DNA of 32,000 nucleotides. Origin: Dubosiella newyorkensis. GTDB lineage: Bacteria > Bacillota_I > Bacilli_A > Erysipelotrichales > Erysipelotrichaceae. The DNA lies in NCBI RefSeq assembly GCF_001945605.1, contig NZ_MPKA01000086.1, positions 1 through 32,000 on the forward strand. Reading direction: 5' to 3'. Shown in pieces: positions 1 through 32,000 of this stretch. Position 1 is the stretch's first letter; each line of letters begins with the position of its first letter. The translations under genes were made by a program, and so were the position numbers. The notes below the pieces were generated by a model, which made no database searches, had not been told where the DNA came from, and saw nothing but the letters and a program-made list of their open reading frames with translations.

Positions 1-85
1 TGAAGACGACAAGGTGGATAGGCCGGGAATGGAAGGGCAGCGATGTCCGGAGTGGACCGGTACTAATAGGCCGAGGACTTGATCA
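1..85 (+). rRNA. rrl: 23S rRNA, 3'-terminal fragment (gene continues upstream of the window)
   Basis: The sequence GAAGACGAC..GGTGGATAGG...GGTACTAATAGGCCGAGGACTTGATCA matches the conserved 3' terminus of bacterial 23S rRNA (compare Bacillus ...GGTCGAGGACTTAACCA). A 5S gene follows about 90 nt downstream, as in rrn operons. Confidence 0.85.
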
Positions 86-178
86 GAAAAGAGAAGAGAG
101 GACGCCATGACTTGAAACAGACGAAAGGGTTGTGTCTGAAAGATTTTTCCGGTTTTGAGGGATCGATCGAGGAGAAGA

Positions 179-292
179 TCCGGTGGTGACAGAGAAGTGG
201 AAATACCTGTTCCCGTCCCGAACACAGAAGTCAAGCACTCCATCGCCGAAGGTAGTTGGCTTAGCGCCTGCAAGAATAGGACGCTGCCGGTT
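179..292 (+). rRNA. rrf: 5S rRNA
   Basis: TCCGGTGGTGACAGAGAAGTGG..CCTGTTCCCGTCCCGAACACAGAAGTCAAGC...GCCGAAGGTAGT...AGGACGCTGCCGG aligns position by position with Bacillus 5S rRNA. The terminal helix pairs 180-186 with 284-290. The length of about 114 nt is appropriate. Confidence 0.93.
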
Positions 293-301
293 CTAGAGAA
301 G

Positions 302-331
302 CTAGCAAGACAGACTTGCTGGCTTTTTTTT
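302..331 (+). terminator. Intrinsic terminator ending the rrn operon
   Basis: An 8-bp stem (CTAGCAAG at 302-309 with CTTGCTGG at 315-322) has a 5-nt loop and is followed by C plus a run of 8 T. Confidence 0.8.
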
Positions 332-402
332 GTTATAAATATTCTAATTGTTTCTTAAGAATTGGAATGAAAAGAGTATGCTATAATTTCGACGAGGTAG
401 TT

Positions 403-1938
403 ATGAGAAGGATATTTAAACTCTTAAAACAAAAAGCATTTTATATCGTCGCATCCCTATTGATCCAGGTGATCTGTCTAGGTGTGATCGTGACCTATTT
501 TTCAACCCGTTTTACATTTTTCTATGTGATCATGGTCATCTTAAGCATTATCATGGCCATCCACGTCATCAACCGTGACTCCGATTCGAGCTCCAAACTG
601 CTCTGGGTCGCCTTGATCTTAGCGGTCCCTATTTTTGGAGGACTTATTTACTTGCTCTTTGGGAACCGCAAGATCCCTAAAGCACTTATGGCTCAAGATC
701 GCCAAGCGTATTCCGATTATAAAAAATATGCCATGCAGAACATCCAGACGCTCGAACAAACAAATGGCGAAGACCATATATTGGACCGAATGATCTCGTT
801 GGCATGGTCCAACGGCTATTTTCCAGTCTATGAAAACTGTAAGACAAAATACTTCGATACAGGGGAAATCATGTTCGAGTCGATCAAAAAAGATCTCAAA
901 GAAGCGAAGAATTACATTTTCTTTGAAACCTTTATTTTAGATCAAGGCCATATGTGGGACACGATTTTGAATATCCTCCTTCAAAAAGTAGAAGAAGGAG
1001 TTGATGTGCGATTGATCTATGATGATTTTGGAACGATCACGCATCTTGAAAAAGATTATGAAAAATACTTAAACGAACGAGGAATCAAAACCTATACATT
1101 CAATAAGATCCGACCACAGCTGGCAGTCCAGATGAATAACCGCGACCATAGAAAAATGATCATCATCGACGGACTTAAGGCCTATACAGGAGGCATCAAT
1201 ATTGCCGATGAATATATCAACACAAAAGAACGCTTTGGGTATTGGAAAGATATGGGGATCCGCATCGAAGGAAAAGGCGTAGAAATGTTCACGATCGCTT
1301 TTTTACAGATCTGGAACTATCAATCCAATGAAAACACCCAATACGATTCCTTTTTATTGCCAGAAAAAGACTACGAAAAAATCAAGGGACAAGGCTACAT
1401 CATCCCATTTTCAGATTCACCAACCGATGACAACAATACCGGCAAAAATATGCACCTGAATATGCTGAATATGGCCAACGACCTTTTCTGGATCACTACA
1501 CCGTATTTGATCCTCGATACAGAAATGGTCAACGCCCTCACGCTTGCCGTGAACAACGGAGTGGATGTTCGAATTGTCGTACCAGGCATCCCCGATAAAA
1601 AACTCGTCTATGAAGTGACGAAAAGCAATTATGAATTGCTCATTAAAAAAGGTGTCAAAATTTACGAATACACTCCCGGATTTATCCATGGCAAGGTTTG
1701 CCTATCCGATCAGGAAAGTGCTTTAGTAGGAACTGTAAATATGGATTTCCGCTCCTACTACATCAATTACGAATGCGGGATCTGGCTCTATAAAACGAGC
1801 TGCATTCCGAACATCAAGCATGACTTGGAACAAATCTTTGAACAATCCCACCTTGTGACATTAAAAGAATGTCAAGAAACAAATCCGATCGTTCGCAATT
1901 TTCGAAATATTCTTAGAATCTTTTCACCACTCATGTAA
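403..1938 (+). CDS. cls: Cardiolipin synthase (phospholipase D superfamily, two HKD motifs)
   Basis: The protein has two N-terminal TM helices and two HxK(x)4D motifs (HRKMIIIDG and HGKVCLSD), plus typical Cls sequence (IFFETFILD, GGINIADEY, FWITTPYLILD). I prefer the start at ATG 403 (MRRIFKLLKQ) because of the GAGGT SD at 393-397. The ORF-track start at 316 is a TTG inside the rrn terminator. Confidence 0.93.
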   Translation: MRRIFKLLKQKAFYIVASLLIQVICLGVIVTYFSTRFTFFYVIMVILSIIMAIHVINRDSDSSSKLLWVALILAVPIFGGLIYLLFGNRKIPKALMAQDRQAYSDYKKYAMQNIQTLEQTNGEDHILDRMISLAWSNGYFPVYENCKTKYFDTGEIMFESIKKDLKEAKNYIFFETFILDQGHMWDTILNILLQKVEEGVDVRLIYDDFGTITHLEKDYEKYLNERGIKTYTFNKIRPQLAVQMNNRDHRKMIIIDGLKAYTGGINIADEYINTKERFGYWKDMGIRIEGKGVEMFTIAFLQIWNYQSNENTQYDSFLLPEKDYEKIKGQGYIIPFSDSPTDDNNTGKNMHLNMLNMANDLFWITTPYLILDTEMVNALTLAVNNGVDVRIVVPGIPDKKLVYEVTKSNYELLIKKGVKIYEYTPGFIHGKVCLSDQESALVGTVNMDFRSYYINYECGIWLYKTSCIPNIKHDLEQIFEQSHLVTLKECQETNPIVRNFRNILRIFSPLM

Positions 1939-1967
1939 AAGAGGAAAGCCACAGCTTTCCTCTTTTA
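1938..1967. terminator. Bidirectional intrinsic terminator between convergent cls and fumC
   Basis: A 9-bp perfect stem (GAGGAAAGC at 1941-1949 with GCTTTCCTC at 1954-1962) is flanked by AAAA upstream and TTTT downstream, so it can serve both strands. Confidence 0.8.
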
Positions 1968-1968
1968 T

Positions 1969-3342
1969 CTATTCTTGGATCATTTTTTCTGGCACCACAA
2001 ATTCATCAAATTGCTCTGCGCTCAAAAAACCAAGCTGCACGATCGCTTCTTTTAAAGTCAGATCTTTCTGGTAAGCATATTGAGCCGCCTGTGCCGCTTT
2101 TTTATAGCCGATCACTGGATTCAAACACGTGACAAGCATTAAAGAATCATGCACATTCGACTCCATTTTCTCTTGATTCGCCTTTAAACCTTGCAGTAGA
2201 TGCTCACTAAAAGAAATCATCGCATCCGCTAATAAACGCGCGCTTTGATCTAAATTGTACGCGATCAAAGGCATATAGACATTCAACTCAAAATTTCCTT
2301 GACTCGCTGCGATCCCAACAGCGCCATCGTTTCCCATTACTTGAACACAAACCATGCTAAGCGCTTCGCACTGGGTAGGATTGACTTTCCCTGGCATGAT
2401 CGAAGAACCTGGCTCATTGGCCGGGATCACGATTTCGCCGATCCCGCACCGAGGCCCGCAAGCAAGCCAGCGAATATCGTTGGCAATCTTTAGAAGATTG
2501 GCAGCCAAGCTTTTCAAAGCGCCCGAATAAAAAGCACACGCGTCTTTGCTTGTCAAAGCATGGAATTTATTTGGATCAGGAACAAAAGACTCTTTTAAAA
2601 ACTCGCTCAAAAGATCATCCACCATTTGATCAAATCCTTTCGGACAATTGATCCCAGAGCCAACTGCGGTGGCCCCGCACGCTAATTCCCGTAAAAACGG
2701 GAGGACAGCTTCGAGTTGGGCTTTACTGTGTTCAAGCATCGACCGATAGCCGCTCAACTCTTGCGAAAAATAAAGGGGTGTCGCATCTTGAAGATGCGTT
2801 CTTCCAATCTTGATGATTCCTTTATTTTCATCTTCGAGCCGTCTAAAATCGCTGATCATTCGATCCAAGGCAGGAAACAATAGATTCTGGATCTCCATCA
2901 CACACATGATATGGAGAGCTGCCGGAAACGTATCGTTCGAAGACTGAGAACAATTGACCACATCATTTTGGTGCAGGATCTCTTCATGGGCCCACTCATT
3001 GCCAAGCATCGTGATCACTTCATTCACATTCATATTGGTTTGGGTTCCCGAACCCGTCTGCCACACACTTAAAGGAAATTGATCAAGATAGTTGCCTTTG
3101 AGAACTTCATCACAAACATGCACGATCGCCTCTTTTTGAAAAGAAGAGATCAAGCCAAACTTTTCGTTCGCCAAAGCGCACGCCTTTTTTAAATACATAA
3201 AACTCATGATGAGATCCTTAGGCATCTTTTCTGAACCAATCTTAAAATTCTCTAAACTCCGCTGTGTTTGGGATTTCCAATATTTATCGCTTTCAACTTC
3301 GATTTCACCAAGAACATCGCTTTCAATTCTCGTTTTCTTCAT
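1969..3342 (-). CDS. fumC: Fumarate hydratase, class II
   Basis: The alignment to E. coli FumC is near-collinear: WQTGSGTQTNMNVNEV, KIGRTHLQDATPL, and the signature GSSIMPGKVNPTQCEALSMVCVQVMGND. The PTQCEA sequence distinguishes FumC from AspA. Confidence 0.95.
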   Translation of the reverse strand: MKKTRIESDVLGEIEVESDKYWKSQTQRSLENFKIGSEKMPKDLIMSFMYLKKACALANEKFGLISSFQKEAIVHVCDEVLKGNYLDQFPLSVWQTGSGTQTNMNVNEVITMLGNEWAHEEILHQNDVVNCSQSSNDTFPAALHIMCVMEIQNLLFPALDRMISDFRRLEDENKGIIKIGRTHLQDATPLYFSQELSGYRSMLEHSKAQLEAVLPFLRELACGATAVGSGINCPKGFDQMVDDLLSEFLKESFVPDPNKFHALTSKDACAFYSGALKSLAANLLKIANDIRWLACGPRCGIGEIVIPANEPGSSIMPGKVNPTQCEALSMVCVQVMGNDGAVGIAASQGNFELNVYMPLIAYNLDQSARLLADAMISFSEHLLQGLKANQEKMESNVHDSLMLVTCLNPVIGYKKAAQAAQYAYQKDLTLKEAIVQLGFLSAEQFDEFVVPEKMIQE

Positions 3343-3433
3343 ATAAGTCTCCTTCTTTGAAGGTATTTTAGCATCTCTAGAAACAAAAATGAAAACTCCA
3401 TGTTAAAATAAAAAAAGGAAGGCGGTTTTTTTT

Positions 3434-5539
3434 ATGCGAATGAAAGACCCTTACGAGGCGTATATCGATACATACAACACGATAAACGTCTATATGTCAA
3501 AGAATTTTTACGATGGACAAAGCAAAAGCTTCCATCTTGAAGATCTAGAAGGAAATATGATCCCATTAAGCGTGCAGCAACGCTCGGATCTCTATAACGG
3601 ATATACTCATTATCGACTCTCGATCGATCAGCCACTAACGATTGGCACCGAATATTATGTATACAGCGATTCTTGCCGGAAAACACCAGCCAAGTACGCT
3701 CACATCGTGAAAACAGCCGAATTTGCCCGCGAATTCACGAATATCACTGAACAGCTTGGCGCCCATTATACAAAAGATAAAACGACTTTTGCTTTATGGG
3801 CCCCGACAGCTGTAAGGATCGTGCTTTGCCTCTATGAAGGCGAGCAAACCAAAACCTATGAATTGAAACGTGAAAACCAAGGCATCTTTAAAGTCGAGGT
3901 CCAAGGCGACCTGCATGGAGTGCCTTATACTTTTTTAGTCCGCTGCAATGGGGCATGGACCCCGTGCATCGATCCTTATACGATGTTTTCTACGACGGAT
4001 GGGCAAAAAAGTGTCGTGATCGACGAAACGACACTTGCTTTACCAGAAAAAGTAGAAATGGAACCCCAACAAAGCAATACAGACGCGATCATTTATGAAG
4101 TATCGATCCGCGACATGACAAGTCATAGCGATATTGGCGTCTCGCATCCCAAAAAATTTGTCGGCTTCATCGAAGAAAACGAGATCACGCGTCTAAAGAA
4201 TACGGGATTCAGCTATATCAAAGATCTAGGCATCACGCATTTGCAGATCATGCCCGTCAATGATTTTGGAAGCGTCGACGAATTCCATCAAGACCTCTAC
4301 TACAATTGGGGCTATGACCCGATGCAGTTTCGAGCGCTGGAAGGTAGCTATTCTCTTGATCCAGCCAACCCTGTATGTCGGATCCAGGAATTCGCGCGGC
4401 TCGTCAATACGTGCCATAAAAACGGGATCCGCGTCAACTTGGATGTTGTCTTTAATCATGTGTATGATAAACAACGCTTTGCTTTGGAAACACTTGTTCC
4501 AAATTATTATTTTTTGATGAATCAAAATGGCGAGTTTTCAAATGGGAGCGGCTGCGGGAACGATATCGATACCCAGCCGATCATGTCAAAACGATATTTC
4601 CTCAATACATGCCGCAAACTCATCCATACATTCGATATCGATGGGCTTCGATTCGATTTGATGGGGATCTTGGATATCAATTTTATGAATGAAGTCGCGC
4701 AGACTTGCCGCTCGATCAAACCCGGTTTTATGATCTATGGAGAAGGATGGAACATGCCAAGCTTCTTGCCAGAGAACCAAAGAGCGAGTCAGCAGAATCA
4801 AAGCCAGATGCCGAATATCGGTCATTTTTCTGATCGGTTCCGCGAAGTGATCCGAGGCTCCAACAGCGACTTGCACCAGCGAGGCTACGCCAGCGGAAAT
4901 ATCCAGAAGATCAATGAAGCGATGCAAGTCTTGGCCGCTAGTTGTCAAGATTTCGTCTTCAATTCGCCACAAAAAGTCGTGAATTTTGTCGAATGTCATG
5001 ACAACCATACACTATGGGATAAAAACAGGGTCGCTTGCCAAGGGGAAGGAAGAGATCTAAGAGAGAAGCGGCAGATCTTAGCCAACGCGATGGTGTTGTT
5101 GGCGCAAGGAATCGCATTCATTCATTCCGGTCAAGAATTTGGTCGAACAAAAAACAACATCGGCAATTCATACAATCAGCCGGATGCCGTCAATAGCATC
5201 GACTATACTAGGCGGAATTTCCATCAAACGATCATGAAAGATACCAAAGAGTTGATCAAGATCCGCAAGGAACACCCTTCGTTCCGCTTGAAAACAAGCG
5301 AAGAGATCGCGAACAATGTCAGCTTCGAAATGATCGAAAACCAAGTGCTCGTTTATAAAACCAACAAAGACAACGATCGGAATTACGTATTTTTCAATCC
5401 GACCAGCAACAGCTTTCAATACTTTATGAACGAAAAAGGGAAAGTCATCTTCGATAATGGAAATTCGAACGATCCATACAATCAAAACTTGATCATCGCC
5501 CCTTACAGTGTATTGATCTACCATCTAGGACAAGAGTAA
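3434..5539 (+). CDS. pulA: Type I pullulanase / alpha-1,6-glucan debranching enzyme (GH13)
   Basis: GH13 conserved regions are present: NWGYDP, VNLDVVFNHV, DGLRFDLMG, YGEGWN and FVECHDN. N-terminal carbohydrate-binding/E-set-like domains are present (FALWAPTA). The length of 701 aa is typical for Firmicute PulA. Confidence 0.9.
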   Translation: MRMKDPYEAYIDTYNTINVYMSKNFYDGQSKSFHLEDLEGNMIPLSVQQRSDLYNGYTHYRLSIDQPLTIGTEYYVYSDSCRKTPAKYAHIVKTAEFAREFTNITEQLGAHYTKDKTTFALWAPTAVRIVLCLYEGEQTKTYELKRENQGIFKVEVQGDLHGVPYTFLVRCNGAWTPCIDPYTMFSTTDGQKSVVIDETTLALPEKVEMEPQQSNTDAIIYEVSIRDMTSHSDIGVSHPKKFVGFIEENEITRLKNTGFSYIKDLGITHLQIMPVNDFGSVDEFHQDLYYNWGYDPMQFRALEGSYSLDPANPVCRIQEFARLVNTCHKNGIRVNLDVVFNHVYDKQRFALETLVPNYYFLMNQNGEFSNGSGCGNDIDTQPIMSKRYFLNTCRKLIHTFDIDGLRFDLMGILDINFMNEVAQTCRSIKPGFMIYGEGWNMPSFLPENQRASQQNQSQMPNIGHFSDRFREVIRGSNSDLHQRGYASGNIQKINEAMQVLAASCQDFVFNSPQKVVNFVECHDNHTLWDKNRVACQGEGRDLREKRQILANAMVLLAQGIAFIHSGQEFGRTKNNIGNSYNQPDAVNSIDYTRRNFHQTIMKDTKELIKIRKEHPSFRLKTSEEIANNVSFEMIENQVLVYKTNKDNDRNYVFFNPTSNSFQYFMNEKGKVIFDNGNSNDPYNQNLIIAPYSVLIYHLGQE

Positions 5540-5554
5540 ACGAAAGACTCGAGG

Positions 5555-5582
5555 TTGAATGCCAATTTCGGTGTGATATAAT
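5555..5582 (+). promoter_or_regulatory. Sigma-A type promoter for guaB (TTGAAT-16-TGaTATAAT)
   Basis: The -35 is TTGAAT at 5555-5560 and the -10 is TATAAT at 5577-5582, with an extended TG at 5574-5575. It lies about 24 nt upstream of the guaB ATG (SD GGAGG). Confidence 0.65.
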
Positions 5583-5605
5583 GTTAGAAAATATTTGGAG
5601 GAACT

Positions 5606-7117
5606 ATGGCAAAATTTTTCAAAGAACCATCTAGAACATTTAGCGAATACTTGCTTGTGCCAGGCTATTCTGGACCCGATTGTACACCCGACAACGTCTC
5701 ATTGAAAACGCCTTTGGTCAAATTCAAAAAAGGAGAAGAACCCGCTTTATCTTTAAATATTCCTATGGTTTCCGCTGTCATGCAGGCTGTCAGTGGCGAA
5801 GAAATGGCTTGCGCCCTTTCTAGAGAAGGGGGAGTCAGCTTTATTTATGGCTCGCAGCCAATTGAAAGCCAAGCGGAAATGGTCCGAAATGTAAAAGCGT
5901 CGAAAGCAGGATTTGTCGGCAGTGATTCAAACCTTTCTTTGGATAGCACGCTTGCCGATGTTCTCGCTTTGAAAAAGAAAACGGGTCACTCGACGATGGC
6001 CGTGACAGATACAGGAAAAAGAGATGGAAAGCTTGTGGGGTTGGTCACTTCGCGCGATTTCCGCGAATCTCGTATGGATAAGAACACCAAAGTCAAAGAT
6101 TTCATGACCGCGTTCGACAAGCTGATCGTTGGAAAGGATGGCATCTCTCTTTCTGAAGCCAACGATATCATTTGGGAACATAAACTCAATCAGCTTCCTA
6201 TCGTCGATGAGAATCAGCGCTTAAAAGCGTTCGTGTTCCGTAAAGACTATGATTCCCATAAAGAAAATCCAAATGAGCTTTTGGATGAAAACAAGCGCTA
6301 TATCGTTGGAGCCGGAATCAATACAAGAGACTACGCTCAACGCGTTCCAGCCCTTGTGGAAGCAGGCGTCGATGTACTCGTGATCGACTCTTCCGAAGGT
6401 TATTCCTGCTGGCAAAAAGATACGATCCAATGGGTGCGCGAACATTATGGCGACAGTGTGAAGATCGGCGCAGGAAATGTCGTCGATGGCGATGGATTCC
6501 GCTTCTTGGCCGAGGCAGGTGCGGATTTTATCAAAGTCGGGATCGGTGGAGGCTCGATCTGCATCACCCGCGAACAAAAAGGAATCGGTCGTGGACAAGC
6601 GACAGCGACCCTCGATGTAGCTAACGCGCGCGATGAGTATTTCAAAAATACCGGAATCTATATTCCGATTTGTTCGGATGGCGGGATCGTACACGATTAC
6701 CATATCACTCTCGCTTTAGCCTTCGGAGCCGATTTCGTTATGTTAGGTCGTTATTTTGCACGTTTTAAAGAAGCGCCAAACAAACGCGTGAGCATCAATG
6801 GAAACTATATGAAAGAGTATTGGGGCGAAGGTTCTGCCAGAGCGCGTAACTGGCAACGTTATGATGTTGGTGGAGAAGGAAAGATGTCTTTTGTCGAAGG
6901 TGTCGATTCGTTTGTACCTTACGCTGGGTCGCTTCGAGACAATGTCGCTTTGACCTTATCGAAGATCAAACATACGATGTGCAACTGCGGATGCTTGACG
7001 ATACCAGAACTTCAACGAGATGCCAAAGTCACGCTCGTTTCTTCAACAAGTATCGTCGAAGGCGGGGCTCACGATGTGGTTGTCCGGGATGAAAATGTGG
7101 ATGCTAAAGTTCAGTAA
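5606..7117 (+). CDS. guaB: Inosine-5'-monophosphate dehydrogenase
   Basis: The catalytic loop is [23 protein letters not shown], and a CBS-pair insert is present (STMAVTD...LVGLVTSRD). The C-terminal sequence is [18 protein letters not shown]...[11 protein letters not shown]. Length is 503 aa. Confidence 0.95.
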
Positions 7118-7144
7118 AAGAAGGGTCGCCTTCTTTTCTTTTTG
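7117..7144 (+). terminator. Intrinsic terminator after guaB
   Basis: A stem (AAAGAAGG at 7117-7124 with CCTTCTTT at 7129-7136) has a GTCG loop and is followed by a T-rich tract, TCTTTTTG. It abuts or overlaps the first possible start codons of the next ORF. Confidence 0.7.
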
Positions 7145-8266
7145 ATGATGAAACAAGAACACGCGCATAAAAGCGATATCATGATGGATATCAGCATCTT
7201 GTATCGAAACACCCAAAAGTATTTCGACCGCAAGCTCGAACCATTGAAACTGACATACGCCCAGCTTCCCGTTTTATTCGCAATTTATGAAGAAGAAGGG
7301 ATCTCGATGCAGCGCATCGTCGAAAATGGCCAATACGATAAAGGGACCGTTACCAAGAACGTGCAAAAGCTCGAAAATCTAGGCTATATCAAAACTGTGC
7401 CCTCGAAAGTAGATAAACGTCTAAAGCATCTATATCCAACCAATGCGTGCGCGCAAATCATGCCGACCATATATCAAATGCGGGCTGATTGGTGGACTAA
7501 GGTCACAACAAGCATGGATAGAGAACAACTAGATGTTTTTCAAAACACATATTCTCTTTTGAGTGCCAATGTCAGCGCGTTTGCGGCTTGGAAACTCGAT
7601 GAATTTCGATTTTATGATTTAGATCCTTTATGTGTTGGTCATGAACCAGGAAAACTGAGCGCTTGTCTCTATACAGCTGGATGTAATCTTCGTTGCCCAG
7701 ATTGTCCAAGAAAAGATCTAGTCTATCTCAAAGAATCCAAAACACCTCTAAAAATGGAAAAAGTCAGCGCGTTTTTAGAGGAGAGAAAACACTTTTTATC
7801 AGCGCTTTGCATTCAAGGAGGCGAAGCGTGCTTGAATCCAGAACTCTCACATTTCTTTATCTATGTCAAACAGATGGGGTATACGATCATTTTAAAAACC
7901 AATGGAACGAAGCCAAAGGTTTTGAAGCAATGGATCGAAGAAAACGCAGTGGATAGAATCTGGTTCAACTTTAAAAGCCCCCCTCGACTCTACGCGAAAA
8001 AAACAGGGATGGACTTCTTTGACTTCTCGCTGATCGAACAAACATTGCAGATCCTGAAAACGATCCCGGATCGTACGGTCGTTGAAACAAGGCTTGCGCT
8101 TGATCTGTTTGAAGGCGGACTTGAAGAGATGGCGGGCTATCTTGATAAATCGTTCAAATGGATATGGCATGTTGATACATCGCTCCAAAACGAAACGATT
8201 CTCGTAGAAAAAGAGCGCTGTCAACACTATGTGAAAGAAATAGAGATCCGATATGCAAATACTTAA
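7142..8266 (+). CDS. Fusion protein: N-terminal MarR-family winged-helix domain plus C-terminal NrdG-like (class III RNR activase type) radical-SAM domain
   Basis: Residues ~14-150 look like MarR (LTYAQLPVLFAIYEEEGISMQRIVENGQYDKGTVTKNVQKLENLGYIKTVPSKVDKRLKHLYPT). Residues ~160-374 resemble the NrdG2-type activase: a CxxxCxxC motif (CNLRCPDC, nt 7682-7705), a GGE motif (IQGGEACL) and ILKTNGTKPKVL. The reading frame is continuous with no internal stop. The start is uncertain (TTG 7142, ATG 7145/7148, or ATG 7178/7181), and no candidate has a convincing SD. Confidence 0.8.
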   Translation: MMMKQEHAHKSDIMMDISILYRNTQKYFDRKLEPLKLTYAQLPVLFAIYEEEGISMQRIVENGQYDKGTVTKNVQKLENLGYIKTVPSKVDKRLKHLYPTNACAQIMPTIYQMRADWWTKVTTSMDREQLDVFQNTYSLLSANVSAFAAWKLDEFRFYDLDPLCVGHEPGKLSACLYTAGCNLRCPDCPRKDLVYLKESKTPLKMEKVSAFLEERKHFLSALCIQGGEACLNPELSHFFIYVKQMGYTIILKTNGTKPKVLKQWIEENAVDRIWFNFKSPPRLYAKKTGMDFFDFSLIEQTLQILKTIPDRTVVETRLALDLFEGGLEEMAGYLDKSFKWIWHVDTSLQNETILVEKERCQHYVKEIEIRYANT

Positions 8267-9467
8267 AGTCGAAAAAAGAGATGGGACGTTCGTCGATTTT
8301 GATCTAAAGAAGATCATCGCCGCAATCGAAAAAGCGTTTCAATCTCAAAACACGATCCAAGATCCTCAAATTATCGAACTTTTAGCTTTAAAAGTGAGCG
8401 CCGACTTCAAAAACAAGATCGAAGATGGCTATATTCAAGTCGAACAGATCCAAGATAGCGTGGAAAGCGTTTTAGCCCAAAGCGGATATGTGCAAGAAGC
8501 CAAAGCGTTCATCTTATATCGTGTTCAACGCACGAATGTCCGGAAACTTTCTTCTGAGAGAATCGAAGGCACATCGATGGATCTAGAAAGTTTGAAACAA
8601 AAGATCGTCGCCTCTTATGTGAGCCGTTTTTGGAGCAATGATATTTTTGATGCTTCCATACGAGAGGCTATGGAAAATAAAGCATTCGAATTTATCGATG
8701 ACAACGATCTAAAGCTAGGCAAGCTGTCCCTTTCTTTAGGAAAACACTTCGCCACGGATTCGATCGAAACATGCATCGACTGGATCGCCTCCCTATCTAA
8801 AGAATGGTCCGCTATCGACTTGTATGATCTTGAATCGGTGATTCATTTAAATGATGATCTAAAGAACTTGCTGTTAGTACTAGAAAACCTAGATTGTTGT
8901 TTTTCGATCGTTCTCGAAGAAAAAGAATGGATCTCAAAAATAGAAGAGATCAGCGAACGGATCGAGTGGAGATGGAAAACGTCGAGAGAAGCCATTTGCG
9001 AAATCGGACAAACTACAAAAATGACGCCGATCTATTCGATCGATCAAGAAAAAGAAATCGTCTGTGCTTCTTTATGGTTGAAGGATACGAATCAAATCGA
9101 ACTGGCTCAACGAGCTTTGATCACGAAAAAAGAAGTTTTTGAGCAGCTGTATCGAACCGGCTTTTATCCGAAAACGAAGCAATTGCTCAAGGATACCTTT
9201 GATCCCGTTTGTCAAATCTTTTCAGAAGAGATCCAGAACCAGCCTCTTCAAAACAAAAAGATCCATGTGATTTACCGCAAAGATTTCCATGAAAGCGATC
9301 TTTTTTTGATCCTACATTCCTTAGAGCAGATTCAGGTGCCTTCGATCTTGCGTTTTTATACGGATCTTGTCGATATCGATCCTGACGCTATCGAAGTTCT
9401 CCTTAAAAAAATTGGGGAAAGCGTGAATCAACCATTAAAATTTCAACTTTTTTTAAAAAAGTGTTGA
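8253..9467 (+). CDS. ATP-cone domain protein with an uncharacterised ~310-aa C-terminal region (no recognisable reductase or glycyl-radical motifs)
   Basis: Residues 1-~92 are a typical ATP-cone (ILKVEKRDGTFVDFDLKKIIAAIEKAF ... VEQIQDSVESVLAQSGYVQEAKAFILYRVQR), as found at the N-terminus of NrdD, NrdA and NrdR. I could not assign the rest of the protein to a family by eye. The gene overlaps the upstream ORF by 14 nt, which suggests translational coupling. Confidence 0.75.
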   Translation: MQILKVEKRDGTFVDFDLKKIIAAIEKAFQSQNTIQDPQIIELLALKVSADFKNKIEDGYIQVEQIQDSVESVLAQSGYVQEAKAFILYRVQRTNVRKLSSERIEGTSMDLESLKQKIVASYVSRFWSNDIFDASIREAMENKAFEFIDDNDLKLGKLSLSLGKHFATDSIETCIDWIASLSKEWSAIDLYDLESVIHLNDDLKNLLLVLENLDCCFSIVLEEKEWISKIEEISERIEWRWKTSREAICEIGQTTKMTPIYSIDQEKEIVCASLWLKDTNQIELAQRALITKKEVFEQLYRTGFYPKTKQLLKDTFDPVCQIFSEEIQNQPLQNKKIHVIYRKDFHESDLFLILHSLEQIQVPSILRFYTDLVDIDPDAIEVLLKKIGESVNQPLKFQLFLKKC

Positions 9468-9492
9468 AAATCGATTCTCTGTTTGCTATTAT
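9464..9492 (+). promoter_or_regulatory. Sigma-A type promoter for tRNA-Leu (TTGAAA-17-TATTAT)
   Basis: The -35 is TTGAAA at 9464-9469, overlapping the stop codon of the upstream ORF. The -10 is TATTAT at 9487-9492 with 17-nt spacing. The tRNA starts about 30 nt downstream. Confidence 0.6.
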
Positions 9493-9521
9493 GAATAGGC
9501 AATCAACGAACAGAGATTCAT

Positions 9522-9608
9522 GCCCGGGTGGTGAAATTGGTAGACGCAGTGGACTCAAAATCCACCGGTAGCGATACCGTACCGGTTCGAGTCCGGTCCT
9601 GGGCACCA
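9522..9608 (+). tRNA. tRNA-Leu (anticodon CAA), class II with long variable arm and encoded CCA
   Basis: The acceptor stem GCCCGGG pairs with CCTGGGC. The anticodon stem GTGGA/TCCAC carries the loop CT-CAA-AA. A long variable arm (GGTAGCGATACCGTACC) and a T-arm (CCGGTTCGAGTCCGG) are present, followed by a 3' ACCA. Confidence 0.93.
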
Positions 9609-9620
9609 TTTGCAATCATC

Positions 9621-9647
9621 AAGCAGCCGAGCTGCTTGTTTTTTTTT
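9621..9647 (+). terminator. Intrinsic terminator after tRNA-Leu
   Basis: The stem AAGCAGC (9621-9627) pairs with GCTGCTT (9631-9637) around a CGA loop, followed by G and then T x9. Confidence 0.8.
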
Positions 9648-9666
9648 ATAAAATTAGGAGGAAAGC

Positions 9667-10833
9667 ATGAAAGTCTTATTAGGGTTGAGCGGCGGGGTCG
9701 ACTCTGCCATAGCTGCGTATCTTTTACAAAAGCAAGGATATGACGTAACTTGCTGTTTTATGCGAAATTGGGATAGTTTTGCCAACAACGATATTTTAGG
9801 GAATCCATTGATCCAATCGGATATTTGTCCTCAAGAACAAGACTATCTCGACGCCAAAGCGGTCGCAGAACATCTAGGCTTGACTTTAGATCGAGTCGAT
9901 TTTATCGAAGACTACTGGAATAAAGTCTTTTTGACATTTTTAGAAGAATATAAAAAAGGAAGAACGCCCAATCCTGATATTTTATGCAATCAATACATTA
10001 AATTCGACGCTTTTTTCCAATACGCGATGGATCATGGGTACGATATGGTTGCTACCGGGCATTATGCGAGCACTCAACAAAAAGATGGCTTTACCTATCT
10101 TGCACGGGCAGCCGACACAAATAAAGATCAAACGTATTTTTTATGCCAAGTAGCGCCGGAAGCGATCGCTAAAACGCTCTTTCCCCTTGGCAATATCACA
10201 AAGTCGGAAGTCCGCAAGCTCGCCGAAGAGCTTGATCTAGAAAGCGTGATGAAGAAAAAAGACAGCACCGGGATCTGCTTTATTGGCGAGCGGAACTTTC
10301 GAGAATTCTTGAGCAACTATTTGCCATCCAAACCTGGAGAAATCATCGATATCAACACCGGAAAAATTGTCGGAGAACATATAGGTGTATTGTATTATAC
10401 GATCGGACAGCGCAAAGGACTTCACATCGATCACGAAAAAGGCCCATGGTTCGTGATCGGCAAAGATGTAGAAACGAATCGTCTATTTGTCACGCACCAT
10501 ACGCAAAAACAATGGCTTTCTTCCGATCAAGCGCTTATCAAAAACATCAACTGGATCGTCGAGGATAAAACATCGATCCCGCAAGAGCTTACATGCAAGT
10601 TTCGATATCGCCAAAAAGATCAAGACGTAAAACTCAAGTGGATCACGAACGACAGCGTGCTGCTTTCTTACCCTCAAGGAATCGAGGGCGTCACGGAAGG
10701 GCAAGAAGCCGTCCTTTATGATGGCGAGCTGTGTCTTGGAGGAGGCGTGATCGATGTCGTATATAAAGAAGGGAAAATCCTTCACGATACGATCTTGCAG
10801 CGTTATGAGGAATTGAGACATGGGCGAGACTAA
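9667..10833 (+). CDS. mnmA: tRNA 2-thiouridine(34) synthase (tRNA-specific 2-thiouridylase)
   Basis: A PP-loop (LGLSGGVDSAIAAYLL) is present, with catalytic cysteine contexts (CCFMRNWD, TPNPDILCN, DSTGICFIGE) and DQTYFL. The SD AGGAGG lies at 9656-9661. Confidence 0.95.
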   Translation: MKVLLGLSGGVDSAIAAYLLQKQGYDVTCCFMRNWDSFANNDILGNPLIQSDICPQEQDYLDAKAVAEHLGLTLDRVDFIEDYWNKVFLTFLEEYKKGRTPNPDILCNQYIKFDAFFQYAMDHGYDMVATGHYASTQQKDGFTYLARAADTNKDQTYFLCQVAPEAIAKTLFPLGNITKSEVRKLAEELDLESVMKKKDSTGICFIGERNFREFLSNYLPSKPGEIIDINTGKIVGEHIGVLYYTIGQRKGLHIDHEKGPWFVIGKDVETNRLFVTHHTQKQWLSSDQALIKNINWIVEDKTSIPQELTCKFRYRQKDQDVKLKWITNDSVLLSYPQGIEGVTEGQEAVLYDGELCLGGGVIDVVYKEGKILHDTILQRYEELRHGRD

Positions 10834-12943
10834 GCTCAAAGCGAAACTCGTTTCCATACGCTATACGAGTCCGGATCAAATGTTCATGGTCGGAACCTTT
10901 TTGCAATCCGATACGTATCATCGCTTTGTAGGGGCAGGGAAGCTTAGTGCGCCTGAAGTCGATTTTGAATATGAATTGATCGGGCACTTCGGGGAGCATC
11001 CTCGATATGGGACTCAATTCATGATCGAAGGAGCGCAAAAGATCCTTCCTACGCAAAAGGAAGCGATCATCGCTTTTCTTTCTTCTTCCCGTTTTCCGAC
11101 GATCGGGAAGAAAAGCGCCGAAAAGATCTATGAGACGTTTGGCGAAGACACGCTCAGTCGACTAAGCGAAGATCCGAGTTTATTAAAGCAGCTGGATGGC
11201 TTCCCAAAAAAGAAGATCGAGATCATTGAAGAAGGCTTAGCGGCATTTGCTGGATTTTCAAAGACGTATTTGGAACTAGTAGAACTCGGACTTTCTGAAC
11301 GGCAGATCCAGACGCTTGAAGAACAATACGACAATGTGCTAGATGTTCTTCAGGATGATCCTTTCACTCCATATTACGAAGTCTATGGTTTTGGATATAA
11401 AAGTTCAGAAAAAGTCGCCGATCACCTCAATATAGATCTTCGTGATTTTCGAAGGATCGACGCGAGGATCCATGAAGCGATCCAAAGCCACACGATGAAG
11501 AGCGGGGATACATTTATCGAGTATGCGCCGCTTCGAGCCATGTTTTCAGGGTTAAATCAAGAAGATTTTGAAGAATCGCTCCAACGGCTGATCGAAAAAG
11601 AACGCCTAGAGTACGATCGAGGCAAGTTTTATCCATATCATTTATTAAGCGAAGAAAAAACGATCGCCCGTTCGATCTTAGAACATCAATTCAAAGTGGA
11701 ACCGATCGATGAGGCCATCCTCGAGGAAAAAATCGAAGAAGTCGAATTCGCCTACGCCATCGAATACGATCCAACGCAAAAAAAGGCGATCAAGGAATTT
11801 TTCAATCATTCTTTTATGATCTTGAATGGCGGACCAGGAACTGGGAAGACAACGATCGTCAAAGGGATCCTCGCGCTGCTGAAATCTTTATTTCCGAGCG
11901 CTATCGTGCAGTTATGCGCGCCGACAGGCAGAGCGAGCAAACGATTGTATCAATTGTCGCAAAACGACTCGAAAACGATCCACTCACTTCTGCAGTGGAA
12001 TCTAGAAGATAATTCGTTCAAGAAAAATGAAAACGATCCTCTCGATATTGACTTTTTGATCGTCGATGAGACCTCAATGGTCGATACTCACGTATTTTCT
12101 CAGCTTTTACTCGCACTACCTTCGCATACGCGGATCTTGTTGATCGGAGACGAGGATCAGCTAGAAAGCGTTGGCCCGGGAAAAGTGTTCAATGACTTGA
12201 TCGATTCCAAGCAGTTTCCTTTGATCCATCTCGAAAAGATCTTTCGACAGTCCAGCGGATCGGGAATCCCGCTCTTAGCTCAAAATATTAGAGAAGAAAC
12301 AAGATGTCATTATGAAGATGGTGTCAAGTTTCAGGCATGCCGTTCATATGATGTGATGTCAATGATCACGCAATATCTTCAACGTATGAACCGCTTCGAA
12401 AGAGAAAAAGTGCAGATCATCGCGCCAAAATACAAAGGGAGCGCAGGCATAGACGCGATCAATCAAACTTTGCAGCTTCTTTTGAATCCACCTGCCCCCG
12501 ATAAAAAAGAATGGAAGATCGGGACCTATTTGTTCCGGGAAAATGATAGGGTGATGCTTTTGAAAAACATGCCCGAAGACGATGTCTATAATGGAGATAT
12601 GGGCGTGATCGTTCAAATTGAAAACAGTGTGATCAGTGTGGATTTTGGAGAACAGATCGTCGATTTTGATCAAGATATTTTATATTATTTGACACTCGCC
12701 TATTGTATCAGTGTTCATAAATCGCAAGGAAGCGAGTATTCGAATGTAATCTGTGTAGTCGCCGATCAAGCGAACTTCATGATGAATAAGCGCTTGCTGT
12801 ATACCGCTATATCCCGGGCGAAAAAAGAACTTCTTCTTTTGGGAGATCAAAGGCTCTTTGAAGAAAAAGTGCGTCAAGCCAACACTTCGATTCGAAGGAC
12901 TACCTTGCAAGAAAAGTTGGATCCAAAGCTTGCCCTGGATTGA
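10820..12943 (+). CDS. recD2: RecD2-type SF1B ATP-dependent DNA helicase (YrrC family)
   Basis: Walker A is ILNGGPGTGKTT and Walker B is FLIVDETSMVD. Motifs LIGDEDQLESVGPG and IFRQ are present, as is the C-terminal AYCISVHKSQGSEY...LLYTAISRAKKEL. The N-terminal HhH/OB region is typical of RecD2. The gene overlaps mnmA by 14 nt, and the synteny matches B. subtilis mnmA-yrrC. Confidence 0.93.
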   Translation: MGETKLKAKLVSIRYTSPDQMFMVGTFLQSDTYHRFVGAGKLSAPEVDFEYELIGHFGEHPRYGTQFMIEGAQKILPTQKEAIIAFLSSSRFPTIGKKSAEKIYETFGEDTLSRLSEDPSLLKQLDGFPKKKIEIIEEGLAAFAGFSKTYLELVELGLSERQIQTLEEQYDNVLDVLQDDPFTPYYEVYGFGYKSSEKVADHLNIDLRDFRRIDARIHEAIQSHTMKSGDTFIEYAPLRAMFSGLNQEDFEESLQRLIEKERLEYDRGKFYPYHLLSEEKTIARSILEHQFKVEPIDEAILEEKIEEVEFAYAIEYDPTQKKAIKEFFNHSFMILNGGPGTGKTTIVKGILALLKSLFPSAIVQLCAPTGRASKRLYQLSQNDSKTIHSLLQWNLEDNSFKKNENDPLDIDFLIVDETSMVDTHVFSQLLLALPSHTRILLIGDEDQLESVGPGKVFNDLIDSKQFPLIHLEKIFRQSSGSGIPLLAQNIREETRCHYEDGVKFQACRSYDVMSMITQYLQRMNRFEREKVQIIAPKYKGSAGIDAINQTLQLLLNPPAPDKKEWKIGTYLFRENDRVMLLKNMPEDDVYNGDMGVIVQIENSVISVDFGEQIVDFDQDILYYLTLAYCISVHKSQGSEYSNVICVVADQANFMMNKRLLYTAISRAKKELLLLGDQRLFEEKVRQANTSIRRTTLQEKLDPKLALD

Positions 12944-12968
12944 TTTTAGGATTCTTTTTTGTTAAGAT
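12940..12968 (+). promoter_or_regulatory. Sigma-A type promoter of the alaS leader (TTGATT-17-TAAGAT)
   Basis: The -35 is TTGATT at 12940-12945 and the -10 is TAAGAT at 12963-12968, directly upstream of the T-box leader. Confidence 0.5.
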
Positions 12969-12974
12969 ACGAGT

Positions 12975-13181
12975 AGTTTGACAATGAAAAAGAGGAGTAG
13001 AAGATCAGATCTTTGCAGAGACAAGGTGGCTGGTGAAAACCTTGAAGATCTTTTTTTTGAAGGCTGCTTTGGAGTTGAACCGCTCTTCGCGTTATCGAAG
13101 AATCAAGCGCATTCTTTATTGAAGAATGAATTAGGATGGTACCGCGTGATCAACGTTCCTAAATTTAGGGACGTTTTTTTT
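12975..13181 (+). promoter_or_regulatory. T-box riboswitch (Ala specifier) controlling alaS
   Basis: Stem I elements are present: an AGTA S-turn (GGAGTAGAAG), an AGAGA bulge and a distal GGTGAAAAC loop. The specifier loop reads GAAG-GCT-G (GCU at 13063-13065, with a second GCT at 13066-13068). The conserved T-box sequence AATTAGGATGGTACCGCG lies at ~13129-13146 and contains UGGU, complementary to the ACCA end of tRNA-Ala. A terminator follows (AACGTTCCTAAATTTAGGGACGTT plus T x8, 13152-13181), immediately before the alaS SD GGGAGGAG. Confidence 0.88.
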
Positions 13182-13195
13182 ATGGGAGGAGAACA

Positions 13196-15823
13196 ATGAA
13201 ACAATTAACAGGAAATCAAGTTCGACAAATGTTTTTGGATTATTTCGCGTCCAAAGGACATATGATCGAACCTGGCGCGAGCTTGATCCCAGACAATGAT
13301 CCAACGCTTTTATGGATCAATGCTGGAGTCGCGGCTCTTAAAAAGTATTTTGATGGTTCGCAAAAACCACGCTGTAATCGGATCGCCAACGCGCAGAAAA
13401 GTATCCGCACCAACGATATTGAAAATGTCGGAAAAACAGCAAGACACCATACGTTTTTCGAAATGCTCGGAAACTTTTCGATCGGTGATTATTTCAAAGA
13501 AGAAGCGATCCCATTCGCTTGGGAATTTTTGACTAGCGAAGAATGGATGGGCATCGATAAAGATCGTCTTTATGTTTCTGTCTATACAGATGATGAAGAC
13601 GCTTATCGGATCTGGACAGAAGTATGCAAAGTTGATCCTAGCCATATTCTGAAAACAGATGAGAACTTTTGGGAAATCGGAAAAGGTCCAGGAGGCCCGG
13701 ATTCAGAAATATTCTTCGATCGTGGCGAAAAATACGATCCAGAACACTTAGGAGAACGGCTCTTTTTTGAAGAGCTAGAGAACGATCGTTATGTCGAAGT
13801 GTGGAATGTCGTATTCTCGCAATTCAACTGCGATCCTGCGATCGACCGCAAAGAATATAAAGAACTTCCACAAAAAAACATCGATACAGGGATGGGATTG
13901 GAACGTTTGGTCGCTCTTATACAAGATGGAGAGACGAACTTTGATACAGATCTTTTCTTGCCAATCATCCACGCAACCGAGAAATACGCCAAATACCCTT
14001 ATGAAGGAGAATATAAAATGGCTTATCGGGTCATCGCCGATCACATCCGAACGATTGTATTCGCTTTAAGCGATGGCGCCAATTTCTCCAACAGCGGACG
14101 AGGCTATGTACTGCGCCGTGTGCTTAGAAGAGCGGCTCGTTATGGATTGAAGCTCGGGATCGATGAACCATTCCTCTATAAGCTTGTTCCCGTTGTCAAC
14201 GAGGTAATGAAAGATTTCTATCCATATTTGCAAGAACATACTTCGATGAACGAGAAGCTCATCAAAAATGAAGAGGAAACATTTAAAAAGACATTGAAGG
14301 TGGGCCAATCGATGCTTGATGAAGAGATCAAGAACGCAAAAGATGGCAAACTTGGTGGAGATGTCGTCTTCACTTTGTACGATACATATGGCTTCCCATT
14401 CGAGTTGACACAAGAAATCGCCGAAGAAAACGGATTGACAATCTCGCGCCAAGAATTCGACGCCCACATGCAAGAACAAAAAGAAAGAGCGCGGAACGCA
14501 CGAAATACGAAAGATTCATTCAACGCGCAAAACGAAGCTTTGATGAATTTTACGACACCTTCTGAATTTGTCGGTTATGATACGCTTGCTTGTCCTGGAC
14601 AAGTGATTGCTCTATTCAAAGAAGGAGAAATGGTTGATTCCCTGCAAGGAGAAGGAGAAGTGATCTTTGATCAAACTTGCTTCTATGCAGAAAGCGGCGG
14701 ACAAGTCGCGGATACAGGTGTGATCGAAAATGAAGAAGTCAAAGCGGATGTCGTCGATGTTCAAAAAACACGCAACTCGCAGCACTTATTGAAAGTTATT
14801 GTCCAAGAGGGGACATTGCATACGGGAGATATTCTCGAACAAAAAGTCGACGCGAAGCGCCGCATGAAGACGACAGCCAATCACTCCTGCACCCATTTGC
14901 TTCAAAGTGCTTTGAAAAAAGTGCTCGGCGAGCATATCCAGCAAGCTGGAAGCTTTGTCGGGCCTGATTATTTGCGCTTTGATTTCCGTCATTTTGAAAA
15001 GATCACACCAGAACAGCTTCATGAAGTCGAAGCGATCGTCAATAGCTATATCGAAAACGCATATCCAGTCACGAAAGAGATCATGGCGATCGAGGACGCG
15101 AAAAAATCGGGAGCTACCGCGCTATTCAACGAAAAATATGGAGATACGGTCCGCGTCGTAACAATGGGGGATGCTTCGAAAGAGTTTTGTGCTGGTACCC
15201 ATGTCAACAACACTTCGGCTATTGGTGTCTGCAAGATCATTGGCGAAGAATCGATCGGTTCCGATTCGAGACGGATCAGCGCGAAGACAGGATTTGCCGC
15301 TTATCAAGAGTTTGCCAACGAGCACCAGCAATTAGAAACGATCGCGGACGCTTTAAAACAGAAGAGCATCAAAGAGATCGATCAAAAGGTGATCTCAACG
15401 ATGGATTCATACAAGGAACTTCAAAAAGAAGCTGAAAAGATGAACAATCAAATCTTGTCTTTGAAATCCAACGAATGGATCAAAGATCAAGAAGAGATCA
15501 ACGGCTTCCATGTATTGATCAAAGCGATCAAAAACCTAGATGGGAAAGAGATGAAAGAAATCGCGACCGATCTCAAAGGCAAGGACGCGAATTTGATTGT
15601 CTTCTTCTACGCGATCAACAACGATAAAGTCGTCTTTGTTTCTGGTGTCGGAAAAGAAGCGATCGCCAAAAAAGCGAATGCTGGCACGCTTGTCAAATCG
15701 GCGGCCCAGATCTGCAAAGGAAATGGTGGTGGAAAGCCGGATCTAGCACAAGCAGGTGGTAAAGACGCTTCCATGATTCAAGAAGCGATCGATTTTGTGA
15801 AAGCAAGTATTCAATCTTTATAG
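13196..15823 (+). CDS. alaS: Alanine--tRNA ligase
   Basis: Class II AARS motifs are present (FFEMLGNFSIGDYFK, DTGMGLERL), along with the editing-domain HxxxH...CxxxH pattern (HSCTHLL...CAGTHV) and a C-terminal DHHA1-like GGGKPDLAQAGG. Length is 875 aa. Confidence 0.97.
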   Translation: MKQLTGNQVRQMFLDYFASKGHMIEPGASLIPDNDPTLLWINAGVAALKKYFDGSQKPRCNRIANAQKSIRTNDIENVGKTARHHTFFEMLGNFSIGDYFKEEAIPFAWEFLTSEEWMGIDKDRLYVSVYTDDEDAYRIWTEVCKVDPSHILKTDENFWEIGKGPGGPDSEIFFDRGEKYDPEHLGERLFFEELENDRYVEVWNVVFSQFNCDPAIDRKEYKELPQKNIDTGMGLERLVALIQDGETNFDTDLFLPIIHATEKYAKYPYEGEYKMAYRVIADHIRTIVFALSDGANFSNSGRGYVLRRVLRRAARYGLKLGIDEPFLYKLVPVVNEVMKDFYPYLQEHTSMNEKLIKNEEETFKKTLKVGQSMLDEEIKNAKDGKLGGDVVFTLYDTYGFPFELTQEIAEENGLTISRQEFDAHMQEQKERARNARNTKDSFNAQNEALMNFTTPSEFVGYDTLACPGQVIALFKEGEMVDSLQGEGEVIFDQTCFYAESGGQVADTGVIENEEVKADVVDVQKTRNSQHLLKVIVQEGTLHTGDILEQKVDAKRRMKTTANHSCTHLLQSALKKVLGEHIQQAGSFVGPDYLRFDFRHFEKITPEQLHEVEAIVNSYIENAYPVTKEIMAIEDAKKSGATALFNEKYGDTVRVVTMGDASKEFCAGTHVNNTSAIGVCKIIGEESIGSDSRRISAKTGFAAYQEFANEHQQLETIADALKQKSIKEIDQKVISTMDSYKELQKEAEKMNNQILSLKSNEWIKDQEEINGFHVLIKAIKNLDGKEMKEIATDLKGKDANLIVFFYAINNDKVVFVSGVGKEAIAKKANAGTLVKSAAQICKGNGGGKPDLAQAGGKDASMIQEAIDFVKASIQSL

Positions 15824-15912
15824 CCAAAGTGGCGAAAATGCCCAATTTTTTGCGAAATGAAAACACTTTTCTTTTTAAAATAGATAGTATACAATGACAA
15901 TATGTTAGGAGT

Positions 15913-16173
15913 GTGATGGGAATGAGAGACGTTACAGCAACGATGACTTTCACGACCGAAGAGATTCGACGCGAAAATATCAAAACGATTTTGAAAGAGG
16001 TAAGCCAAGCTTTAGAAGAACGCGGCTACAATTCGGAGAATCAGATCGCTGGTTATTTGATCAGCAACGATCCTGCTTATATTTCTTCACATAAGAACGC
16101 GCGGAATCTGATCCAACGTATTGAACGTTACGAGATCATTGAAGAGCTCGTCCGCGCTTATCTGGAAAAGTAG
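15913..16173 (+). CDS. ireB: IreB-family regulatory phosphoprotein (UPF0297, YrzL-like)
   Basis: The sequence EERGYNSENQIAGYLISNDPAYISSHKNARNLIQRIERYEIIEELVRAYL matches the UPF0297/IreB family. The position between alaS and ruvX is conserved. The real start may be ATG 15916 or 15922 (SD AGGAG at 15907-15911). Confidence 0.85.
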   Translation: MMGMRDVTATMTFTTEEIRRENIKTILKEVSQALEERGYNSENQIAGYLISNDPAYISSHKNARNLIQRIERYEIIEELVRAYLEK

Positions 16174-16175
16174 AG

Positions 16176-16601
16176 ATGGCGAAGATCATTGGTTTAGATC
16201 TTGGCAGTAAGACTTGCGGTATCGCGATCAGCGATGCTCTGCAAATGATCGCCCGCGCTTTGACGACCGTCCGTTTTGAATCGGATGATTATGAAGCGTG
16301 TTTGCAGGAAGTCTTGAAGATCTTGCAGGAACAGAAAGTAAAGGAAGTCGTCCTCGGCTTGCCAAAGCACATGAATGGCGATATTGGGGTCCGTGGACAG
16401 ATCTCGATCGATTTTTCGAAAATGTTGGAAGAACACGGGATTCAAGTCAAATTGTGGGATGAGAGGCTAACGACTGTAAGCGCAGAGAGGTTGTTGATCC
16501 AAGGGGATGTTTCGCGTAAAAAGCGAAAGAAGATCATCGATCAAATGGCGGCAGTTCAGATCTTGCAAAGTTATTTAGATCATAAAGGCGGGGGATTTTA
16601 A
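16176..16601 (+). CDS. ruvX: Putative pre-16S rRNA nuclease / Holliday-junction resolvase-like protein (YqgF family)
   Basis: The N-terminus is IIGLDLGSKTCGIAISD, followed by VLGLPKHMNGDIG and DERLTTVSAER, all hallmarks of YqgF/RuvX. Length is 141 aa. Confidence 0.92.
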   Translation: MAKIIGLDLGSKTCGIAISDALQMIARALTTVRFESDDYEACLQEVLKILQEQKVKEVVLGLPKHMNGDIGVRGQISIDFSKMLEEHGIQVKLWDERLTTVSAERLLIQGDVSRKKRKKIIDQMAAVQILQSYLDHKGGGF

Positions 16602-16629
16602 CTTCCGCTTTTTTTGAAAGGAGAATACA

Positions 16630-16881
16630 ATGTTAGATTCAAATTGTTTATATGTAAAAGATGAAGAAGGAAACGAAGTCAAAATGACGATCTTGTTCAC
16701 ATTCGATGCGCCCGATGGAACGCAATACGTCGTTTTCCAAAGAGCGGACGATGAAGAAGGAGAAGTTTACGCTTCCCGTTACAACGATCAAGGCGAGCTT
16801 TTGCCAATCGAATCGGATGAAGAATGGGATATGGTCCAAGAGGTGATCAATACATTTATCGAGGATGAAGAGGATGCCTAA
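16630..16881 (+). CDS. DUF1292 family protein (UPF0473, YrzB-like)
   Basis: This is a small acidic protein (DEEGNEVKMTILFTFDAPDGTQYVVFQ...DEEWDMVQEVINTF) typical of DUF1292. It sits in the conserved position between ruvX and mltG. Confidence 0.85.
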   Translation: MLDSNCLYVKDEEGNEVKMTILFTFDAPDGTQYVVFQRADDEEGEVYASRYNDQGELLPIESDEEWDMVQEVINTFIEDEEDA

Positions 16882-17965
16882 AAAAAGGCGGCGAGTGAAA
16901 GTCGGAAGGATCATTTTAGGGATCCTTATCCTGCTTCTCATTACGGCAGGAAGCCTCACCTTTTATGCCTATTCGGCTTTGCGGCCAATGGGTCAAGGCA
17001 ATATCGAAAAAGAATTCGAGATCCAAGAAGGGGAAAGCTTGTCAACTGTTTTAGAAGATCTGCAAAAGGAAGACTTGATCAAAAACTCGACGATCGCCTC
17101 TTTATACGCGAAAATGAGCGGACATGAAACGCATTACGCTGGGACCTATTTATTAAAAGATAATATGTCGGTCCAAGAGATCTTAGCTTATATCGCCGAT
17201 CCTTCTAATATCATGGCAGAAACGATCCACTTTACGATCCCGGAAGGAACATGGGCGAAAGAGATCGCGGCCAACCTAAGTCAAGTCATGCCGTATTCGC
17301 AAGAAGAAATCTTGCAATTATGGAACGATCCAGCTTATATTCAAGAGCTTTCCAAGACGTATTCATTTATTGATCCAAGCATTTTGGATAACGAGCAGCT
17401 CAAAGTGAAGCTCGAAGGGTACTTGTATCCAGAAACGTATTATTTGGATAAAGATATGAGCTTGGATGCGATCACGCGGGCGTTCTTGGATCAATTCAAT
17501 ATCGTGTATCAAGAAAATAAAGAAGCCTTTGAGCAGAGCGGCATGAGTGTCGAGCAAGTCGTAACGCTAGCGAGCATCATTCAATTTGAATCGGGCAGCG
17601 TGGAAGATATGAAGACGATTTCTGGCGTGTTCCATAATCGTCTACAACAGAATATGAAGCTAGAATCTTCGGTGACCGTTTGTTATGCGCTCTATGAAGA
17701 TTTTAAGGACGCGAGCGATTGCGAAACCCAATACGATGTCGATTCGCCTTACAATACCTATCAAGTTGAGGGACTTCCGCCTGGACCGATCTTGAATCCT
17801 GGAAAAGAGGCGATCTTGGCCGCTCTTTCTCCTGAAGAGAACGACTACTTGTTCTTCGCGGCAGATATCCATAACGTAAAATCAAATCCAGGAAAAGTCT
17901 ACTATTCGAAAACGTATGAAGAGCATGAACAGATCGTGAAAGATTTAAAGCTAGTGATTGAATAA
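16865..17965 (+). CDS. mltG: Endolytic murein transglycosylase (YceG-like)
   Basis: An N-terminal basic tail plus single TM helix is followed by YceG-domain motifs (FTIPEGTWAKEIA, LEGYLYPETYY, TLASIIQFES, SPYNTYQVEGLPPGPILNPG). The start could alternatively be ATG 16874. Confidence 0.93.
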   Translation: MKRMPKKRRRVKVGRIILGILILLLITAGSLTFYAYSALRPMGQGNIEKEFEIQEGESLSTVLEDLQKEDLIKNSTIASLYAKMSGHETHYAGTYLLKDNMSVQEILAYIADPSNIMAETIHFTIPEGTWAKEIAANLSQVMPYSQEEILQLWNDPAYIQELSKTYSFIDPSILDNEQLKVKLEGYLYPETYYLDKDMSLDAITRAFLDQFNIVYQENKEAFEQSGMSVEQVVTLASIIQFESGSVEDMKTISGVFHNRLQQNMKLESSVTVCYALYEDFKDASDCETQYDVDSPYNTYQVEGLPPGPILNPGKEAILAALSPEENDYLFFAADIHNVKSNPGKVYYSKTYEEHEQIVKDLKLVIE

Positions 17966-17986
17966 GCGATTTGGAATTGCTATAAT
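17958..17986 (+). promoter_or_regulatory. Sigma-A type promoter for greA (TTGAAT-17-TGcTATAAT)
   Basis: The -35 is TTGAAT at 17958-17963, overlapping the mltG stop. The -10 is a consensus TATAAT at 17981-17986 with an extended TG at 17978-17979. Confidence 0.7.
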
Positions 17987-18015
17987 TTCAAAAGCAATCA
18001 AGGAGCTGATATATA

Positions 18016-18489
18016 ATGGCAAATGAAAAGTTTTATGTGACCCAAGAAGGGTACGATGATTTAAAACGGGAACTTGATGAGCTCGTCCATACAGTTCGTC
18101 CTCAAGTGATCGTAGAACTACAAGAAGCGCGCGCGCAAGGCGACTTGTCCGAAAACGCCGACTATGACGCAGCCAGAGAACACCAAGCGCAAGTCGAAGC
18201 CCGTATTCATGAAGTCGAAGCGATTTTGAAGCAAGCGGAAATCATCGAAGAAGATGAAAGCGCCAAAGAAATCGTCCGCATCGGATCGGTCGTGACGCTT
18301 AAAGATCTTTCCGATGGGGAAGTGGCGACGTATACGATCGTCGGAACGACCGAAGCAGATCCTTTTGAAGGCAAGATCTCAAACGAATCGCCAGTCGTTC
18401 AAGCGATACTCGATAAAAAGGCGGGGGATGTGGTTACAATCTCAAAAGCGGCAATTCCTTACGATGTCGAGATCCTGGAAGTCAAGTAA
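18016..18489 (+). CDS. greA: Transcription elongation factor GreA
   Basis: The coiled-coil N-terminal domain carries the acidic tip (ARAQGDLSENADYDAAREHQA), and a C-terminal globular domain is present (GSVVTLKDL...YTIVG..EADP..GKISNESPV). Length is 157 aa. Confidence 0.96.
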   Translation: MANEKFYVTQEGYDDLKRELDELVHTVRPQVIVELQEARAQGDLSENADYDAAREHQAQVEARIHEVEAILKQAEIIEEDESAKEIVRIGSVVTLKDLSDGEVATYTIVGTTEADPFEGKISNESPVVQAILDKKAGDVVTISKAAIPYDVEILEVK

Positions 18490-18506
18490 ACGAAAAATAG
18501 AAACGC

Positions 18507-18537
18507 AAAAGAACAGCGATGGGCTGTTCTTTTTTAT
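18507..18537 (+). terminator. Intrinsic terminator after greA
   Basis: A 9-bp stem (AAGAACAGC at 18509-18517 with GCTGTTCTT at 18523-18531) is followed by a T-run. Confidence 0.85.
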
Positions 18538-18538
18538 G

Positions 18539-18567
18539 TTGACCAATCTTGAAAGCTCTAGTATTGT
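18539..18567 (+). promoter_or_regulatory. Sigma-A type promoter for comEA-comEC (TTGACC-17-TATTGT)
   Basis: The -35 is TTGACC at 18539-18544 and the -10 is TATTGT at 18562-18567. The comEA ATG (18574) begins only 6 nt after the -10 hexamer. Confidence 0.5.
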
Positions 18568-18573
18568 AGAAGC

Positions 18574-19059
18574 ATGAAACAAATTAAGTACATGCTTTTA
18601 TGGATGTGTCTTTTTTTGTTCTTTCTTTATTCCTTCTATGGCCGGAGCACGCCGATCGACTTGTCGAATTCTATTTCATCAACAATCCAAGTCGAGATCA
18701 AAGGAGCGATCCAACAGCCTGGCTCTTATTCATTAGAGCGCAATTCCACCCTCACTATGCTTCTTGAACTTGCTGGAGGCCCAAGCGAAACGGCCGATCT
18801 TTCCAGTTTGTCCATGAATCGGACGTTGGCCAACCACGATATGATCGTGATCCCTGAAAAAAGCGAAGAACAAAAGATCTCCATCAATTCCGCTTCAAGC
18901 GAACAGCTTCAATCTCTTCCTGGTATTGGTCCCTCGATTTCTCAAAGGATCATCGAATATCGCGAGCAGGCGACTTTTCAAAATCTAGAAGATATCATGA
19001 ATGTCAAAGGTATCGGCGAAAAGATGTTCGAAAAGATTAAAGAAAGGATCTGCTTATGA
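18574..19059 (+). CDS. comEA: Competence protein ComEA (membrane-anchored DNA receptor, SLBB plus helix-hairpin-helix)
   Basis: An N-terminal TM helix is followed by an SLBB-like segment (VEIKGAIQQPGSYSL) and tandem HhH motifs (INSASSEQLQSLPGIGPSISQRIIEYRE...VKGIGEKMFEKIK). Confidence 0.9.
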   Translation: MKQIKYMLLWMCLFLFFLYSFYGRSTPIDLSNSISSTIQVEIKGAIQQPGSYSLERNSTLTMLLELAGGPSETADLSSLSMNRTLANHDMIVIPEKSEEQKISINSASSEQLQSLPGIGPSISQRIIEYREQATFQNLEDIMNVKGIGEKMFEKIKERICL

Positions 19060-20909
19060 ATTTTTTCGTATTGGCGCTCTGCTTCTATTTAGTAACTATT
19101 CCGGACTTGTATTATGCATTTTTTCTTTTTGTCTTTCTGATCCTATTTTTATGGATCCGTTTTCATCAAAAAAAACTCCTCTTTCTATTTTTATCTCTTT
19201 TTTTGCTCAACTCGGTTTCTAAACTCCCGCCTCCTGCTCTTGATCTCTCTAAAGATTTTAGTGTTGTTACGATCAAGAAAGGCTATGCGCTAGCTAGCAA
19301 TAGGAGCGGTACGATCGTTTTATATGAACCAGAGAAGCTGCACTATCAAGATCAGATCCGGGTCCACTCGAGTCGGGCGATCGAATCGCTAGGGAATTTT
19401 ACCCTATTTTCTTTTGAGAAGCATATGGCCAGTCAACGCATTTATGAACAGGCAGACGACTATACCATCCTCGCTCAAAAAGATTCGATCAAAAACCGAT
19501 TGTATGATAATTTCAAATCAAAAAACGATCCGTTTTTTATGTCCGCCCTGTATGGGATCCACGAAAAAGAGTCTATGATCGCAAGCTTAGGGGTGCCCGT
19601 TTTAGCGTTGCTCAACATGGTTCGATCTACGATCAAAAAAAGATGGGACCCACGCAAAGCGCAATGGATCACGCTCGTTTTGGCTGTATGGTATGGATCC
19701 TTGTTCGTGCTCTCTTCTTCTTTGATCCGCTATATTTTGCATACGTTTGGCAAACTTCTCTTTGATGATTGGAAGCATCAGTTTTCCTTTTTCGTGATCG
19801 TATATTTGTTGATGATCCCGTATGGCTCCTTAGATCTTTGTCTTGTCTTTCCAATGCTTTCCATCTTGCTGTATCGAACCGGGAATCAAGTCTGGCAGCT
19901 ATGGATCAACACCCTTCTTCAAGCCTTTTATTTTCGTTCGATCGATTTCTTTCAACTTCTTTTCTTCTCGTTTCTTCGCAAGATCTATGGATTGTTGTTG
20001 ATCGGAAAGCTGCTCGTCCCATTCTCTCTTCATGTAGAATTGCCCTCTTGGCAATGGAAGGTCTATCCTAACGTTTTGATTTTCGCTTTGTTTTTGTTTT
20101 GGCTTTTCCACTGGTGTATAGGCAAGAAAAGGCATCAAATTCAACTAGCGCTTATCATTACTGTTTCCTTACTCTTTGCGCCTTATATATCTCCATTTTT
20201 TCATGTTTTTGCGATTAATATAGGACAGGGGGACTGCTTTTTGCTGGTGGAGCCTTTTAACCGTTCGGCGACGATGATCGATTGCGGACAAAATCTCTAT
20301 CGGGACAATATCGAGGAGATCGTTTTTCCTTTTCTTGAAGACCGCGGAATAAGCAAGTTGGATCTTTTGCTGCTGACTCACGATGATTTTGATCATAGCG
20401 GGGGACTGGAAAGTCTTCAGAATAAGATCGAAATCGAGCAGATCATCACCGACTCATCGCAGAAGCTCCCATATCCATTCATGCAAAATTTACTGATCGA
20501 CCGCGTGGCGGAAGATGAAAACGAGACTTCATTGATCACCTATATTCAATATGACGGTTTTCGTTATCTTTTCATGGGCGATGCGAGCGCGAATATCGAG
20601 CAACAGCTGATGGACCAATATACAAGCATTCCATGCGATGTCTTGAAAGTCGGACATCATGGATCCAATACGAGCTCATCGAAGCGCTTTATCGACTGGA
20701 TCGTCCCAAAGTTTTCCATGATCAGTGTGGGTAAGGATAACCGATACCATCATCCAAGTCCCGAAGTGATCGCGAATTTGAACGATGTTTCGTCGATCAT
20801 CCTTCAAACCCAAGATGTCGGCGCGCTTCATTTTATGACATGGAAAAATCATTTGTTCCTTGAAACAGACGCTGGATATTATGGTTATCAATACAATGGA
20901 GACACTTGA
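19056..20909 (+). CDS. comEC: DNA internalization-related competence protein ComEC/Rec2 (polytopic membrane domain plus metallo-beta-lactamase domain)
   Basis: The protein has many TM helices and a C-terminal MBL fold (INIGQGDCFLL, LLLTHDDFDHSGG, LKVGHHGSNTSS, HPSPEV). An ATGA start/stop overlap links it to comEA. At 617 aa it is at the short end for ComEC, with a compact N-terminal region. Confidence 0.9.
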   Translation: MNFFVLALCFYLVTIPDLYYAFFLFVFLILFLWIRFHQKKLLFLFLSLFLLNSVSKLPPPALDLSKDFSVVTIKKGYALASNRSGTIVLYEPEKLHYQDQIRVHSSRAIESLGNFTLFSFEKHMASQRIYEQADDYTILAQKDSIKNRLYDNFKSKNDPFFMSALYGIHEKESMIASLGVPVLALLNMVRSTIKKRWDPRKAQWITLVLAVWYGSLFVLSSSLIRYILHTFGKLLFDDWKHQFSFFVIVYLLMIPYGSLDLCLVFPMLSILLYRTGNQVWQLWINTLLQAFYFRSIDFFQLLFFSFLRKIYGLLLIGKLLVPFSLHVELPSWQWKVYPNVLIFALFLFWLFHWCIGKKRHQIQLALIITVSLLFAPYISPFFHVFAINIGQGDCFLLVEPFNRSATMIDCGQNLYRDNIEEIVFPFLEDRGISKLDLLLLTHDDFDHSGGLESLQNKIEIEQIITDSSQKLPYPFMQNLLIDRVAEDENETSLITYIQYDGFRYLFMGDASANIEQQLMDQYTSIPCDVLKVGHHGSNTSSSKRFIDWIVPKFSMISVGKDNRYHHPSPEVIANLNDVSSIILQTQDVGALHFMTWKNHLFLETDAGYYGYQYNGDT

Positions 20910-21903
20910 AGTTTTGGGCATGATTCAAGATAATAAAACTATGCATATGATCATTTATGGAAAAGACGCTTCTAGAATGGATCTGAAGCTAGAAGAAATC
21001 AAAAAGAAATATAAAGACTTGGAACGGAAGAATTTTGATCTCAAAGAAGATGAACAAGGGACGGTCCTGAATGCGCTTGATACACGTTCATTGTTTGAAG
21101 AAAAGAGATTGTTCATCATCAAAAACGCGGATTTTCTTGGCAAGAGCCAAAAGGATGTAGATTATGAAGTCAAGGCGAAAGAGTGGATCGAACGCTTAGA
21201 GACGGAGGATATCCTTGTCTTCTTGCTCGCTCAAGATCAACTTACGAAAAAGAAAGAATGGCAGCCGTTTTTTGAACAGGCGGCGTTGCTCGCCTGTAAA
21301 AGCTTGGATGCGAAAAATCAAAAAGCATACGTGTTGGAACAGACCAAAAAAGTCTCGCTCTCGATCGATCCCGATGCTTTGCAGTGGTTCATCGCCCATA
21401 TTGGCACCAACTCGAAACGGATCCTTGATGAAATCGATAAACTAAGCCTTTATCCTGGAGAGATCCATTTAGAAGAGGTTCAAAAGCTCGTTTCCAGCGA
21501 GCCGATCGAAGATGTTTTTAAAATGAGCGATGCGCTGTTTGAAAAAAACGGTTTAAAATTGATCGCTTATTATCGCAATTTTCGAGCCCAGAATATGGAA
21601 ACGCTCCAAATCATCGCATTGCTCGCTTCACAGATCCGCTTCTTATTTCAGGTCCGCGTATATATGGATGGAGGGTATCCTAAAGAGAAGATCATCGATC
21701 TTACCAAAGCGCACCCCTATCGCATCCAGCTCATGATGAAAAAAGCGTCTCGTTTTGAAGCCGATGAGCTTCTTCATGAGCTAAGCCAGCTGGCTAGATT
21801 GGACTATCAGTTAAAAACGGGAATGATCGATCGGGATGAAGGGTTTGAAAACTTCGCTTTGTCGCTCATGCCAGAATTTCAAACGAAAAGCCTCCTGATC
21901 TAG
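20881..21903 (+). CDS. holA: DNA polymerase III subunit delta
   Basis: The N-terminus is delta-like (MIIYGKDASRMDL...), the length is ~340 aa, and helical C-terminal domains are present (YRIQLMMKKA...LARLDYQLKTG). The conserved comEC-holA-rpsT synteny supports the call. The start is uncertain: TTG 20860 and ATG 20881, 20896 and 20920 are all possible, and none has a strong SD. Confidence 0.85.
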   Translation: MVINTMETLEVLGMIQDNKTMHMIIYGKDASRMDLKLEEIKKKYKDLERKNFDLKEDEQGTVLNALDTRSLFEEKRLFIIKNADFLGKSQKDVDYEVKAKEWIERLETEDILVFLLAQDQLTKKKEWQPFFEQAALLACKSLDAKNQKAYVLEQTKKVSLSIDPDALQWFIAHIGTNSKRILDEIDKLSLYPGEIHLEEVQKLVSSEPIEDVFKMSDALFEKNGLKLIAYYRNFRAQNMETLQIIALLASQIRFLFQVRVYMDGGYPKEKIIDLTKAHPYRIQLMMKKASRFEADELLHELSQLARLDYQLKTGMIDRDEGFENFALSLMPEFQTKSLLI

Positions 21904-21915
21904 GAGGCTTTTCGG
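21889..21915 (+). terminator. Hairpin/terminator at the holA stop codon
   Basis: A perfect 8-bp stem (AAGCCTCC with GGAGGCTT) spans the TAG stop and is followed by TTTC. The short T tract makes it only moderately convincing. Confidence 0.55.
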
Positions 21916-21920
21916 GTATA

Positions 21921-21946
21921 AAAAAAAGGCGGCTATTCACCGCTAT
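21921..21946 (-). terminator. Intrinsic terminator for rpsT (minus strand)
   Basis: On the minus strand, a GC-rich 4-5 bp stem (AGCGG/CCGCC region, plus-strand 21928-21944) is followed by T x7 (plus-strand A-run 21921-21927), about 25 nt downstream of the rpsT stop. Confidence 0.5.
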
Positions 21947-21970
21947 TTTGAGCTCAAATAAGAATCAGGA

Positions 21971-22237
21971 TTATTCCTCGATCGAGTTGATTAGTTTTGC
22001 CAAACGTGATTTTTGACGAATCGTGTAGTTTTTGTGGCGAAGTCCTTTGGCAGCAGCTGAATCCAATTTTGAAGTGCATTCAGAAAAAGCTTTGACTGCG
22101 GCTTCTTTATCTTTCGCTTCCACAGCAGCACGTACTTTTTTGATCGATGTTTTCAAAGCCGATTTCTTTGAAACATTGCTGTCGTGCGCCTTTTGGTTTG
22201 TTTTAACACGTTTCATCTGTGATTTGATTTGTGGCAT
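21971..22237 (-). CDS. rpsT: 30S ribosomal protein S20
   Basis: The sequence MPQIKSQMKRVKTNQKAHDSNVSKKSALKTSIKKV...LDSAAAKGLRHKNYTIRQKSRL matches the S20 family. Length is 88 aa, with an SD GGAGG upstream. Confidence 0.96.
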   Translation of the reverse strand: MPQIKSQMKRVKTNQKAHDSNVSKKSALKTSIKKVRAAVEAKDKEAAVKAFSECTSKLDSAAAKGLRHKNYTIRQKSRLAKLINSIEE

Positions 22238-22269
22238 TGGTGTACACCTCCTGACATAAATGCATTGAG

Positions 22270-22298
22270 ATTATAGCAAAATTAAAACTTGAAAGCAA
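22270..22298 (-). promoter_or_regulatory. Sigma-A type promoter for rpsT (TTGCTT-17-TGcTATAAT, minus strand)
   Basis: The minus strand reads TTGCTT (plus-strand 22293-22298), a 17-nt spacer, then TGCTATAAT (TATAAT at plus-strand 22270-22275). Confidence 0.65.
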
Positions 22299-22367
22299 CA
22301 CAAGAGTTGAGAATTCGTGTATAATCCATTGTAGAGCGTTTTTAGAACCAAACGAGAAAGGATATTT

Positions 22368-23300
22368 ATGAACCAAAAACATATCATATTCATGGGAACT
22401 CCTGCTATTGCGGCCGAAGTTCTTCAAGCTCTGATCGATTCCGATGTGAGTGTCGATCTTGTCGTGACACAGCCAGACAAACAAGTCGGTCGAAAGAAAA
22501 AGATCGTGTTCAGCGAAGTCAAAGCGCTCGCTCAAGAACATCAAATCCCAGTCTTTCAGCCTGCACATATAAAAAAAGATCATCAAGCCATATTGGATCA
22601 TCCATGCGATCTGATCGTGACTTGCGCGTATGGACAAATCGTTCCACAAACAGTTCTTGATCATCCTAAATCCGGATGCGTCAATCTGCATGCGTCTTTG
22701 CTGCCAGAATATCGAGGTGGTGCTCCTATTCAAAGAGCCATCATGGATGGAAAAAAAGAAAGCGGAATGACCTTGATGCAAATGGTCCAGAAAATGGACG
22801 CCGGGCCGATCTTCGCTCAAAAAAAAGTGGAGATCCTGCCAACCGACAACGCGAGCTCGCTCTTTGAAAAGATGGGCGATGCCGCTTCTTCTCTTTTAAA
22901 AGAAAATTTAGAGGAACTGTGTTTAGGCAAGGTGCACTTTCAAGAACAAAAGGAAAGTGAAGCAACCTATGCCCCGATCATTTTAGCGGAAGAAGAAAAG
23001 ATCGATCTTGCCCAAAGCGACGAGCAGATCGTCAATCAGATCCGCGCCCTGTCCGATGAGCCAGGCGCTTATGTGCTCGTCGATGGAAAAAAGCTCAAGA
23101 TCACACACGCCCTTTATATTCCAAAAGAAAATGTGGAAACAGGACGTTTTTCCCAAACCAATAAAAAAGAATTGAATCTAGAACTCCATCATGGATATTT
23201 GTCTTTGAAGCAAGTCCAGATGGAAGGAAAACCAAGCATGCCCATCCAAAATTTCATCAACGGACAAGGAAGAGCGCTTCTTGGAAAAACAGCCGAATAG
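22368..23300 (+). CDS. fmt: Methionyl-tRNA formyltransferase
   Basis: The N-terminus is [17 protein letters not shown]. Motifs [14 protein letters not shown] and [23 protein letters not shown] (the SLLP formyltransferase motif) are present, along with a C-terminal OB-like domain. Confidence 0.95.
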
Positions 23301-23308
23301 GAGGTATT

Positions 23309-25111
23309 ATGGATCAATCACACATTCGTAACTTTTCGATCATCGCCCATATCGATCATGGAAAATCGACATTGGCGGATCGTATCTTAGAAATGACGGA
23401 TACTGTCGAAAAGCGAGAAATGAAAGAACAGCTTCTCGATTCGATGGATCTAGAGAGGGAAAGAGGGATCACGATCAAGCTCAATGCGGTCCAGCTCGTC
23501 TATCATGCAAAGAATGGGGAAGACTATATTTTTCATTTGATCGACACCCCAGGACATGTCGACTTCACGTATGAAGTGAGTCGCTCGCTGGCTGCTTGTG
23601 ATGGAGCGATCCTCGTGGTAGATGCAGCGCAAGGTGTCCAAGCCCAAACATTAGCCAACGTCTATCTTGCTTTGGAAAACGATCTTGAGATCTTGCCAGT
23701 TCTCAACAAGATCGATCTACCAAGCGCTCAGCCAGAGCTTGTAAAAAAAGAAATCGAAGATATGATCGGCTTAGATTGTTCGGACGCAGTCGAGATCTCC
23801 GCAAAATCGGGCCAAGGCGTCGAGGATGTGCTCGAGCAAATCGTCGCCAAGCTGCCAAGTCCTTCAGGCAAACCAAACGCGCCTCTTCAAGCGCTCGTCT
23901 TTGATTCTTTATATGATCCATATCGTGGTGTTATCGCTTTTGTCAGCATTAAAAATGGGACGATCAAGCCCAAAGACAAGATCCGCTTTATGGCTAGCGG
24001 CGCCGAGTACGAAGTCATCGAAGTTGGAGTCCGCACGCCCAAAGAAGTCCAAGAAGATGAATTATCGACAGGCGATGTTGGCTGGATCAGCGCCGCGATC
24101 AAAAATATCGAAAACGTTCGTGTCGGCGATACGATCACCCATGTTGAAAATCCTGCCGAAAAACCGCTCGAAGGATATCGGCAAATGCAGCCGATGGTGT
24201 ATTGCGGACTGTACCCAGTGGATAATGCCCGTTATGACGATTTGAAAGACGCTTTAGCTAAGCTCAAGCTCAATGACGCTTCCTTGCAGTATGAACCTGA
24301 GACATCACAAGCGCTCGGTTTTGGATTTCGATGCGGCTTTTTAGGCTTGCTTCATATGGATGTGATCGAAGAACGGCTCGAACGAGAATACAACTTGAAT
24401 TTGATCGCCACAAGTCCTTCAGTTATTTATCATGTCTATAAAACCGATGGCGAAATGGTTGCGATCGACAATCCAGCCGCTCTCCCGCCCGCTCAAAATA
24501 TTGACCGCATCGAAGAACCTTACGTCAAAGCGGAGATCCTCGTACCGAAAGAATATGTTGGAGCGATCATGGATCTTTGCCAAAAGAAAAGAGGAGAATA
24601 TGTCGATATGCAAGTGATCGACGAAGTTAGAATGCAGATCGTATACGAACTCCCTCTTTCCGAGATCATTTATGATTTCTTCGATAAACTTAAATCCTCG
24701 ACTAAAGGATACGCAAGCTTTGACTACGCGTTTACAGGATATCGGCCAAGCAAGCTTGTCAAGATGGATATCTTGCTCAATGGACAAATCATCGACGCCC
24801 TCTCAACGATCGTCTTCAAAGATTTCGCGTATCGAAGAGGCAACGCGATGACAATCAAGTTAAAGGATCTCATTCCAAAACAACAATTCGAGATCCCGGT
24901 CCAAGCAGCTATTGGCGGCAAGATCATCGCCCGCACCAACATCAAGGCGCTTAGAAAAAATGTCCTCGCCAAATGCTATGGGGGCGATATATCCCGAAAG
25001 AAGAAGCTGCTGGAAAAACAAAAAGAAGGAAAGAAGCGCATGAAAATGGTCGGCTCAGTCGAGATCCCGCAAGAAGCCTTCATGGCTGTCCTTTCGATGG
25101 ATGAAGAATAA
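23309..25111 (+). CDS. lepA: Translation elongation factor 4 (LepA)
   Basis: GTPase motifs are present ([32 protein letters not shown]), together with the LepA-specific C-terminal domain ([34 protein letters not shown]). Length is 600 aa. Confidence 0.97.
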
Positions 25112-26208
25112 TGTCTCTTGCTTGCTATATCCACGTGCCTTTCTGCAAGTCGATCTGCCCATATTGTGATTTTTGCAGGATCTTATACGATCCAAAACGC
25201 GTCGATCCATGGTTGGAAACGATCCAAAAAGAAATCGAAAGCGCTCTTTCTTGGATCCGAAAGCAAGATGGCTTGCGTACCCTTTATCTTGGGGGAGGGA
25301 CCCCGAACATCTTAAGCGAAGATCAACTGCAAACACTCGTATCGCCTTTGATCCCTTATTTACATGAAGATTATGAATTTACGATCGAATGCAATCCGGA
25401 AGCGCTTAATGAAGACAAGATCAAAGCGATGAAAAAACTTGGCGTCAACCGTGTTTCTTTAGGTGTTCAGAGTTTTCAAGACGACATTCTTAGAAAACTT
25501 GGAAGAAGGCATACGAAGGAAATGATCGAACGAGCGATCGAATCGCTCAAACGAAATGGAATCGAGAATATCTCGATCGATCTCATGTATGCTTTGCCAT
25601 TTCAAGACCAACGCGACTTAAAAAAGGATATCGAAGAGTTTTTGAAACTTGATATCATGCATCTTTCGATCTATTCACTGATCTTGGAAGAAAATTCCGC
25701 GTTTGGCAAAGCCCATATGCAGCCTCTTGATGAGGATCTAGAAGCCGACGAATATGAATGGATCGTCAAAACGCTCAAAGAGCATGGTTTTGACCACTAT
25801 GAAATCAGCAGTTTTGCGAAAGAAGGCGCTTATTCCAAGCATAATCTTGCTTATTGGATGGATGAAGATTTTATCGGAATCGGCGCAGGAGCGAGCGGAA
25901 GATTTTTAGGGGCGCGCTATCACAATACAAAGGATCTCGATACGTATATTCGTCTAGGACCATGCAGGACAGAAGAAAAAACAGATGGGCCTTTCGAAGC
26001 CATCATGATGGGATTAAGAACGAGCTTTGGTGTTGATCTAAAAGCGTATGAGGAAAAATATCAGATTGATCTAGAAAAGAAAGCTCGACCGCTTATGAAA
26101 AAATATGAAGGAGAGCTGATGATCCAGGAAGGCGCCTTAAAATGTGATGAAAGAGGTCGGGAAAAATTGAATAGTATTTTAGTTGATTTTTTAGACCTTT
26201 ACGCATAA
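25111..26208 (+). CDS. hemW: Radical SAM family heme chaperone HemW (oxygen-independent coproporphyrinogen III oxidase-like)
   Basis: The radical-SAM motif is YIHVPFCKSICPYCDF (CxxxCxxC with aromatic Y). Further motifs are LYLGGGTPN, NRVSLGVQSF and an HNLAYW-type C-terminal HemN_C region. The lepA-hemW adjacency is conserved, with a TAATG overlap at the junction. Confidence 0.92.
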   Translation: MSLACYIHVPFCKSICPYCDFCRILYDPKRVDPWLETIQKEIESALSWIRKQDGLRTLYLGGGTPNILSEDQLQTLVSPLIPYLHEDYEFTIECNPEALNEDKIKAMKKLGVNRVSLGVQSFQDDILRKLGRRHTKEMIERAIESLKRNGIENISIDLMYALPFQDQRDLKKDIEEFLKLDIMHLSIYSLILEENSAFGKAHMQPLDEDLEADEYEWIVKTLKEHGFDHYEISSFAKEGAYSKHNLAYWMDEDFIGIGAGASGRFLGARYHNTKDLDTYIRLGPCRTEEKTDGPFEAIMMGLRTSFGVDLKAYEEKYQIDLEKKARPLMKKYEGELMIQEGALKCDERGREKLNSILVDFLDLYA

Positions 26209-26211
26209 AAT
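26183..26211 (+). promoter_or_regulatory. Sigma-A type promoter for rpsO (TTGATT-17-TAAAAT)
   Basis: The -35 is TTGATT at 26183-26188, inside the end of hemW. The -10 is TAAAAT at 26206-26211, overlapping the hemW stop. Confidence 0.55.
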
Positions 26212-26294
26212 AGAATAGGTTTTTGACTGTGTGGTTCGGACACTCCGACCATCCACCCGGTGAAAAACGACAAGAAATAAAGGAGAAAAGAACG

Positions 26295-26561
26295 ATGTTA
26301 TTGAAAGCAGAAAAACAAGCGATCATGAAAGAATTCGCCCGTCATGAAGGAGATACAGGATCGCCTGAAGTACAAGTTGCTGTTTTGACAGAACAGATCA
26401 ACCGTTTGACTGAGCACTTCAAAGAACACAAGCACGACTATCATTCGATGCGCGGTTTGATGAAGATGGTTGGACGTCGTAAAAAGCTTCTCGCATACTT
26501 GAAGAGAATCGACAACGAACGTTATAAAACGTTGATCGCACGTTTAGGTTTAAGAAAGTAA
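26295..26561 (+). CDS. rpsO: 30S ribosomal protein S15
   Basis: The sequence [53 protein letters not shown] is S15. I prefer the start at ATG 26295 (SD AAGGAG at ~26279-26285), giving 88 aa. The ORF-track start at 26223 adds a non-homologous extension. Confidence 0.95.
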
Positions 26562-26587
26562 TCGTTTTCACGATTGCTTTTTTTTTG
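26560..26587 (+). terminator. Weak hairpin plus T-run between rpsO and pnp (probable partial terminator or processing site)
   Basis: An AT-rich 5-6 bp stem (AATCG(T) with (A)CGATT) is followed by GC and then T x9. The stem looks too weak for full termination, which fits the rpsO-pnp read-through known in other bacteria. Confidence 0.45.
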
Positions 26588-26633
26588 CCACTATTCGTGG
26601 TATGATTTCATTTGTGAAAAAAGAGGTGAAGAA

Positions 26634-28802
26634 ATGCCGAAACAAGAGTTTCATTATGAATTAGGTGGTCGCAAGATCACGATCGAAACAGGAGAAATCG
26701 CAAAACAAGCCGATGGAGCTGTGATCGTCCGTTATGGGGATACGGTCACATTATCTACGGCGGTTGCAAGCAATACACCGAAAGAAGGGATCGATTTCTT
26801 TCCGCTGACTGTCAGCTTCGAAGAAAAGCTGTATTCGGTTGGAAAGATTCCAGGCGGATTTTTACGCCGTGAAGGCAGACCTAGCGAACATGCCACATTG
26901 AGCGCTAGGATGATCGACCGTCCGATCCGGCCGCTTTTCGCGGAAGGATTCCGCAATGAAGTGCAAGTCGTCAATACGATTTTGAGTGTCGATCAAGACG
27001 CGAGCGCCGAAATGGCGGCGATGCTAGGCGCTTCCTTAGCGCTTTGTATTTCCGATATTCCTTTCAATGGACCAATTGCTGGAGTCAAGGTAGGCCGGAT
27101 CGATGGGGAACTGATCGTCAATCCAAGCGCTGAGCAAAGCGAGAAAAGCGATATCGATTTAACGGTCGCTGGAACAAAATACGCGTTGAATATGGTCGAA
27201 GCCGGCGCCAAAGAAGTCAGCGAGCAAGAAATGCTCGACGCCTTGATGTTTGGCTTTGAAAATGTAAAAAAGCTATGCGAGTTCCAAGAAACGATCATTG
27301 AGAAGATCGGGAAACCAAAACGCGATATTCCTCTTTTCCAATTCGACGCCGATGTGGAAAAAGAAGTGCGCGAAAATTTCGAACAGGCGATTCGAGAAGC
27401 GGTATCGATCGAAAAGAAGCTAGAACGCTACGAAAAAATCGACGAGATCACAGCCCAAGCCGTTTCGTCGTTTGAAGAAAAAGAATATGAAAACGAAAAA
27501 GAGAAAGCCGCGATCTTAAAACAAGTTGCCGCGCTTTGCCATCAAATCGAAGCCGATGAAGTGCGTCGCTTGATCATCGAAGACAAGATCCGCCCGGATG
27601 GAAGAAAGATCGACGAGATCCGCCCATTGGATTCCCAAGTCGATTTGCTCCCACGAGTGCATGGAAGCGCACTATTTACGCGCGGCGAGACCCAAGTGCT
27701 ATCAACGACGACTTTAGGGGCCTTGAATGAAAACCAGATCATTGACGATTTGACGGAAGTCGAATCCAAACGTTTCATGCACCACTACAATTTCCCTCCA
27801 TATAGCGTAGGCGAAACAGGTCGTATGGGAAGTCCTGGACGTCGTGAGATCGGTCATGGGGCTTTAGGAGAAAGAGCGCTTTCCCAAGTACTTCCTAGCC
27901 AAGACGAGTTTCCTTACACGATCCGTACGGTGGCGGATGTTTTAGAAAGCAATGGCTCTTCCTCGCAGGCGAGCATTTGCGCTGGATCGATGTCATTGAT
28001 GGCAGCGGGCGTTCCGATCAAAGCACCAGTGGCGGGGATCGCCATGGGATTGATCATGGATGAAGAGTCTGGAAATTATACGGTATTAACCGATATCCAA
28101 GGAATGGAAGATCACTTTGGCGACATGGATTTTAAAGTCGCAGGAACCGCAGAAGGGATCACCGCTTTGCAGATGGATATCAAAGTCAACGGGATCACGA
28201 AGGAGATCTTTGATGAAGCGCTCCAACAAGCTCATAAAGCTCGTTTGGAAATCTTGAAAAACATGGAAGGCGCGATTTCTAAGCCTAGAGAAGAATTGTC
28301 CAAATACGCACCGAAGATCGCTATGATGCAGATCGACCCGGACAAGATCAAAGATGTGATCGGACCAGGCGGTAAGATGATCAATCAAATCATCGCAGCT
28401 AGCGACAATGTCAAGATCGATATTGACGATGATGGCAAAGTCGTGATCTATCATACGGATCAAGCGGCGATCGATCATGCCAAAGAAATGATCCAAGAGA
28501 TCGTGCGCGAAGCCAAGGTCGGGGAAGTCTATGCGGCAAAAGTTGTTCGTCTTGAAAAGTTTGGCGCATTTGTCAACTTGTTCGGACACACGGATGGTCT
28601 GCTCCATGTCTCCAAGATCTCGCATAATCGTGTCGATAAAGTCGAAGATGTCTTGAAGGTTGGGGACATTATCGATGTGAAAGTGATCGAGATCGACAAC
28701 AAAGGACGGATCAATGTCTCAGCCAAGGCACTGCTTCCAAAACCAAAAAAAGTCGAGCATCCGCATCATAAAGAAGAAAACGAAAAACCAAAAGAACAAT
28801 AA
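26634..28802 (+). CDS. pnp: Polyribonucleotide nucleotidyltransferase (PNPase)
   Basis: Two RNase PH domains are present ([30 protein letters not shown]; [34 protein letters not shown]), followed by [13 protein letters not shown], a KH domain ([15 protein letters not shown]) and an S1 domain ([21 protein letters not shown]). I prefer the start at ATG 26634 (MPKQEF), with SD AGAGGTG. Confidence 0.97.
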
Positions 28803-28809
28803 GATTCTG

Positions 28810-28837
28810 CCGTCTGTATGAACAGGCGGTTTTTTTT
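28810..28837 (+). terminator. Intrinsic terminator after pnp
   Basis: A 7-bp stem (CCGTCTG at 28810-28816 with CAGGCGG at 28823-28829, including one G-U pair) has a 6-nt loop and is followed by T x8. Confidence 0.85.
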
Positions 28838-28879
28838 CATGTCCAATCTGTGTTAAAATAATCCGTAAGAGGTGGAACT

Positions 28880-30268
28880 ATGGACTTTTTAAATCTTGCG
28901 AAAGAATATGAATCTAGTTATCTAGAAGATCTAAATACACTAGTCTCGATCCATTCGATCAGAGACTTATCAACCAAAACCAATTCAGCCCCTTTTGGCC
29001 AAGGTCCGCGCCAGGCGCTTGACGCTTTTTTAGAAATGGGCAAAAGAGATGGCTTTGATACAAAAGATATCGATGGCTATGCTGGCGTGATCAGCTATGG
29101 AGAGCAAAAAGATACCGTTGGCATCTTAGGGCATCTTGATATCGTCCCGATCGGCGAAGATTGGAGCAAAGAACCTTTAAAGGTCACACTCGATGATGGG
29201 TATGTGTTTGGTCGAGGGGTCATGGACGATAAAGGGCCTACCTTGGTTGCCTATTACGCGTTGAAATTGCTCAAGGATCATCGCGTTCCTTTAAAAAAAC
29301 GCGTCATGCTCATTGCAGGATGCGATGAAGAATCAGGGATGGAATGCATCCAATATTATAAAAAGCATGCAGAGATCCCGCAGACCGGTTTTGTTCCGGA
29401 TGCGGATTTCCCGGTGATCTATGGAGAGAAAGGGGGCGCCCATGTCACTTTGAGCTCGAAAGATGATACGGTGATCAAAAAAATGAAAGCGGGAACGCGT
29501 CCCAATATCGTGATCGGGAAAGCGGATTGCATTGTTCCTTCGATTACCGATCAGCAAAAAGAACAATTCGAATTCTACTTGAAAACCAACGATTTGAAAG
29601 GCTCGATCCAAGAAGTCGAAGAAGGAATCCAGCTTCATATCGATGGGATCTTTTCCCATGCCGCTTGGCCATATAATGGCGTCAACGCGGCTCTCCATTT
29701 ATTGAATTTTGTCGGATGCGCCTTTAACGACACGCTCTCTAGCGATCTGTATTCTCTGCTCAAAGACTGGCAAGGAAAACCGGAACACCTCAATATCGAT
29801 GGCGAATATATGGGCTTTTTAACGATGAGTACTGGGATCGTCGATATTGAAAACGATCAAACGAGTGTATTGATCGATATCCGCTATCCAAACGATATCG
29901 ATGCTAATACGATCGTCGAGCGATTTGAAGATGCGTGTAAAGCGCTCAAATCAAACATCGAAGTGCACTTGGATTCGGACATGGTGCCTATGTTTGTCGA
30001 TCCATCTTCACCTCTCGTGACTGAATTGATGAACGTGTATCAAAAATATACGAAAGATATGTTCCATGGGCCAAAGACGATCGGCGGCGGCACCTATGCT
30101 CGTATGTTCGATAACTTTGTCTCCTTTGGGCCAGAGCTTCCTTTTGAAGAAAAGAGCACGGAGCAATTTGTTGGCGGTCCGCACCAAAGGGATGAAGGTG
30201 CAAAGCTAGCGAATTTGATCCAAGCGATCGCCATCTACGCGGATGCGATCCTCGCTTTGGCAGGGTAG
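28880..30268 (+). CDS. pepV: Dipeptidase PepV (M20 family metallopeptidase)
   Basis: M20 metal and catalytic motifs are present (GILGHLDIVP, GRGVMDDKGP, GCDEESG). The PepV-type lid domain is present, and the C-terminus is GGGTYAR...HQRDE. Length is 462 aa. Confidence 0.9.
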   Translation: MDFLNLAKEYESSYLEDLNTLVSIHSIRDLSTKTNSAPFGQGPRQALDAFLEMGKRDGFDTKDIDGYAGVISYGEQKDTVGILGHLDIVPIGEDWSKEPLKVTLDDGYVFGRGVMDDKGPTLVAYYALKLLKDHRVPLKKRVMLIAGCDEESGMECIQYYKKHAEIPQTGFVPDADFPVIYGEKGGAHVTLSSKDDTVIKKMKAGTRPNIVIGKADCIVPSITDQQKEQFEFYLKTNDLKGSIQEVEEGIQLHIDGIFSHAAWPYNGVNAALHLLNFVGCAFNDTLSSDLYSLLKDWQGKPEHLNIDGEYMGFLTMSTGIVDIENDQTSVLIDIRYPNDIDANTIVERFEDACKALKSNIEVHLDSDMVPMFVDPSSPLVTELMNVYQKYTKDMFHGPKTIGGGTYARMFDNFVSFGPELPFEEKSTEQFVGGPHQRDEGAKLANLIQAIAIYADAILALAG

Positions 30269-30273
30269 TCGAA

Positions 30274-30909
30274 ATGCGGATGCGAAAAGTGCCGTGGGCT
30301 GTCGAGTATTTAGAAAAGAGCCAGCGGTTGGAAAAAGAGCCAGCAAAATGGAAAGGGAAATGGCATAACCGTCTTCATACAAAAGATCTACATGTCGAGA
30401 TCGGATGCGGCAAGGGGCAATATTCGCTCGATATGGCGAAGATGTATCCAGAAAGCGGCTTTATCGCCATCGAAAAAAACGAAAGTGCCAGCGGGATCGC
30501 CGCTAAAAAATTCGATGAAGATCCAGCTGAGAAAAAACTGGCTCTGATCGTAGAAGACGCGGCGGATCTTGGCGAGTGGTTCAAGGAAGGGGAAGTGGAT
30601 GTCATTCATTTAAACTTCTCGGATCCGTGGCCAAAAAAACGCTACGCCAAGCGTCGGCTTTCTTCCGATTCCTTTATCCGACAATACCTTCAAGTGCTCA
30701 GCGATTCGGGAAGGATCGAAATGAAAACAGACAATGGAGCTCTTTTTGAGTACTCGGTTTTGATGTTTTTGGATTATGGATTCCGATTGAAGGATTTTCA
30801 AGTCGACTTTCGAAAAGAAGAGCATCCAGAGGATGCGATCACGGAATACGAAGCGAAATTTATTGAAAAAGGACAGCCGATCTATCGTGCTGTCTTCCAA
30901 AAGAAATGA
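30274..30909 (+). CDS. trmB: tRNA (guanine46-N7)-methyltransferase
   Basis: The SAM-binding motif VEIGCGKGQY is present, along with NFSDPWPKKRYAKRRL and DAITEYEAKF, all typical of TrmB. Length is 211 aa. Confidence 0.94.
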   Translation: MRMRKVPWAVEYLEKSQRLEKEPAKWKGKWHNRLHTKDLHVEIGCGKGQYSLDMAKMYPESGFIAIEKNESASGIAAKKFDEDPAEKKLALIVEDAADLGEWFKEGEVDVIHLNFSDPWPKKRYAKRRLSSDSFIRQYLQVLSDSGRIEMKTDNGALFEYSVLMFLDYGFRLKDFQVDFRKEEHPEDAITEYEAKFIEKGQPIYRAVFQKK

Positions 30910-31259
30910 GAATAGATATGAAATCGATAGAAACAATTGAACAGTTTGAACAAGTTTTAAAACAGCCAGGGATCCATGTGTTCCTTTTTACAGCCAATTG
31001 GTGTTCTGATTGTGTATATATTAAGCCATTCATGCCATCCCTTGAACAAAAGTACGAAGAGGCTATGGATTTTTACAGTGTTGACCGCGATCAATTACTT
31101 GATCTTGCGATCGAGCAAGGAATCATGGGGATCCCTAGTTTTATCGCTTATAAAGATGGAAAACGAATCGCATCTTTCATTTCTTCTCTTCGCAAGAGCG
31201 AACAAGAAATCGATGCGTTTTTACAGGATACACGCAACAAGGGGGAAAAAGAATGTTAA
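30906..31259 (+). CDS. Thioredoxin-family protein (YtpP-like) with WCSDC active-site motif
   Basis: The thioredoxin fold signature is FLFTANWCSDCVYIKP...GIMGIPSFIAYKDG, including the cis-Pro loop (IPS). An ATGA overlap links it to trmB. The alternative start is ATG 30918. Confidence 0.85.
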   Translation: MRIDMKSIETIEQFEQVLKQPGIHVFLFTANWCSDCVYIKPFMPSLEQKYEEAMDFYSVDRDQLLDLAIEQGIMGIPSFIAYKDGKRIASFISSLRKSEQEIDAFLQDTRNKGEKEC

Positions 31260-31921
31260 AAGATTTAATGCATGCGATCTTCAAAGAGGATGTTGAAGAT
31301 GAGTTGGATGAAAATGGAGAAGAGACGATCCATGAAGAAATAGAAGAAACGCAAGCGCCACTTCAAGAAGAAACGCCGATTTTGCATACTCCGCCAATCG
31401 TAGAACAGCCAATCGTCGAAAATATCGAAAACGTCCATGAAACCTATGTCAATAAAGAAGAAGCTAAAGAAGAAGCGCCTGCTTCGCCAGGCTTATTCGA
31501 AGGCTTGGATGTAGATTCGATCGCTTCAAAACCAAAATCAAGCAAAAATCCGTATCATTTCGATCGTTCTAAGCTTGGCCGCAAACGCAAGCAAGTCGAT
31601 GAGATGGAGTATCAAGCGGTGATCTCTCCAATTTTTGGAAACATGGAGGATTCTCAAAAACAATTCGATAAAGTTCATGACGCTATCCAGCTTCCTAAAC
31701 CGGAAAACGACACCGATCTTGTCGAGATCATCTCGCCAATGTATGGAAACAATATTCCTGCGCCTAAGCCTGTGGAATCGATCCCAAGCTATCAAGAAGT
31801 GAAGAAGAAAAGCGAGAAGCCGAAGATGAATCTAGATGATATGCTCGCTCCAGCAAAACAAGAGACGACAGAACTTGAGCTCGATGAAAGCGTGAGCGCG
31901 AAAAAGAAGGCGAAGCAATAA
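31253..31921 (+). CDS. Hypothetical acidic, low-complexity protein with a duplicated ISP[IM][FY]GN motif
   Basis: This 222-aa ORF overlaps its neighbours by 7 nt upstream and 1 nt (TAATG) downstream, consistent with an expressed operon member. It is strongly acidic and E/P/K-rich, and I recognised no family. The call rests on ORF length, the same GATC-rich sequence style as the neighbouring genes, and gene packing. Confidence 0.6.
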   Translation: MLKDLMHAIFKEDVEDELDENGEETIHEEIEETQAPLQEETPILHTPPIVEQPIVENIENVHETYVNKEEAKEEAPASPGLFEGLDVDSIASKPKSSKNPYHFDRSKLGRKRKQVDEMEYQAVISPIFGNMEDSQKQFDKVHDAIQLPKPENDTDLVEIISPMYGNNIPAPKPVESIPSYQEVKKKSEKPKMNLDDMLAPAKQETTELELDESVSAKKKAKQ

Positions 31922-32000
31922 TGGCATATCATTTTATCGGAATCAAAGGAACAGGCATGGCTGCGCTAGCTGAGATCTTGCACGATGAAAAGAAAGAGGT
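31921..32000 (+). CDS. murC: UDP-N-acetylmuramate--L-alanine ligase, N-terminal fragment (continues beyond the window)
   Basis: The translation MAYHFIGIKGTGMAALAEILHDEKKE matches the MurC N-terminal nucleotide-binding motif (HFIGIxGxGMSxLA). Confidence 0.85.
   Translation, partial: MAYHFIGIKGTGMAALAEILHDEKKE

Follow-up and report, generated by a model that had tools for sequence, protein, structure and literature searches.

A degenerate nrdG-nrdD operon in Dubosiella newyorkensis encoding a MarR::NrdG-like fusion and a shrunken ATP-cone protein with a possible regulatory role

NrdR, a repressor of nrd operons, consists of a Zn ribbon plus an ATP-cone. The two-gene module of Dubosiella newyorkensis described here (ORF1 and ORF2) resembles NrdR in pairing an ATP-cone with a DNA-binding module in an RNR-gene setting and, if the role proposed below is correct, in a logic by which the ATP/dATP state would be passed on to DNA binding. 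It differs from NrdR in that the DNA-binding module is the MarR winged helix of a second protein, whereas in NrdR the Zn ribbon and the cone share one chain. The operator of the module's relatives is TAGTTG-N6-CAACTA rather than NrdR boxes, and outside the cone there is no sequence relationship to NrdR. The second described system is the class III reductase NrdD with its activase NrdG (P. copri NrdD, PDB 8P23; phage T4 NrdD). ORF2 occupies the nrdD slot and retains the cone, the N-terminal core and one internal helix, ORF1 contains an NrdG2-type radical-SAM domain with a CX3CX2C motif, and the two genes are translationally coupled. However, ORF2 is devoid of the finger-loop Cys, the beta-A Cys, HxHD, most of the barrel, the Zn ribbon and the glycyl-radical domain of NrdD, and ORF1 departs from NrdG in its extra MarR domain and in scoring under the NrdG2 cut-off.

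Further parallels concern the DNA-binding half. With the MarR-family autoregulators (MarR, SlyA, MepR, OhrR), ORF1 shares the complete MarR protomer fold, and the operons of its relatives have a palindromic operator that overlaps their transcribed leader; what sets ORF1 apart from these regulators is its fusion to a radical-SAM activase domain, and Dubosiella lacks the autoregulatory box. Trigger enzymes and pseudoenzyme regulators (PutA, BirA, NadR) belong to different protein families and are alike in principle only: in class A relatives (see below) the activase is fused to a DNA-binding domain that would control its own pathway, and of the degenerate forms it is apparently the regulatory half alone that is still essential. 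TIGR04472, the MarR regulator of the 'radical SAM mobile pair', is also a MarR protein associated with radical-SAM genes but is a separate, unfused gene, and membership of ORF1 in this family was rejected (23 bits against a cut-off of 240). No publication on a MarR-NrdG fusion, on an ATP-cone combined with MarR or on a pseudo-NrdD came up in a literature search.

In the window, i.e., the whole 32,000-nt stretch of DNA that was analyzed, all features discussed here lie on the + strand. Upstream of the module and outside it lies guaB (IMP dehydrogenase, 5606..7117, a 503-aa ORF), whose syntenic counterparts in relatives are called with the IMPDH Pfam domain. ORF1 (7142..8266, 374 aa from TTG 7142, with ATG 7145 or ATG 7181 as alternatives, either of which may be the true start) and ORF2 (8253..9467, 404 aa) overlap by 14 nt, in agreement with the original prediction, which was made from the sequence of this stretch alone. 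The gap between the ORF2 stop and tRNA-Leu(CAA), first given as 55 nt, is 54 nt. A promoter-like site (9464-9492) and the tRNA (9522-9608; joint entry 9464..9608) mark the downstream boundary, and the tRNA neighbor is kept in most loci with the short form of NrdD to which ORF2 belongs. The supposed guaB terminator exists as a hairpin (7116..7137), but a weak one with only 3 G-C pairs and a T-run that reaches into the ORF1 start; in relatives, an equivalent hairpin is followed by an extended -10 element ~7 nt before the ATG of ORF1. With this terminator in between, the suggestion of a target linked to guaB comes down to conserved synteny. GATC is over-represented 4.4-fold in the whole window, 6.7-fold in ORF2 and 2.7-fold in ORF1, which supports the resident status that had been proposed for the pair. 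The identical 404-aa ORF2 protein is found on 16 independent contigs and thus is no assembly artefact. A search of Rfam yielded no RNA element relevant to the ORF1-ORF2 locus.

ORF1 joins the two domains that had been read from its sequence, a MarR winged helix and an NrdG2-type radical-SAM domain (Pfam and TIGR profile matches; AF2 model with pLDDT 90.5 and pTM 0.73). The MarR part (aa 13-148, 7178..7585) forms a complete protomer including the dimerisation helices. It matches MarR_2 (PF12802, aa 37-93, E 6.7e-12, 45.8 bits, cut-off 27) and PF01047 (35.2 bits, cut-off 24.6), and Foldseek aligns it to MarR and SlyA structures with target-normalised TM values of 0.8-0.9. Its recognition-helix motif DKGTVTKN (aa 66-73, 7337..7360) is conserved in all classes, and D66, K67, G68, T69, T71, and K72 are invariant in an alignment of 20 family sequences. 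The radical-SAM domain (aa 159-371, 7616..8254) is of the glycyl-radical-enzyme activase type, as indicated by PF04055 (E 9.9e-9), by the Foldseek match to the PFL-activating enzyme 3c8f/3cb8 (TM 0.72) and by TIGR02495 (NrdG2). The last match covers profile positions 4-152 of 193 and remains, at 102.9 bits, under the cut-off of 131.15. The domain has the [4Fe-4S]-binding CX3CX2C motif CNLRCPDC (aa 181-188, 7682..7705), which is invariant in a family alignment, as well as the SAM-binding GGE (GGEA) and TNG.

ORF2 begins with an ATP-cone (aa 5-94, 8265..8534), its sole significant domain match (PF03477, E 3.7e-22, 79.1 bits, cut-off 25.8). In P. copri NrdD, nucleotides are bound by Lys7, Arg8, Tyr83, Arg87, and Arg91 (PMC11226230). 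These residues align to K8, R9, Y89, R93, and R97 of ORF2, which are invariant within the family. With its ligand residues intact, the ORF2 cone is a predicted nucleotide binder. The original prediction had been right about the cone and about the missing glycyl-radical motif and Zn ribbon, but it had recognized nothing of NrdD in the remainder, where collinear similarity is in fact retained. The linker and first core helix of NrdD persist at aa 98-164 (8544..8744; hhalign of ORF2 1-164 to NrdD 1-183, E 1e-41 to 1e-52), and aa 121-140 are modeled with a pLDDT of 68-78. A second remnant, the helix ELAQRAL..K.EV..QL...GFYP (aa 279-314, 9087..9194), aligns to NrdD 429-464 (hhalign probability 88.6%, E 2.6e-6), with which BLASTP agrees. 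The segment between them (aa 165-278, 8745..9086) evolves fast and stands in for ~245 aa of the NrdD barrel, among them the finger loop; it shows 9-27% identity between species and a pLDDT <50, and no homologues of it were found beyond the species. The C-terminal segment (aa 315-404, 9195..9464) stops where the glycyl-radical domain would start. Within it, aa 376-396 are collinear with NrdD 608-626, a suggestive alignment that does not reach significance (E about 0.08).

The catalytic parts of NrdD are gone from ORF2. Substitutions have removed the HxHD motif and the beta-A Cys (HIHD to EFID, GYCAGW to LGKLSL), and there is no match to NRDD PF13597, i.e., the barrel is not recognized. The thiyl cysteine of the NrdD finger loop resides in an MGCR or MCCR motif (PMC9669993), the canonical relatives read VRSMCCRLRLDL in this loop, and the entire region is absent from ORF2. 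Proteins of classes A and B contain the glycyl-radical motif SRITGYYRP and a C..C/H...CxxC Zn ribbon; in ORF2, RxxGY and the Zn ribbon are missing and the protein ends before that domain. Because finger loop, most of the barrel, Zn ribbon, and glycyl-radical domain are lost, ORF2 cannot reduce ribonucleotides, and the module lacks a reductase as had been claimed. A Zn ribbon fused N-terminally to the cone, as in NrdR, is absent as well, since ORF2 opens with the cone and has no CxxC pairs. By its position ORF2 is a descendant of NrdD; by its sequence it is not a functional member of that family.

Alternatively, the ORF2 tail might be a newly acquired, unrelated domain with a function of its own that became fused to an ATP-cone. 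Such an origin would suit the lack of any Pfam or NCBIfam match to aa 100-404, the selection acting on the tail (see below) and a single-sequence search against 1.84 billion proteins, which returns a fragment of ORF2 as its sole match. The same search speaks against ORF2 being a member of another known family, a possibility raised along with the original prediction, as the tail matches none; a match to CTD9 was rejected (E 0.024, below cut-off). However, the NrdD-collinear remnants at aa 98-164, 279-314 and, suggestively, 376-396, the location of ORF2 in the syntenic nrdD slot, and the existence of intermediate forms in classes B and C render a new domain very improbable. Structure prediction, which had been proposed for this region, was run with AF2, but the model (mean pLDDT 51.8) has a tail <50 that is unfit for a fold search.

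The order pullulanase-guaB-MarR::rSAM-[NrdD slot] is conserved among relatives, in which the slot beside nrdG holds a full-length, 675-aa ATP-cone plus NRDD protein in the position orthologous to ORF2. This supports the descent from nrdG and nrdD that the original prediction had put forward. Among loci from species genomes, 60 of 65 encode the MarR::NrdG fusion, which is thus conserved and no product of an assembly or frameshift error, and, with the single exception of L059, these fusions have an NrdD homolog directly behind them. Throughout the Erysipelotrichaceae, the operon normally consists of MarR::NrdG and a following NrdD, also in lineages with a fully canonical, glutaredoxin-fused NrdD. 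Hence, the activase-first order and the MarR fusion, which had been taken as signs of repurposing, both predate the loss and are normal for the family. ORF1-ORF2 is the Dubosiella ortholog of this family-wide nrdG-nrdD operon, whose activase bears an N-terminal MarR domain.

The downstream proteins form a graded motif series from class A to class D. The short forms constitute a single clade within class B, whereas class C has a separate origin. The first loss, in the large clade that contains Dubosiella, was that of the thiyl-cysteine finger loop of NrdD. The Dubosiella sub-clade then also shed the Zn ribbon, the glycyl-radical domain, and the greater part of the barrel, which left ORF2 with the ATP-cone, two NrdD helices (the first core helix and an internal one), and filler that evolves fast. 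The NrdD losses proceeded stepwise and more than once. A relocated catalytic Cys in the Holdemanella-type (L/C)CGSMG motif was considered and rejected because this position varies in class B (C, M, T, Q). Some sister lineages are without the radical-SAM cysteines too, with CX3CX2C missing from several class B lineages, and still keep the pair. Taken together, the nrdG-nrdD origin of the module and its loss of reductase function are almost certain. Hundreds of database entries named 'anaerobic ribonucleoside-triphosphate reductase' (class B and C proteins) cannot be reductases, which bears on the metabolic reconstruction of gut Erysipelotrichaceae.

The degenerate state of ORF2 raises the question of whether the pair is a decaying nrdGD remnant, i.e., pseudogenes that are still undisrupted. 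Across short-form species, ORF1 is only 40-58% and ORF2 33-50% identical, compared to 91-95% for guaB; the identity of the middle of the tail is near random, the tail is modeled with low pLDDT, and translation signals are weak in the window. Selection was measured on close pairs of relatives, as the variation within D. newyorkensis is too small, and is purifying in every region: dN/dS ranges from 0.01 to 0.2 across all forms, and constraint is strongest on the MarR domain and the ATP-cone. For the pair L008/L073, dN/dS is 0.01 in guaB, 0.04 in the MarR domain, 0.09 in the radical-SAM domain, 0.01 in the cone, and 0.14 in the tail, and ORF2 is free of indels. From aa 161 to the C-terminus, the middle segment included, close pairs show values of 0.14-0.2, and the doubly inactivated pair L027/L032 falls at 0.02-0.08. 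Moreover, the reading frames are intact in six lineages despite saturated dS, and the cone retains 91% identity in comparisons in which that of the tail falls to 9-19%. The ORF2 tail has an open frame, compared with 10-22 stops in each of the other five, and the probability that an unconstrained 307-codon frame stays open is about 6e-10. Decay, which had been named as the outcome that would undo the original prediction, is thereby close to refuted, and it is very probable that both genes are maintained by selection. Purifying selection combined with the loss of catalytic parts indicates that the pair is neither a reductase nor a pseudogene.

The best explanation as a whole is that ORF1-ORF2 is a degenerate nrdG-nrdD operon that is kept by selection and serves a regulatory role, for which we estimate a probability of roughly 0.6. 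The pair would now act as a non-catalytic regulatory module, in which the ATP-cone protein reports the ATP/dATP state to a MarR::NrdG-like dimer whose Fe-S cluster may supply a redox or oxygen input. The nucleotide state might then alter the binding of the dimer to DNA sites elsewhere in the genome in an NrdR-like role. Speaking against the putative contact between the two proteins, ORF2 has lost the glycyl-radical domain, to which activases normally bind. This specific mechanism, from sensing by the cone to DNA binding by the fusion, is plausible, with chances slightly short of even. If the explanation is true, the family presents a clear natural series from an essential radical enzyme and its activase to selected pseudoenzymes, with the intermediates in living genera.

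Counting against the regulatory explanation, CX3CX2C, GGE, and TNG are retained in all six short-form lineages, an observation that an active radical-SAM enzyme with an unlinked substrate would explain at least as well as a sensor. ORF1 might still be a working NrdG whose substrate, a canonical NrdD or a different glycyl-radical enzyme, is encoded at another place in the genome. ORF2 would then be a decoy, a leftover that the cell can dispense with, or an accessory subunit that senses ATP/dATP. This scenario partly overlaps with the regulatory explanation. The motifs persist despite the 40-58% identity of ORF1 and are lost in sister lineages, the radical-SAM domain is constrained (dN/dS 0.09), and its confidently predicted fold resembles that of PFL-activating enzyme. 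In addition, an anaerobe requires some RNR, and none is encoded within the window; a cognate NrdD with a glycyl-radical domain is found neither adjacent to ORF1 nor anywhere in these 32 kb. On the NrdG2 model, class A and C partners score 197-224 bits (class A fused activases 210-224) and even the cysteine-less Absicoccus protein reaches 134 bits, compared to 103 bits for ORF1, and this drop argues against a conventional activase. Furthermore, doubly inactivated pairs in relatives are under equal constraint, and activase activity is thus not required for a pair to be kept. In a homolog search with the canonical NrdD core, all matches listed were relatives from other genera with an identity of 84% or more. 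A metagenome scan gave 80 canonical loci; Dubosiella-bearing samples contributed none of them, its GATC signature was seen in none, and a literature search on other RNRs in Dubosiella found nothing. On balance, we consider a working NrdG unlikely, although it is a more serious contender than decay or a newly acquired domain.

The regulatory explanation gains a molecular handle from the operator TAGTTG-N6-CAACTA, which occurs 37 times in 1.54 Mb of examined DNA, 36 times just upstream of a MarR gene; the distance to the MarR gene is 50-133 nt for 32 of 33 operator matches. In a hold-out set, 4 of 4 matches lie at -53/-54 of fusions, and none occurs in 75 loci with unfused or undetected NrdG. 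The operator is present in class A relatives and in some class B and C relatives. We strongly infer that the MarR domain of the relatives' operon autoregulates through this site, which lies between promoter and start codon. With at most one mismatch, the operator is absent from the 32-kb window and from the upstream region of every short-form operon, which counts against the regulatory explanation; the sole match in the window, with 2 mismatches (9774-9791, inside the downstream ORF 9667-10833), is at chance level and was rejected. More broadly, the Erysipelotrichaceae may possess an undescribed two-protein transcription factor, in which a MarR::NrdG(-like) protein binds TAGTTG-N6-CAACTA and an ATP-cone NrdD(-like) partner conveys ATP/dATP. 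Catalysis would have been stripped from it in several lineages including Dubosiella, making it an analogue of NrdR descended from an enzyme that had once been under its control; we offer this proposal tentatively and hold it to be somewhat less probable than the sensing mechanism itself. The undescribed MarR::NrdG fusion with its well-supported operator provides a testable model for the control of class III RNR expression in a major gut family. The same TAGTTG-N6-CAACTA box is also associated with stand-alone MarR homologues, which precede MATE efflux genes.

The window derives from Dubosiella newyorkensis, the species under which NCBI names a 99%-identical protein. The pair consists of ORF1 (7142-8266, 374 aa), a gene fusing MarR to an NrdG-like domain, and ORF2 (8253-9467, 404 aa), an ATP-cone gene. 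They overlap by 14 nt and are flanked by guaB (5606-7117) upstream and tRNA-Leu(CAA) (9522-9608) downstream; both ORFs are real and, small corrections aside, were correctly described in the original prediction. MarR models match ORF1 at aa 37-93, and Radical_SAM and the NrdG2 equivalog TIGR02495 match at aa 159-307, the latter with 102.9 bits, under its cut-off of 131. The CX3CX2C motif is intact (CNLRCPDC), and entire MarR protomers and pyruvate formate-lyase activating enzyme both superpose on the confident AF2 model (pLDDT 90.5). Gene callers start ORF1 at ATG 7145 or 7148 (373 or 372 aa), and the start may also be ATG 7181 (MMDISILYR), 3' of a weak TTGATG-18-CATAAA element (7142-7183). ORF2 carries the ATP-cone ascribed to it (aa 5-94, E 3.7e-22), a domain-model search of the whole protein yielded no other significant match, and its AF2 model is confident for the cone and two helices only. 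Sixteen independent contigs carry the identical 404-aa protein.

The proposed origin of the pair from nrdDG is settled by synteny: relatives have pullulanase-guaB-MarR::rSAM followed by a 675-aa ATP-cone and NRDD protein in the slot of ORF2. A scan for the ORF1 family with one genome per species gave 65 loci, nearly all in named Erysipelotrichaceae (a few MAG titles bear other names). The MarR::NrdG fusion is present in 60/65, with an NrdD homolog directly 3' in all of these except L059. Hence, activase-first order and MarR fusion, previously offered in support of repurposing, are lineage norms. Unfused NrdG lies upstream of many canonical NrdDs in the same group. All parts belong to known families, and the module derives from a known operon. 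At L059 (7010-9685), two MgtC-like membrane proteins follow the fusion. At L005 (7122-7330), the tRNA-Leu 3' of the short NrdD is inverted relative to the window, L007, L008 and L014, which indicates a local rearrangement.

Class III RNRs are marked by a finger-loop Cys (MGCR/MCCR), a beta-A Cys and an HxHD motif (PMC9669993, PMC11226230). Alignment of the downstream proteins to one canonical NrdD resolves four states. Class A (735-802 aa; Kandleria, Bulleidia, ruminant and gut MAGs) has lost nothing and keeps GYCAGW, the MCCR finger loop, the Zn ribbon, SRITGYYRP and a C-terminal glutaredoxin-like domain. Class B (649-682 aa; Holdemanella, Faecalitalea, Floccifex, Absicoccus, Catenisphaera, Faecalicoccus, Faecalibaculum) retains the Zn ribbon and the R.(A/S)GYY glycyl motif, the finger loop being deleted or replaced. 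Class C (628-647 aa; Solobacterium MAGs, Massilicoli) keeps the barrel and has lost the finger-loop Cys and the glycyl-radical domain. Class D, the short forms (373-404 aa; the window, D. muris, strains M10-2 and OPF54, two metagenome lineages), keeps the cone, the first core helix and one internal helix, and has lost most of the barrel, the Zn ribbon and the glycyl-radical domain. According to profile-profile alignment, class D is collinear with NrdD: ORF2 aa 1-164 correspond to NrdD 1-183 (E 1e-41 to 1e-52) and aa 279-314 to NrdD 429-464 (88.6% probability), while a possible alignment of aa 376-396 with NrdD 608-626, just N-terminal to the glycyl-radical domain, is not significant. In the fused-activase tree, class D forms a single clade inside class B, with Faecalibaculum as its sister, and class C and Massilicoli fall among class A lineages; thus, at least two or three degeneration events took place. 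The glutaredoxin-like domain (PF00462, CPxC), found C-terminal to the glycyl-radical domain in L038, L060, other class A loci and P0059-P0177, amounts to a built-in reductant of canonical Erysipelotrichaceae NrdDs. The class C gene of the L058 MAG (8144-10064) is broken over three frames, reflecting a frameshift or assembly error.

Both genes are constrained despite low identity. Between short-form species, guaB is 91-95% identical, ORF1 40-58% and ORF2 33-50%, the cone reaching 56-91% and the middle tail 9-27%; within D. newyorkensis there are few differences. For L008/L073 (dS ~0.6-0.9), Nei-Gojobori dN/dS is 0.01 for guaB, 0.04 for the MarR domain, 0.09 for the rSAM domain, 0.01 for the ATP-cone, 0.09 for the ORF2 N-segment and 0.14 for the ORF2 tail, and no ORF2 indels separate the two loci. 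Tail dN/dS is ~0.2 in the L005/L009/L075 group. The 307-codon tail is open, with 10-22 stops in each of the other five frames (chance if unconstrained ~6e-10). The low dN/dS, indel-free L008/L073 ORF2 and open tail frame reject a pseudogene reading for the clade.

Radical-SAM cysteines have likewise disappeared in several class B lineages (for example Absicoccus SNFRCPFD, L017 SNFRSPFD), and GGE is gone in Faecalitalea. At L017, L024, L027, L031, L032 and L035, two to three cysteines are missing (aligned to window aa 176-193), and the NrdD-like partners keep R.AGYY and the Zn ribbon. These pairs show purifying selection on both genes equal to that on canonical pairs; in the doubly inactivated L027/L032 comparison, dN/dS is 0.05 for MarR, 0.08 for the rSAM-like domain, 0.02 for the cone and 0.05 for the rest. 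The MarR domain and cone are the slowest-evolving parts in every degenerate class, and in class A, rates are similar across all parts. Furthermore, the TIGR02495 score falls from 210-224 bits in class A fused activases to 197 in class C, 161 in Holdemanella (class B), 134 in Absicoccus (class B, cysteines lost), 120-133 in class D relatives and 103 in the window, which speaks against ORF1 still being an ordinary activase. According to the main rival explanation, ORF1 may have kept SAM cleavage and serve an unlinked NrdD or a different glycyl-radical enzyme, since CX3CX2C, GGE and TNG are all retained in 6/6 class D lineages.

TAGTTG-N6-CAACTA is a highly specific candidate operator of the MarR domain. 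Allowing ≤1 mismatch, it matches 33 times in 979 kb of locus sequence, and 32 of these matches precede the MarR gene by 50-133 nt, 3' of the promoter and 5' of the ribosome-binding site. A second, independent set (564 kb), assembled around canonical NrdDs, contains 4 matches, all at -53/-54 of a fusion and covering 4/5 fused loci, and none occurs at the 75 loci with unfused or undetected NrdG. The box was found neither upstream of any class D, Holdemanella-type or class C Solobacterium operon nor in the 32-kb window; the target there is thus elsewhere or changed. The recognition helix DKGT(V/I/T)TK is kept family-wide. Stand-alone MarR homologues (159-183 aa) preceded by the box and followed by MATE-type efflux transporters (L068 5474-5537; L071 and L072 6859-6876) point to a likely source of the fused domain.

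In P. copri NrdD, ATP/dATP is bound by Lys7, Arg8, Tyr83, Arg87 and Arg91 (PMC11226230); the ORF2 counterparts K8, R9, Y89, R93 and R97 are invariant in the short family. In class A, MarR::NrdG would most likely repress its own operon at the box besides activating NrdD. With catalysis gone, the parts that selection still keeps are the domains for DNA and Fe-S binding and the ATP-cone protein. Read most simply, they would form a two-protein regulator in which ORF2 would sense ATP/dATP and modulate DNA binding by an ORF1 dimer, and the ORF1 Fe-S cluster may supply redox or oxygen input. This would work like NrdR, although the pair is not a member of the NrdR family. The doubly inactivated pairs, constraint pattern, operator, recognition helix, cone ligands and falling TIGR02495 score favour a non-catalytic role; the regulatory sensor originally hypothesized is plausible and strengthened, but unproven. 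Activases normally bind the glycyl-radical domain; its loss from ORF2 and the missing box are weak points of the regulator model.

In class D relatives, an extended -10 (for example TGTGTAAAAT) lies ~7 nt before the ORF1 ATG, directly 3' of the guaB terminator (L005 4819-4861; L008 6929-6965; L014 6938-6985; L007 4702-4745). This implies an own promoter and suggests leaderless or near-leaderless transcripts; equivalent signals in the window are weak.

No published description of the architecture was found: the searchable literature yielded no MarR::NrdG fusion, operator of such a fusion or retained catalytically inactive NrdD/NrdG pairs. ORF2 is publicly annotated as 'ATP cone domain-containing protein'. 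Contrary to the motif analysis, source annotations label at least some class B/C-like proteins as ribonucleoside triphosphate reductases.

GATC is 4.4-fold over-represented in the window (524 observed vs 119.5 expected), 6.7-fold in ORF2 and, much lower, 1.4-fold in guaB. TCGA is enriched 2.9-fold and GTAC depleted to 0.28-fold (1-32000), an unusual genome-wide tetranucleotide signature. The window begins with a 23S rRNA 3' end (1-86) and 5S rRNA (179-292), and a T-box leader (12975-13163, 123.9 bits) precedes an 875-aa ORF (13196-15823).

What the first reader, a model, noticed from the sequence alone, without database searches (positions are those of the whole stretch)
7142..8266. DNA-binding MarR domain fused in-frame to a radical-SAM activase domain with an atypical cluster motif
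The frame is continuous from the MarR wHTH (…QRIVENGQYDKGTVTKNVQKLENLGYIKTVPSKVDKRLKHLYPT…) into an NrdG-like domain.

The three cluster cysteines are retained (C181/C185/C188, CNLRCPDC, nt 7682-7705). However, the residue before the last Cys is Asp. In radical-SAM enzymes this position is normally aromatic (CxxxCxΦC; compare CPYC in HemW at 25111-26208 in this same window). The usual following HN is PR, and the GGEPTL motif reads GGEACL.

This pattern suggests either a divergent activase or an Fe-S-binding sensor domain that no longer cleaves SAM. A transcription factor that carries an activase-type 4Fe-4S domain would be an oxygen/redox-sensing design by analogy to other Fe-S regulators. The gene also lacks a convincing SD or promoter of its own and starts within the guaB terminator, so its expression may depend on terminator read-through from guaB.
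Basis: partly seen in the sequence, partly recalled or inferred. Interest (0 to 1): 0.65.

Follow-up and report, generated by a model that had tools for sequence, protein, structure and literature searches.

The report
Dead RNR activase fused to MarR
This Dubosiella newyorkensis gene fuses a MarR DNA-binding domain to a remnant of the enzyme that switches on anaerobic ribonucleotide reductase; the reductase next door has decayed too, so the pair looks like an enzyme system kept, if it still works at all, for some non-catalytic job, possibly gene regulation.

Summary
ORF 7142-8266 is one continuous frame encoding a complete MarR domain plus a radical-SAM activase-like domain with CNLRCPDCPR.

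This fusion is the standard NrdG of Erysipelotrichaceae. About 75 genomes carry it directly upstream of an ATP-cone gene.

Where that partner is an intact class III reductase (NrdD with the MCCR finger loop and glycyl-radical motif), the fusion always keeps 8 of 8 activase active-site residues. An 18-bp palindrome also sits in its promoter.

Where NrdD is degenerate, those residues decay. This has happened in at least 3 lineages.

The window is among the most degenerate cases:
- NrdD is reduced to a 404-aa ATP-cone protein at 8253-9467.
- The palindrome and the gene's own promoter are gone.
- The activase domain keeps 0 of 8 active-site residues.
- It still retains the three cysteines, GGE, TNG and Lys278, which are invariant within its subclade.

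The protein is therefore almost certainly not a working activase. It is most likely a MarR regulator with a pseudo-enzyme domain that probably still binds an Fe-S cluster, paired with an ATP-cone relic. Redox or nucleotide sensing is plausible but untested.

Open points are its DNA targets and whether another nrdD exists in the genome.

The parts
5606..7117 (+). guaB (IMP dehydrogenase), the upstream neighbour. The pulA-guaB-fusion-cone synteny is found only in the clade with degenerate NrdD.
   Evidence: Pfam IMPDH, E 6e-110. Synteny by tblastn.
7116..7137 (+). Terminator-like hairpin of guaB (AAAAGAAGG-GTCG-CCTTCTTTT) followed by CTTTTT. The fusion ORF starts 5-8 nt after it.
   Evidence: dG is -10.9 kcal/mol, z = -2.0. 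A similar AGAAGG..CCTTCT hairpin occurs in L001, L002 and L007.
7142..8266 (+). MarR-(NrdG2-like) fusion ORF, 374 aa from TTG 7142. The likely start is ATG 7145. NCBI names it 'MarR family transcriptional regulator [Dubosiella newyorkensis]'.
   Evidence: AF2 model has pLDDT 91.7.
7178..7585 (+). Complete MarR domain (residues ~13-148). It comprises the dimerisation helices, the wHTH with recognition helix DKGTVTKNVQKLE, and a wing carrying D91-K92-R93.
   Evidence: Pfam. PDB sequence hit 3s2w, E 1e-13. Foldseek hits 3bpv, 3s2w and SlyA, TM 0.8-0.93. 63 of 150 residues are invariant in the subclade.
7592..8263 (+). Radical-SAM activase-like domain (residues 151-374) with a partial TIM-barrel fold, judged catalytically degenerate.
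   Evidence: NrdG2 TIGR02495 scores 102.9 bits, below its cut-off. Foldseek hits PFL-AE 3c8f/3cb8 and QueE 5th5. 0 of 8 active-site positions are kept.
7682..7705 (+). Cluster motif C181-NLR-C185-PD-C188. It is followed by PRKD where the canonical form has [HQ]N.
   Evidence: Sequence. Alignments.
7817..7825 (+). GGE motif (G226 G227 E228), retained.
7895..7906 (+). K252-T253-N254-G255. The canonical form is DTNG. The Asp, equivalent to PFL-AE Asp104 (a ligand of the K+ site), is replaced by Lys, while TNG is retained.
   Evidence: PMC10267522.
8253..9467 (+). Partner gene of 404 aa: an intact ATP-cone (residues 5-94) plus about 300 aa of NrdD relic. It has no NRDD domain, no MCCR finger loop, no glycyl-radical motif and no Zn site. 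It overlaps the fusion ORF by 14 nt.
   Evidence: Pfam ATP-cone E 3.7e-22 and nothing else. Alignment A3. tblastn matches only NrdD residues 3-170. AF2 gives pLDDT ~90 for residues 1-100 and below 50 for most of the rest. NCBI name is 'ATP cone domain-containing protein [Dubosiella newyorkensis]'.
9522..9608 (+). tRNA-Leu(CAA), with its own promoter-like site (9464-9492) and terminator (9620-9638). It marks the downstream end of the unit.

Best explanation
**What it is.** The gene is the Dubosiella newyorkensis ortholog of an Erysipelotrichaceae-specific fusion of a MarR-family DNA-binding domain to the class III ribonucleotide-reductase activase NrdG (NrdG2 type).

**Ancestral state (inferred from relatives).** The fusion gene lies immediately upstream of nrdD. 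It keeps all activase active-site residues. Its promoter carries a conserved 18-bp palindrome (TAGTTGGAAATCCAACTA-like) between the -10 element and the SD. The protein was therefore probably both activase and autoregulator of the nrdG-nrdD operon.

**State in the window (shown).**
- NrdD has collapsed to an ATP-cone plus a poorly folding relic that lacks the finger-loop cysteines and the glycyl-radical domain.
- The palindrome and the gene's own promoter are gone. The gene now abuts the guaB terminator.
- The radical-SAM domain has replaced all eight positions that are invariant whenever NrdD is intact: Phe/Tyr187->Asp, His/Gln189->Pro, Asn190->Arg, Asp252->Lys, Asp276->Asn, Arg315->Glu, His323->Phe, Gln343->His.
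- It still keeps the CX3CX2C loop, GGE, TNG and Lys278.

**Most likely mechanism (inferred).** The protein no longer generates a glycyl radical. It survives as a full-length MarR-type transcription factor. Its C-terminal pseudo-activase domain probably still ligates a [4Fe-4S] cluster and acts as a sensor or partner-binding module. It is co-expressed with the ATP-cone relic, which could add ATP/dATP sensing. Its targets and signal are unknown. Expression probably relies on read-through of the moderate guaB terminator or on a weak leaderless start.
For: **Architecture and fold.**

**Family and context.**
- The fusion occurs in about 75 Erysipelotrichaceae loci, nearly always directly upstream of an ATP-cone gene and often with a 4-nt overlap.
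- The partner exists in three states: intact NrdD of 782-802 aa, NrdD-like proteins of 599-725 aa without the MCCR loop, and relics of 373-404 aa.
- MCCR is the class III finger-loop motif (PMC9669993).

**Co-variation of fusion and partner.**
- All 21 fusions next to an intact NrdD keep 8 of 8 active-site positions.
- The 42 fusions next to a degenerate partner keep 0-6.
- The window keeps 0 of 8.
- Non-redundant sets give MWU p = 1.4e-7 and Fisher p = 1.8e-10.
- The tree shows at least 3 separate degenerations.

**Structural rationale.** In PFL-AE, Asn38, Asp104, Asp129 and Arg166 organise the GGE cis-peptide and the K+/SAM site.

**Operator.** 22 of 27 palindrome hits with at most 1 mismatch in 1.23 Mb lie 54-81 nt before codon 16 of the fusion gene (chance expectation 2.7). 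A core motif is shared by 29 loci. The window has none.

**Selection.**
- dS is saturated (at least 2), yet every fusion ORF is intact in 21 non-redundant degenerate lineages.
- MarR sites that are invariant in canonical members are almost all kept (33 of 36), whereas about 30 of 70 radical-SAM sites are relaxed.
- Within the window subclade the invariant radical-SAM residues are exactly the cluster loop, GGE, TNG, D271, K278, Y284 and G289.
- dN for the ATP-cone is 0.09, against 0.8 for the relic tail.
Against: - No experiment bears on any step.
- The window's 32 kb holds no operator-like site, so DNA binding by this particular protein is unsupported.
- The radical-SAM domain and the relic tail evolve fast (dN 0.5-1.2).
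- Within-species differences are about 1:1 synonymous to non-synonymous (3:3 and 3-8:4-5), against 10-11:0 for guaB. These are small numbers, but they are compatible with weak constraint or ongoing decay.
- Six related loci (L009, L016, L019, L023, L024, L027) lost one to three of the cluster cysteines but kept the ORF. An Fe-S cluster is therefore not required for whatever maintains the family.
- The relic lacks the glycyl-radical domain that NrdG normally docks on, so an interaction between the two proteins is conjecture.
- The eight diagnostic positions were chosen from the alignment itself, and the statistics are not corrected for phylogeny.
- A second intact nrdD elsewhere in the genome could not be excluded.
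Confidence: 0.6

Rival explanations
1. The protein is an oxygen/redox-sensing transcription factor. An activase-type [4Fe-4S] cluster that no longer cleaves SAM controls DNA binding by the MarR domain, by analogy with FNR, NsrR or IscR. This is a sharper version of the best explanation, not its opposite.
For: - All three Cys are kept in the window and in 17 of 21 non-redundant degenerate lineages.
- Within the window subclade (39-59% identity) the whole loop G180-C-N-L-x-C-P-x-C188, GGE and TNG are invariant, while only 17% of the domain's residues are.
- In the one subclade that lost a Cys, most or all of the triad went. This suggests the triad is actively maintained elsewhere.
- A site-differentiated cluster with an open iron is typically oxygen-labile (general knowledge).
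Against: - Six related loci (L009, L016, L019, L023, L024, L027) keep the ORF with an incomplete or absent Cys triad.
- There is no evidence of cluster binding, of redox-dependent DNA binding or of any target.
- The retained GGE, TNG and Lys could equally mean binding of a ligand (SAM or methionine) instead of redox sensing.
- The ATP-cone partner points to nucleotide sensing instead.
Confidence: 0.3
2. The locus is a decaying relic. After class III RNR was lost or replaced, the nrdG-nrdD remnant has no function, or only the MarR part has one. The radical-SAM-like domain and the ATP-cone relic are on their way to deletion.
For: - The window is among the most degenerate members (0 of 8 active-site positions, tied with L020), with the operator and its own promoter lost.
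- There is no SD, and the start sits in a terminator tail.
- dN is high in the radical-SAM domain and the relic.
- AF2 cannot fold the relic tail.
- The within-species non-synonymous to synonymous ratio is about 1:1.
Against: - Both ORFs are intact and of similar length in every lineage of the subclade, despite saturated dS.
- A 224-codon unconstrained tail would acquire stops, yet no MarR-only truncation is seen in 21 non-redundant degenerate lineages.
- The cluster loop, GGE and TNG are invariant.
- The ATP-cone is strongly conserved (dN 0.09).
- Twelve full-length protein variants within the species show no nonsense changes.
Confidence: 0.2
3. The protein is an ordinary, working NrdG activase with an accessory MarR domain. 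It activates an intact NrdD encoded elsewhere in the D. newyorkensis genome, and the odd motif is tolerated variation.
For: - The three Cys, GGE and TNG are present.
- E. coli NrdG also lacks an aromatic residue before Cys3 (CPGCYN).
- Fusions with canonical residues but no adjacent nrdD exist (L037/41/48/50/51), so activase and reductase genes can be unlinked.
- The rest of the genome could not be searched.
Against: - 0 of 8 positions that are invariant in every relative with an intact NrdD are kept, and they are mostly conserved in stand-alone NrdG2 too. They include the Asn after Cys3 and both carboxylates of the cation/SAM site.
- The NrdG2 model score is below its cut-off.
- The cognate adjacent NrdD is a relic.
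- The domain evolves about 10-fold faster in dN than guaB.
Confidence: 0.06

Closest known systems
NrdG2-type anaerobic ribonucleotide reductase activating protein (TIGR02495); structural proxy PFL-AE (PDB 3c8f/3cb8)
   Same: - The C-terminal half is homologous (102.9 bits).
- It has the same partial TIM-barrel fold.
- CX3CX2C, GGE, TNG and the Lys of the beta5 motif are present.
- The gene sits where nrdG sits relative to the nrdD-derived gene.
   Different: - The score is below the family cut-off.
- The aromatic residue and the H/Q-N around Cys3 are missing, as are both Asp ligands of the cation/SAM site, the Arg166 equivalent, and two further invariant residues.
- There is no intact NrdD substrate next to it.
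- It carries an N-terminal 150-aa MarR domain.
MarR-family transcriptional regulators (e.g. PDB 3s2w, 3bpv, SlyA 3q5f)
   Same: - It has the full MarR fold, including dimerisation helices, recognition helix and wing Arg.
- Relatives have a palindromic site in their own promoter, as is typical of autoregulated MarR proteins.
   Different: - Classical MarR proteins are about 140-160 aa and sense ligands or oxidation within the MarR dimer itself.
- This one carries a 224-aa enzyme-derived domain.
- In this organism no operator is recognisable.
NrdR (Zn-ribbon + ATP-cone repressor of RNR genes)
   Same: - Conceptually it is an RNR-linked regulator that couples DNA binding to an ATP-cone nucleotide sensor.
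- Here the DNA-binding module (MarR) and the ATP-cone lie on two adjacent, overlapping genes.
   Different: - There is no homology in the DNA-binding part (MarR wHTH against Zn-ribbon).
- The two functions are on separate polypeptides.
- No NrdR-box-like sites are seen.
- The regulatory role here is inferred, not shown.
Fe-S cluster transcription factors (FNR, IscR/NsrR, SoxR, WhiB-like)
   Same: This is a possible working analogy: a DNA-binding domain coupled to an oxygen- or NO-labile Fe-S cluster.
   Different: - The cluster domain has a different origin and fold (radical-SAM barrel with a three-Cys site-differentiated cluster).
- No family membership applies.
- Cluster binding has not been demonstrated.
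Class III RNR NrdD with double-cysteine MCCR finger loop, ATP-cone and C-terminal glutaredoxin-like domain (as in Kandleria, Holdemania, Sharpea)
   Same: - The partner ORF 8253-9467 shares the ATP-cone (40-60% identity).
- It also keeps short recognisable pieces: SRFWSNDIFDASIREAM ~ NYWLSEVYDEEI, and LAQRAL..GFYPKTK ~ ISARSL..GLYPYTK.
   Different: - It is about 400 aa shorter.
- It lacks the NRDD Pfam domain, the finger loop, the glycyl-radical motif, the Zn site and the Grx domain.
- It cannot be a reductase.

Membership tests
MarR family (PF01047/PF12802) | Sequence match to the wHTH above the curated threshold | tested here: met
   MarR_2 scores 45.8 bits (cut-off 27) and MarR 35.2 bits (cut-off 24.6), both at residues 37-93.
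MarR family (PF01047/PF12802) | Six-helix fold with N- and C-terminal dimerisation helices and a beta-wing | tested here: met
   AF2 model shows helices 13-35, 39-50, 56-63, 67-80, strands 83-87/95-99, and helices 101-121 and 127-148, with pLDDT above 90. Foldseek TM is 0.8-0.93 to 3bpx, 3s2w and SlyA.
MarR family (PF01047/PF12802) | Binds a palindromic operator, usually in its own promoter | tested here: inconclusive
   A conserved palindrome lies in the fusion-gene promoter of 29 relatives. None is found in the window. Binding itself cannot be tested here.
Radical SAM superfamily (PF04055) | CX3CX2C motif and a partial TIM-barrel core | tested here: met
   C181/C185/C188 are present. PF04055 scores 36 bits (cut-off 29.5). 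The fold matches PFL-AE and QueE.
Radical SAM superfamily (PF04055) | Reductive cleavage of SAM at a [4Fe-4S] cluster | not testable with these tools
   This needs anaerobic biochemistry.
NrdG2 activase (TIGR02495) | Whole-protein score at or above NCBIfam's equivalog cut-off | tested here: not met
   102.9 bits against a cut-off of 131.15.
NrdG2 activase (TIGR02495) | Cluster-loop signature C-P-[FY]-C-[HQ]-N | tested here: not met
   The window reads C-P-D-C-P-R. All 21 relatives with an intact NrdD and 2 of the 4 stand-alone NrdG2-like sequences (P0032, P0035) keep the signature.
NrdG2 activase (TIGR02495) | Cation/SAM-site residues equivalent to PFL-AE Asp104, Asp129 and Arg166 | tested here: not met
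   The window has K252, N276 and E315. Canonical members have D, D and R. The roles of these residues are taken from PMC10267522.
NrdG2 activase (TIGR02495) | GGE motif and T-N-G of the beta4 motif | tested here: met
   G226-G227-E228 and T253-N254-G255 are present.
NrdG2 activase (TIGR02495) | A cognate NrdD with a glycyl-radical motif available as substrate | tested here: not met
   The adjacent gene lacks the NRDD domain, the MCCR loop and the RxxGY motif. The only NrdD-like match in the 32 kb is to residues 3-170. The rest of the genome was not searchable.
Class III RNR NrdD (PF13597) - partner ORF 8253-9467 | NRDD catalytic barrel, finger-loop Cys (MCCR/MGCR), C-terminal glycyl-radical motif and Zn site | tested here: not met
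   Only the ATP-cone is detected. Alignment A3 shows these regions deleted.
ATP-cone domain (PF03477) - partner ORF | Full-length match to the ATP-cone model, including the VxKRDG start | tested here: met
   79.1 bits at residues 5-94, covering model positions 2-87 of 88. K8, R9, K20 and others are invariant across relics and NrdDs. pLDDT is about 90.
NrdR | N-terminal Zn-ribbon fused to the ATP-cone, plus NrdR boxes | tested here: not met
   There is no Zn-ribbon in either ORF. This is an analogy only.

The most novel reading that the evidence does not exclude
A former enzyme-activase pair has been converted into a two-protein transcriptional sensor. The MarR-pseudo-NrdG protein would bind DNA and read an Fe-S cluster or SAM-like ligand. 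The ATP-cone-pseudo-NrdD protein would read the ATP/dATP ratio. Together they would control nucleotide-metabolism or anaerobiosis genes in Dubosiella and related gut Erysipelotrichaceae. This would be an NrdR-like function that evolved independently from the RNR machinery itself, and repeatedly, given at least 3 separate losses of catalysis with retention of both ORFs.
Probability: 0.25. Interest if true: 0.8.

Novelty: new variant of a known kind. Interest (0 to 1): 0.62.

Why it matters
**A likely pseudo-enzyme from a well-understood system.** The case offers a built-in natural series within one bacterial family, running from intact enzyme pair, through a reductase without its finger loop, to an ATP-cone relic.

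**Testable hypotheses.**
1. In canonical relatives, NrdG itself is fused to a repressor that binds a defined palindrome at nrdGD. No paper describing this way of regulating class III RNR turned up in the library searched.
2. After catalysis is lost, the DNA-binding domain, the cluster-binding loop and the ATP-cone persist. This suggests a moonlighting or regulatory role that outlives the enzyme.

**Annotation.** The JGI source names one member of the fusion family (P0013) 'anaerobic ribonucleoside-triphosphate reductase activating protein', while NCBI calls the window protein a plain 'MarR family transcriptional regulator'. Metabolic reconstructions of abundant gut Erysipelotrichaceae (Dubosiella, Holdemanella, Faecalitalea, Faecalibaculum, Solobacterium) could wrongly credit them with a class III RNR.

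Tried and rejected
- **Frameshift or assembly artefact.** Rejected. The same architecture occurs in about 75 genomes and 10 independent metagenome contigs.
- **Asp before Cys3 as proof of inactivity.** Rejected as a stand-alone argument, because E. coli NrdG has Gly there. It was replaced by a family-wide co-variation analysis.
- **GGEA as atypical.** Rejected. It also occurs in a stand-alone NrdG2-like homolog and in relatives whose fusion keeps all eight active-site residues.
- **Search for a second nrdD in D. newyorkensis.** This failed. The NrdD protein search returned only the 120 best hits (at least 84% identity), none from Dubosiella. The result is inconclusive.
- **dN/dS.** dS is saturated for all informative pairs. 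Within-species contigs give too few differences. Only qualitative conclusions were drawn.
- **Operator search in the window.** Both the full and core palindrome give chance-level hits only. Inverted-repeat scans near guaB, the fusion start and the relic end found only the terminator hairpins and an AT-rich palindrome.
- **Rfam.** No riboswitch or leader lies near the locus.
- **Stand-alone MarR homologs in Clostridia (L076-L080).** The one examined (L076) is not next to nrdDG, and no NrdD-like match was found in L076 or L078, so they do not explain the origin of the fusion.
- **Structure of the relic.** AF2 gives a confident ATP-cone only, so no fold search was attempted on it.
- **Literature.** No paper on MarR-NrdG fusions or degenerate NrdD/NrdG pairs was found in five full-text searches. 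The library is incomplete.
Full report
**1.

- ORF 7142..8266 (+) is continuous and 374 aa from TTG 7142. Gene callers use ATG 7145, giving 373 aa.
- Pfam finds a MarR wHTH (residues 37-93, E 6.7e-12) and Radical_SAM (177-293, above threshold).
- NCBIfam's best model is NrdG2 (TIGR02495, residues 159-307), but at 102.9 bits it falls below the 131.15 cut-off.
- Codons 7682-7705 encode C181-NLR-C185-PD-C188, followed by PRKD. GGE is G226-G227-E228-ACL.
- An AF2 model built on 25 homologs is confident (pLDDT 91.7). Residues ~13-148 superpose on MarR structures (TM 0.8-0.93). The C-terminal half superposes on PFL-activating enzyme and QueE.
- A guaB terminator-like hairpin (7116-7137, dG -10.9 kcal/mol) and its T-run end right at the start codon. 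No SD or promoter-like site lies between.
- The organism is Dubosiella newyorkensis. NCBI calls the protein 'MarR family transcriptional regulator'.

**2. The fusion is a family, and it is the local NrdG**

- A protein search found about 31 clusters of full-length MarR-radical-SAM fusions (34-99% identity) before any stand-alone NrdG2.
- An exhaustive profile search of 1.84 billion representatives found about 30 full-length fusion clusters, followed by ordinary ~230-aa NrdG2.
- A scan of one genome per species returned 75 full-length loci. By their record titles nearly all are Erysipelotrichaceae, including Holdemanella, Faecalitalea, Dubosiella, Faecalibaculum, Solobacterium, Bulleidia, Holdemania and Kandleria. 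A few are MAG bins carrying other taxon labels.
- In nearly all of them the next gene starts with an ATP-cone. It is often 4 nt overlapping or a few nt away.

**3. The partner gene exists in three states**

- (a) Proteins of 782-802 aa with the class III finger loop SMCCRLRL, the glycyl-radical motif RITGYY, the Zn site and a C-terminal glutaredoxin-like domain. The double-Cys MCCR motif is described in PMC9669993. These are intact NrdD.
- (b) NrdD-like proteins of 599-725 aa in which the finger loop is deleted. Some have also lost the glycyl-radical domain.
- (c) Proteins of 373-404 aa, found in the window, Firmicutes bacterium M10-2, Erysipelotrichaceae OPF54 and D. muris. They have an intact ATP-cone plus short recognisable NrdD fragments, and no catalytic barrel.

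For the window's ORF 8253-9467:
- Only the ATP-cone is detected.
- Only NrdD residues 3-170 match.
- AF2 folds only residues 1-100.

Canonical NrdDs are 84-88% identical across genera. The degenerate ones are only 43-59% identical to a canonical one.

**4. The activase residues track the partner's state**

I aligned all fusions with four stand-alone NrdG2 and asked which positions are invariant in 15 non-redundant fusions next to an intact NrdD.

- In the MarR half, 33 of 36 such positions are still kept in 21 non-redundant 'degenerate' lineages.
- In the radical-SAM half, about 30 of 70 are relaxed.
- The eight clearest positions (window numbering) are 187 F/Y, 189 H/Q, 190 N, 252 D, 276 D, 315 R, 323 H and 343 Q.
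  - They are 8/8 in all 21 canonical fusions.
  - They are 0-6/8 in all 42 degenerate ones.
  - The window reads D, P, R, K, N, E, F, H, which is 0/8.
  - MWU gives p = 1.4e-7 and Fisher p = 1.8e-10 on the non-redundant sets.
- These tests ignore phylogeny. However, a tree shows at least three separate transitions: the guaB-adjacent clade, Solobacterium, and L058/L063.

Four of the eight positions have an independent structural meaning. Aligned to PFL-AE they correspond to:
- Asn38, which H-bonds to the GGE cis-peptide.
- Asp104 and Asp129, the ligands of the active-site K+ that also contacts the SAM carboxylate. Asp104 is critical.
- Arg166 (PMC10267522).

E. coli NrdG reads CVHECPGCYN, so a non-aromatic residue before Cys3 is not diagnostic on its own.

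**5. What is retained**

- All three Cys are kept in the window and in 17 of 21 non-redundant degenerate lineages.
- In one subclade (L009, 16, 19, 23, 24, 27) most or all of the triad is replaced, although the ORF is intact.
- The window's own subclade comprises five lineages at 39-59% identity.
  - 42% of MarR residues are invariant there, against 17% of radical-SAM residues.
  - The invariant radical-SAM residues include G180-C-N-L-x-C-P-x-C188, GGE, TNG, D271, K278, Y284 and G289.
- The cluster loop and the motifs that hold the methionine end of SAM are therefore under selection. The residues around the adenosine and the cation site are not.
- dS between these lineages is saturated (at least 2).
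  - dN is 0.04-0.08 for guaB.
  - dN is 0.17-0.41 for MarR.
  - dN is 0.48-0.78 for the radical-SAM domain.
  - dN is 0.09-0.41 for the ATP-cone.
  - dN is 0.8-1.26 for the relic tail.
- No lineage shows a truncated MarR-only gene. An unconstrained 224-codon tail should have acquired stop codons at this divergence.
- Within the species, differences are few.
  - The fusion shows 3 synonymous and 3 non-synonymous changes, against guaB at 10-11 and 0.
  - Twelve full-length protein variants carry no nonsense changes.

**6. A likely operator in relatives, missing here**

- Upstream of the fusion gene in canonical loci lies an 18-bp palindrome, TAGTTG-N6-CAACTA. Its core is GT[TA]G[GA]A-N2-T[CT]CAAC.
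- It typically sits between a -35/-10 promoter and the SD.
- With at most 1 mismatch it occurs 27 times in 1.23 Mb of loci. Of these, 22 lie 54-81 nt before codon 16 of the fusion gene, against a chance expectation of 2.7 in total.
- It survives in some degenerate loci (Faecalitalea, L005/6, L016, L021). It is absent from Holdemanella, Solobacterium and the window subclade.
- The window has only chance-level matches.
- This is the expected signature of MarR autoregulation of nrdG-nrdD in the ancestor. In D. newyorkensis the autoregulatory site and the gene's own promoter have been lost.
- The recognition helix and wing (DKGTVTKNVQKLE, DKR) are still conserved.

**7. Interpretation**

Shown:
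- The gene derives from the family's nrdG.
- Its cognate NrdD is a relic.
- Its activase active site is dismantled, while the cluster loop, the MarR domain and the partner's ATP-cone stay conserved.

Inferred:
- The protein no longer activates a reductase.
- It persists as a MarR-type regulator with a pseudo-enzyme domain that probably binds Fe-S. It possibly works with the ATP-cone protein.

Rivals:
It is compatible with the evidence, but six related loci with an incomplete or absent Cys triad argue against it for the family as a whole.
- Slow decay without function is argued against by ORF and motif retention.
- A working activase for an unlinked NrdD is unlikely at 0/8, but the genome could not be searched.

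**8. Comparison and novelty**

- The protein works partly like a MarR regulator and is structurally an NrdG2 derivative.
- It fails several defining tests for NrdG2 membership: the model score, the cluster-loop signature, the cation/SAM site and the substrate.
- No paper describing MarR-NrdG fusions or degenerate NrdD/NrdG pairs was found. Other N-terminal fusions of NrdG2 do exist, such as NUDIX and acyltransferase.
- I rate it a new variant of known kinds. It has a credible but unproven chance of being an enzyme pair repurposed as a nucleotide- or redox-responsive regulator.

Noticed in passing
L028, L030-L036, L038-L041, L043-L047, L049, L051, L053, L058-L060, L065-L067, L070 (upstream of the fusion gene); e.g. 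L066:5327-5344, L030:5722-5739: A conserved palindrome TAGTTGGAAATCCAACTA (core GT[TA]G[GA]A-N2-T[CT]CAAC) lies between the -10 element and the SD of the MarR-nrdG gene. It is a candidate operator for autoregulation of class III RNR in Erysipelotrichaceae.
   Followed up: yes
L009, L016, L019, L023, L024, L027 (fusion ORFs): These fusion proteins are full length, but their cluster cysteines are replaced (e.g. GSNFRSPFDTHPE). They cannot bind the radical-SAM cluster, yet the ORF and the downstream NrdD-like gene persist.
   Followed up: partly
L056:11141-13084 and 13099-13305 (Solobacterium; similar lengths in L054-L062, L068, L069): The NrdD-like protein ends at 647 aa, without the finger loop or glycyl-radical domain. 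In L056 a separate fragment matching the glutaredoxin-like C-terminus follows. This is a degeneration independent of the one in the window clade.
   Followed up: partly
L037, L041, L048, L050, L051: These fusions keep all eight canonical activase residues, but a family-1 glycosidase-like gene follows them. No nrdD lies within 10 kb. The activase and reductase genes can therefore be unlinked in this family.
   Followed up: partly
P0231 (428 aa), P0269 (423 aa): Other N-terminal fusions of NrdG2-like activases exist: NUDIX-NrdG2 and acyltransferase-NrdG2.
   Followed up: partly
window 12975-13163: A T-box leader (123.9 bits) lies upstream of alaS (13196-15823).
   Followed up: no
window 1-86 and 179-292: The 3' end of 23S rRNA and a 5S rRNA gene lie at the start of the window.
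   Followed up: no
window 9441-9469: An AT-rich palindrome TTTCAACTTTTTTT-A-AAAAAGTGTTGAAA spans the stop codon of the ATP-cone relic gene. It overlaps the promoter-like site of tRNA-Leu (9464-9492). Its function is unknown.
   Followed up: no
L001:~6940-6970, L002:~9965-9995, L007:~8000-8015: In the window's closest relatives, GTGTACAAT or TGTGTAAAAT lies a few nt before the likely start codon of the fusion gene. This is a possible -10 element for a leaderless transcript. The window lacks it.
   Followed up: no
L033:11151-12677 and L072:11141-11839: The partner genes are cut short in Holdemania filiformis (508 aa, finger loop present but C-terminus missing) and in one Solobacterium MAG (232 aa). 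These may be recent pseudogenisation or sequencing errors.
   Followed up: no
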